Positions 1 to 64,000 of a stretch of DNA of 64,000 nucleotides are shown here, piece by piece (positions within the stretch are counted from its first letter, which is position 1; each line of letters starts with the position of its first letter). The notes beneath the pieces were generated by a model. That model was not told the origin of the DNA. It searched no databases and worked only from the letters and a program-made list of their open reading frames with translations. The stretch is from Scenedesmus sp. PABB004. Its lineage: Eukaryota. A program made the position numbers and the translations under genes. The stretch spans positions 62,001 through 126,000 of the forward strand of contig JABVCE010000035.1 in the NCBI GenBank assembly GCA_014905635.1, in the 5' to 3' direction.

Positions 1-190
1 CCGCCCGGTGACCGCACCGCACCGCCGCGCCGCGCCGCGCCGCGCCGCGCCGCGCCGCGCGCCGCGCCGCGCGCCGCGCCGCGCGCCCGCGCGTGCGCGC
101 GCCCTTCCCTCGGAGCCCAGCGCCGCGCGGCGCCGCGCAGCCCCCGGCGCGTCGCGACGGTCGCCGCGCGCGCGCGCGCGCCGGTCGCAG

Positions 191-1153
<963 letters not shown>

Positions 1154-1592
1154 GCGCCCGCAGCGCCGAGCGCGTGCAGTGCTGCGCGCGGGCGCGCGGC
1201 GCGCGGGGTGGTGCGGCGGTGGTGGGGCGGCGGGAGGGTCGAGCAGGACCGCCAGGCATTCTTTTTTCATCCCTAGCAAAACTGATGGGGCGGCGGGCTG
1301 CGGGTGGCGTCGGCGTCGTGGCGGCGCGAAGTTGGGCGGTCGCGGGAGTTGTGCACCGCCGCCGCCGCCGCCGCCGCGAGAGCGCCAGGCCGCGCCTGGC
1401 GTCGGGCCTGGGTAACTGCGAGCTGCCCACGAGCGCGCTGGGCGCGTGGGGACTCGCTCGCGCGCTGGCGCAGCTCGGGCGGGGCGTCTTGGACCGGCTT
1501 GCGCGCCGGGCGGGCGCGGGCTTCCCACGTGGTCGCCCAGCGGCCGCGAGCGCGCGCCCACGCGCTCGGCACACCACCCCCAGCGCGCTCAA

Positions 1593-2523
1593 ATGCAGGC
1601 GCAGGGCGACGGCGGGCCGCCGGAGCCGGCGCGGGCGCCGCCGCGCGGGCGGTCGGGGCCCAAGCCCAAACTCTCCGGCTTCGTGGGGGTCAGCCAATAC
1701 AAGAGGACGAAGCGCTGGGAGGCGCGTGGCCCGGCGCGGCGCGCGCCCGCAGCCCGGCCGCCCCGGGCCTCTCCTGCAAGCGCGCCACGCCGCGCGCGCG
1801 CCGCGCGCCCGGCAGGCGCACATCTGGAGCTCATCCAGCTCGGGCGGCGCCTCGCGCAAGGGCGGCAAGGGCAAGCAGCTGCACCTCGGCAGCTTTGCAA
1901 GCGCCGAGCAGGCGGCGCGGGTGCGGCGGCGGGCCGCGGCGCGCGGCGCGGCGGCGGCGCGCGCGCGCGCGCGCTGACCGCTCCCCGCCGCCCCGCCGCA
2001 GGCGTACGACCGCGCGGCCATCGTGATGCGCGGCCGCGGCGCGACGCTCAACTTCCCGCTGGCCGACTACGACGCCGACCCGCTCCTGGCGGCGAGCGAG
2101 CGCCGGCGCCGCGCTGCGCGCTGGGCCGCGCCCGCCGGCGCGCGCGCTGGCCAGCGACCGTCACGCCCCCGTCGCCGCCGTCGCGCCTGCCCCGGCCGCA
2201 GGAGCTGCGGCGCATGAGCCACGCCGACATGATCCTGGCGCTGCGCCGCACCTGCGATCGCGAGGTGTGGCGCACACCTCGCGCGCGCGGCCAGCCGCCG
2301 GCGACGCGCAGGCGCGAGCCGGCTCTGAGCTGCAGCTGCCTCCGCGAGCCGGCCCGCCGCAGGCCGAGGAGGCGGCGCTGGAGGAGTATCGCGCCAAGGT
2401 GCCCGCGGCGGCCGCCGCCGTGCTGCGCAGCGGGGCGGGGTGGCCGGCGGGCGCGGCCGCGCCGCGCCTGGCGCCTGCGGCAGCCGCGTCCGCGCAGGGG
2501 CAGCAGCGGCTGCCGCAGCAGGT

Positions 2524-2564
<41 letters not shown>

Positions 2565-3745
2565 GGCTGCCGCAGCAACTGCAGCAGCAGCCGCAGCAGC
2601 AGCCGCAGCAGCAGGTGCAGCAGGCGGCGGCGTGGCAGCAGCAGGCACAGCAGGCGGCGGCGTGGCAGCAGCAGGCGTGGCGGCAGCAGGCGGCGTGGCA
2701 GGGCTGGGAGTGGCAGCGCGGGGCCGGCGAGCAGGCGGCGTGGGAGCAGTGGGGCATGTGGCAGCCAGGGGCGCCCGGCCAGCTGCCGTACGTCCTGGCG
2801 CCGCAGCACGCGCCGCCGCTGCCGGCTGCCCTGCAGTTGGCTGGCTCGGGCGGCAGTGGCAGCAGCACCAGCAGTGGCAGCGACAGCGAGCACGGCCACC
2901 ACATCATGCTGGCGCGGCTGCTGGCGTCACCGGAGCTGGGGCAGCAGGGCGCGGCCGCGGCCGCAGCGGCGGCGGCGGCGGCTGCGGCGGCTGCGGCGGC
3001 TGGCGTGTGCGCGCGCGCCGCCGCGACTGGCGTCGGTGCCATGCCCGGCGTGCTTCCGGGCATGCCCCTGGGCGCGGCGCCGCCCGTGAGCCCGCACACG
3101 CCGGTCGCGGGCCGGCTTTCGAGCCACACCCAGGTGCAGCTGCAGCTCACGCCGTCCAACCCCGGCGGCGACGCCACGACGAGGAGCGGGCGCGCGGGCG
3201 GCCCGGCGCCCGGTGGCGCACAGGGCTTTGAGGGCTTTGGGCCGCGCGCGCCGCCGCCTCTGCGCAGCCCCGACCTGCCCTGGCCGGGCGGCGGCGCGGC
3301 GGCCAGCCCGCCCCGCGCCGGCGCCGGCGCCGGCGCGCTGGCGCGCCTCGTGAGCGGCCTGGGCAGCCTGAGCAGCGCCGTCGCGGCGGAGCTGGCGCGG
3401 CTCGCGAGCGGCTCGGGCAGCGGCGACCTCGGCGACGCCGCGAGCTCCGAGCACGCGGCGCAGCGCCAGCTGCTGTACGCGCAGCTCTCGCTGCCGGGCC
3501 TCGACCAGCTCGACCAGCTCCTGCTGCCCGGCGGCCAGCAGCACGCGCCGGGGCTTGCCGGCGGCAGCGGCGGCGGCGGCGGCGGCGGCGGCGGCAGCGA
3601 CGACGGCGGCGGCGGCAGCACCAAGCGCGGCGGCGCCGCCGAGGGCGCGGCCGGCGCGCCGCCAGCCAAGCGCGCCAGGCCGGGCGGTGGCGAGGTGCCG
3701 CTCTCGCCCGGCGCGGCGGCGTGGCTGGACATGATGCTGAGCTGA
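1593..3745 (+). CDS. AP2/ERF-domain transcription factor with polyQ and low-complexity C-terminus
   Basis: Spliced SGFVGVSQYKRTKRWE|AHIW..GKQLHLGSFASAEQAAR|AYDRAAIVMRGRGATLNFP matches the AP2 domain. The long last exon is ORF 2267-3745, with a CAG run near 2525-2563. Confidence 0.88.
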
Positions 3746-4003
3746 GCTGAGTGCGCTGAGCGGGCCGACCTGGGTGCGGGGCGAGCTCAACCGCGGCGGT
3801 GCGCGCGTCAGTTTTTTTGCCGCCGCGGCCAGCCACCGAGCGCAGCCGTCCCGGCAGCTCGCCGCGCCTCCTATACACTCAGCAACGCTGTTCCGAGCTG
3901 CTCCGAGCTCTGCGGCCCGCGGAGCAGCCCGTGCCCTGCGGCAGCATCGCCAGTCGGCGCGCGAACAGCAAGCTCAGCACTCGCCTGCAGGCTCGGCAGC
4001 GCG

Positions 4004-5756
4004 ATGCTGGCCACCACAACGCTTCCGAGCAGGCGCACGCCGCTGTCCGCGCAGCTGGCGGCCAGCCTCCAGCAGCGCCTGCCGCTCGTGGGGCCGCAGT
4101 ACGGCGCGCCGCCAGCGCGGCGGCCCTGGCCCCTGCTGCGCGGCGCGCTCCTCCTCGCCCTGGCCGCGCTCGCCGGCTTCGCCGCCGGCGTCGCCTCCCG
4201 CGGCGGCGTCGGCGAGGCGCTGGCCGCGGCGGCCGAGCCAGCGCTGCCCGCCAGCGCGGCCAGCGCGGCTGGCTGGTGCACGCGCACGCACGCCGTCACG
4301 ACGTGGAGCGGCGCCGCCGTGCCGGTGTGCAACTGGAGCACGTGCGCCGGGCGCGAGGGCCTGCGCGAGCTGAGCGGCGCGTCTGCGCAGCCGCGCTGGG
4401 CGGCGAACGGCGCGCGTGAGCGCTACATGCAGCTGGCCTTCAACGCAACGGATGCCGACGCGATCGACGGCTGGCTCGACGTGAGCTGCACGCACGGGCG
4501 TGGCGCGCTGGTCTCCCGGGAGGCCCACGCCTCTCGCCGCCGCCGGTCATTACCTCAACTAAGCACGCGCGCGCCGTGCGCGCTTGCAGGAGCCGCACGT
4601 GCGCTACGTCGACGCGTTCACCGAAATGCAGCACGACGCGGGCGTCTTTGGCAGCGTCGTCGAGGTGCGGGGCGGACGGCTGGCCGCCCGGCCGCCGGCG
4701 GAGCCAGCGCCGCGCCGGCGGCCCCGCGCGCGCCCGCCGACGGCGGTCCGCGCCCGCGCCCGCGCGCGCGCCCCGCAGATCGGCGTGCACGCCGGCAAGT
4801 TTTTCATCGCCCTCGCGGGCGCCGCGAGCGAGGACGAGCCGGCGCTGGCGGTTGACCTGTTTGAGTCTCAAAGTGACAACGTCGACGGCTCGGGTGCGGG
4901 TCACGATGCGGCGCAGCGGGGCCGCGGCGCTGCCACGCGCGGCGCGGCGCCGCGCCTGCGCTGCACGGCGGGCGCCGTCGGGGGCGGTGGGCGGCACTGA
5001 CGCCGCCCGCGCGCGCACGCCGTGCGCGCGCCGCGCAGGCCGGGGCAGCCGCGCCGCCGTGCTGCGCAACCTCGACGCGGTCGGCCTGCCGCGCGGCGGG
5101 GTGACGCTGCTCGCGGCCAACTCGCTGAGCCTCACCGCGGCCAACCTCAGCGCCCTTGGCCTGCCGGCGGCGCGGCTTGTGAGCGTCGACGGCGGGCACA
5201 GCCTGGAGAACACGCTGCACGACCTCATGCTCGCGAGCTGCGTTCTGGCCGACGGCGGCATCGCCGTGCTCGATGACTTCACCAACCCGACCTGGACCGG
5301 CGTCGCCGAGGCGGCCGCGCACTTTGCGTCGGCGCAGTCGCGGCTGCGGCTGCTGTTCGTTGCGCACAACAAGGCGTACTTCACGACCGCGAGCCACAAG
5401 GCGCGCTACGTGCGCGCGATGCAGGCGCGGCAGGGCGTGTTTGGCTGCCGCGACCTCCACTCCTCGCGCCGCGCGCTCGGCGGCAGCGAGGCGTGCTACG
5501 GCGGCCCCGCGGGCGAGCCGGGGCAGCTGCAGGCCACGCTGCAGACGGGTGAGCGCGGGGGCTTGGAGGCGGCAGCGCGCCCGCGGCGGCGGCGGCCGCG
5601 GCGCGCCGCCGCCGCCAGCAGGCGCGCGCGCCCTCTCACGCCGCGCGCCCGCCGCCCCGGGCAGCAATGGAGCGCTCCTACCACCACCACACCTCGTCGC
5701 TGGAGGCGCGGCTGTTCGAGGAGCTGGCCGAGCCCGACGACGACGAGGTGTTTTGA
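4004..5756 (+). CDS. Class I SAM-dependent methyltransferase (Methyltransf_24-like) with N-terminal hydrophobic anchor
   Basis: VVE|IGVHAGKFF, AVDLFE, VSVDGGHS and GGIAVLDDF motifs; hydrophobic LLRGALLLALAALAGFAAGV; last exon ends ..DDDEVF TGA at 5754-5756. Confidence 0.8.
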
Positions 5757-6244
5757 GGGCACGGCGGCGCTGCACCCTGGTGACGCGCTGCGGCCCCGGC
5801 GCGCAGGAGCGCGGCTTGGTGCGCGGCAGTCCGCGCGACCGCGTCCCGCGCCCGAGCCTGCAGCAGGTGCGTGGCGAGCGTGCCAAAGCGCGCCCGGCGC
5901 GTGGTGCGGCGCCAGGGAGATCCTGCGCCAGCGCCGCCGCCGACCCGCGTGCCGCACGCGCGCCCGCGCCGCCCTGCCGCGCCAGATCGCTGCTCGCTCG
6001 GTGGCCCACCCGCCGCGCCGCCCCGCGACGCAGGCCCATGCACCTGCGGAGCGGCGCGTGCAGCAGCAGCGCCGCAGCCCGTGCGCCCGGCCGCCGCGCC
6101 GCGCCAGGCGCCGCGCCCCGCCCCGGCGCCGCAGCCGCCCTCCGGCCCGGCGCGCCGCGCCGCGCCCGCGCGCCCTCGCCGCGCCGCGCGGCCGCCCCCG
6201 GTGACGCGCCCGCGCCGCGCGCGGCCCCGGCGTCGTCGGCAGCC

Positions 6245-7757
6245 ATGGCGGCGGCCCCGGCGTCGCCGCCGGTGCAGATCGGGGCGAACAAGATGTTTGG
6301 CGGCGTCAACCGCCGCTACCGCCACGCCTCGGCGGCGCTCGGGTGCGACATGACCTTCACCGTTTTCTTCCCGCCCGGCGCCGACCCCGGCGGCGAGCCC
6401 GGCGCGCCGCCGCCGCCGCCGGCGGGCGCCGGCGCGCCCGTGCCGGTGCTGTACTACCTCTCCGGGCTCACCTGCACCGACGAGAACGTCATCCAGAAGG
6501 CCGGCGCGCAGCGCGGCTGCGCGGCGGCGGGGCTCGCGTTTGTCGCGCCCGACACGAGCCCGCGCGGCCTTGGCGTCGAGGGCGAGGCCGAGGCGTGGGA
6601 CTTTGGCGTCGGCGCCGGCTTTTACGTCAACGCCACCCAGCCCAAGTGGGCCGCCTGGCGCATGTACGACTACGTCACCAAGGCGCGCCGCGCGGGCGAC
6701 GCCCGCGCACCCGACTGCTGCCCGCCCCGCGCACCGCGGCCTGCTGCTGCCCGCGCGCGCGCGCCGCCCCGCGCGAGCGCGCCCGCCACCGCCGCGCGCG
6801 CAGGAGCTGCCGGCGCTGCTGGCGTCGTCGTTCCCGGGGCTCGACACGGCCACGGCGTCGATCATGGGGCATAGCATGGGCGGCCACGGCGCGCTCACGG
6901 TCGCGCTCAAAAACCCTGGTGTCTACCGCAGCGTGAGCGCGTTTGCGCCGATCTGCAACCCCTGCGCCGTGCCGTGGGGGGTCAAGGCCTTCACAGGCTA
7001 CTTCGGTGCGCGCGGCCTGCGGCGCGGCACGGCGCCGCGCGCCGGCGGGGCGCCGGCGTGCCGGCGGGGCGCTACGTGCCGGCAGGGCGCGTGCGGGAGA
7101 CGGGAGGGGGTTGGCGGGGGCCCCGCCGGCGGGGTCTGCGGCCGCCGCGCTCACCGCGCGCCGGCGCGGCGCGGACGCCGCCAGGCGCGGACGCCAAGGA
7201 GCTGTGGGCGGCGCACGACGCGAGCGAGCTGGTGGCGCGCTACGCGGGGCCGGCGCTGCCCTGCCTCATCGACACCGGCACCACTGACTCCTTTCTGGAG
7301 GTAGGGGGTGTTGTTTGGGAGGGGGGGGCTGCTTGGGCGTGGCGCCTGGCAGCGCCCGCGGGCGCCGCCGCGGCTCACACCCGCCTGCGCCGATGCCGGC
7401 GCGGCGCGCGCGCGCAGGTGCAGCTCAAGCCCGAGGTCTTTGAGGCGGCCGCGGCGGCGGCGGGCTTCCCCGTCACGATGCGCATGCAGGCGCGCCGCCG
7501 CGCCGCGCCCGCGCCGCGCCGCGCCTCGCCCGGGGGCAGCCCGCGCGGCCGCGCCGCGCGCGCGCCCAGCCTGCACGACCTGCACCAACGCGACGACCCT
7601 CCCCCGCCCCCTCTGCTGCCGGCACGGCAACGCGACGACCCGCCCCCGGCCCCTGCTGCTGCCGGCACGGCAGGAGGGCTACGACCACAGCTACTTCTTC
7701 ATGGCCACCTTCATGGACGAGCACGTGGCCTTCCACTCCAAGGCGCTCAAGCCCTGA
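6245..7757 (+). CDS. SFGH: S-formylglutathione hydrolase (esterase D)
   Basis: [33 protein letters not shown], nucleophile motif [20 protein letters not shown] and EGYDHSYFF across 5 exons. Confidence 0.97.
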
Positions 7758-8297
7758 TGAGCCCTGATGAGCCCTTGAGCCCTGAGCCCGGAGCCGCCGG
7801 CCGGCGCTCGGCTTTCTTCAGGAGCCTCGCGGCGCGCTGTGGCCGGCTGGCGCCGAGCGGGGGCGGCGGAGGGGGCGCGGGCCGGTCGCAGGCGCGGCGG
7901 CGGCGTTACACGCGCGGGGCCCGCATGCGCGGGCCCCCCTGGCAGCAGCAGGGCTGGCAACGCATTCGCGCGCCGCGCCCGAGATGAGTGCGCGCCGCGG
8001 CCCCAGCGCAGCCGGCCCCCTCAAAATCAAAACCCGCCGCGCGCGGCGGGCCGACGCCGCGCCGCGCGCGCCTGCAGCCCCTCCCTCCTCAGCCCAGCGC
8101 CGCGCCCGCGCGCCGCCAGCAGCGGCGCGTCCGCCCGCGCGTCGCTCTCCCTCCCTCTTGAGCTCAGGCGAGGCCGGCAGCGCCGCGTCCCTCTCCGCGA
8201 GAAGGGCAGGAGCTCGCCCTGAGCTCACATAAGCTCGCCCTGAGCTTACGTGAGCTCCTCCTGGGTGGGCTCATGGGCCTCCTCCTCCTGGGTGGGC

Positions 8298-9703
8298 TCA
8301 GGAGAGCCCGACGATGCGCCCGGTGTCGGGGTCGATGTCAATGTCATAGAAGCACGGCCGCGTGGGCAGACCCGGCTGCGGGTGCGGCGTGCGCGGCCGC
8401 GGGCGCGCGCGCGCGCGGCGGTCGGGGCGCGGCGCGGCGGCGGCGGCGGCGCGGCGGCGCGGGCAGGGCCCCGGCGCGGCGCCGCGCGCCAGGCGGGCGC
8501 CCGCCGGCCCCGGCGCCAGCGCGCTGGCTGTTTTGTTTGTGATGCCGTCCCGCGTCGCAGGACGGCATCGTCTACAAAAAGGCCAGCGCGCTGGCGCCCG
8601 GGGCGGCGGGCGGGCGCGCGGGGGGACAGAACCGAAACAAACACACAAACACACTATGTGACGCCCCCAATACCCTGATCCCTAAACCCCTGGGAACAAC
8701 CCAGAGCCCTAAACCCCAAAGCGGCCGCCGCACCATGGTCATCATGCTGCCCACCAGCGGGAAGAGGAAGCCCGCGCCCACGCTCGCGCGCACGTCACGG
8801 ATGGGCAGCGTGAACCCGCTCGGCGCGCCTGGGCGGCGCGGCGGCGGCGGCGGCGGCGGCGCGGCGGCGGCGGCGGGCGGCGCGGGGTCGGAAGACCACC
8901 AGCGGGCGCGCGTCTGCGGTGCCGCGCCGCGTTGCCCCTGCGCACGGCCGCGCCCCGCGCCGCGCCGCGCGCCGCGCAGCGCGGGGCCGCGTGCTGTGTG
9001 CTGTGCGTGCTGTGTGCTGTGCGCGCACCCTTGAGCGCGGGGTCGTGGCTGAAGCTGTACTGCGTCTTGGCCTGGCCGGGGCGAGGGGGCGGCGGGGCGG
9101 CGGGGCGGGGCGGTTTAGGGGGGCAGGCAGGACGCGCGCGCGGCGGGCGCGCGGTCGGGAGGGAGCCGGGAAGGCTGGCCGGCGCGCGCGGCCCGACCAA
9201 ACAGCCCGCGGCGCTGGGAGCGCGCCGGCGGCGGCGGCGCCCGCACGCGCGCGCACCATGCAGATCGGGAGGCGCCTGAGGCCCATGCCCTCGAAGCGCG
9301 CGATCGCGGCCTCGGCCTCGGCGCTGTAGCTCACGCCCGCCGCGCCGTATGTGCCGACGGCAATCGCCTCGATCTTGGCCTGGTGATGGGGTTTAGGTAG
9401 GTAGGGGTTTTGCGGGGGCGTGAGAGGGCGGCGGGGGCGTGAGAGGGCGGCGGGGGCGCGAGAGGGCGGCGGGGGGGGGGGGGGGCGGGCGAGCCCGCGC
9501 GGCGCGCGGCGGCGAGCCGCCGGCGGCGCGTGCGCCACTGCGGGTGATGGTGGTCGGCCGGCCCTGGCCCTGGCCCTGGCCCTGGCCCTGGCCCTGGCCC
9601 TGGCCCTGGCCCTGGCCCTGGCCCTGGCCCTGGCCCTGGCCCTGGCCCTGGCCCTGGCCCTGGCCCTGGCCCTGGCCCGCGCCCGCGCCCGCGCCCTCGC
9701 CCT

Positions 9704-9758
<55 letters not shown>

Positions 9759-10257
9759 ACCTTGATGGGCAGGTCCAGGTCATAGAGGAACGTAAACCCC
9801 GAGCCGCCGCGGGCGCACGCCGCGACGACCGCCTCGGCGAGCGGCACCGCGCCCGCGCCGCCGAGCGCGTGGTGCGTCGTCACGACCGCGGCCGCCGCGC
9901 CCGCGGCGAGCGCGGCGGAGCGCACCGCCTCGAGCTCCTCTGCGGCCGGGCGCGGACGGCGGCGCGGCGGTCAGGCGCAGCGGGCCGCTGGCGCCACCGA
10001 CCCCTGCGGCTCCCCCTGCACGCCCTGCCTGCGCCTCCGCCCCGCGCCCCCCCTCGGCCCCTCCGCCCCGCGCCCCCTTCCACCGCGGGGCGCGCACCCT
10101 CGCTGTCGGTCGCGAACGCGTTGACCGCGACCACGACCGGCACGCCGTAGCGGGCCGTGTTCTCCACGTGGCGCGCGAGGTTGGCGCAGCCCGCGGACAG
10201 CAGGCCGACGTCGGGCGCCGTGTACGCGTGCGGCAGCGGCGCGCCCGCGACGACGGG

Positions 10258-10290
<33 letters not shown>

Positions 10291-13162
10291 GGTCGCGACA
10301 ATGACCGCGGCGTCGGGCACGAGCCCGCTGGCGCGGCACTTGATGTTCATAAACTTTTCGAGCCCGATGTCGGCGCCAAAGCCCGCCTGCGCGGTTGGGG
10401 TGAGCGAGCGAGTGCGGGTGTGGGCGGAGCGGGTGGGTGGGTGAGCGGGCGTGTGCGTGTGCGAGAGCGCGTGCGTGCGCGTGCGCGTGGGTCGGCGTGC
10501 GTTGTGGTTGGTTTGAAACACAGCCGCCGCTCAAACCGCCGCTCAAACCCACGCACCTCTGTGACGACGTAGCCGTCGGGGCCGACCAGCTTCAGCCCGA
10601 TCTGGTCCGCCACGACGCTGCTGTTGCCGTGCGCGATGTTGGCAAACGGCCCCGCGTGCACCAGCACTGGCGTCGCCTCCAGCGTCTGCGCGGCGGCGCG
10701 GCGGCGCGGCGGCGCGCGGCGGTCGGCGGTCGGCCCCGAGGGGTGCAGGCGTCCCTAAACCGCAGCCAAACCGACCCTAAACCCTAAACATATGCAGACC
10801 GCACCTGCATGATGGTCGGCTCGATCGCGTCCTTCAGCAGCACCGTCAGCGCACCGCCGACGCCGAGGTCGTCCGCCGTCACCGGCCGCCCCGCCCTGCG
10901 ACGTGGTCCGCGCGTGCGTGGTGCGGGGCGCCGTCGGCGCGGCGCGGGCACGGCGCGGCGCAGCGGGCGCCGCGGCGGGGCGGGGTCGCAGCACGTGCGG
11001 CGCGGCGCGGCGCGTGCCTGTCTGCGGCGACGACCATGCGCCCGAGGCGCGCGCGCATGTCGGCGAGGTCGGTCGCGAGCGCCAGCACCGCCATGATCTC
11101 TGCCAGGCGGCGAGGCGGCGGCGGCGGCGGGCGGCGGGCAGTGCCGGCGCGTGAGCGTGGGCGGCCCGGCGCCCCGCCGGGGCTCGCCGCGCCCAGAGAG
11201 CCCCGCGGCGCGCCGCGGCGCCGCGGCGCGTCACCCGAGGCGACGCTGATGTCGTAGCCGGTCCGCCGCTCCTGGCCGCGCTCCTCAGGGCCCTGCCCCA
11301 CCGTGATGCCGCGGAGGAACCTGCGGGCGGCGCGGCGCGGCGCGGCGGAGGTGCGGCGCGGCGTGGTGTGCGGCCGCCGGTCGCCGGCGCACGCCGCAGC
11401 ACGGGCCGCGGCGTACAGGCAGGCGGGGTGCGGCGCGCTGCGAGCCCCGCGACGGCCCCGCCCGCCCGCCCGCCCTCTGGCCAGCCCTCACCGGTCGTTG
11501 ATGTCCACCACGCGCCGCCAGCTCACCGCCGCGGGATCGATGTCCAGCCGCACGAAGCGCGAGACCTGCGCGCCACGCGGCAGGCCCAGCGCGCGCTCTT
11601 GCGTCTGGCGGGGCCGCGCCCCCCGCAACCCGGCAGAGCCCCGAGCTGCCGAGCCGCCCGCAGCCGCTGCCGCCAGCGCCCCCCTCACCTCCTCGGGCGT
11701 GAGCTCGTCCGGGTCCGTCTTGGCGATGCCCAGCCGCGCGAGCCGGCCGAGCATCACGGGCGCAAAGCGCCGCCGGCCCGCCTTGTCGGCGGGGCACAGC
11801 CGCCTGCGCGGGCGCGGCGCGCGTGAGACACGCCCCACATGCCCCCACACGCCCCACGCCCAACGCTCCACGCCCCACACGCCCCACACCCAACGCCCAC
11901 ACGCACACAGACACACACACAGACACACCTGAACAGCGCGTCGTCCTTCTGCGCGGCCTCGTGGAACATGCGCGCGTCAATCGCGGCGGCGAGCAGGTTG
12001 TTGGCCGCGGTGATGGCGTGAATGTCGCCGGTGAGGTGGAGGTTGAGCTCCTCCATGGGGATGACCTGCGGGCCAGCGCCCGCGCGGCGCGCGGCGCGCG
12101 GCACGTGGGCGGCGCGTGGGCGGCGCGTGCGGCGCGTGTCCGTGATCGCAGACGGCCGGCCGTGCGGCGGTGGCGCCGCGAGGTTGGACGGGGGCAGAGC
12201 GCCGGGGCCCTTGCAGCGCAAGCGCACCTGGCTGTAGCCGCCGCCCGCGGCGCCGCCCTTGATGCCAAAGGTGGGCCCCTGGCTCGGCTGGCGGATGCAG
12301 GTCAGCACCTGCGGCGCGGCGCGCCGGTGGGCGGCGCGGCGCGGGGCGCGTCGTCGGTGCCGCGCGAACGCGCGGCGCCGGTGGGCGCGCCGCGCCCGGC
12401 GCTGGCGTGTCGCGCCGTCGCTGCACTGCGTGCGGCTTCCCCCGTGCGCGGCCGCGCCGTCGCGCTGCACTCTGCACTGTGTGCTTGGCCCCGCGCGCGC
12501 GGCCGCGCGCGCCTTTTTGTTGAGGTACGCGCCCAGCGCCTGGCAGAGCCCGACCGTCGTCGTGCTCTTGCCCTCGCCCAGCGGCGTGGGCGAGATGCCG
12601 CCGACCACGACTGCGCGCGCGCAGCGGCGGCGGCGGGCGCGGCGGGCGCGTCGCGCCCGTGGGCGGCGGCAGCCGTGGGCGGCCGCACCCGCCGCCACGT
12701 GCCACCGCACACGCAGCGCACCGTATTTGCCGCTTGGCGCTGCCTTGAGACGGTCGCGCACGCTGAGCTTGACCTGCCGCGGCGCACGCGCGCGCTCAAT
12801 TGCCCAGCCCCGCCGGCGCCCACGCAGGGGCGGGCCCGCCGCGCCGCGCGGCGCCGCGCCGGCGCAGCGCGGGCGCGCCGCGCTGCTGCCCGCTGCTGCC
12901 GCCGCCGCGCCGCCCGCGCCGCGCCGCCGGCGCCGGCGCGCCGGCGCGCCGGCCGGGCGCCTGCCTCATGCGTGGGGCCCCGCACCTTGGCCTTGCTGGG
13001 CCCGTAGAGCTCATACTCCTCCGGCAGCAGCCCCAGCCCCGCCTCCGCGATGAGTGAGATGTGCTTGGGCTGCACGCTCTGCGCGATCTCTATGTCGGAG
13101 GGCACCGGCTGCTTGACGTCCAGCAGCGGCCGCACGGCCGTGGACGCTGCCGCCGCCGCCAT
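8298..13162 (-). CDS. FTHFS: Formate--tetrahydrofolate ligase (10-formyl-THF synthetase)
   Basis: Many exons: [110 protein letters not shown]. Confidence 0.98.
9560..9757. repeat. Hexamer tandem array (GCCCTG)n grading into (GCGCCC)n, in an FTHFS intron
   Basis: Directly visible; lies immediately inside the donor end of the intron after ..DLDLPIK. Confidence 0.95.
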
Positions 13163-13467
13163 CGCGCGCCGTGCCGCCACGCGGACGAGCAGCGCCGTTG
13201 TGCCGTGCGTTTTCCCGCGCCAACTGGCCGGGCGCGACTGGGCGGTGGGCGCGGCGGCGGCGGCGGCAGCAGCGCGCGCGGCGGCGAGTGCGGCACCGGC
13301 GCGAGGGGCGCTAGACCCCGCGCGCCGCTCGGTCGCTGCGCTGAGCGCCGGGCGTGTCCTCCAGTGCCCCGGCGTGTCCACCGGCCCCACCAGCTGAGGC
13401 GTGAGCGAGCGGGCGCGCGGAGCAGCAGGCGGCCGCACCGCGCGCAGTCAACAGCAGGTGCGCGCGA

Positions 13468-14519
13468 ATGGCGGACGCGGGCGAGCGCTGCGGCACGACG
13501 CGGCCGAGCATGAAGACCAACGTTTTGATAGCAAAGACCGAGCTCGGCAAGGTGGGCGCCGGCGCGGCGCCAGCGACAGCCCGCTTGCTCCAGCGCGTCG
13601 GCAACCCGCGGCGCACGGCGCGCATGCGCGCTTGACCTGCGCAGGTCAAGCGCACGACCTTCAACGGGTCGCCGCCGGACAGCGTGTACGGCGCCGCCGC
13701 GGCGACGGACGCCGAGGGCGCGCGCGCGGGTGCGGGCGCGAGGGCCAGCGCGCCGCGCCGCCGCCGCCGCGCGCGCCCGCCGCCGCGCCCACGCGCGCCC
13801 GCCGCCGCGCCCACGCGCGCCCGCCGCCGCCGCCTGCGCGCAAAAAAACATCACCAGTCATCAGCAGCTGGCGCGAGCACAGCCCCAACCGCCACGCCAA
13901 GCCGGGCCCCGACATCAAAGCGATGAACCGGGCCGCCGCCGACAGCGGCCTGGTGAGCAGCACCCAGGTGCGCGGCTTCCGCGACGCCCACCCCGCCGTG
14001 CTGCGGGCGGGCGCGGAGGGCGTCGCGCGGCCGGCGCCGGCGCTGCCGTCGGACCGCGACCCGGGCCACGTCTACGGCCGCCCGCCCGGCTTCAGGCGCG
14101 GCGCGGCGCGCGGGGACCGGGGTCTGCAGCGCGCGCGGCGTGCGCATGGCAGCGGCCCACGTGCGCAGTCTCAGCCCCGGCGCCGCGCCGCGCGGGCGCG
14201 CAGGTCGGCGGAGGACTGCCGCAACTGCGGGCCCGCCGAGCCGCCGGTCAGGGCGCTTGTGCAGGGCAGCTACGCGCGCGAGTGGGTGGACCGCAACGTC
14301 GCGCGGCAGGACGAGCTCAACGAGCGCCGCGCCGCCATCCCGCCGGCGCCGACCGCCGCGAGCGAGGGCCACGCGCGCGGCGCGGCCGCGGTGCTCGCGC
14401 GCGCGCCGGCCGGCAGCCCCGAGCCGCCGGGCTGGAAGATGCCGCGCTTTGTGGCGCACGCGGCGCCCAAGGTCACTGCATTCATGGGCGCCGGCAGCCC
14501 GCAGCGCGGGCGCGGCTGA
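13468..14519 (+). CDS. CFAP77: Cilia/flagella-associated protein 77-like
   Basis: Spliced ..NVLIAKTELGK|VKRTTF..VYG..DAEGARA|VISSWREHSP..PDIKAMNRAA..VRGFR..HVYGRP..R|SAE..LVQGSYAREW..WKMPRF resembles FAP77 (recognised from memory). Confidence 0.72.
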
Positions 14520-14592
14520 TCAGCTCATGAGCACGCGGCGGCGGCGGCGGTGGCCGGGCAACGACACTGTCACAGGCGGCCGCGCGCAGCGA

Positions 14593-17500
14593 TCACGCGC
14601 CGCCCCCGCCGCCGCCCTCCTCGGCCGCCAGCACGGCGCGCAGCAGCCGCAGCACCGCCGCCTCGTCGCCCAGGTCCAGCGCCGCCAGCTGCGACAGCAG
14701 GGCCAGGTAGGCTCGGTCCCGCGCCTCCAGCTCCGGCAGCGCCAGCCGGCCCACTGCCGGCACGCGCGGGCAGAGCAGGCGGCGGCTCGAGCGGGGCGGG
14801 CGCGGCACCCCCGGCCGGCGTGCAACCCCCGCCGCTGCCGCGCCGCACCCGGCTCGCCCGCTTGCTGCAGCGCCAGAACGTCCGCCGCGCGCATCAGCAC
14901 CGCGTCGTCCACGCCGCACATGCGCGCGCAGTGCAGCTGCGGGCGCGGCGGCACGGGCGGGGGCTGGCCCGCTGGCACCGCGGCCGCCTCGCGGCGCCAC
15001 GGCCAGCCGCGCGGGCGCCGGCGCGGCGCAGCGCGCACCCCGTAGCTGGGCGCCACGTGGCCCTGGGCCAGCTTGTAGAGGAACACGTGATCCTGGTCAA
15101 ACGCCGCCGCCGCCGCCGCCGCTGTCTCCGTCGCTGCATCGTCGCCCGGCTCAAACGGCGCGCCCGCCGCGCGGCCGCCGACCAGCACCTGCGCGGTGGC
15201 CGCGGCTCGCCCGCCGCCGCGAGCCGCACGCCGCGCGCCCCGCGCACCCCGCGCCCGCGGGCCCCCCACCTGCATCGTGCAGTGCCGCAGCGCGCCGCCG
15301 CCCGGCAGCAGCCCCGGCGCGAGCAGCTCGCTGAAGTGCGTGCACGCGAGCAGCAGCGGCGGCGCCGGCTGCGCCGCAAAGTGCCCCAGCACCGCCGCAA
15401 GCAGGCCGACGCCGTCCGAGGTCAGCGTGCCCTTCCCGAACTCGTCCAGCAGCACCAGCGAGCGCGGCATCGCGCGCGAGAGGATGGTGGAGACCTGCGC
15501 GAAGAGCGCCGCCGGGCCCCGCCGCGCCGCGCCGCACGTCGGCCGGTCGGCCGGCCAGCGCAGCGGCGGCCGCGCTTCGAACCGCAGCGAATTCGCTGCG
15601 GCGGATTCGAGTCCGCCGCCCACCTGGCCCAGGTCTGCCATGAAGCTGCTGGTCTTGCCGCCCACGCTTTCGGCGCCGGGCAGGCGCGCGAGGATGCGGT
15701 CGGTTAGGCCCACGACGGCGCGCGACGCGGGCACAAAGCTGCCCACGTGGGCGAGGTACACGATCAGCGCGACCTGGCGGGCGGTCACGTGAGGCGCGGC
15801 GGGTGGAGGGCGGCGTGGTGGTGCGGCGGGCGCGGGCGCGGGCGGGCGCGCGGCGGGCCGGCCGCAAGCAGGCCGCGCACGGCGGCGCCGCGCCGCCCCG
15901 TTCAGAGCCGCCCCGCGGCGCGCTTGCGCCTGCGCCCCCTCCCTCCCTGACCTCCTCCCGCGCCGGCGCGCCTGCTTCATGTACACCGACTTGCCCGAGG
16001 CGTTGGGCCCCGTTATGAGCAGCATGCGCGGCGCGCCGCCGCCGCCGCCGCGGCCGTCCGCGCCCAGGCCGCCGTCCGCGGCGCCCAGGCCGCCGTCCGC
16101 GCCCAGGCCGCCGTCCGCGGCGCCGCCGCTGCCTGCGCCGCCGCCGCCGCCGCCGCCTGGGCCGCCGCCGCCGCACGCGGGTGCGCCCAGGTGCGTGTCG
16201 TTGGGGATGAAGCGCTCCGGCGCGAGCAGCTCGCTCAGCGGGTGCCGGCCTGCACGCCAGGGCGCACACGCGGCGCGCGGCGAAGCGTGACGGCAGCGGC
16301 GCGGGCAGTCGCGGCCAGTCAGCCGGCCGCGCGCCCGCGCGCGCTCCCTCCCTCGCTCCCCCGCGCGCGCTCACCGCCCTCGATGATGATCTGGCTCTCC
16401 CGCGTGAGCGTGGGCCGCGCGTAGCCGAGCTCGTGCGCCGCGGCGCCGAGGCTGACCAGCGCGTCGAGCTCGGCGACCGCGCCCGCCGCCGCCGACAGCG
16501 CGCCGCTCGAGGCCAGCAGGCGCTTGACGAGCTCCGTCGCAATGCTGCTCTGCGCGGCGGGGCGGGCGGGACGGTGGCGGCGCGGGGGCGCGGCGGCGGT
16601 CGGCCGCGCCGCCGGCGGCGAGCCCGTGAGGGCGTTCACCGGTGCCACCGCGGGGGCCGCGCGTGCCGGCGCGCGCGCCGCGCGCGCGCGCCCAGCGTGC
16701 GCGCCTCGAGGTCGGTGATCTTGTGCTGCAGGTCGCCGTAGCGGGCGTCGAGCGCGCGCGTCGCGGCGGCGCGATAGTACGCGCTGCCCGGCTCCAGCGC
16801 CGGGTGCGGGTCCTCGGCCGCCGCGCCGCCCGCGCCCCCGCCGCCGCCACCGCCCGGCGGCTGCGGGGGCGGCGGCGGGCCGTCCTCTCCCATGAAGGCC
16901 AGCTCGTAGTCGGGCAGCAGCTCGGCCAGCTCCTCGCCCAGGCGGCCGCCAGTCACGCACATGACGAACCCCACCTGTGGCGGGGCGGGCGCGGCGGACG
17001 CGGCGGCAGATCTAGGTATGGGCGCGGCGGCGGTGCAGCGGCGAAGGCGGTGACGGGTGCGGAGTGGCGGCGGGTGCGCAGGCAGGCAGGCCGGGTGCGC
17101 GGGCGTGCAGCCTCGGGCCGGGCGTGGGCGCGCGGCGCGCACGGCGCGCGCCTGTGGGATGTATACGACCGACCAGAGGTGCCGCGCGTAGCGCCGCGCG
17201 ACGTGCGGCGGCACGCGGCGCAGCTCCGACTCCACCACCTGCACACGGCGCGCCGCAGCGCGCCGCGCGGCGGCAGGTCGGCCGTCTCGCCCGCCGGCCG
17301 CCGCGGCGCGGGCGAGCTCGAGCATGGCACGGCCGCGGGCGGGTGAGGCCGCCGCGCCTGCGTGAGCAGCTCCGGCAGCGCCGCGTGCTGGGCTTTGAGG
17401 GCGTCGAGCGGCGCGCACACGCCCGGCTGCACGGGGCAGCCCTCGGCGGGGCAGGAGAAGTCCAGCACGTCGTGGATGAGCGTGGCACCTGGCCGAGGGC

Positions 17501-19891
17501 ACGGCGGGCGCGCGCACGCGCGCACATGCGGGCGCGTGTGGGCGAGGTGACGCACGCACACGCGCGCGCGCGGCGGCCAAGCTTGAGCTGCGGAGCGCGC
17601 GGGCGCGCGCGCAGGCGCGCTCACACGCGCCCAGCTCCGGGCTGACCGCGCCCAGCAGCCGGCGCGTGATGGACAGCCGGTCCCAGGGGCCCGCTGCCGG
17701 CACGGCTGGCGCGCTGGCGCCCGCCCCGGCGCCCGCCTCAGCGCCTGCGCCCTCGCCCCAGCTCCAGTCGTCGTCGCCCAGGCTGCCGTCCAGCTGCAGC
17801 CACGCGGGCAGGCCGTCCTGCGGGCGGGCGCGGGCGTCGGGCGCGGCCAAGCGCGCCGCGCGGCCGTCCTGCGAGCGTGCCGCAGCTTGCACCAACCTGC
17901 TCCGTGCGCTGCCTGCTCTGTCGCCGCCGCCCCAGCATCTGCTCCTGCTGCTGCTGCCGCTGCTGCACGTCGCCGCCGCAAGGCGCGGCCGCGGCCGCGG
18001 CGGCCGCGGGGGCGAGGGCCGCCAGCATCTGGCGCAGTGCTCCCAGCTGAGCAATGCTGTCGACGAGCTGCTTGAAGGCGGCCAGCTGCGGGCGCGCCTG
18101 GCACAGCCGCAGGCGCGCCAGCAGGCGCGGCACGTCCTGCACGGGCTTCATCGCCCCCCGCAGCGCGTCGACCGTGCTCGGCGCCGCGACCAGCAGCTCC
18201 AGCGTGTCGTGCCTGCGGCCCAGGCGCGCCGCGCGGGCGCGCGGCTTGGCGGGGTCGCGCGGCGTGCGCGGCGCACCGGCCCCCCGCCGCCTGCGAACCG
18301 CGCCGCGCGCGCCTGTCCGCCAGCACCTCCAGCTGCGCCATGGGCCGCAGGAACCACGAGCGCAGCAGGCGCTTGCCCTGCGGGCGCGCGCGGCGCCGCC
18401 GTCGCCGGGCCCGCGCCGCCGGCCTGCCCGCGCGGGCCGGCGGCGGCTCGGGCGCCGCCGCGCGCACCATGCCCGTGACGCAGCGCTGTAGCAGCCCGTA
18501 CACGCTCACGCCCTCCTTGCTCACGCCGATGCCCATCGCGCTGGGGTGGGGCTGCTCCTTGAACACATCCAGCGCCGCCAGGGTGGGGCCGTCGATGAGC
18601 AGCGCGCTGCGCCGGCGCCGGCGGCGGCAGCGGCGGCGCAGCGTGAGCGCGCGCTGTGGCTGCGCCGCGGCACAAGCGCGCGTGCGCGGCGCGGCGCGGC
18701 CGCGCACCCCTCCAGGCTCATCTCTCGCACGCCGTCCACCAGCAGCACCGCCTCGCCGCCTGGCTCCTCCTCCTCCTGCCCCAGGCGCGGCGGCGGGCGG
18801 GCGGCGGCGGCGGTGGCAGCGTCGGGCGCACGCGCGCGCGCCGGGCCGCCGGCGCGGCGGCCGCGCGCACCTGCTGCTGCAGCAGCACCGCCACCAGCGC
18901 GCCCAGCGCCGCGACCTGCTGATGCGCCGACAGGTCGATCAGCGCCGGCACGCCCCCGCCGCCGCCGCCGCCGCCGCCGCCGGGCGGCGCCGGCTGCGCC
19001 TGCCGCACCGCCACCGCGCCGAGCATCTTTAGCGCCTGCGGGCCGCCGCCGCCGCGTGGCGGCGCAGCGCGTGCGGCGCCCCCCGGGATCACCGGCGTGC
19101 CGACAGCCGCTCGGTCGGGCAGTCGCCGCGGCGTCCTGCAAGCGTCGCCGCCGCCGTACCTTGTCGTACGTGAACATGGAGGGCCGCTGCAGCTGCACGA
19201 CCGGCTCAGCGCCGCCGCCCTCGTCCCCGTCGTCGCCGCCGGCCGCCGCCGCGGCCGCCGCCGCCGCCGCGGGCGCGCGCGCCGCGTCGAGCAGCGCGGC
19301 CTCGGCCGTCGCCGGCAGCACCAGCACCTGCGGCGCGACCTGGAGCTTGATGTACTGCAGCAGCGCAAAGGCGCAGGGCCCCCGCCCCTCCTCGGCGACC
19401 TGCAGCACCGACAGCTGCACGGGCGCGGGCGCGCAGCGTGCAGCATGCGGCGCGCGCAGCGCCGTGAGACGCGCGGCCAGCCTCGCCGGCCCGTGCAGCG
19501 GGCTGCGCGCGCGGCACGCGCGTGCCTCATTGGCGACGCGGTCGTACGCCGCCACGCCCAGCTGGCCGGCCTTGAACGCGCACGCCAGCCAGCGGCAGGG
19601 CGGCAGCGCCGCGGCGGCACAGCCGGGCGGGCGCGGCGCCACGTGAGGGGCGCCGCGCGCGTCTGCTGGCCCGCCGCCGTGCCCTGCTGCTGCCAGCGTC
19701 GACCAGGGCAGTGGCGAGGCGGCGCCGCCAGGGTGCTGGCCGTCTGCGGCGAGGCGCAGCGCGCGGCGCAGCAGCGGCGGGCGTCGCGCCGCGCCGCCCC
19801 CGCCGAGCGGCAGAGCGAGCCAGCGCGCACAGCCCCCACCTGGTGCGAACAGGCGCGCCCGCTGGGGCGGGCGGGCGAAGGCGTCCTCCAT
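14593..19891 (-). CDS. MSH5: MutS homologue 5 (meiotic crossover factor)
   Basis: Walker A ITGPNASGKSVYMKQ|VALIVYLAHVGSFVPA; MSH5-type LLDEFGKGT; CTHF; ALDVFKEQPHPS..KEGVSVYGLL; no mismatch-binding domain I evident. The start codon is tentative. Confidence 0.92.
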
Positions 19892-20267
19892 CGGAGCGGC
19901 GCCGAGCGGCCGGTGCGGTGCCGCGCAGCGGCAGCGCGCGGCGACGACTCCTCGCCCACGCGCGAGCTGCTGGCCACGGGCCGGATCGAACGGGCAATGG
20001 ACAGTCTCCCCAGCGACGGACGCGATCTGGCGGCGCGGGGGGCGGCGCGACGCCGGTCACACACCGTTCGAACGACGGCCGCCGCGGTTCAGGGTTCACG
20101 CCAGGCGACGGAGGCCTGGCACTTGTTCTGTTCTCCCTTTCCCAGTGGCCACATGCGTGTAGCACAGTTCTGCCATGTTCCAGTGGCCATGCGTTCAGCG
20201 CTGCCAACGTTCCGTGCAATGTTGTAACAACAGAAAAGCGAGCGGCAAGGCCGGCGCGCCGGCGCGC

Positions 20268-22055
20268 TCAGCGCCAGCAGTCGCCCGGCTCGCCGCGCCC
20301 GTTGTCCTTGGCCGCCACGCACGACTCGCACGCCGCCGCGCTGCCGGCGCTCATGCGGCTCGGCACCCAGCAATGAGAGCAATGAATGGCGACCGCCGCG
20401 CTCACGCGCCCCGCGCAGGCGAAGCACTTGGCCGCCGCGGCGGGGCTACCGGCGCGATAGCATTGCCAACACGCTGACGCCGCGTCGAGGCTGCGCGCCC
20501 CAGCAAGGCACTTGTAAAAGCTGGTGACCTCGGACATGGTCAAGGCTGCCGCGTCCAGGTTTGCGCAATAACTCGCGGCCGCGCCCGCCGGCGCCGCGGC
20601 CGCGCAGCCGTGGCAGGCGGCCCGCAGCGAGGCCGGCACCGCGCCGCCCGCAGCGCTGCACGCGCCGCAGGTGGCGCCCGCCTCGGACGAGCGCGCCTTG
20701 GCGATGCAGGAGAGGCACGCGGCCCGGTCGGCGCCGCGCACGTCGGCCGCGTGGCAGCCGGCGCAGCCGTCGGCGGCGGGCGCGGGGCGCGCGGAGACGC
20801 AGGCCAGGCACGCGCCGCGCTCGGCGGCGGGCACGACGAAGGTCTGGAAGCACCGCGCGCACGCGACCGCCTTGGCGCCGCCGCCGGCGCAGCCGAAGCA
20901 CTGCGCCACGGCGCGCAGGTTGGGCGCGGACGGCCTGCTTGCCGCGCGCTTGTTCAGGCAGTCCGCGTCGTCGCAGTCGACATCCAGGCAGCGCCGGCAC
21001 TCGTCGCCGCCGCGGCCCGCGGCGCACTGGACGCACGCGTCGCGCGCGGCGCCGGCGGGGAGCGAGGCGCACGTCGCGCACGTGTCGCGGCCGTCGAGGC
21101 GCTTGGCGGCCGCGATGCACGAGAGGCAGACCGCCGGCGCGGAGGTCGCGAGGCACGCGCTGCAGCTCTTGGCCGACAGGCCCGCCGGGCAGCGCGCGTC
21201 GGCGAGCTTGGGTTTGGGCACGACGCCCGACACCCAGCCGTCAGCCGCGTCTGACGGCGGGTGGGCATGCCGGGGGCGGGGGCCGGGGGCGGGGCGAGTG
21301 CGCGGGCGGCCGTGGGCGTCGCCGCCGCGAGATGGCGCGCGCGCGGCGCGCGGCGCCGCCGACTGCCCGCCCGCAGCCCCCCAGCCGCGCCGCGCACGCA
21401 CTCGTGCTCGTCACGGGCGGGTTGCGCGTGTCGCGAACGACCTTCAGCGAGCACGTGCCGAAGCGCCAGCGGTCCGGCTGGCCGCTCGCGCAGCCGCCCC
21501 AGTTGCCCCAGAAGCGGTGCGGCAGCGCGTCGCCGTAGTTGAGGGGCACCTTGAATTGCTTGCCGTACGTGCTGCAGCCGCTGCCGCAGCCCTCCTTCTT
21601 GGTGCAGACGACCCACGCGTTGCAGCCGTCGGCCTCCGCGCAGCGCTCGCAGCAGGTGGCGGGGATCGAGGGGTTGCAGCCCTGGCACGAGGTCTCACCG
21701 TAGCTGTCGGCGTCGAGCACGATAAGCTCTCCGCCCAGGTTGCGCGGCGCGGCGTTGCAGGACGCCGGCGCGCACGAGCGCCTCGTTGCGCCCCAGTAGT
21801 CGCGCAGCTCGCCGCAGGCCCAGGCTGCGGCGGCGGCGCGGGTGCGCGGGGGCGGGTGAGGGGGCGGGCGCGGGTCGCGGCGGGGGCGGCAGCAGCAGCT
21901 GGCGGCCAGCTCCCGGCCAGCTCCTGCGCGGCCGCCCAGGCTCCAGCGGGCATACCAGGGCAAAGATCCGCCATACGCGCACCTGGGGGCTCCGCGACCG
22001 CGAGCGGCGCGGCCAGGGCGAGCTGCAGCAGGGCGCAGAGAGCGAGCAGGCGCAT
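20268..22055 (-). CDS. Secreted Cys-rich protein: signal peptide, PAN/apple-like domain and CxxC repeats
   Basis: MRLLALCALLQLALAAPLAVA signal; exon 2 has CCERCAEADGCNAWVVC..CSLK; exon 3 has GWVSG followed by 16 CxxC motifs. Confidence 0.75.
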
Positions 22056-22446
22056 CCTGCTGCGCCTGGCAGCTCCGGGCGGGCGGCGAGGGGGCGAGAA
22101 GGCACTCTGACCACCACGTGAGAGCCTGAAGCGCGAGCGGCGAGCTTGAAGCGGTGGCGCAGCTGCTGCGGGCTGCCGTAGAGATGACCGCCCGCGCTGC
22201 TTGCGGTGCCCCGCGCGCTCGCGACGAAGCCGAGAGAGAGCCGTGATTAGGAAACGGACAGCACGCGACGCGCGCGCGAGCTGATCGCTCAGCTGGGCGG
22301 CGGCGGCGGCTCAGCGACGATCGGGGCCCTGGCCGCGGGTGCCGCCGCGCGCGGCCTGCGCAGCTGCCGCGCGGCTCGGCAGGTGGGTGCCTTGTCGCAT
22401 CCGGCAGAGGCTCTTGGTCACCCCCAGCATCGTCACGCCGCCATCA

Positions 22447-24002
22447 TCACGCGCCGCCGCCCAGCCCCGCCGGCGCGACGGTGATGCGGCAGCAGCCGTC
22501 GCCGCGCGCGATGCACGCGGGCAGCTCCGCGTCCACGCCCTTGTACGCGCCGAGCCAGCGCAGGTTGTGCTGGCAGCAGAAGAAGCGCTGCAGCTGCGGC
22601 GCGCCCTCCGCGGCGAGCACCTCGGCGATCATGCACGCGTCGACCGTCAGCGCCGCGCCGCCCTGCCACTCGGACGCTGTGTGGTGCTGCGCCGCCTCGC
22701 GCTCCGCCGCCGCCTCGGGGTCCTCCGCCTGCGCCACGGGCGCGGGCGCCCCCGGCGCGCCGCCGCCCCCGGCCGCGCCGCCGCCCGCGTCCGCCACGTC
22801 CGCCGCCGCCGCGGCCGCCTCGCCGTCGTCGTCGCTGTCGCCGGCGGCGCTGAGCGGCTGCACGCTGCAGTGGCACGCGCCCTCCATGTCCTGCGCGGCG
22901 TGCGGCGCACCGCGGCGGTCGGCCCCGCGCGGCGCACCGCCGGCAAGCAACCACGCCCCCGCCGCGCCCGCGCCGCGCCCGCGCCGTGCCGCGCCGCCGC
23001 GCCCGCGCCGCGCCGCGCCGCTGCGCCGCGCCGCCGCACCCGCGCGATCGTGTGCAGCGTGTCGACCGCCTGCGACACCGCGCTCTCGCGCAGCAGCAGG
23101 CGCTTGGCCCACGCGCTGAGCTTGAGGCCGCCGAGCATGAAGGACGAGTACACGCCGCCGAGGTTGAACCCAATGAACTCCTCAATCGCCGGCGCCGCGT
23201 CCTGCAAGCGGCGGCGGCGTGCGCGTGTGGTTGGCTGTTTGCTTTTTGTCGGGCACGGGCGGCGGGGCGGTGCGGGCGCGCTTGCAGCGAGGCCGCGCAA
23301 GGGGGGGGGGGAGACGCGGCGCGCGCACCGGCGCCTGTGCCGCGAGCACGCGGTGCGTCGCGACGGCAAGGCACGCCTGCTTGAGGTGGCTCCGCCCGCG
23401 GTGGCTCAGCTCCCGCCCCGCCGCCGCGCGCTGCAGCGTGGCCAGGTACTCCTCGCGCACGCGCTCCACCACGCCCGCCTGCGCGTCGTCCTGCGGCGGC
23501 GCGGCGCGGCGCGGCGTGCGGCGCGCGGGGGGCTCGCCTGGCGCTGCGCCCGCGTGCACGCCTGCTCGGCCCGCCGCCACTGCCACCGCCGCCGCCGCCG
23601 CACCTCTGTCACGGGGAACTTCTTGGTCGCCGCCCACATCTTTAGCTGCCCCGCCACGCCCTTGAGCCAGAGCTCCTCCATGTCCAGCACGCTGGTCAGG
23701 AAGGCCTTGGATACCTGCTGCGCCTGCTCGTTCGGCGTCAGCGGCCGCTGCTCGCCGCCGCTGCCAAACGCGCGCGCCGCGGCGGCGAACGCGCCGAACG
23801 CCGCGCACGCGGCGCCGGCAGCGGCAGGGCGCCGCGCGAGCGCCGCCGCGGCGGCGCGCGTGGCGGCCTGCGCGGCGGCGGCAGCGGCGGCGGTGGCGGC
23901 GGCGCGTTCGTGCGTGGGCGCCGGGGCGTGGCGCTACCGCAGGTGCGTGCGCTCCGCGCCACCGGCTGCTCCACCACCAGGGGCCCGCACCTGGAGGCTC
24001 AT
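22447..24002 (-). CDS. Organelle-targeted protein with C-terminal ATC-hydrolase/V4R-like Cys-containing domain
   Basis: Exon 1 MSLQ (24002-23991), GT-AG intron to 23868, then Ala/Arg presequence-like AATRAAAAALARRP..RAFGS; C-terminus ACMIAEVL..EGAPQLQRFFCCQHN..ACIARGDGCCRITV. Confidence 0.65.
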
Positions 24003-24009
24003 GCTGCGC

Positions 24010-24304
24010 CTACTCGGTCTCCGGCGCCGCCTGCTTCGCGGCGGGGGGCTCGGCTGCCGCTGCTGCTGCTGCCGCCGCCGGCTGCCGGCTGGGCACGCGC
24101 ACGATGGCGGGCTTGCGCTTGACGAAGCCGGCGTAGAACTTGTCCAGCACCTGCGGTAGAGCGGGAAACGAACGCGTCGGCTCGCTGCTGCTCCCGGGCA
24201 TCGAGCCTTCCCCCGGCACGAGCCGCCCGCTCCGTGCCGCTACCGCACACCTTCTGCTCTTCGGCACACCAAGACTGGAGGCCGGGCATGCAGTTGGCGC
24301 ACAT
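24010..24304 (-). CDS. Small 64-aa spliced ORF immediately upstream of the previous gene
   Basis: Exon 24304-24251 (MCANCMPGLQSWCAEEQK), GT..CAG intron 24250-24151, exon 24150-24010 (VLDKFYAGFVKRKPAIVRVP..ETE TAG); frame is preserved across the intron. Confidence 0.6.
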
Positions 24305-24805
24305 GCAAAGCGGCGGCGCGCGGCGGGCGCGGCGGCGGGCGGCGGAGGGCGCCGCTGCTGCTGCCGGCGGTCGCCGGTCGCCCTCGGTCGCGGCGGCTGG
24401 AGTTCTGCCGGGCTGGCGGTGGGAGGTGAGATGGGCGCGGCCTACACTTATTGCTGGCGGACCGCGCGCCGGGCCGGGCGGACCGCGGCGGACGTCGGAA
24501 GTCGAACCTGTCGAACCACCTCACGACCGAGCACACGGGCAGCTCTTGGCGGCGCAGGGTGGCCCGCGCGCCGCCGCCCGACGCCCCGCCCCGCCTTAGC
24601 GCGCCTCAGCGCGTGCAGCTGGGGGACCGCGGGCCCCAGGTCACGGAACGCACAGGGCGCCGCGCCGGCCGGCCAGCGGACGGCGGAGGTGCTGGGGCGG
24701 CTGCGAGCTGCCTCGAGGCGCTCACCACGAACTGCGAGCGGCGCGCCGGGTCAGAGAATGCCAGAACCACGCAAAAAGGCGTCGCAGATGTCGCTGGGCG
24801 GCTGA

Positions 24806-25178
24806 GGCGGGCGCAGCAGCAGCCTGCGCGGTGGCGGGCGCAGCAGCAGCCTGCGCGGTGGCGTGCCGTCCTGGGCAAGACGTTAAAAGGCTGCCCGTCC
24901 TGGGCAGGACATTAAAAGGCCCGCCCACGTTGAGTTGTGCACCCTGCGCCACGCACGCCTGAGTTGACACGGTGGCGGGCCACCACATGGCAGGCGCTCG
25001 CCGCCAACCGCCCAGTGGTGCCGGGTCTCCCGCGCATCACCCTGGCTCAGTGGGCTTGTCCCCTGAAGCCGTGCACTGCCCCCGCGGGAGGAGGCGGGAG
25101 GGAGGGGGAGTGCGGTTGCAGCTGCGGTCCGACCGAGGTCCGACCGAGGTCCGACCGTCTCGCTGTAACGCTCGTTAC
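24806..25178. repeat. Cluster of short direct duplications and a palindrome in a gene-free interval
   Basis: 27-nt x2 (24806-24859), ~29-nt x2 (24866-24924), GGTCCGACCGA x~3 (25126-25157) and GTAACG-ct-CGTTAC (25165-25178). Confidence 0.8.
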
Positions 25179-26076
25179 GTTCTCGCGGCGCTGCGCGCTC
25201 GACACCCAGACCGCTCGCGTGCGGGCAAAAAGCGCATTGATCAGGCGCCGTCAAATCAAACGTCAACAGCTGCTGCACGCCGGTCCGCGAGTCGCGCGCC
25301 CGCGCCGCCGCCGGCCGCGCCGCCGTCCGGGCGGCGCGCTCTTGCAGCGCGCGCGGTCCGGGCGCGGCAAGCGGGCGGCGGCGCGGGGCTGCGGTGCAAA
25401 CGGAGAAGCCACTCCTGCGTCGCCGGCAGCGCCCCCCGTGCAGGGGCAGAGTTGGTGGTGGTGCGCGCGCTGGGCCCGCGCCCGGGCGCCGCAGGAGTCA
25501 AAAGGGTCAGAGGTCAGAGAGTCAGAGAGTGAGAGAGGGCCGCGCAAGGCATGTGCATGGGCAGCACAAGGGCGCCGCCGCTCCCCGAGGCGCGCGGCCG
25601 TCCGCCACTCATCGTGCAGCGGGCGACAGGCTGCACAGGCTGCACACGTGCGTTGACCCGCGCGCGGCAGCCCAGCCCACCACAGCAGAGCACAGGCGCG
25701 CTGCCCACCGGCCGGCCCAAGAACGCCCCCGTCCCCCACCCGGCCCACCGCCCGCGCCCCCACGTCCCCAGCATCATGCGGCAGCAGGATCACGCGCAGC
25801 TGATCAACTGCCGATGCCGATGCCGACGCCGCCATCGCCGCCCAGGGCCCAGCGGGCAGCAGCCCGGCCGGCCCCGGGGCGTCACACCATCGCTGCGCAC
25901 CATGTGTGATGCGGCCGTGCACGTGGTGCGAGGCCATGCAATGCGCCGCGCGCGGGGCGCGGCCAAGCCCCCAGTTTTCGTGCGCACACATCGTGTGCGG
26001 CTGGCGCACCACCCACAGTGCGTATGTGCATAGATTACCTGCCTGTGCCACAGTGTTGGTTCGGCGCGGCGCGCGC

Positions 26077-29000
26077 TCAGCGCCGCAGCCGCCGCCCCGA
26101 GGGGCAGCCCGACACGGTCACAGGGAACGTGAGCTGCTTGGTCTCGTACGCCGGCGTGTTGGTGAGGTCGGCCGAGACGTCCGAGGAGAACGTGTAGCTC
26201 CCGCAGTCGTTGGCACCAAACGGACCAAACGTCAGGGTGAAGCTCGACGCCGCGCTGCGGCACACCGGCTCGGCCGGCAGCCCCGGCCCGACGCGCGTGG
26301 GCTGGGCCGCGGCCGGGGCGGCGGAGCCCGCCCTGGACAGCGTGCGGCTGCTGCTGAGCGCGGCGCATTCGCCCTGCACGTCGGTCGTCGCGTCCGCAAA
26401 CTTGTACACCCCGGGGTCGGTCGGCAGCAGCGTGTCACTGCCGGGATTTGCGAAGACGAGCGCCAGCACCGTGCCGTCCATGGGCGGCAGGCCGGTGATC
26501 TTGAACGGGCACAGCACCTTGGCCGGCGGCGCGGGGATGGCGATCAGGCCGTCCGCGACCGTGCCGGGCGGGCAGGCGGCGTCGACCGTCACGAGCTGCC
26601 CCGTGCGCGTCAGCGCGGCGGCCTGGACCTTGGCCACGGTCAGCGCGCTCTTGCCCTGGCCGACGAGCTGCACCGAGCCCTGCACCGTCGCCGAGCGCTG
26701 CCCGGTGAGGCGGCGGACCTTGGTGCTGACCGCGACGGCCACGGTCTTGCCGACCGGCACGGTGAGGCCCTTGGGGGACGTGACGTTGCTGGTGAGCACG
26801 GCGCGCCAGTTGTAGACGACAACGTTGGAGGTCGTGATCTTGTTGGCAATGGAGGGCACCGCGCTGGGCGTGATGTTTAGGTCGCAGCCCGTGACCTGGA
26901 CCTGGGCGATCGTGTTCGACGCAAACGGCGCCTGCACGCCGTTGAGCGGCCGCACGCGCAGCGTGTGCGCGATCTGCGCCCCGGCCGCGGCGGCGGCGGC
27001 GGCGGCGGGGGGTGAGCGCGCGCCGCGGGGCAGCGCAGCCGCAGCGCAGGCCAGCCCAGCGCAGGGCGGCGCAGGCCAGCGCAGGGCCGAGCTGCGCAGG
27101 GCGAGAGGCCGGCCACGCACCGTGTACTTGCCGCACTGATCGTTCTTGAACGGCCCGACCGGGAGCTTCAGCAGCCGGCTGCCCGGCTCGCACGCGCGCA
27201 CCGTCTCGCTCGCCGGCGCGGTCGCCGCGCCCGGCTGCAGCAGCGCGGCGCTGAGGTACAGGCCGAGGATGAGCTCCGCGCACGCGTCGTCGCCGGTGCC
27301 GCCCGCGGCCGCGGCCGGCGCGGCCGCCGGCGCGGTGGGGAAGGAGAAGCTCGCCGGCGCGGAGAGCTCAACGCGGCCGTTGCCGAGCGTGACCTCGGCG
27401 GTGAGGCTGCCGCCGCGCGCGACGCCGCGGAAGGAGGTCGAGTAGGTGCACTTCGCCGAGCCGCCGGGCGGCAGCGACGTCGTGTCGCACGCCGCGGCCG
27501 CAAACGGCACCGCGCCGAGCGCGTTGGCGCGGCGGCCGATCAGCTCCGGCTGCACCTCGACCTTGGCCAGCGTGACCGCGGCCGCCGTGGGGTTGGTCAC
27601 GGTGAGGGAGCCGCTGATCGTGCTCGTCGTGTCGGCCACCTGGCCCCAGCTCACGTTGTAGAACACCTCGCCAGGGGTGCCAAAGGTCAGCTTGGTCATG
27701 TACTGGGGCGCGACGCCGGACGCCGCCCACGAGTAGGTCGCGTTGGCGACCGCGGCCGGCGGCGCGAGCGTCACGCCGACCTCGGCCACGCTCGCCGTCG
27801 TCGCGGGGCAGCCGCCGACGACGAGCGTGAAGGTGCTCGTCGCCGACGGCGGCGCGGCCGCCTGCGCGCTGCTCTGGGGCGTCGCGGTCGCGGTCGCGGT
27901 GATCTGCGCGGGCGGAACCGGACGCGGACGCGGACGCGGCGGCGGGGCCGGCGCGCGTGAGGGCACGCGTCGCCGGCGCGGCGCGGCCTGCCCGCCGGCC
28001 GGCCGGCCCGCCCGCCGGCCGGCCCAGCGGCGGCGCGGGCGCGCGCGCGGCGGCCCGCACCGGGTAGTTGTTGCAGTCGGTGTGGCCGAACGGCCCGAAC
28101 GTGGCGGTGAAGGTGTAGGTGGTGTCGCTGCAGACGAGATTGGATGCAGTGTCGCCGCCGGCCGGCCGGTTGTCCGTGACCGCGAGCGCCGCGGCCGGCA
28201 GCCCCGTCGGCGCGGTCAGCGAGTCGCTGAGCACCGCGCACTTGCCGGCCGTGCCGTCGCCGGCCGGGGCCGCGCCAAAGGTGTAGGGGATGGACGTCGC
28301 GCTGTTGCTCGGCCCCGCCGTCGACACGGCCGAGGCGAAGACGACGCCCGCGGTCTGGGAGTCGGCCGGCACGGTGAAGCTGCACACGACGTTGCCGCCC
28401 GCCGGCAGCACGACGGGCAGGCCGCCGGGGCAGGTCGCCGCCACGGGCGCGCCCGGCGCGCTCGCGGGGAGCGCGAGCGTCGCCGTCACGGCGCTGACGC
28501 TCAGGGGCGCGTTGTTGGGGTTGGCCACGGTGACCTGGCCGCTCACGGTCGCGCGCGCGAGCGGCTCCGTGCGCGTCGCGGTGACCGTGTAGCGGACCTG
28601 CCGGCTCTGCGTGTACGGCAGCGCCAGGTCGGTGCCGTCGGCGCTGCCCACAATCGCGACCGCCCACTCGTAGTTGCCCGCCACGTTGGCCGCGACGGCC
28701 GGGTTGACCGTGACGACCGCGGGCTGGAAGCTCAGCGGCTGCAGCGGCGTCGGGCTCGGCGCGACCGGCCCCGGCGGCGGCTGGGGCCCCGGCGCGGGGC
28801 TGTTGACGGGGCAGTCGGTCACGATGACCTGCACCGTCGCGCTCGACGTCACGACCGACCCGCCCGCCACGGGCGTGGCGCGGGCGTTGTTGGTGATCTG
28901 CGTGCGGGCGCGGGCAAACGCGCGCGGCGGGGCGGGCGGGGCGGGGTGAGGGCCGCGCTCGCGCGGCGCGGCGCCGGCCGCCAGCGCCCGGCCGCTCCGC

Positions 29001-32000
29001 TGGCGCGGGGCGCCCGGCCGCCGGCGAGCGGGGCGCGGGGCGCGGGGCGCGCGGGCGCGGGGCGCACCGTGACGGGCACGTTGCAGATTGCGCCGGTCGT
29101 GGGCACGGGCGAGATGGCGCCGCTGTACGTCCACGTGCGGCTGTCGCAGATCTCCACCTGACCCGGCAGGCCGCTCATCTGGGGCACGTACGTGCCCGCC
29201 ATGCCGCTCGTGGTGGCCGAGTCGGAGAAGCTCACGCAGCCGCCGATGTCCCTGGCGGCGGCGGGCGGCGGGCACGGGAGGGCGGGGTGAGGGCGGCGGC
29301 GCGGGGGCGCGCGGGGCGCGGTCGTGCGCGCGCGGCGCGGCCGCCGCCTCGCGCGCCGCCGGCCGCGCACGCACCACTGCTTGGTCGGGCGCTCAAAGTT
29401 GATGGGCACATCCTGGCTGTACGCGGCGTTGCCGCTCGCGCCGACGACGCCGGCAAAGGTCGAGGCCATCGCCTGCACGCTGCCCGAGAGCGGCGCGCCG
29501 GTGCCGGCGCTGATGTTGAACACGCAGTCCACCTGCGCGCCGCCCTTGAGCAGGAACGTCCCGCTCAGGCCGCTCGTGGGGATGGTGCCGCCCGCGCCGG
29601 TGCCGGTGATGCCGCCGTAGGTCGTGACCGGCGCCGCGGTCTGGCCGATGTTGGACCCGCCGAGGCAGGTCGACGGCAGCGCGCTGAACTGCCCGATCGT
29701 GCTCACGAGCGACACGCTGCTGATGTACATCGCGTAGGGCGCGGGGTTGTTGATGGTGAGCGTGCCGGAGAGCCAGTAGGTCCCCGTCTGGCGCGTGCGC
29801 GTCATCGCGACCTGGTACATCGCGTTGCCGCCCTGGCCCGGCTGCAGCTGGTAGACGTTGGGCTGCGCCGTCTTCTGCATCGACCACGACCACGTGACCG
29901 CGGACCACTGCAGCACGTTGCTGAGCCCGAGCGTGGGCAGCACGTTGCAACCGACGACGCTGAACGTCGCCTGCGCGCTCGAGGTGAGCGTGCCCTGCGT
30001 CGACCCCTGCGCCGGCACGAGCGTGGCCACGTTGGAGACCTGCGGTGCGCGGCGCGGCCGAGGGCGGCCGAGGGCGGCGGCGGGCGGCGGGCGGCGTCAG
30101 CGGGGCGGGGTGAAGGGGCCGGTCGACAGCCCCGCCCGCGCGCGGCGGCCGCGGGCGGCCCGCTGCCTCGGCGGCGGCGGCGGCGAGCGCACCGTGAGCG
30201 CGTTTTGGCACTGCCCGATGCGACCGATGATCATGTTGTACGTGAAGGTGCGGCTGTCGTCCAGCGTGAGCCCCGGCTCGGTGCTCGGCGGCCGGCCGTC
30301 GGCCGGCTCGAAGCGCACCGCCGTCGCGCCCGTGCTCAGCAGCGCGCCAGCCGCAATGCTGGTGCCGAGCGACGCCGCGGTCACGGTGTCGAGGCGGCTG
30401 CGTGCCACGGGGCAGCGCGGGGCGGGGCAGGTGGGCGCGCAGCCTGCGCGCTGCGATCGCCGCGCGCCGCAGGGCGCCGCCCCGTGCCGCCGCGGCGCGC
30501 GCGAGCGTCACACCTGGTGTCGACCTTGTCGTAGATCGAGGCGGTGCCGCCGATGTTGAACGTCGCCGCGGTCTGGTAGTCGTACGAGGCCGCGGGCGAG
30601 GTCGCGGACGTGGTGGAGCCCATCATCGTGACGGTCGCCGTCGCGGTGCCCGCCGCGGGCGCGGCGGGGTTTGTGACGTTGAACGAGCACGACGCGGTCC
30701 CCTGCGCGCCGAGCGTGGTCGGGCTGCAGTTGGAGACCGGCACCGTCGTCGGCTGGCCGCCGCTGAGCGTGATGGTGAGGCCGGAGATCGTCGCCGACGA
30801 CGCCGCGGTGTTCTGCACCGACACCGTGCCCGCGACGTAGCCGACCGTCGACGTGAGCGTGCGCGTCGCGACGATCGAAAACGGCACGCTCAGCTCGCTG
30901 TTCACGTCCGTGCTCAGCCCGCCGCCGCCGCCGGTCTTGTCCAGCTTCCTGCGATGACGCGCGGCGCGGCGCGCGGGCGCGGGCGCGGTGGGCGGCGCGC
31001 GGCGCGGCGCGCGGCCAGGCGGCGCTGGCCGGAGTCTGCTGCCGCGCCTGCCGCCCCGCCGCGCGGTGCGCACCATGAGTAGCTGTTGATGACCGTGGTC
31101 TGTATGCTCCCCACCGACGCCGTCGCGCCCTGGCAGCCGGTCACCGTGATGGACAGCGACGCGGACTGCGTCGGCGTGTCGGTGCGGCCCTGGATGTTGA
31201 GCGTGGCGACGTTGACCGCCTGCATAGGCAAAGGGGGCGGGCGGCGGGCGGCGTCAGCGCGCGCGGGCGCGGCGGGCGCAGGGCGCTGCTGCTGGTCCAG
31301 CGCCCGCCGCCGCTAGCTCCAGCCGCCACTGGCGGCAGTCCCGCCGCCTGTCCCGCCGCCCTGCCGCGCGCACCGTGACGGGCGTGTTGCACATGCTCGC
31401 CGCCATGTTAGAGAAGGTCACGGTGTAGGGGAAGGTCTGCGCGGGCGCGGGCGCGCGGGCGCGGGCGCGTCGGCGCGGGCGTGCGTGGGCGCGTCGGCGC
31501 CGCGCGCGCACAAAAAACGCTCGCCCCGGGCCGCGCCCGCGCGCGGCCGCCGCGCCGCCGCGCCGCCGCGCCGCCGCGCGCGCCTGCTCGGCCGCGGCGT
31601 TGTCGCAGTACTGCATGCCGTTGGGGTTTGGCGAGTAGGCGACCATCGACGACGTGACCGTGCCGCTGTACGCGTCGGCGAGCGTCGCGCAGCTGCCCGC
31701 CTCGGCCGAGCTGTCGCCGGTGAAGCTGTAGGACGCGGTGCCCGTCACGGGGGTGCCGTTGACGTTGATGGTGACCGTCGCGGTGCCCGACTGCGCGGCC
31801 GACACGGACGCGTCGGTCCACTCGGCGGAGAAGGTGCACGACGTCGACCCGCTCTGCACGGTCGGGCTCGGCGTGCAGCTCGGCGCCGCGCTCGCGCTCG
31901 AGCTCGTGCTGAACGTCACGGTCGGCGACGCCGTGAACTGGGCGTCGCTGACGATCGTGAACGAGCCCGTGACCTTGACCTTCTGGCTCGCGACGCTGCG

Positions 32001-32578
32001 GCGCACTTTGATCTCATAGTTCGCCACGCCGCTGCCGCCGACCGGGACCTCCAGCGTCGACGCGCTCGTGAGCGACTTGCTGAAGCTCCAGCTGTACTCC
32101 CGCGTCACCGCGCCGGCGGCGGTGAAGCCCGAGATGGTCACCGTCTGCGCGCGCGCGGCGCCTGCGGGGCGCGCGGGCGCGGGGGCGCGGCGGCAGCAGC
32201 GGTCGGGGGCCCGGCTGGTGACGCCGCCGCGCGGGGCGCGCCGCCGCGCCGCCGCTGCGCGGGCGCGACGCCCTGCCGTCTGGCGTGCGGGCGCCGGTGC
32301 CTGCCCCCGCGCGGCGACGCGGCGCCGGCCGGGCGCGGCCCGCTTCTGCGCTGGTGGGCGCCCGCCTGCTGCTGCCCGTGCGCGGCCCGTGTGCCAGCGC
32401 GCGCGCGTCTCGACGGCTGACCACGCCCCCAGGCACCGCCCGCGGCGGTCCGGGCCGCGCCATGGCGCCAGCCCGCCCCGCACGCCGGCCATGCGCCCCA
32501 GCGCGCCCGCCACCCGGCGCGCGCACCCGCGGCCACCGCCAGCAGGAGCGCCAGCGTACAGGGCCATCTTCGGGCCAT
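26077..32578 (-). CDS. Large secreted Thr/Ser/Val-rich protein with six repeated beta-rich modules
   Basis: Signal MARRWPCTLALLLAVAAG|AARAQ. Modules start at YSWSFSK, YSWKLDK, WSWSMQK, YEWAVA, YSWAAS and YNWRAV, and end ITVTGC, SVVGC, IVTDC, VVGGC, VQVTGC and VTVSGC. C-terminus RRLRR*. Confidence 0.8.
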
Positions 32579-33029
32579 CCGGGGCCCGCCCGGGCGGGCT
32601 GCTGCGCGGCGCGCGCTCGTTGCTCGGTTGCTCGGAGCGCCTGACTGCGTGCTGGGCTGTCCGTCTCTCTAGGCGAGCTGCGCCAATGCCGATGCAGGCT
32701 GTGGCGGGTAGCGCGGGACCCGCTGCTGCTTTGTCGATGAGTGACATCGACTGCTGCAGGCTCGTCAACGAAGCGGCACAGGCGCCCTGACCCGCCGAGC
32801 GCCCCCGATTCCGCTCGTTCCAGGCACTCTTTCCCGCTTCGACTTGATCGGCGCCGCCCGCGCGCCGCCCCAGACGGCAGCAAAAAGTCCCCCCTCCTCC
32901 CTCCCCTTTTGCTCCGACAGGCCGTTTAGAGCCGCGTCGAGTCCCTCTGCATTGGCTGAGCTTGAAGCGCGCCGGCGTGGCGCGCGTGGGCCGCGCGGCA
33001 CGCGCGTCGAGCGCGCGCGGCTAGCTGGC

Positions 33030-35905
33030 ATGCCCCGCCAGTGGCCGCGCCGGCTGGCGGCGCTGCTGCTGGTGCTGGCGGCCAGCGCGGAGCTGGCGCG
33101 AGCAGGTGAGCGGCCCGCGGAGCGGCGGGGGAGCGGTGGCACCGCGCGCCGCGTGCGGTGCCGCCGCTGCTGCCGCACGCGCCGCAGCTCCGGGCGCGCG
33201 CGCCGGACGCCGCGCGTGCATCCGGCGGGGGCGCGCCGGCGATCCGGGCGCGACCCACCCACTCGCGCGCCGCGCCGCGCCCGCCCGCCGCCGCGCAGCG
33301 ACCGACGCGGGTGACGCGGGTGACGCGGTCGCGGCTGGCGCGAGCACCGACTTTTTCCTGCCGCCGCTGCGCATCTTTTTCACGCCCAACCCGCCGCCCG
33401 CGACGGTGGTGACGCTGCCGCCGCTGCCGCCGACGCGGCCGGCGGGCGGCGCGACCACGACGCCCGCGCCCTCTGCGGCCGCGCCCGTGGCGCCCGAGCA
33501 GCCGCCGACCGCGGTGGTGGTGGCGGAGCCGGACTCGACAGTGGTGGTGGTGGTGGAGGAGGACGACGAGCCCGCGGCGGCGCCAGCGGAGCAGCCGGCA
33601 GAGCAGCAGCCCGCGGCGGCGGCACCGCCGCAGCCAGCGCCCGCGGCGGCGCCCGCTGCGGCGCCTGCGGCGCCTGCGGCGCCCGCACCGGCGACGCCGG
33701 CGGCGCCCGTGCCAAAGCCCGCGGCAGCGCCCGTGGCCAAGCCCGCGGCGCCGGCGGCGCCCGTGCCAAAGCCCGCGGCGGCGCCCGTGGCCAAGCCCAC
33801 GGCGCCGGCGGCGCCGCCCGCGGCGGCCGAGCCTGCGGAGGAGCCGGGCGGCACCGAGGAGCCGCTGGTTGAGGAGGACTCGCCGCCGGCGGCCGCGGCG
33901 GCCAAGCCCGCGCCCGCGCCCGCGCCTGCCGCGCCGGCAGCGGCCAAGCCCGCGCCCGCGCCCGCGCCCACGCCGGCCGCGCCCGCCGCGCCCGCGGCGG
34001 CCGGTGGCAGCCGGCCCGCGCTGGGCCCCGCGTTCGCCGCGCCGGCGCCGGCCGCCGCGCCGAAGGCCGCCGCCCCGGCGGCGCTGCCGAGCGCGGTGTC
34101 CAACGTCTCGGCGCCCGCGTCGTGGATCTTCAAGCAGAAGGGCGCGACCAAGACGCTGCTCATCGGCTGCACGCTGCCGTTTGAGGGCTCGCAGCGCCTC
34201 GCGGGCGAGGCGGTGTGGCTGGCGGTGCAGATGGCGGTCGCGCGGCTCGCGCCGAAGCTCGCGCCCGGCGCCAACGTCAACGTCACCTGCCGCAACAGCC
34301 GCTGCTCCGACATCCCGAGCTACATGGCCGTGACCGACTTTGCCGACGAGGGCGCGAGTGAGCGGCCGCGCGCTCGACAACGCGCGGGGCTCGCGCGCGC
34401 GAGCGCACCGCGCCCGCCGCCGCGGCCGCCGCGGCCGCTGCGCCGCCGCGCGCCCGCCCCTCAACTCAACCCGACGCCGCCGCGCCCGCCCGCCCGGCCG
34501 CGCGCGGCAGTCGGCGTGATCGGCGAGGTCTGCTCCCGCGGCAGCGTCGCGGCCGCGGGCGTCGCCAACGCGCGCAAGCTGCCCGTGATCAGCCCCGCGA
34601 GCACCAGCCCCAGCCTCAGCGACAGGGACTTCTTCTTCCGAACGGTGCGCGGCGCGCACGCCGCGCACAGCGGGGTCGCGCGCGGGGTCACACGCGGCGT
34701 CGCGCGCGCGGCGCGGCGGCGGCGGCGGCGCGCTGACCCCGCCCGCCCGCCGCGCGCGCGCGCCGGCGCGCGCGCAGGTGCCGTCGGACCGCTACCAGGG
34801 CGTCGCGGCGGCCGACCTCGTGCGCCTCCATGGCGGCAACAACACGGCGCTGCTGTACGAGGACAGCCCCTATGGCTACGGCCTCGCCTTCAACTTCATC
34901 GCCGGCATCACCAAGGGTGAGGGCTTAGGGATTTTGTGTTTTTGGTTTTTGCTCTGCCCTTGGCCGCGCGGGGCTGCACGGCGCGCCGCGCAGCGCCGGC
35001 CCCCTCCCCTCACGCGCGCCCGACGCCGCACCGCGCCCGACGCCGCGGCCGCGCCTCAACCCTGCGCCAGACGGCGGCAACGTGCCCACGGTCTACCAGT
35101 TCCAGCCGGGCCAGGGGCGCCCCGCGGAGGCGGTCGCTAAGATCAAGGCCGACGTCAAGGCCAAGGGCCTGGACAGCGTGTTCATCTCAACCAACAACCT
35201 CACCTTTGCCGCGGGTGCGCGGCGCTCCCAGCTGCGGCGACTGGCCAAAGCCAGGGTGCGGCCCAGGTCAGGGCCGCACCCAACCCTGGTCAGCTCTTGA
35301 CCCCGCGCCCGCCGCCGCGCCCGCCGCGCGGCGCAGAGGTGCTCGTGCAGGCGAAGGCCGCGGGCCTCGGCGGGCTGCGCTGGTACGGCGGCGACGCGAT
35401 GGCCGACCTCACGCTCTTCGACAACATCGCCGGCCGGCCCTCGGTGCTCGGCAACACGACGATCACGTCCGTGTCGCCCGGGTCGGTGCAGTTTGTGGAC
35501 GACTTCAAAAAGTACGTCAAGGGCGCCGTGTCGTACAACCCCTACGCCGCGCACGCGTACGACGCGGTCGCCGCGCTGCTGCTCGCGCACGCCGCCGCGG
35601 CGGCGCCCAAGGACGGCGCGGCTGTCGTCGCCGCGCTGCAGAAGCAGGCCTTCCTGGGTGAGCGAGCCGGCGCGGCGCGGCGCGGCGCCGTGCGGCGCGC
35701 GGCCGGCGCGGCTCGAATGGCCTCGGCGCGCGGCGCACGCTCACGGCGCCCGCGCGCGCGCGCCGCCGCCACCGCCGCCGCAGGCGTGTCGGGCCCCGTC
35801 GCGTTCGACGAGTACGGCGATTTGGTGCCGAACAACCAGTCGTACGTCTCGGTGACCTTTGACCCGTCCAACGGCGACCCCACCGTGCGCGGCTTCATCG
35901 AGTGA
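33030..35905 (+). CDS. Secreted Pro/Ala-rich protein with a type-1 periplasmic-binding (LivK/LIVBP, ANF-receptor-like) domain
   Basis: Signal MPRQWPRRLAALLLVLAASAELARA; PAAP/KPAA stalk; IGVIGEVCS, PVISPASTSPSLS..FFFRT|VPSDRYQG, EDSPYGYGLA, YAAHAYDAV and GVSGPVAFDEYGD. Confidence 0.87.
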
Positions 35906-36133
35906 CACGCGCAAACGAAGAGCTGCAGGTGGCAGGAGCGGGCGGCGCGGAACGTCGCTGGGGGCACCAATAAGAAGGGGCGCCGCCGCGCGGGGCTGCA
36001 ACCAAGTCTCGCGCGGTCGCAGCTTGAAACCGGCGGGCCCGCGAGACTTTCGGCGGCTGTCTAGAACGTTTAACGAGTCCCACGGTTGCACGGCCGACCC
36101 CACGGCGCCGCTTCTGCAGCGGCTGCCACGCGC

Positions 36134-36168
<35 letters not shown>

Positions 36169-36190
36169 CCGCGCCGCTGCGGGCGCGTGC

Positions 36191-38333
36191 TCAGTCCTTG
36201 AGCGCGGTCAGCTGCTGCGCGACCGCGTGCACGCCCGCCAGCACGGCGTCGCGATCGCGCGGCGACAGGCGCGCCCCGAAGCGCGCGCCAAACTTGTCCG
36301 GGTGCCACCGCATCAGCTCGCGCCGCAGCGCCGCCTTGAGCGCCGCCGGGCCCGTCGCGCCGCCAAAGACGAGCTGCCGCAGCCGATCCTTGTCCAGGGC
36401 GAGCTCGGGGTGCGCGGCGGCAGCGGCGCCGCCGCGCCCCGCCGGCACGAGCGCGGTGCTGCTGCCGCCGCCGGCGAGCGCCGGCGCCGTGGGCCAGGGG
36501 ACGTCGGCGTACGCGATTGGCCGCCCCGCCGGCCAGGCCTCCAGCGCCGCCCAGCGCTCCTCGTAGCTCGCGCGCTGCTTGGGGAGCGCCGCCTGCGCGA
36601 CGCGCGCGCGGCGCGCCACGGCGTGGGCAGGGCGCGGCGTGCCACGGCGCCGCGCGCGGCGCGCCGCGCGGCGAGCCCGCGCACCTCTGCCACCTGGCGC
36701 ATCATCGCGGCGCGCCAGTCCGAGTCCTTGGCCTGCTCCTCCTGCAAGATGCGCGCGCTCTCCGCCGCGGCCGCGGCCGCGCGGCGCGCGCGCTCGGCGG
36801 CCGCCGCGTCGCGCGCGGCCGCGCCGGCGCCGGGCGCGGGGACGCGCGCAGCGCCCTTGGCCGCGGCCGCGGCCGCGGCCGCCGCGCGGCGGTGCTCCTG
36901 CGCGCGCCGCCGCCGCGGGGCGGCGCGGGCTCGGGCTGCGTCCGCGGCCGCTGCCAGGGCGCGGGCCGTGCGCCTGCCCGACCGCGGCGCAGCCCCCCGG
37001 CCAGCGCCCGGCGCGCCGCGCCTGCATGTCGCGCCACAGCCGGTCCGCCCAGACGTCGTCGGCGTCGTCGTCCGCCCCCAGGTCCCGGGGGATGCCCGGC
37101 CCGGCCGCGGCTGCGGCGGCGGCCGCTGCGGCGGCGGCGCCCGCGAGCGCGGCGGCGCCGCGCCCGCCAGCCGGCTCGCCCCACGGTGGCTCAGGCATGC
37201 TGCGCGCGCGGCGGCGGCGGCGCGGTGAGCGCGGCGGTCGGCGGCCCGGGCGCGCGCAGTGCGCGGCGGCCCGCGCCGGCGGCGGCCCGGCGCACCCGCG
37301 CAGCCCGCCCCAGCCGCCCTCGTCGTCGCTCCACTCGTCGGCCAGGCGCGCCCGCCACTCGGCGTCCGGGTCTCGCGCCGGCGCCCGCGCCGCGGCCGCT
37401 GCGGCTGCAGCTGCAGCCGCCGCCGCCGCCGCGGGCCCCTCGCCGCCGCCGCCGCCGCCGTCGCTGCTGCTGCCGCTGCCGCTGCCGCTGCCGCTGCCGC
37501 TGCTGCCGCCGCTGCCGCCGTCGCGCGCCGGAGGCGCCGCGCCGGCGTTGTGGGCTTGCATGATGTCACGCACGCTCAGGCCGGCGTGGTTGGCGACGTC
37601 GAGGTCGGGCGGGACCGCCGCGTGCTGCGCGGCGCGCGGGCGCGCGGCGGCGCGTTGGCGGGCGGGCGCCCAACGCGGCAGCGGGCTGTCGTCGCCTCCC
37701 GCGGCCTCGGGCGGCGCCCGCGCCACCCCCTGGCACGCACCTGGACGAGCTTCGCCAGCGCCGCCCAGTGGCCGTGCATGGCGGCGAGGTGCGCGGGCGT
37801 GTTGCCGGCCGCATCGGCCGCGTGTGCGTCTGCGCCGCGCCTGCGGGGGCGCGGGGCGCGCGTGCGCCGCGCGCTCGCTCGGCGGCGGCGGCGGCGCCGG
37901 CGCGCGCCGCGCCGCGCCGCGCGGCGAGTGGACGGGAGGCGCCCGCGCGCGCGCGCCCACCTCAGCAGCAGCCCCGCGACGTCCACGTGCCCGTGGCGGC
38001 AGGCCTGCGGCGGGCCCGCGCGGCGCCGGCGATCGGGTGCGGCGCGGCGCAGCGCGGCGAGCGAACGTGGGGCGTGCTGGAGCGCACCTGGTGCAGCGGC
38101 GTGGCGCCGTCGCGGTCGGCGTGGCGCGCCAGCTCCGGCTGCCCCTCCAGCAGCGCGCGCAGGCGCCGCGCGCGGCCGAGGGCCGCGTACTTGAGCGCGC
38201 GGCCGCCGTCGCCGCGCAGCAGCGCGCGGCCGCCGCTGCCCGGGCTCGCGCTGCGCTCCCGCTCCCGCCGCCGCCTTTTCTTTTTCTCCTTGCGCTCCCC
38301 CGCGGCGCCGCCGCCGCTGCGCCGCTTGCCCAT
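36191..38333 (-). CDS. NF-kappa-B inhibitor-like protein 1 (NFKBIL1)-like ankyrin-repeat protein
   Basis: Basic N-terminus; ankyrin repeats DRDGATPLHQ|ACRHGH and DAAGNTPAHLAAMHGH; C-terminus IAYADVPWP..LRRELMRWHPDKFGARFG..V.AVAQQL. Confidence 0.78.
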
Positions 38334-38894
38334 TCTCGCCTTTTGCGCCGGGCGCCGCGCGCGGCGCGCAGCGGCCGCGCCGCCGGCGGCCGCGGCGGCG
38401 GCGGCGCCGGCGGCGATCGGTGAGGAGGGCCGGGATGGGGTGGGGGCGCGTCCGGCCGCGGTGCCGTGAGCGTCGGGGCAGCTCTCTCGGGCGCGCGCTT
38501 CCGAGCGGCCGCAGCCGGCGCTGCTGGCCCCGCGCCTGCTCCCAACGCCAAGCGGCGGCCTGTGGCCGGTCCTCCAGGTGGCAGGGCGCCCGTTGGAGCA
38601 CGGCGGGTTTGCGCGGCAGGACCTCGAACGCTGCCTCCTTGCGCCCGCCACCGCCCTCCCGCCCCCGGCGCGCAGACCCGTGTTCCCCCCGCGCACCAGC
38701 CGACCGCCGTGAGCCCCGCACAGCGGCCGAGCGTGCCCTATCTGCTCTCCAGCCCCGCTCTTGAACGCCTCTCTGCCGCCATGGCGGCCTGAGCCCCCGC
38801 GCCATGACCGTCCTGCTGCGCTCCCTGCCCACCAGCACCCGCGAGCAGCAGCAGCGCAGCCCCCGCAGCAGGAGCGCGCAGCGCAGCCCCAGCA

Positions 38895-41713
38895 ATGGCT
38901 CCGCTCGGCCTGCTGGGCTCGAGCCCGGCGCTGGCGAGCAGCCCGCCGGCCCGTAGCGCTACGGGCCCCGTGCCCATCAAGGCGGGCGGGCGGGCCGCGC
39001 TGAGCAAGAGCGTGCCCGCGGCAGCGCCCCATGAGGCGCTGGGGCCCGAGCTGGCGCGCCGGACGAGCGAGACGGCCGGCGGGCGCAAGCTGAGCTTCAG
39101 CAAGACCCCCGCCTCCGCCAGCGCGGCCGCCAGCGGCCCCGGCAGCGGCGGGCGGCCCCCCGCGGGGCCCTCCGCCGTGGCCCAGGTCTGCGTCGGCTTC
39201 GCGCCCGCGCCCGAGGCGGCGCCCCTGGTCAGCAGCCCCGGCCGGCGCGCGACGCAGTCGTCGCTGCTCAGCCGCGCGCTGCTGGGCAGCGAGCTCTTCG
39301 GCGCCTCCGCCCCCTCGGGCGCCTTCCAGGTGCGACGCGGGACGGCCCGCAGCCCGGATCCGGGGGGCCCCGGGGCCGCCCAGGCGACGACTGGGGGACC
39401 GCGGCATAGCGCGCGCCGGCGCCGCGCAGCGCCGCTCGCCGCCCGCTGACCGCGCTGCCGCTCGCGCGCGCCGCCGGCGCAGGGCCTCGTCGTGCTGCCC
39501 GACCGCGCGGCGGCCGACCTCACGTCCGGCGTGGACATGGGCCCGCTGCGGCGCCTGCAGGAGCAGCACCCGGTGTTCCGCGGCTCCAACGCGGCCGCCG
39601 CGTACGCGCTCGCGGCGCGCGCGCACGCGGGCCAGGCGCGCAAGAACGGGGAGACCGTGCTCAGCCACGTCTGCGCGACGGCGCTCATCCTCGCCGAGCT
39701 GGGCCTGCCCGAGGACGTCGTCGCGGCGGGGCTGCTGCACGACGTGCTCGACGACACCCCGACGCAGCGCTGGCAGCTCGAGGCGCTGCTCCCGGGCAGC
39801 GTGGTCGGGCTCGTGGCGCGCGTGTCGCAGCTCAACCAGCTCTCCCAGGCGTACCGCGACAACACGCACACGCTCGAGGCCGAGGCGATGCTCGACATGC
39901 TCACCAGCATGGACGACGTTTCCGCGCTGCTCATCAAGCTCGCCGACCGCCTGCACAACATGCGCACGATCAGCGCGCTGCCGCGCTGCAAGCAGGCACG
40001 CGCGCGCGCGCGTGGCGGCGGCGCTGGCGGCTGCGGCGGCGGCAGCAGCGCCCGCGCGCGACGCGCGCCGCGCGCCGCGCCGCGCGCCGCGCTCACGCGT
40101 CCCTCTCCCTGCCTGCCCTCGCTCCCCCGCGCGCGCAGGTGCGCATGGCGAGCGAGACGCTCGACGTCTTTGCCGTGCTCGCCAACCGCCTCGGCGCGTG
40201 GGCGATCAAGGCGGAGCTCGAGGACCTCTCCTTTGCGGCGCTCAACCCGGAGGAGTACGCGCTCGTCGCGGCCGCGGTCGCGGAGCGCGCGGCGTCCGAG
40301 GCGGGCGCCGCGCTCGCGGGCGGCGTGGAGGAGGTGACGGCCGCGCTCGCGGCGGCGGGGCTCGAGGTCGTCGACGTGTCGGGGCGCGTGAAGAACGTGT
40401 ACGGCGTGTGGCGCAAGGTGCAGAAGGCCATGCGCGCGCGCGCCGCGCGCGCGTCGGGCGCCGGCGCCGGCGACGCCGCGCGCTCGAGCGACGGCGAGGA
40501 CGGCGCGCCGCCGTCGCCGGCGGCCGCCGCCGCGGCGGCGCCAAGCCCGTTTGCGACGCCCGAGGCGCGCGCGGCGGCGCTGGCTGAGGCGCTCGCGGGC
40601 GTGCACGACATCCAGGCGCTGCGCGTCGTCGTTCCGCACAAGCACGACTGCTACGCCGCGATGCGCGTCGTCGCGGGCGTCTGGGACGTCGTCCCCGGCC
40701 GCGTCAAGGACTACATCCGCCAGCGCAAGGCCAACGGCTACCAGTCGCTGCACCTCACCGTGCGCGACGCGCGCGGGCAGGCGCTCGAGGTCCAGATCCG
40801 CACGCCCAAGATGCACTACATCGCCGAGTACGGCTTTGCCGCGCACTGGCGCTACAAGGAGCGCCTCGGCCGGCAGGACCTCTGGCTCGACCGCCTGGTG
40901 CAGTGGAAGAAGTGGGTGGCGAGCGAGAAGCTCGGCATACTCGACCGCAAGCTCCGCCCGAGCGGCAGCCCCGGCGGCGGCGCCGGCGGCGACGCCGCGC
41001 TCGCGGGGCTCGCGTCGCGGCTCGGGCTCGAGGCCGGCGCCGGCGGCGGCGGCGCGCCGCTGCGCAGCGTGTCGGCAGGCGACGCGTTTGTCGCGGAGCT
41101 GCTCGCGGCGTCGGGCGGCGAGCCCGCGCCCGCGCCCGCGGGCGTCGCGCCGTCGTCGTCGCCGGCGGACGAGCGCTTTGCGGCGCGCTTCCGCATGGAG
41201 CCGATCAGCGAGGCGGAGCTGGACCAGCACGGCGCGGCGGTCATGATCAGCGGCCCGCGCGGCGCCGCGATCGCGCAGCTGCCCGCGCGCTGCACCGTCG
41301 CGCAGTTGCTCGGCAGCCGCGCGCTCGCGGGCCACCTCGCGGCGGCGCGCGGCGCCGGCGCCGGCGCGCCGCGCGGCCTCGCGACGACCGCGGCGCCGCC
41401 GGTGCAGCTCGCGGTCAACGGCGTCGTGGTGATGCCCGGCCAGGCCGACGCGGTCGTGCTGCGCAGCGGCGACCAGCTGCAGGTGCTCGACGACCCGCAC
41501 CACCTGCCGCTGCGCGGCGTAGCCGCCGGCGACGCCGGCCGCGGCGGCGCCGCGCCCGACCAGGCGCCGGCGCTGCCCGGCGCGCTCGCGGGCGCGGGCG
41601 AGAGCCTGCAGCTGTTCGTGCCGGGCGCGGGCGAGGCGATGGAGCTGGCGCTGCAGCGCAAGCTGCACGTGCCGGCGCGCGCGCCCGCGCGCGCGCCGGC
41701 GCTCGTGTCGTAG
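38895..41713 (+). CDS. RSH: RelA/SpoT homologue (plastid (p)ppGpp synthetase/hydrolase)
   Basis: HD domain AHAGQARKNG..AAGLLHDVLDD..IKLADRLHNMRT; synthetase GRVKNVYGVWRK, DIQALRVV, KDYI..KANGYQSLH and EVQIRT..AEYGFAAHWRYKE; Ser/Ala-rich transit-like exon 1. Confidence 0.95.
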
Positions 41714-42925
41714 CGAGGCGCCGCGCCGCCGCGACGGCGGCTCCGGCCGGGCTATTTCATGCGACGGCGGCGGGGCGGCCCTGCGCACCGGCAGGCAGCC
41801 CGCGCGCCCGGCCGCCGGCGACTCCTAAGCGGCACTGCCACTGGCGGCGGTGCGCTCCCGCCGCGGCGCGCCCCCGCGGCGCGCGGGGCGGCGCGCCGCC
41901 GCCCGCGGCGCGCCTGTGACCACATGCGTTTGTATTCGTTAGAGCGGGTTTGTGGTGTGCGGTGCTGTGTGAGGGGCCCGCGCACGCGGGCGGCGACGGT
42001 GACGGGTGATGATGAGGGCGGCGGTGTCGGGGCGGGCAGCTGGATTCGGGCAGCGGCCGCCGCGCGCGGGCCCTGCATTCACTCAGCGCCACACGCCAGC
42101 GCCGCGCGCGCACGCGCGCGCGCACTCACGCCGCTGAATGTACCACCAACGGGGATGTACACCAGGGCTGCAGGGCGGGCATAATCGATTGCGGGCGGAC
42201 CTCGGGCGGTCGCCTCTCGTCCCTCCCGCTGCTGCTTCTTTGACGGCCTTCTTCTATGGCACTGCTGCGCTAGCAAGAGCGCCCCTCGCCGCCCCCGGCG
42301 GCGGCGGCAGCTCGTGTGTACGTGTGGCGCGGCCGGCACGCACCGCGCGGCGCGGCGTCGACCGCCGCGCAAAGATGCGGCGGCCAGCGCGCTTTGTACC
42401 AGTATCACCCAAGGGCTGCTCAGCAGCGGCCACGCGAGCGGCAGCCCATGTACTCAGATTGATTGCGGCGGCTTCGGCGGCGCGCAGCGGGCCTGCGCTC
42501 TCTCGATCGTGTGCGTGTGTGCGGCGGCAGCGATTGCAGGGCCGCCCCGCAGCATCTGCGCAACGGCCCGATGTGGGGAGGGCGGGGGGGACAGCGGCAT
42601 CGTTTGAACACGCAGCAGCAGGAGGCGTGTCCCCGGCGTGCGCTTGCCGGGCGTTGACGAAGTGGCGAGCGGCGGACTTTTGCGGGCCGCGGTGGTTGCC
42701 GAGGATCGGGGCGGCCGCAGACGGCGCCCAACGCACGCACGGCGGTCCCTCACGCGGCAGCAGCCTGCCGCCGGCGGCGCTCGTTTGCTTCCCAGGCACT
42801 GCGCGGCCGGCCCCGCTGCGACGCGAGCCGGGCGGGGGGAGCACTCACGCGTTAACCAGAACACGTTTTGTCCCACCAGTTCGCGCCCGCGCCGACTCGA
42901 CCGCGCCCGGCGGCGGTTTGCTCGC

Positions 42926-43258
42926 TCACTCGGGCTGCGCGTGCAGCGCGACGAGCGTGTCGCCGACCAGGTAGAGGCTGCCCGTGACCAGCACCTGCAG
43001 CCGCACGCCCGGGCGCGCGTGCGCGGCCGCCTCGAGCCAACCCAGCGCCTGCCCGACCGAGCCCAGCACCGCCGCCCCCGACGCGGCGTCCTGCGGGCCG
43101 ACGCCTGCCGCGGGCGGGGCGCGCGCGTGCGGGGGCGGCGTCGGCGGGGCGCCGCCGCCGCGGCCGCGGGCCGCGCCCAGCTGCGCGCTGCGCGCGCAGC
43201 GCGCGCCGCGGCGCACCCGGCACGTCCGGCAGCGGCGGCAGGCGCGCGCGCTCCGCCG

Positions 43259-43297
<39 letters not shown>

Positions 43298-43561
43298 GGC
43301 AGCGCTGCCAGACGCCGGCGAGCGCCGCCTGCCAGCTCAGGTCTGCGTGCGCCTCGGCAACCAGCGCCGCCTTGCTGCTCGTCGGCAGGAAGGCGTACTG
43401 GCTGTCGGGCGGGACGAACAGCGCGACCGCCGGCGCCGCGCCCGCGTCGCGCAGCGCGCCAAACAGGTGCGGCAGCAGCACCTCGGGGTCGCGCTCGCGC
43501 ATGCAGTTGAACAGCAGCACGCGCAGCACGCCCCCCTCCGGCTGCGCGCCGTGCTGCCCCA

Positions 43562-43596
<35 letters not shown>

Positions 43597-45667
43597 GCCT
43601 GCTGCTGCTGCGCCTGCTCCCCCGCCGGCTGCGGCTGGCCCGCGCCCGCGGCCTGCGCAAACCACACGCCGCAGGTGACCATGCTCTCCGGCGTGTGCGC
43701 GCCGTCAAGGTAGAGCGTCAGGCGGCTGCCGCCGCCGCCGCCGGGCAGCGCAAACCCAGGGTGCGGCACAACCTGCGGGCGAGCGGGCGGGCGGGCGGGC
43801 GGGCGGGCGGGCGGGCGGGCGGGCGGGCGGGCGTGTGCGCGCGGCCGCGCCGGCCTGGACGCGGGGGCAAGCGGCGGCGGGTGGCGCGGCGCGGGCCCCG
43901 GCGGCCCACCTGGCTCCGGCCCGGCCACGCCGCGGTGCGGAGGCCCTCGCCGTACGCGGCCGGCAGCTGGCCCGCCGCGAGTTCCTGCAGCCGCTGCGCC
44001 GCGCCCGCCGCGCCGGGCGGCGCCGCGCCGCCGGGCAGCGGCGGCGGCGGCGGCGGCGCCAGCCGCGGCGCGGCCGCTGCGTCGGCGCCGCCCGCCGGCT
44101 GCGCGGCGGCGCGGTGCGCCTCCCACGCGCGCGCGAGCGCCACCGCGAGCGAGGCATTCAGCCGCTGGTGCTCGCCCGCCAGCCCCACGGCGATGCCGCC
44201 GCCGGGCGCCGCCGCCGCCGCCGCAAAGCCCGCCAGCGGCGGCGCGAGCTGCACCTCAGTCCCGACCGCCGCGGCGCACGCCTGGGGGCCGCCGGCGGCG
44301 GCGGCGGCACGCGCGCGCTCGGCTGCGCTGCACCGGCGGCGGCGGCGGCGGCGGCCAGCGCGCGTGCGCGCGCACCTCCAGCGAGGCCATCGCCTCGGGC
44401 GGCTGCGGCACGGTGAAGCAGGGCACGCGCGGGCGCATGATGCCGGCCTTTTCAGCCGCGATCAGCCCCAGCGTGTGCCCCAGCAGCTCCATGTGGTCAA
44501 ACCCCAGGCTCGCGATGCCTGCGCCCGGCGGCGGCGGCGGCGGCGGCGCGTGGGCGGCAGCGCGGACGCGGCGGCGCAGGGCGTCCCGCGCGGGGAGCGA
44601 CGCCCGCCAGCGCGCGCCGCGCGGCGCGCCGCACCCGTGACGGCGGGCGCGCGCAGGACGTTGGTTGCGTCAATGCGGCCGCCGATGCCCACCTCCAGGA
44701 TGACAACATCCGGCGCGGCCTCGACAAACACCTGCAGGGCTGCAGCGCGCGCGCGCCGCGCCGGCGGCGGAGCGGGGCGACGGCGCGGGGCGACAGCGTC
44801 TCGGCCCGCACGCGCCGCCCCCTGCGTGCGCGCGCTGCCGGCGGCCCTCGCCGCCCTCGCCGCCCGCCACGCGCTGGCCGGCCCTGAGCCCTGAGCCCCG
44901 CTCGCTCACCGAGGAGCGTGAGGAACCGAAAGTAGCCAGGCATGCCCACCTCGGGCGTGGCCGCCGCGGCGAGCGCGTTGTAGCAGCGCCAGAACGCGGC
45001 GCCAAACGCGGACTTGGACACCATGCGCCTGCGCCGCGGCGCGGCGCGCGAGCGACTCGGCGCGCGCGGCACGGCGGGGTGGCGGCGCGCTGCGGCGGCG
45101 CGCGCGCGCGGCGCGCACGCGGGCGCGGCGCGCGCACCCGTTGAGGCGCACGCGCTCGCGCACGTCGCAGAGGTGCGGCGAGGTGAACATGCCGGTCGAG
45201 TAGCCCGACGCGCGCAGCACGCTCTCGACCATCGCGCACGTCGAGCCCTTGCCCTTGGTGCCGGCGACGTGGACCACGCTCAGGCGCTGCACGGCGTCCT
45301 GGATGCCCAGGCGCTGCAGCCGCGCGGGCGCTGCGTGGGCGGGCGCGGGCGGCAGCTGGAGCTGCTGCTCCTGCGTCTGCCGCCGCCGCCGCACCTCCAG
45401 GTACACCGGCATGTTCTCGTGGGCGTCGCGCCAGTTCTTGCCGTCCGCGCGGGTCTTGTGCTTGATCAGGCCGCTCAGGATGTCCAGCAGCGCGTCCCAG
45501 TCGTCGTCGCGGCGCGCCGGCGGCGGGCCCGCCGCGCTGCTCACGGCCGCGGCGGCCGCGCCCGGCGCCCCATTGGCCGCTCCCCCGCCGGCGCTGCCCA
45601 TGCCTACGCCACGCGCGTGCCGGCTGCCGACCAGCGACCCGCGCAGCGCGGTGGCGAGGCACCTCAT
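42926..45667 (-). CDS. FPGS: Folylpolyglutamate synthase
   Basis: [92 protein letters not shown] and [11 protein letters not shown]. Confidence 0.97.
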
Positions 45668-45697
45668 TCAGCGCCGGCGCCGCTGCTGGTGCTGCAT
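45668..45697 (-). promoter_or_regulatory. Candidate upstream ORF MQHQQRRRR* abutting the FPGS start (TGA-ATG)
   Basis: ATG at 45697 in GCCATG context; TGA at 45670-45668 directly followed by the in-frame ATG at 45667. Confidence 0.5.
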
Positions 45698-46250
45698 GGC
45701 GCGCGCGGCGGGATCCTGGGCGCCGGACTGCTGCGTGGGCTGGGCCCTGGGCGCAACGGGAGCGGGGCTGGGCGCGGCGGCGGGGCGCTGAACCGCTCTC
45801 GCGGGCGCGGCACCGGCGGCGCAGTCGTCGCGTCGGTCGTTTGTCACCACGCCCCCGGCGCCGCGGGGTCAGAGAGATGTGCACGTGATGCTGCTGGCCC
45901 CACCGCACGCCGTATAAGTACAAGCCGCTGCCGCGCCCGCCCCGCTTGCTGTGCGCGGGGCGCGCGCGCCCTTGGTTTGCAGCGCGACATGCACACGCGC
46001 GCCGCTCGCGCCGGCACACCACCGTCACGACCATCTACAACAGACACAATGAACCGCCCCCGCCGCAGCGGCGCGCGCGTCTTGCAGCACGCCCCGCGCG
46101 GCCGTACGCCGGCGCGCGCGCGCCTCGCCACACCACCACACGACCACAGGCGCCCCCCGCCGCGTCGGCGCGCGCCGGCGCGCCGGCGGGCTGCACGCGC
46201 GGCGCAGCCGGCGCGCGCCGCGGCGCCGCCCTGAGGAGAGAGGGGGGTGC

Positions 46251-47414
46251 TCAGTTGCCGTAGACCTTCTTGAGGAACGCCTTGATGTTGGACACCAGCT
46301 CCTCGCGGTCGGGGCCAAACACCAGGTAGCGGTACGAGAACCTGCGACAAACGGCGCGGCGGCGCCGACGGTCAAAGCGCGTCCGCGGCGGGCCGGCGCG
46401 CCCGGCGGGCGGGCCGCGCCGCGCGCGCGCGCGCAGGGAGGGGAGGAGGGGCGGCCAGTGCCGCGCGCGCGCGCGCGGGCCGAGAGCGAGCGGCGGTGGC
46501 GGCGGCGGCGGCGCACCAGCCAGTCACGACGACGCCGACGAGCTCGATGAGGTCGCTGATCACGGGGATCTTGTCGACCGCGTCCACGACGCTCGACGCC
46601 GCCACGAGCAGCAGCAGCGCGCCGCCGGTCACCGCGATCGCGGCGGGCTTGTCCTCCGTCTCCTCCCACTTGGTCTGCGGCGCGGCGCGCGCGCGGGCAG
46701 CGCGGCGGTTGGTGGCGGTTGGGCGGAAACGGCCGCCGCGCCTGGGGCGCGCGGTCGCTCTGCCCGGCGCTGCCGCACCTGGATCCAGGCGCCCGTGTTG
46801 GAGGCGGTCTCCTGCAGCTTCTTGTTGAGCTCCTCCGCGTCGACGTCGGGCGCCTTGTAGCTGGCGCGCACCGCCACCGACGGGCGGCGGGCGGGCAGGC
46901 CTGGGCCGGCGGTGGCGAGGGCGGCGTGGCGGGCATGGCGTGAGGCGGCGCGCGAGGGAGAACGCCGCCGCTGCCGGTGGCGCGGGCCCGCGCATGCCCG
47001 CGAGCGCCGGCCGCCCTGCCGGCGCGCGGGCCGGCAGCGGCGCGGGTGGCACGGCGCCCCGCAGCTTCCTGGCAACGCCCTGCACGCGCACGCGGCGCGC
47101 CGCGGCCGCGCGGCGCCGGGGCGGGCGGGGGCGGGCGCTGCCCTGCGGGCGCGGCGCCCTGCCGGCGCACCTGCGAGCCTGGGCGCCACGGCCGCCTTGG
47201 CGCCGGGCCTGCGGAACGGACGGGCGGCCGTGGCCGCGATCAGGGGGCGCGGCGCCGAAGACGGGCGCAACCGCCGATCAGCGCCCCCCGCCCCCCGCTG
47301 CCAGGGCGCGCGCGCCGCCCGCCCGCACGCGCTCGGCGTGGATCAGCGCGCGGGAGGCCCGACGACGCACCGGGCCACCGCGCCGGCGCGGGCGGAGCGC
47401 AGCATCGCGGCCAT
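46251..47414 (-). CDS. CURT1: CURVATURE THYLAKOID 1 (CAAD-domain) protein
   Basis: Transit-like N-terminus ..VAVRA; KWEETEDKPA..VVDAVDKIPVISDLIELVGVVVTGW|FSYRYLVFGPDREEL. Confidence 0.92.
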
Positions 47415-47603
47415 GTCTGCGTTCGGGCTGCTGTGGGTGCGGGTGGGAGTCGTGAGAGCGGTGGGCGGAGTGGGCTGGAGTGGCTGTGGAGGCCCGGGAC
47501 GCGGCGCCGGTGCGATCAACCGGCGGCGGCGGCGGCGGCGGTTCAAACACGATGACGTGCAACCGTCGCTCGGTCGCGCGCGCGCCGCCGCCGCAGTTCC
47601 CCC

Positions 47604-48232
47604 ATGAAGCAGCTTGCTTTGGAGCTGAAGGCCCGGTGGGCCGAGCTTCTGCTCACGGGCCAAAAGAGCGTCGAGCTCCGCCGCGCGGCGCTCCCGGCAG
47701 CGCACGCCGGGCAGCCCGTGCTCCTGCTCGCCACGCCCGACGACCCCGACGCCGAGGGCCGCTCCTCCCTGCCGCCGGAGACGCTGGAGGCGGGCCACGC
47801 CGGCGCCGCGATCGTGCGCCGCCGCGCCGGCGCGCGCTCGCTCGTGCCGCTGCGCGGCCCCCGCGCACGCGCCGCCCGTCCGTTCTCTATTCAGGTGGGG
47901 ACCGTGACGTTCGACGGCCAGGTCGTCTACACGACCTACCAGCAGTGGGCGGCGGACGAGGCCCTGCACCGCGTCCCGCCAGGCACGCCGTACAGCTGGG
48001 TCCCCGGTGCGGGCTGACTGCACTGCAGTCGGCGCGCGGCCGACTGCGGAGCGGAGCCAGCCGGGCGTGGGCACGGCCGCCGCCCCAGCCGGCGCACGCC
48101 GCCGCCGCCGCAGGCGTGACGACGCGCATGTTTGGCTGGCGCGTCGCGGCGGCGTCCCGCGCCGAGCCGCCGCGGCCGGTGCCGGCGATGCGGCGGCTGC
48201 AAGGCAGCTGGTGGGCGGTGACGGCGCCATGA
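47604..48232 (+). CDS. ASCH/PUA-like domain protein
   Basis: LELKARWAELLLTGQKSVELR (GxKxxExR motif), AI|VGTVTF and a last exon MFGWRV..; 3 exons. Confidence 0.72.
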
Positions 48233-48365
48233 GCGTCGGCCGGCAACGGTGACCTGCGCACGCCCGCCGCAGCCCGCGCCTCGCCGCGCGTCGCGCGCCC
48301 CCGACGCGCGTTGCTGGGCCAGCATCTGCGCCAGCACAAGCCAGCCACCACCCGCCCGTCGCGCG

Positions 48366-51021
48366 TCACGCGCCGCCGCCGCCGCCGCCGCCGGCGCCGG
48401 CGCGCTGCGCGGCCAGCAGCGCGAGCAGGCGCGCCTCGACCTCGGCCTTCTTGGTCGGCCCGCCGCGCTGGCCGTGCGCGCGCAGAAAGGCCTGCATCTC
48501 CGGCACGCTCACGCCCTTCAGCGCCACGCCGCACCCGGCCGCGTGCGCGGCGTGGACCTTAGCGGTCACCGCCGCGAGGTCCAGCTCGGCCTTGGGCTTG
48601 CGCGGCTTGGGCGGCGCCGCAGCGGGCGCCGGCGCGCCACCCTCGGACGCGGGCGGCGCGGCGCCGGCCGTGGTCGCGGCAGCCGGCTTCCTGGCGGCGG
48701 CGGGCTTGGCCCGCTTGGCTGCCGGCGGCGGCTTGGCCGCGCTGCCGCCGGCCGCCGCGGGGCGCTTCAGCGCGGGCGCAGAGCCGCCGCCGCCGGCCGC
48801 GGGCGCGCCGCCCGCCTGCGCCTGCTGCGCCAGCGCCGCGGCCAGGCCCGCGCCCAGCGCCGGCCGGGGCTTGGCCGCGCCGCCGCCGGGCGTCGCCGGC
48901 TTGCGGCCCTGGGCTGGCCGGCGGCCCGCCGCGCCGCCGCCGCCCCTGCCGGCGCCGCTGAGCAGGCCGCCGCTGCTGCGCGGCAGCGCGACACTGACCA
49001 CGCTCGCCTTCGCCTCCGCCGCGCGCTCAGCAGCCTTGGCCGCCAGGAACTGCTGCAGCCCAGAGAAGTCGCTGCCGCCACCACCGGCGCGGCGCTGCCG
49101 GTCGGCCGGGCGCGCGGCCTGCGAGCCCGCCTGCGAGTCGGCGCCCGCCGGCGCGCCGAGGTCCTGCAGCTCCTGCAGGCCCAGCATCTGCGCTGCCGGC
49201 CCGGACAGCCCCGGCGCCGGGACGCCTGCCGGCGCCTGCGCGCCGCCGGGCCCGCCGGGCGCGGTGGCGGCGGCCGCCTTGGACGCCGCCAGCAGCGCGC
49301 TCGCCGTGCTCCAGCCTGCCGACATGCTGAACAGTCGCGGCCCCGCGGCCGCCGCGCCGGCGCTGGCGCCGTCCTGCGAGACCTGCACCAGCTCTGCGCT
49401 GATGCCGGGCGCCGCCACGCCCCCAGCGCCGCCGCCGGCGTCCGCCTCCACGCGCAGGCCGCCCGGCCCGAACAGCTGCAGCCCGCGGCCGCGCAGGCCG
49501 TCCAGGAGCTCGCGCAGGGCGCCCGCAAACGCGGCACCGCCGGGCGCGGCGCCCGGCTGCGGCTGCAGCCCCAGCGCGGCCAGCACGCAGCACGAGGGCG
49601 CCTCGAGCGCCGCCTCCTCCGCGTCGGCGTGGCCGGCGAGGCCCACCAGGAAGGGGAAGCGCGGCGGCAGCGCGAGCCCGTGGTGGCCGAGCCAGAACCG
49701 CGCGAGCCGCGCGAGCGCGTCGGGGTCGGTCGGCGCGGCGCGCAGGCCCTTGATGAATGCCGTCCTGCAATCGCGGCGGGGCCGGCGGCGCCTCAGCGCG
49801 CGCAGGTGGCGGGCGCGCACGCCGCCAACCTCCCAGCCCATCGGCGCATGCAGCCGCGCCGCGCGCCGCCACCCGACCCGTCGCGCACCGCTCGTCCGGC
49901 AGCAGCTTGACGGCGCGCCCCTCCAGCTGCCGCGCCGCCGCGGCGAGCTTGGCGGCGTCGGCCAGCAGCGCGGCGTCGCCGTCGCCGAGCGCGAGCGGCG
50001 CGCGCAGCGCCTTGGGCTCGGCCGCCAGCGCCTGCATGGGTGAGAAGGGCCGGAACTTCACGGTGCCTGGCGGCCCGGTCCGCGCGCGCGGCGGGCGGCA
50101 GCAGCGGCGGCGTGAGCGCTGCGGCGCTTGCGCGCGCGCGCCAAGGCTGCCAGCGCCGCTGCGCAGCGCATGCCGTGGCGCACCTGCCGAGCGCACGCAC
50201 AGCAGCAGCTTGCTCGGCGGCACGCCCTGTGCCTCAAACTCCACGAGCGTCGCCGCCGCGAGCTGCCCCGGCGGCGCGGCGAGCAGGTCGGCCGACACGA
50301 GGCGGCCGCGGCTCAGGCCCATCCACTGCGGCCCGGCGGGCGCGTCGCCGCTGCCGCTGCCGCCGCGGCCGGCGGGCACGCCGCAGCTGCTGCCGGTCAG
50401 CGCCTTGACCGCCGCCGCGTGCAGCACCTCGTGCAGCTCCCACGCGCCGAGCGGCGCCAGGCTGATGCACGCCTTGACGCTGCCCAGCGAAAAGCCCAGC
50501 GCCTCCTGGTGGGGCATCAGGGCCTTGTACACGCTCGCAGCCGCGTCCTGCGAGTGCCGGGCGGGCGGCGGCAGCGGTCGGGGCCGCGCGCAGCGCGTGC
50601 GCTGAAGCGCGGATGTGGGCGCGGCGCGCTCACGCGCGGCGCGGCGCGCTCACGCGCGGCGCAGCGCGCGCGCACGCACCTTGGGGCACAGCAGCTGCAG
50701 CGCGTCGGCCGCCGCCGCCTGCGCGACGAACGCGCCGCCGACGCCGGCGGCCCGCGCGGCGGCCTCGACGCGGCACAGCGCCTCGTGCAGCGCGCCCGCG
50801 GCCGCCGCCGCCGCCTCCGCGGCCGCCTCCTCGTCGTCATCGTCGTCATCGTCGTTAGCGGGCGCGGCGCGTCCGGCGGCGGCGCCGGGGAGGCGCAGGC
50901 GGAGGCGGACGAGCTTCGTAAAGTCGGCGCCGGCGTGCAGGACGACCGTGACCGGCTCCGCCGGCCCCGCCGCGCGTGAGGCGGCCCGCGGGGCCGAGCT
51001 GGCGGCCTGCCAGAAGGCCAT
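48366..51021 (-). CDS. Uncharacterised protein, possibly DUF4708/C18orf63-like, with C-terminal SAP-like motif
   Basis: 4 exons; VKLLPDER|TAFIKGL..RFWLGHHGLALP and terminal VSVPEMQAFLRAHGQRGGPTKKAEVEARLLALL. The gene looks solid; the family call is tentative. Confidence 0.5.
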
Positions 51022-51211
51022 CGGGCGCGGCGCCGGCGGGAGCGGGCGCCGGCGGCCGGCGGCGTGCCGCCTCGCTGCAAACGCGGCGGGCCTGAGGCGC
51101 TCGCCAACGCTGCGCTGGAACGTCTGTCGGGGTGGTTATGGGCCGCGGAGCGGCTGCGGCGCGCTGCGAGCTGCGCGGCGATTCAAAGCGCGCGGGTTTT
51201 CCACAAAGCCC

Positions 51212-54200
51212 TCACGCCATCGTGCGCAGGCGCAGGAACAGCGCCCGCAGCGCCCGCGCCTCGCTGGCCACGGTGGCGCCCTCGGCGCCGCGGCCGCCGC
51301 CGGCGCCGGCGCCGGCGCCCCAGAACGCGGCGGGGATGCCGCGGCCCGCGCGCTCGGCGCCCTCCAGGAACGCGAGCACCTCGTCCCACGCCGCCTCACC
51401 GAGGGACGTCATGTGCTTGGCCAGGCCCTCGGCGAGCGAGAGGAAGCAGCGCTTGGCGTAGAACCAGGTGTCGGTGCTGAGCTTGGCCGCGTGCGGCTCG
51501 AGGGACTTGATGATGCGGCTCACGCCAAACTCGTAGTTGCCCTGCGCCGCGCGGGGCGGCGTGCGCGGCGGTGCTGAGCTCCCCAGCAGCGCAGCCGGCC
51601 GGCACCCACGCACGCGCTGTGCTGCGCACTGTGCTGCGCGCGCGGCCCGGCCCGGCCCGCGGCTGCGCCGCGCCGCCGCCGCCGCCGCCGCCGCCGCCAC
51701 GTTGCCGAGCCCCCCGCGCATCCCAAGCCAACCTTTGAGCAGTAGAGCGTGCCGATGACGAGGTTGATGATGCAGAGGTGCAGCTGCAGCGCGCCCGGGG
51801 CGGCCGCCGCCGCGGCCTCCTCCTCGCGCTCGACCTGGCGCATCAGCTCCTCCGCCTCCTCGTTCTGCGCGCGACGGCGCACCACGAAGCGCCGTCGCGC
51901 GCCGCGCACGGCCGCGTGGGTGAAGCATCGGCGGCCGCCGCCGCCCGGGCCGCGGCAGCCCCGCGAGAACGCCCCGCCGCGCCGCGCCGCCCCGCGCCCC
52001 TCGCCGCGCCGCGCCGCGCTCGCGTTCTGCGCGCGCCGCGCCTGGCTGGTCATGATGTAGCTCACGCACAGGTTGGCCAGCACGATCGCCGTCACGCGCA
52101 GCAGGCCGCAGCGCTGGCGCGCGACGAGGGGCTGGTAGTGCCGGATCGCGTCGCGGTGCTTCTCCTGCGCGCGGGCGGGGCGCGCGCGGGAGCGTCGTGC
52201 AAGTCGCGCGGCCCCACGGCGCGCGACACTGAGCCCTTGCCGCGGCTGCGGCCGCCGGCGCGCGCGCGGGCCGCGGCCGCCCGCTCCGCCCACGCGCGGC
52301 GGCCCGCCGGCCCCCGCCCTAGCTGGCCGGCGCAGCCAGGCCCCCGCTGTCGCCGCGCCTGCATGAAGGCGGTGTGCGCGACGTTGAGCTTCCACGCATC
52401 GTGCTCGCTGCAGAACTCGGCGCTCTGGCGCAGCAGGGCCTCGAGCGACGCGTACGCGCCGCGCTCCCAGTAGATGCTGCCCATGGCCATCAGCACTGCG
52501 CGCGCGCGCACGCGGGCGGGCGGGCGGCTCGGCGCGCGGGCCGCCGGGCCGCGGCGCAGCGCGCGGCGCGCGCCGCACGCGGCGCGCGCCCGTGTGTGCC
52601 GCCCCCTGCCCCCCCTGCTCCCCCCCCCCTACACACACACACATGTAACACACGCACCGGGGATGTAGCGCTCCAGGGCCTCGTCGTACGCGGCGATCGA
52701 CGCGCGGATCGCGTCGGCGTCGCGGCTGAGCCGCGCGTCGTTGATCGCCTTGGTCAGCCCCCGCAGCCCCGACACGTGCCGGCCCGACAGCTCGTCGAGC
52801 TGCGCGAGCGCGGCCTCCGGCGCCGCGCGGCCGGACACGAGGCAGTGCAGCAGCTCCTGCAGGTCCTGCGCGCGGCGGCAGCGGCGGCCGCGCCGGGCGC
52901 CGGCCGGGGCTGTGGCCGCGCGGCGGCGGGGCGCCCCGCGGCGCCCGCGCGCGCGCTGCGCTCCGCGCGCGCCCCCGCACGCCCCCGCACGCCCCCGTGC
53001 GCCCCCGCGCGCGCCGCGCCTTGCTGAGCAGCTCCGCGCAGTGGCCGGGGCTCTCGGCCATCACGTCGGCGGCGAGGTCGTAGAAGGCGTGCGCGGGCGA
53101 CACGTAGAGCAGCAGCAGGTTGGCAAAGGCCTCGGGCGGGAAGGCGCCGCTGGAGAGCAGGAAGTTGAGCTTCTTGAAGCCGCCCCCCGGGTCGCGGCCC
53201 ATGCCGGACAGCGCGAGGTTGTGCAGCGTCACGGGGTCGAGCTCACACTCCGCGCTGCGCGGCGCGCGGCGCGGCGCGGGGCGCGGGGCGCGCGGGGCCG
53301 CGGGGGCGTGACGTGAGCCGCCCGCCCGACCCTGCCCGGCCCCGCGCGCCGCCCGCGCGCGCTCGATCGCTCGACCGCGCGCGCGCACCGCGGCGGCATG
53401 TCGGCGAGGGCCTCCGCCGCCGCGGCGGCGTTGTTCATCGCCAGCTCGATCGCGGCCTTGAGGTTGAACGCCTCCACCAGCGCCGTCTCCTTGAGCACGG
53501 TGCTGTTGCCCACGCTGCGCGCGCCGACGCCGTCCAGCTGGCTGCGCGGCGGGCGCGGCGCGGGGCTCGGCGCGCGGGCGGGCGGGCGGGCGGGCGGGGG
53601 CCGCGCGGCGCCGCCGCGGCGCGCGCCGCGCGCGCCTGCCGACGCCGAGCTCCGGGTGTTCGCGCACGCCGCGCTCCACGATCTCCGCGAGGTGCCTCAG
53701 CGCCTGGCTGTGCTGCTTGAGCTTGTAGCAGCACAGCGCGAGGTTGTACTGCAGCTCAGGCTGGCGGCGGCGGCGGCGGCGCAGGGAGGGGACGGGTCGG
53801 CGGCGCCGTGTCAGCGCCGCGGCGCCCGGCCGCGCCGCGCGCGCGAATCGCGACACGGCGCCACGCCAACCTGCGAGCCCTCCACCGCCTCGGCCTCCCG
53901 GAACTTTGCCGCCGCGCCGGCAAAGTCGCCCTGCTTGTAGAGCACGCAGCCGGCGTTGATGGCCGCCTCGACCTCGCAGCCGGCGCCGCAGCGCTCCAGC
54001 TGGCGACTGCAGCCTGCGCGCACGCGGCGGCGCACGCAGTCGCGCCGCGCCGCGCTGCCCTGGCACCGGCGGGGGCTCACAGCGCGCCCGCTGCGCGCTG
54101 GGCCCGCCTGCCGCTGCCGCCGCGCACCCGCGAGGTCGTCCTGCTGGTACGCGTTGACCGCCAGCAGCGTGTTGACGTGCCGCGCCAGCTCCGGGTCGGT

Positions 54201-54855
54201 CACGCGCACAGCCGTGCGCGCCGCCTCCGCGAACATGCCCGCCTGCGCTCGCGCGCGCGCGGCGCTGTGTGAGCTCATCATCGAGCCGCGGCGCCGGCGT
54301 GCCGTTGCGCGTGCGCACACCTTGTGCTGCGCGTGCGCGCAGTGGAGCTTGTAGGCGTCATGCTCGGGGCAGACGCGCACGAGGTGCTCGTAGCTGCGCG
54401 CGCATAGGGAGGGGGGAGGCCGCGGCAGCGGCGGGCGGTCAGCCGGCCCGCGCGGCCGCTGCGCGCCGCCAGCAAGGCCGTGCCGTGCGGGGCCGCAGTG
54501 CTGGGCGCGGACTCGTGCTCACGTCGACGCGGCCTGCTCGAACGCGCCGCTGTGGAACTGGCAGTAGGCGAGCAGCGACAGCGCCGCCCGGCTCTCCGGC
54601 GCGTACTGCGTGCGCGCGCGCCGGCGAGGCATTCAAGCTATGGGCGTGCGGATGAGGTGGAGCGTGAAATTCGGGCGTGCTGCGCGCCCCACGGCCGGGG
54701 CGGCGCCGGAGAGCAGCGGCCGCGGCGCGCGCCTGCAGCTCCTGCAGCAGCGCCGCGATGGCGTCGCCGAACTTCTGGTCCCTGATGAAGCCGTAGATGC
54801 TCTGCGTCAGCTGGCCCGCCGGGATGCGGCGCTCCGGCCCCAGCGCGAACGCCAT
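51212..54855 (-). CDS. IFT70: Intraflagellar transport protein 70 (TTC30/DYF-1/fleer)
   Basis: TQSIYGFIRDQKF, SRAALSLLAYC, IVERGVREHPELGVG, LKETALVEAFNLKAAIE, ELDPVTLHNLAL, WKLNVAH, IVLANLCVSYIMTSQ|NEEAEELMR, HLCIINLVIGTLYCSK|GNYEFGVSRIIKSLEP and TDTWFYAKRC. Confidence 0.97.
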
Positions 54856-55194
54856 GCGGCCGCGACGGCGCGCGGCGCTGCCCGCCCGTCCCCGGCGCTG
54901 CGCGTGGCTGAGTGGCCCCACAGGGCGGTTTTATGTGGGAGGGGAAGTTTGTTGAGCTGTGGCGGGCTCGGCAGGCGCTGCGGATCGGGCAGGGCGCGCT
55001 GCCAGGGCGGCGGCGCCGAGTCGCTGCTCGTGCGCGGCCGTGGCGGCGGGCGTGCTGGCGTGGCTGTGGGACGGATCGGCGAGGCGTGGCTGGCGCGCGC
55101 GACCAGGGCCAGAGCCTGGCTCGCGAGCGGGGAGCTCGGCGCGCGACGGGGGAGGGAAAAACCCCGACGGTTGACCCCGGGTCAACGCCGCCGC

Positions 55195-56577
55195 TCACTC
55201 GGCGCGCACGGCGCGGAACAGGTACAGCGCGCGCGCCTGCTGCCCCGGCGTGAAGCTGTCGGCGCAGGCGAGGTTGTTGTAGTTCATGTAGTTGTCGACC
55301 AGGTCGGCGCCGGGCTCCCCGGGGCAGCTGTCGCGCGCCTCGCCGCACGCGCCCGACGCGTCGCCCATGTCGACGCCGCGCCAGTGCGTCGGGTGGTCCT
55401 CCGCCGGCGTGTCGGACACCTGGTCGCCGCCGGCGCCGCCCGCGCCGGCGGCGCAGCCGCCGTCCCAGGTGTGCCCGAGCCCCATCCAGTGCCCGATCTC
55501 GTGCACGAGCTGCGCGCCGCTCGCGGCGCCGCGCAGCGCACCGGCGCCGCCGCCGGGCGGCGCGCGGGGGTCGAGCAGGTACGACGGGTCAATGACGACG
55601 CCGTCGCGGTACTCGAGGCCATGCTGCTTCCAGAAGACCAAGTCGGTGGGCGTGTTTGAATAGGCAAACATGCGCTCGTAGCCCGCGGCGCCGCCCTTGC
55701 AAGACGGCGCGCCCGCGATCGCGCTCACGTAGACGACCAGCGCGCGGTCGGGCGCGGCGCGCCCCGCGAGCCGCGGCCGCCACGCCGCCTTGACGGCCGC
55801 CTCAGCGGAGCTGCCCAGGCAGAGCGGCGCCGCCGACGTGGCGTAGCGCACGCCCGCGAGGCCGAACGCCCACAGCCGCCCGCCGCCGCCGCTGCGGCCG
55901 CCGGCCTCGAGCACTGTGCCGTCCGGCGGCGGCAGCCCCGTCGCGTACGCCCGGTTGAGCAGCCCCACCTGCGCCGCGAGCTGGGCCTCGCTCACGTTGG
56001 TCGCCGCGGCATCCGCGGGGTCGGCCACGACCACAAACCACACAGGGATGCGGAGCGGCCCGTCACGCGCGCCGTCCGCCAGGAAGCGCTGCACCGCCGC
56101 GGGCGCCTGGGGCACCGGGAGCATCACGGGGCTGGGCCGGCCGAGCGCCGCCTCGGCCGCGCCGGCCGCGCCGGCCGCGCTCGCCAGGCGCCGCCGCCGC
56201 GCGCGGCGGTGCAGCTGCAGCGGCCAGGGCAGCCGCGCCACGCCGTGCGCGCCGCGCGGGATGACGGCGGCCGGCGCTTGCGTGTGGGGGCGCAGGCCCA
56301 GCAGCTCCCGCTCCAGCTCCGCACGGCAGCAGGAGCAGCACCTGCGGCGCGGCCCGCCGAGGGCGTCGTCAGCAGCAGCAGCGGCGTCACCAGCAGCAAG
56401 CGGCGGCGGCGGCGGCGGGGTTGCGGTCGCTGAGGTGCGCCATGCACGCGAGAGCATCTGGCCAGCCTCACGCACGCACCACGTGAGCGCCAGCAGCGCC
56501 AGCGTGAGCTGCAGCCGGCCACATCGACTGGCGCGCGCCCGCCAGCCTCGGCGCGCTGAGCGCCCCAGCTCGCCCAT
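55195..56577 (-). CDS. Peptidase M43 (pappalysin/ulilysin-like) zinc metalloprotease, single exon
   Basis: HEIGHWMGLGHTW (HExxHxxGxxH), GDQVSDTP and Met-turn DNYMNY..CADSFTPGQ; N-terminal hydrophobic segment. Confidence 0.9.
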   Translation of the reverse strand: MGELGRSARRGWRARASRCGRLQLTLALLALTWCVREAGQMLSRAWRTSATATPPPPPPLAAGDAAAAADDALGGPRRRCCSCCRAELERELLGLRPHTQAPAAVIPRGAHGVARLPWPLQLHRRARRRRLASAAGAAGAAEAALGRPSPVMLPVPQAPAAVQRFLADGARDGPLRIPVWFVVVADPADAAATNVSEAQLAAQVGLLNRAYATGLPPPDGTVLEAGGRSGGGGRLWAFGLAGVRYATSAAPLCLGSSAEAAVKAAWRPRLAGRAAPDRALVVYVSAIAGAPSCKGGAAGYERMFAYSNTPTDLVFWKQHGLEYRDGVVIDPSYLLDPRAPPGGGAGALRGAASGAQLVHEIGHWMGLGHTWDGGCAAGAGGAGGDQVSDTPAEDHPTHWRGVDMGDASGACGEARDSCPGEPGADLVDNYMNYNNLACADSFTPGQQARALYLFRAVRAE

Positions 56578-57045
56578 GGCGCCGAGAGCTATGTGTGATC
56601 GCGCACCAATTAGCGGTCCAGGGGAGCCTCGCGATCAGCTGGCGCGCGCGCAGCTCGCGCCCGCCCGCCCGCGGCTGCCGAGCCTGCGCGCGCGAGCTGC
56701 TGCCCAGGGGGCGCGCCCAGTTCGGATGCGAGTGTTCGCGGTCGGCGGCGCGAGCTGGGGCGCGGAGAGGCGTCAGTTGAGCGTTGGGCAGCTGGAGAGC
56801 CAGCTTCAGGCCGAGCAGTCTGCTGCGGGGCTCCATCGCGAGCCCGCGGCATCCCCGTGAGGCCGCTCTGTTCCACGCGCCAGGCCGCGCCCCGCGCGGC
56901 GCCCGCCGCCGCGCGCCGGCCAGGCGGCCCGCCGGCCGCCGCTCGTCGCCGCGAAAGCTCCGCTCAAATGCGAACGTCGCCGCCCTCGCTCAACCCTGCC
57001 GCTGCTGCTGCTGCTGCTCCTGCTGCCGGAGAGGGTCCCGCCGGC

Positions 57046-58392
57046 TCAGAGGCTGGGGAATGCCTGCCGCGCCGCCGCGAGGCCGCTCGCCGCGATCGCG
57101 CCGACGGCGCCGGCGATGGCCGCCGCCTTGGGCCCGCGCACCGACCGGAACAGCCCCGCCGCCACAAAGCCTGCGCGGCGGGCGCGCGCGCGCGGGCGGG
57201 CGGCGGCGTGGGCGCGGCGCGCCCCGCCCGCCTCCGAGGCCCGCTGCATCGGCCGGCGCGCTGGGCGCGGCAGGCGCCCGCGCGTCGCGCGCCGCGGGGC
57301 GCCGCACCCGCTGCGACGGTGCACGCCTCGTCCGGCAGCAGCCCGTCCACCTGCGCGGTCAGGTACGACTCGGCGACCGAGAAATAGAGACCCAGGATCG
57401 CCGAGCTGCACGCCATGCGCCGCCCCAGCGAGCCTGGCGCGTCGGGGCGGGCGGGCGCGAGCGTCGGCGCGGGCGCCGGGCGCGGGGGCCGGGGCAGGGG
57501 CCGGCGCAGCTCGCCCCGGCCGCCCCGCAGCGCCGTGGCCTGCGAGCGCCGCGGCCTGCGCGCCACGGCCCGCGCGCGTCGCAGCTCGCTCCACGCGCTT
57601 GCACCGCCTGCGGCGCACGCACCCGACGTGTTGATGAGCCGGTTGGCCTTGAGCTTCACCGAGCCAAACGCAGGGTCGGCGGGGAGGTGCATGTAGCGGT
57701 AGCCGCCCACGGCAAAGCCCGTCGCGCCGCCTGCGCGCGCAGCGCCGCGGACGCGCGGCGGCGGCTCGGGAACCGCGCCGCACGGAGCGCGCAGCTGTGC
57801 GCGCCGTTGCTGGTCTGCTGTGCGCTTCGCCGCCCCGCGCGAAACGACGCTGCTGGCGCTGCGCGCATGCCGGCGCCGCGTCTGCATGCAGCGCGCCGCC
57901 GCCGCCGCTGCTGGCTGCCGCAGCCCGGCGCGCACGGCGCGCGCCCGCCTCGTCTGCCCCCGCGCGCCGCGCACCGCCGAGGTAGCCGAGGCCAGTGTAG
58001 AACTGCAGGTTTTCCGACCAGCTTCGCCGCTTCGCCGCCGCCTCTTCCTGGAACACAAACTCCGGCCCCTCGGGCAGCTGAAAGGCTGCCCGCCGCCCCG
58101 CGATGGCGCCACCCAGCTGCTCGTAGGGGTCGTAAAGCCTGGTGACAGGGCGGGGGCCGCGGCGCCGCGCCGGCCTGAGCGCGCGGCAGCGCGGGAGCGG
58201 CCGCCGCGATCGCATCAGCAGCACTGCTGCTGCGCCGCACCTCCCCGGCGGCGTGAAGCCCCCCAGCGCGGCGGCTGGGTCGTTGAGGACCTCGCTGCTG
58301 CTGCCCGACGGCCCCGCCGGCTCCTGCGGCGGCTCCTCCTCTGGCTGCCTGGGGCGCGTGTCGCGCCCGGCGAGCACGTCCAGCAGGCCCAT
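57046..58392 (-). CDS. TIM23: Mitochondrial inner-membrane translocase subunit, Tim17/22/23 family (TIM23-like)
   Basis: RLYDPYE..PEFVFQEEA..RRSWSENLQFYTGLGYLG, KLKANRLINTSG and AGLFRSVRGPKAAAIAGAVG. Confidence 0.88.
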   Translation of the reverse strand: MGLLDVLAGRDTRPRQPEEEPPQEPAGPSGSSSEVLNDPAAALGGFTPPGRCGAAAVLLMRSRRPLPRCRALRPARRRGPRPVTRLYDPYEQLGGAIAGRRAAFQLPEGPEFVFQEEAAAKRRSWSENLQFYTGLGYLGGARRAGADEAGARRARRAAAASSGGGGALHADAAPACAQRQQRRFARGGEAHSRPATARTAARSVRRGSRAAAARPRRCARRRRDGLCRGRLPLHAPPRRPCVWLGEAQGQPAHQHVGCVRRRRCKRVERAATRAGRGAQAAALAGHGAAGRPGRAAPAPAPAPAPGARADARARPPRRARLAGAAHGVQLGDPGSLFLGRRVVPDRAGGRAAAGRGVHRRSGCGAPRRATRGRLPRPARRPMQRASEAGGARRAHAAARPRARARRAGFVAAGLFRSVRGPKAAAIAGAVGAIAASGLAAARQAFPSL

Positions 58393-58637
58393 CGCGTTCG
58401 CTGCCCGCCGGTCTCAACAGACCCGATTCAGCAGCCGGGAGAGGCGGCGCGGCCGCGGAGGGCGCGGATGGGTGCGAGGCCTCGGCCTGGCGGGCGCTGG
58501 CGGGCGCTGGCGGGCGCTGAGGGAGCCGGGGCGCGCGCGTGGTCGGTTGCAGCCGCGCCGGCGATGCGCAGAGAGCCAGCGCCTCCGCGCCGCCGCCGCC
58601 GCGCCTGCGCCGCCAGGGCTCTGTGGCCGCGCCCCGC

Positions 58638-60293
58638 TCATGCGCCGCCCGCGTCGTCGGCGAGCTTGGCGCGCAGCGCGGCGACGTAGGTCTGGATGGG
58701 GTCCAGCTCGGGGTTGATCTCCAGCGCCGTCTCGAACGCGGACAGCGCGGCGCGGTGGTCGTCCAGGCCGAGGAAGCACATGCCCATGCCGCTACGTGCG
58801 CCGCCCGGGCGGCCGCGGCGGGGGGCGGCGGCCGTGGGCGGCGCGCGCGCGGGCGGACGCGCCGCGCCCGGGCCCCGCGCTGCGCGCACCTCGCGGCGCC
58901 AAAGTGGTGCGGGTTGAGCTGCAGCACGAGGCGGCAGACCTCGATGCTCTCAGCGTAGCGCTGCATCAGGTACAGCGCCGTCGCGCGCTTGTTGTGCGCC
59001 TGCGGCACGGCGGCGCGCCGGCACGCACTCGCACGCGCGACGCGCGCGCGCGCGCCGCGCGCCGCCGCGCGGCGGGCGCGCCAGCCGTGCAGAGCGCTGC
59101 CCGGGCGCGTGCCCGCGCAAACTAGAGTCGAGACGCGCCTCGGCAAAGCTCGGCTCGAGGCGGCAGGCCTGCTCGAAGACCTCCAGCGCGGCGCGGTACT
59201 TGACCAGGGGGCTGCCGGGCTGTCGCACCGCGCGGGGGGAGAAAGGGAGAGGAGAGAGAGAGCGGCGGCGTCGGCGCGCAGCGCCTCGGGAGGTGCTCCC
59301 TCCGAGGCTAGGAGCACCGAGGCGCCGGCAACCCCTCCGCTGCGCCCGCCGCCGCCGGCCGCTGGCCGCGCGCCGCCGCCGGCGCGGCGCGCCGCGCGCC
59401 GGGCGGCGGCCGCGCCTGCAGCATGGCGGCGCCCTGCTCCATGAGCGCGACGACCGCGGGGTTGGCGTGGCGGTTGAAGACCGTCCACATCGCGTCGCAC
59501 GCTGGCCTGTTGAGCTCAGGGTCGCGCAGGCACGCCGCGAGCGCGGGCAGGCAGCTCTCGTCGCCGACCGTGGCTGCGGAGCGGGCGGGGTGGGCGCGCG
59601 GCGGCGGCGGCAGGTGCGCGCGGCGCGCGGCGCGGCGGCGGCGGCGGCGGCGACACCGGCGGGCGCGGCGCGGCGCGCGGCACGGCGCGGCGCCCACTCA
59701 CCGAGCGCGCTGACCGCGGCGCGGCGCTCCGCGGGCGCGCCGCCGGACAGCGTCTCGACCTGGTGCAGCATGTACTGCTGCACCGGCGGCAGCTGGCCCC
59801 GCAGCTCCTGCGCGCGGGCGGCGTGGCGAGTGAGCGGTGGCGGGGGGCGCGCCAGGCGCCGCACGCGCGGCTGGCGGGCCGGCCGCGCCCGCGCGTGCCG
59901 CCGCCGCGACCCACGTCGGCCTGCTGCTTGAGCTGCTGCGCCGCGCCGTAGTCCTCCTGCGCCACCGCGTCGTCCAGCCGCCTGCGCGCGCCCCGCGCGG
60001 CGCGGTCGGACGGCCCGCCGCCGGGCGCGGCGCGGCGCGGCGGCGCCGGCCGCGCGCCCGCACCGCTTCAGCGCGTTCAGCCGCTCCAGCACCTGCTTCG
60101 TCGGCGCCGGCGAGCGCGGCGGCGGCGGCGCTGGCGCGTCCGCGCCGCCCGCCGCCCTGGCCGCGACGGCGCGGCGCTGCTGCGGTTGGCGGCGGCGCCG
60201 CTGCTGCGGTTGGCGCGGCGCAGCTGCTGCGGCGCCGCACGCCGCCTGCCGCCGGACCCCGGCCTGCAGCATGTGCCGCCGTGGCAGCAGCAT
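58638..60293 (-). CDS. Plastid-targeted-like UVR + HEAT + TPR protein
   Basis: RLDDAVAQEDYGAAQQLKQ (UVR), VGDESCLPALAACLRD (HEAT), and TPRs LEPSFAE|AHNKRATALYLM..LNPHHFGAA|SGMGMC..ALEINP. Confidence 0.8.
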
Positions 60294-60715
60294 GGCGCCG
60301 GCGGGGCGCGGGGGCCGTGATCGGCGCGCGGCGCGGCGGACGGTCGCGGGCGGCGTCGGCGTGGTGCACCGGCCTGCGGCGGCGCCGGCACGGGGCGGCG
60401 GCGGGGGAGCGGGCTGCGCACGAGAGAGACTGTGCGTGGTGGGCGGGCGCGGGGTCGCGTTGGCAGCGTGGCCGGCCGGCTCAACTCGAGGGTGCCCCCG
60501 CCCCACTCCCCGCGCCCCTGAACGCTGGCTCCGTCCTTGTGCTGCCGTGACACCTCTTCCGCAGCGGACGAGCAGCAGCAGCAGCAGCGGGGCCCCTTTA
60601 CTTGGCAGCACGCGGCCGCTTCTTCCCGCAGGCTCACATTCTTTGCCAGAGCAGCCCAGCAGATCACAGAGGCTGCCGCGGCAGCGCCGGCGGGGCGCGG
60701 CGGCGCCGCAGCAGC

Positions 60716-61541
60716 ATGGCCGCCGTCGCGGCGCGCCGGCAGGCGCGCCTGCCGCCGGAGGTCAACCGGTGAGCCCCCGGGCCCGCCCCCGGCGGAGGCG
60801 GCCAGTCGGGCGCGCCCACGGAGCGGCGGCAGCCGCTGCATGCGCCGTGCCGGCCACCGCCGCCGAGCGCTGCCGCTGCTGCTGCTGCTGCTGCTGCTGC
60901 GCTGCCGCCCCGCAGCGTGCTCTACGTGCGCAACCTGCCCTTCAGCATCACCTCTGAGGAGGTGCGAGGAGGACCCCCGACGCAGCGTGCTGGCCGCGGC
61001 GCACGCGCGAGGGAGGGGGGGGGGTGCTGGCCGCGCCGCGCCGCGCTCAGTCCGCCCCGCGCCGCGCCGCGCCCGCCGCAGATGTACGAGCTGTTTGGCA
61101 AGTACGGCGCGATCCGGCAAATCCGGATGTGAGCGGCCGCGCCCCCGCCGCGCCGCCGGCCCGCAGCGCCCCCGCCGCGCCCGCGCCCGCCGCCGCGCCC
61201 GCCCTCCCGCGCGCCCGCCCTCCCACGCGCCCGCCCGCCCGCCCGCCCGCCCGCCCTCCCCTCCGCCTCCCTCGCGCAGCGGCAACGCCAAGGAGACGCG
61301 CGGCAGCGCGTACGTGGTGTTCGAGGACATATACGACGCCAAGCAGGCGCAGGAGCACCTGAGCGGGTTCAACGTGCAAAACCGCTACCTCATCGTTATT
61401 TTCTACAACCCCACGCGCCTCAAGGGCAAGGCCAACCTCAAGGAGCAGGAGGAGAAGCTGCGCGCGATGCAGGCCGCGCACGGCGTCGACGGCGAGCAGC
61501 ACGCGGCGCCCGCGGGGCCGGCGACGCGGCCGGCGGCGTAG
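60716..61541 (+). CDS. SF3B6: U2 snRNP branch-site protein p14 (SF3b14)
   Basis: RLPPEVNR|VLYVRNLPFSITSEE|MYELFGKYGAIRQIR..GNAKETRGSAYVVFEDIYDAK..HLSGFNVQNRYL. Confidence 0.97.
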
Positions 61542-62343
61542 CCGGCGCGCGAGGCGAGGCGCGGCGCGGCGCGCTGGCGGGGCGGCTGCAGCGGCAGCCG
61601 CGGGCAAGGGGGCGCGGGGGGGGGGGGGGGGCAGAGACGGGGCGGGGCATGCATCTCGTTACATGCAGGCGCTGTAACAGCGGTCACGTTTGTTCGCGCC
61701 GCGCGCCGCCCGCCGCCGACCATGCCGTGTGCGTTGGTTGCCGCGCGGGCTTATTCCACTGTTTCCCCAAACCCCCATCTCTGTTCCCCGACACCATGGG
61801 GCCGCGGCGGCGCCGCGGCCGCACGCGGCTCCCGAGACGCTGACGCGCCCCGGCTGCCGGAGCGCGCACGCCGGGTCGGCGCAATCACGTGCGCCCGGCA
61901 CCCGCGCGCGCGCCAGCGTCAGCGTCGACGCGCGCACTAAACACAGGCAGAGCGAGCGGGCAAAAGCTTTTAGCGGACCCCAAGCAAGGAGTTAAACAGC
62001 CTCAGATCAAAGCCTCATCCAGTTTGTAGTAGTGAGCGGTGCGGTCCCACGTCGTCACGCGGGCTGTGCGAGAGCCCCGGGCGCCGCCGCCGCAACGCGC
62101 GGCAAATAGAGCATCACATGCGTGCAACCTGGCGGTCGCCGCGGCGCGCCCGGCGCGGGCAGCAACCCCCGTGCGCGCGGCGGGCAGCGGCCGCGACCGC
62201 CGCCCGTTTCGCCGCGCGCGCGGCACATACGTGAGCATGCACACCCTCCCCGCGCCGCGCCGCGCCGCCCCGCGCGGCCCACGCCGCGCCGCGCGCGGGG
62301 CCGCTGGCCCCGCGGCGGCCGGCGCGTCTGCTCGCGTGCTGGC

Positions 62344-64000
62344 TCAGGGCACGATCTGCACGGAGAGCGTCGTCGTGCCGAGGTACAGCGGGTAGCCAGC
62401 GAGCGTCGCCTGCGGGCGGCCAACGAGCGCGGCCGGGCGGCGCGGGCGCGTGAGCGTGGGCGGGCGGGGCGGCGCACGCCTGGCGTGGACGCGTGCGCGC
62501 CGCGCGGCGGCGGCGGCGCAGCCCCGCGCGCGTGCGCGCGCGGCGGTGTGCAGGTGCGCCCACCTGGTTGCACGTGGTGTAGATGCTGGCGTCGAGCAGC
62601 GACTGCGTGCAGCACGCGACGCTGATGCGGTCGCTGCCCGCCACGTTCGTCGGATACGCAAAGTTGGTCGTGTACGGGTACGTCCCGCCGACCGGCGCGC
62701 AGGACCCCCAGGCCGCGGGGTGCGCGCCTGCGGGGGCGCGGGCGCGCGGGCGCGCGGGCGCGCGCGGGCGCGTCAGCACCGCGCCGCGTCGGCGGCGCCG
62801 GGGGGGTGTGGCCCTGCTGGAGGTTCCCTGGAGTCTACTTCTTTACTATCATCATTCTTCGAGTATTATCTAACAACACTCACCGGTGATGCGGAAGCAG
62901 CAGATGACGTCCTGCTTGAGGTAGCCGTTGATGGAGAAGCCGCCCTTGCACGTCTCCGTCTGGCCGGCGATCGCGGGGTTGGGCGAGCAGTCCATGTACA
63001 CGCCTGGCGGGGGGTGAAGTTGGGCGGGCGCGGGGTGCGGCGCGGCGGGCGGGCGCGGGCACGGCGGGCGGGTCAGGGGGACGGCGGCGGGCAGGTGCGG
63101 GCGGCGGCGCGCCCCGCGCGGCGCGGCGCGGCGCGGCGCGGCGCGCACCCTCGGGGTAGGTCTGCCAGCTCGCTGGCGGCGGCGGGCTCGGAGGCGGGTT
63201 CGGCGGCGGCGGCCGAGGCGGCGGCGGCGGCGGCGGCGGCCGCGGCGGCGGCGGCGGCCGCGGGGGCGGCGGCGGCGGCCGCGGGGGCGGGGGCGGCGCC
63301 ACCGGGCCAGCGACGCCAGGCGGGCTGCGGGGCGCGGCGGCGCGGGCGCGTCAGCGCTCACTCGCAGCGCGGCGAGCGCCGGCGCGCGCTGCGCGCCAGA
63401 GCGTGAGCCGCGGCGCCGCGGCGCTCACTTCGGTGGCGGTGGCGACGGTGGCGGCGGCCGCGGCGGCGGGGGCGGCGGCCTCGGGGTGGCGGCGGCCTCG
63501 GGGGCGGCGGCGGCCGCGGCGGCGGCGGCGGCGGGCGGCGGCGGCGCGGGATTGCTCCACACAATCGCCTGCGGGCGGCGGCGGCGGCAGGCGGCAAGCG
63601 TCGGCGCGGGAGGGGCGTGGGCGCGCGGCGCGGCGCGTCGGCTCCAGCTCCCGCGCCCGCGCCCGCGCCCGCGCGCGTGCCCGCACACACCACGTCCGCC
63701 GTGCCCCACAGCCCGCCGGTCGTGCTGCCTATGACAAAGTCCGAGTTGAAGCAGGCGGCGTAGGTCTGGTTGGTCACAACGTCGGCCTTGCAGCACGCCG
63801 CGGAGAGCAGGTCGGTGCCGGCGCGCAGCGAGCCGAGGACCATCGTCGTGAGCGGCGTCTGGGGCGCGCAGAACTCCTGGCCCTGGTTGGGCCCCGCCGG
63901 CACGGTGTCGAGCACGCGCTGTGCGGCGGGCGGGCGGGCGGGCGGGCGGGCGGGGGCGTGGCGTGGTGAGGCGCCGAGCGGGGCGCGGCGGCCGCAGCTG
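62344..64000 (-). CDS. Pro-rich, Cys-module extracellular (HRGP-like) protein, 3' part only
   Basis: Two similar modules (..DLLSAACCKADVV..YAACFN and ..DRISVACCTQSLL..YTTCNQ) flank [14 protein letters not shown] tracts; ends ..LSVQIVP*. The start lies beyond the window. Confidence 0.68.

Follow-up and report, generated by a model that had tools for sequence, protein, structure and literature searches.

We report a compact pair of genes on the minus strand of a 64,000-nucleotide stretch of contig JABVCE010000035.1 of Scenedesmus sp. PABB004 (the window), in which a small cysteine-containing open reading frame, ORF1, lies directly upstream of ORF2, a gene of the PF14196 (ATC_hydrolase) family. 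The locus is very probably the Sphaeropleales copy of the Cre03.g158595/Cre03.g158600 pair of Chlamydomonas reinhardtii, carried on one mRNA, read by leaky scanning and encoding two proteins whose functions are unrelated or loosely related. The arrangement and the mechanism are already published; what is new here is the Sphaeropleales member, the intron inside ORF1 and the 7-nt spacer between the two frames, none of which was found in print among the literature matches listed. Full-text matches to the Chlamydomonas gene identifiers included no relevant paper among those listed, and none of the listed papers on polycistronic genes in Sphaeropleales treats this pair.

The G+C content of the window is 74-84% throughout, and its introns are short and of the GT-AG type. 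ORF1 consists of 24304-24251 (54 nt) and 24150-24010 (141 nt including the TAG), 64 codons in all, with a predicted intron between the two parts, and just 7 nt (24009-24003) separate its TAG (24012-24010) from the ATG of ORF2 at 24002 (Table 1). The original prediction had described precisely such a two-exon minus-strand frame ending 7 nt from the ATG, and every coordinate is confirmed. The two frames lie on the same strand, each with its own start and stop, and ORF2 is out of frame with ORF1, for which reason read-through of the TAG into ORF2 was rejected. The ORF2 model has five exons, of which the four after the short first one are all in phase 0, and encodes 347 amino acids; just four codons follow the ATG before a 123-nt intron (23990-23868), and if this intron stays unspliced the product from 24002 is one of 22 amino acids. 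A further ATG, at 24201 within the predicted ORF1 intron, is in frame with the second exon of ORF1 and has T at -3 (a weak context); if the intron were retained, or if transcription began further downstream, this ATG would yield a 63-aa variant of ORF1 that lacks the three cysteines (positions 2, 5 and 13). A search of Rfam gave no match within 21500-26500.

Table 1. Features of the ORF1/ORF2 locus (positions are those of the window)
Feature	Position	Strand	Description
ORF1 exon 1	24251..24304	-	18 codons, beginning Met-Cys; motif CxxC-x7-C; a further AUG in frame at 24289
ORF1 intron	24151..24250	-	predicted, phase 0, GT-AG, 100 nt; all three frames non-coding
Common exon	23991..24150	-	160 nt, predicted; ORF1 codons 19-64 and TAG, spacer, ORF2 codons 1-4
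ORF2 exon 2	23604..23867	-	88 codons; Ala/Arg-rich presequence, then first conserved helices
ORF2 exon 3	23329..23490	-	54 codons; equal length and boundaries in the related contig L001
ORF2 exon 4	23040..23201	-	54 codons; boundaries match L001
ORF2 exon 5	22447..22890	-	147 codons and TGA; acidic/Ala insertion, then PF14196 match

Stop codons are rare in DNA this rich in G+C, so that an open frame alone is weak evidence for a gene here, and codon usage was therefore tested. The codon model was trained on 921 codons, drawn from the four large exons of ORF2 and from two long neighbouring frames of the window that were taken without a homology check. Codons 1-38 of ORF1 scored +65.7 bits against off-frame reading, where the maximum for held-out non-coding DNA was 15.3 bits, and +21.8 bits against non-coding DNA; neither value was reached by any of 837 overlapping held-out non-coding windows or any of 2000 shuffles. 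Per codon, ORF1 scores at least as high as most leave-one-out coding controls, while its two other frames, its intron and the leader are all negative. By codon usage ORF1 is a real coding gene, with coding usage in its own frame only. Taken by itself, exon 1 gives a less clear signal against the non-coding background, where its score was reached in 16 of 1184 windows and in 32 of 2000 shuffles, and it stands out more clearly against off-frame reading (0 of 1184 windows, 3 of 2000 shuffles). Splicing at 24250-24151 is predicted from a donor that fits the pattern of the four donors of ORF2 and an acceptor with a pyrimidine-rich tract (0.75), a value equally high at 15 of the 861 YGCAG sites of the window.

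The ORF1 peptide comprises about 38 ordinary residues followed by a low-complexity tail; this boundary was set by eye after the published lengths of 32 and 38 codons (see below) were known and is not independent support for them. Searches with single short exons, which are insensitive, gave no candidate homologue for the exon-1 frame and, for exon 2, weak unrelated matches only in the ESM Atlas and no confirmed match among 600 stretches of viral contigs; a degenerate ORF1 pattern had nine viral matches, with no relative among them. The spliced peptide found no ORF1-like sequence when compared with 172 retrieved proteins, and an off-frame trace of ORF1, sought in over-long gene calls, was absent.

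The last exon of ORF2 matches PF14196 with 30.4 bits (E 7.8e-7), above the gathering cut-off of 28.1, though the match spans only profile positions 71-143 of 145; close homologues score 29.8-40.3. The closest relatives are Sphaeropleales green algae, and the model agrees at 63-66% with full-length proteins of Tetradesmus, Scenedesmus and Enallax, its exon ends mapping to contiguous positions in the homologues. Records of such relatives include A0A383W1Q0 (Tetradesmus) and KAF6252298 (Scenedesmus), and the transcripts GHUV01003919 and GHRR01005909 come from Enallax and Flechtneria. Three intron positions are held in common with the related genomic contig L001, where the counterpart of the second ORF2 intron (L001:159-309) starts with GC, not GT. 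Four full-length homologues have a Met start at a position like 24002, and the start of ORF2 is fixed there by two observations: one homologue (P0015) agrees at 6 of the first 7 residues, and for another, P0014, comparison with the genomic fragments P0008 and P0021 implies an intron following codon 4. Of the first 40 residues four are Arg and none is Asp or Glu, as in mitochondrial presequences, which suggests a transit-peptide-like N-terminus. The earlier description of the downstream gene as organelle-targeted and ATC-hydrolase/V4R-like is upheld by the PF14196 score and by this N-terminus. An acidic, Ala/Gly- or Gln-rich insertion (22860-22690, minus strand) splits the PF14196 domain in ORF2 and its closest relatives and is missing from the Chromochloris, Chlamydomonadales and outgroup members. 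Searches for the genomic context of ORF2 relatives confirmed a single stretch out of 98 from metagenomes, on a contig of 1041 nt that carries nothing upstream, and none of 51 and none of 104 stretches of viral contigs; among prokaryote genomes 1 of 23 was confirmed, a 30-residue match in a Clostridia MAG.

Five residues of ORF2 (Cys286, Glu295, Cys305, Cys306 and Cys334) are invariant in all 25 aligned relatives. A search by sequence for a solved structure of ORF2 returned none. A first structure model, from 6 sequences, had a pLDDT of 53 and its own fold search was uninformative; a model of the homologue P0014 had a pLDDT of 81. The top Foldseek rows for the latter were MopR, DmpR, PoxR, Bet3 and H-NOX, none of them below E 0.001 and the best, MopR at E = 0.093, not significant, and a wide fold search was without a clear match (PoxR at rank 41, Z 5.8, rmsd 5.3, 147 aligned). 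PF14196 has been grouped with the V4R and H-NOX domains, the Cys cluster being common to them, in the part of PMC5847659 available, and DmpR is described as binding Zn via three Cys and one Glu (PMC7264223, in part). Since the top fold rows are V4R-like, and given this grouping and the DmpR ligands, a Zn-type site in ORF2 would be likelier than an Fe-S centre. Most likely, ORF2 is a Cys-ligated, probably Zn-binding protein that binds or hydrolyses a small molecule and belongs to the PF14196/V4R/H-NOX fold group. It has a conserved Cys cluster in common with PF14196 and the V4R/H-NOX fold group (the MopR, DmpR and PoxR sensor domains) and differs from them in its added N-terminal helices and presequence; the order and spacing of its Cys and Glu residues are also unlike those of DmpR (Cys151, Glu172, Cys177, Cys185).

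To place ORF2 among its relatives we used a midpoint-rooted tree with 32 rows, one of them shortened to 250 residues; species names are attached to 14 of the 31 rows besides the window. The members from Trebouxiophyceae/Ulvophyceae (Micractinium, Botryococcus, Apatococcus and Bryopsis) are set apart from the Chlorophyceae (100/100), among which Volvox, Gonium, Haematococcus and Dunaliella form one Chlamydomonadales clade (100/100). Chromochloris, Flechtneria, Enallax, Tetradesmus and Scenedesmus group together with the window, with weak support (87/66), and this group holds all named Sphaeropleales; no named species occurs in two clades, 14 of the 31 rows being named. The orders of six species were looked up, and the others are given their usual placement. 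The tree fits one gene per genome and vertical inheritance. A profile-profile comparison of the Sphaeropleales and Chlamydomonadales groups matched at E 8e-28 with 26% identity, and tree and profile match alike fit orthology of ORF2, on the Sphaeropleales side, with the proteins of Volvox, Gonium, Haematococcus and Dunaliella.

Cre03.g158595/Cre03.g158600 is among the 87 fully polycistronic loci of C. reinhardtii in the work of Gallaher (2021, PMC7896298), the available parts of which give Cre03.g158595 as a gene of 219 nt and 72 aa added in v5.7, a spacer of 81 nt, and Cre03.g158600 as a gene of 1116 nt with PF14196, marked '1 of 1' in Phytozome (the only PF14196 gene) and predicted to be mitochondrial. 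The same source lists colinear, EST-supported matches in Volvox (scaffold_14:173089-173184; 96 nt, 32 codons) and Dunaliella (scaffold4:1237267-1237380; 114 nt, 38 codons), the latter beginning 26 nt inside the 5' end of the annotated gene, and reports facultative co-transcription of the Chlamydomonas PF14196 gene with the next gene across 416 nt. In the available parts of Duenas (2025, PMC11892635) the pair is kept in the high-confidence set with Ribo-seq reads of 122 and 61, the products are predicted in cytoplasm/nucleus and in mitochondria, respectively, and the start context of Cre03.g158595 is Met-Cys-(Asn/Lys).

In each of the two loci a small ORF1 without a domain, starting Met-Cys and out of frame, immediately precedes a PF14196 gene whose product has a predicted mitochondrial presequence, the products are 72 and 371 aa in Chlamydomonas against 64 and 347 aa here, and two AUGs precede the ORF2 start. 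They differ in the spacer (81 nt against 7 nt), in the third residue of ORF1 (Asn/Lys against Ala) and in the acidic insertion, which Chlamydomonadales ORF2 proteins lack; an internal AUG is missing from the Chlamydomonas ORF1, which, as judged from its span across mixed annotation versions, appears intronless, whereas the Scenedesmus ORF1 has both an intron and an internal Met. Only two of the 87 C. reinhardtii loci in the lists available from PMC7896298 have a distance from first to second gene of 7 nt or less (0 and -103), which places the present spacer at the short end. Position, size, a match of two codons and architecture suggest that ORF1 is orthologous to Cre03.g158595, and the pair is probably already known under those names. 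ORF1 had been put forward as an unrecognised microprotein, a claim that is not supported in view of the published pair of like architecture in C. reinhardtii, Volvox and Dunaliella.

The Chromochloris column is blank for this pair in the tables available from PMC7896298, and Cz04g36050 is not in the polycistronic lists available from that paper. The intron, which splits the ORF1 core into 18 and 20 residues, could explain the blank column. The annotated protein (P0023, Cz04g36050) has 436 aa, including an N-terminal low-complexity region of great length; a misplaced start is possible and could hide an upstream ORF.

The stop of ORF1 and the start of ORF2 both lie inside one predicted exon of 160 nt, and a separate ORF2 mRNA would therefore need a transcription start inside the coding sequence of ORF1. 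The sequence TGTAA is the usual chlorophyte poly(A) signal. It follows neither ORF1 nor ORF2 and occurs only seven times in the 64-kb window (five plus, two minus); a different or less strict signal may operate in this alga. At -3, the base is T at the ORF1 AUG (24304), T at the second AUG (24289) and A at the ORF2 AUG (24002), context strength being judged by the -3 rule alone, without a species-specific matrix. Over the spliced 390 nt from 24480 to the ORF2 start there are only two AUGs, both in the frame of ORF1; with about 5 AUGs per kb in the window, this count is too small to speak of depletion. These features sustain the original prediction of one mRNA with two separate ORFs and leaky scanning, through the common exon and the T, T and A contexts, and we infer that ORF1 and ORF2 are read in this way from a single message. 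Given 64 codons and a 7-nt gap, reinitiation after ORF1 is on general grounds less likely than leaky scanning. A weak ORF1 context, a stronger ORF2 context and few upstream AUGs form the pattern of algal leaky-scanning bicistrons as described in the available parts of Duenas (2025, PMC11892635). The exclusively bicistronic green-algal loci TOM22-like/SDHAF3 and REX1-S/REX1-B likewise have a short ORF1, a weak ORF1 and stronger ORF2 context and an organelle-targeted product; in these loci upstream AUGs are few.

In the mechanism that we propose, one promoter upstream of 24304 would give one pre-mRNA with five introns. Part of the scanning ribosomes would start at the weak AUG 24304 (or at 24289) and make the 64-aa protein, with its presumed Cys-containing core of about 38 aa and low-complexity tail; the remainder would pass the two weak AUGs, meet no further AUG and start at the stronger 24002, producing the 347-aa mitochondrial precursor. 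The leaky-scanning step is proposed from the sequence and from the mechanism demonstrated in other algae. Joint action of the two products is improbable.

Several other readings have to be weighed, and our estimates for these and for the preferred explanation overlap and do not sum to one. ORF1 might be a class II conserved-peptide uORF (CPuORF), whose cysteines sense metal or thiol during translation; a ribosome stalled there would keep others from scanning on to ORF2, and the released peptide would have no further role. Such a reading is compatible with a single mRNA and differs only in the role of ORF1; it draws on the lack of a domain or of a homologue outside the locus, on the Cys-rich nature of ORF2 itself, on the existence of N-terminally conserved class II CPuORFs, some of them in green algae (PMC9305500, in part), and on the view of ORF1s as a continuum with uORFs in the available text of Duenas (2025, PMC11892635). 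The plant examples also resemble ORF1 in being short, N-terminally conserved (as is probable here) and placed before the main ORF (PMC9305500, in part). Proteomics, by the same account of Duenas, detects most algal ORF1s as proteins, and we consider a purely regulatory ORF1 unlikely. A related and rather bolder idea, that ORF1 is a Chlorophyceae-wide Cys sensor peptide, kept linked to ORF2 since the Chlamydomonadales/Sphaeropleales split because it couples metal or thiol status to synthesis of ORF2 (or works in the same pathway), is speculative and appears to us distinctly unlikely; if true, it would assign roles to both of these uncharacterised proteins and provide a case of an algal bicistron under conditional regulation. 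It is improbable, too, that ORF1 is a small gene or uORF specific to this lineage and unrelated to the Chlamydomonas ORF1, the likeness of the two pairs reflecting coincidence or an ORF2 paralogue. No sequence homologue of ORF1 came from the searches with exon 1 and against the 172 proteins, the lists of polycistronic loci lack the Chromochloris relative, and the identity between the ORF2 groups is low; against these points, the position, the Met-Cys start and the partner family are equal and the size is similar, the Chlamydomonas PF14196 gene is '1 of 1', and the tree fits one gene per species.

The original prediction further saw in the two products a possible metal- or Fe-S-related pair, acting jointly in the organelle. 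The three Cys of ORF1 and the four Cys invariant in 25 of 25 ORF2 relatives speak for this, and Mia40-type import of small, presequence-free Cys proteins is known. The suggestion is nevertheless unsupported, and we hold it to be very unlikely: the Chlamydomonas partners are predicted in different compartments and most algal bicistrons join unrelated proteins (available parts of PMC11892635), no Fe-S protein is among the fold matches listed, and the closest folds are those of Zn-binding V4R sensors, at non-significant E. Least credible, and hardly to be expected, is a product in which ORF1 and ORF2 are partly or mainly one protein, through an alternative acceptor in the ORF2 frame or an upstream non-AUG start. 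Use of an acceptor at 24069, 24066, 24063, 24060, 24054 or 23868 would place exon 1 in frame with ORF2, and the ORF2 frame is open through the spliced leader to 24441, without an ATG; yet over ORF1 that frame scores -53.5 bits (non-coding) against +76.6 in the ORF1 frame, the four full-length homologues start with Met near the equivalent of 24002, none of the 172 retrieved proteins contains an ORF1-like sequence, and an N-terminal addition would bury the presequence of ORF2.

If the preferred reading of a leaky-scanning bicistron is true, the pair extends to a second green-algal order, one in which the published tables have no match (the Chromochloris column being blank), and the gene model supplied here is one that annotation is likely to miss. 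The long-kept linkage of ORF1 and ORF2 suggests function, and the 7-nt spacer and intron-containing ORF1 make the locus a usable test case for leaky scanning.

The neighbourhood of the pair offers some further observations. The next gene on the same strand starts at ATG 22055, 391 nt (22446-22056) past the ORF2 stop with no TGTAA between, and has a signal-peptide-like start and Cys-rich exons without a Pfam match. A single-exon frame of 308 codons with repeated CxxC motifs (20268-21194, minus strand), likewise without a Pfam match, is probably the end of this secreted gene. On the other side, a Thr/Val/Ser-rich gene (26077-28200, minus strand), with a weak Fn3-like match below the cut-off (E 0.005), has its stop 1772 nt before ORF1. 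Short direct repeats, seen by eye as two pairs, of about 25-30 nt, together with a unit of 10 nt present about three times, lie upstream of ORF1 at 24915-24805 and 25157-25125 (minus strand) and are possibly promoter-region repeats.
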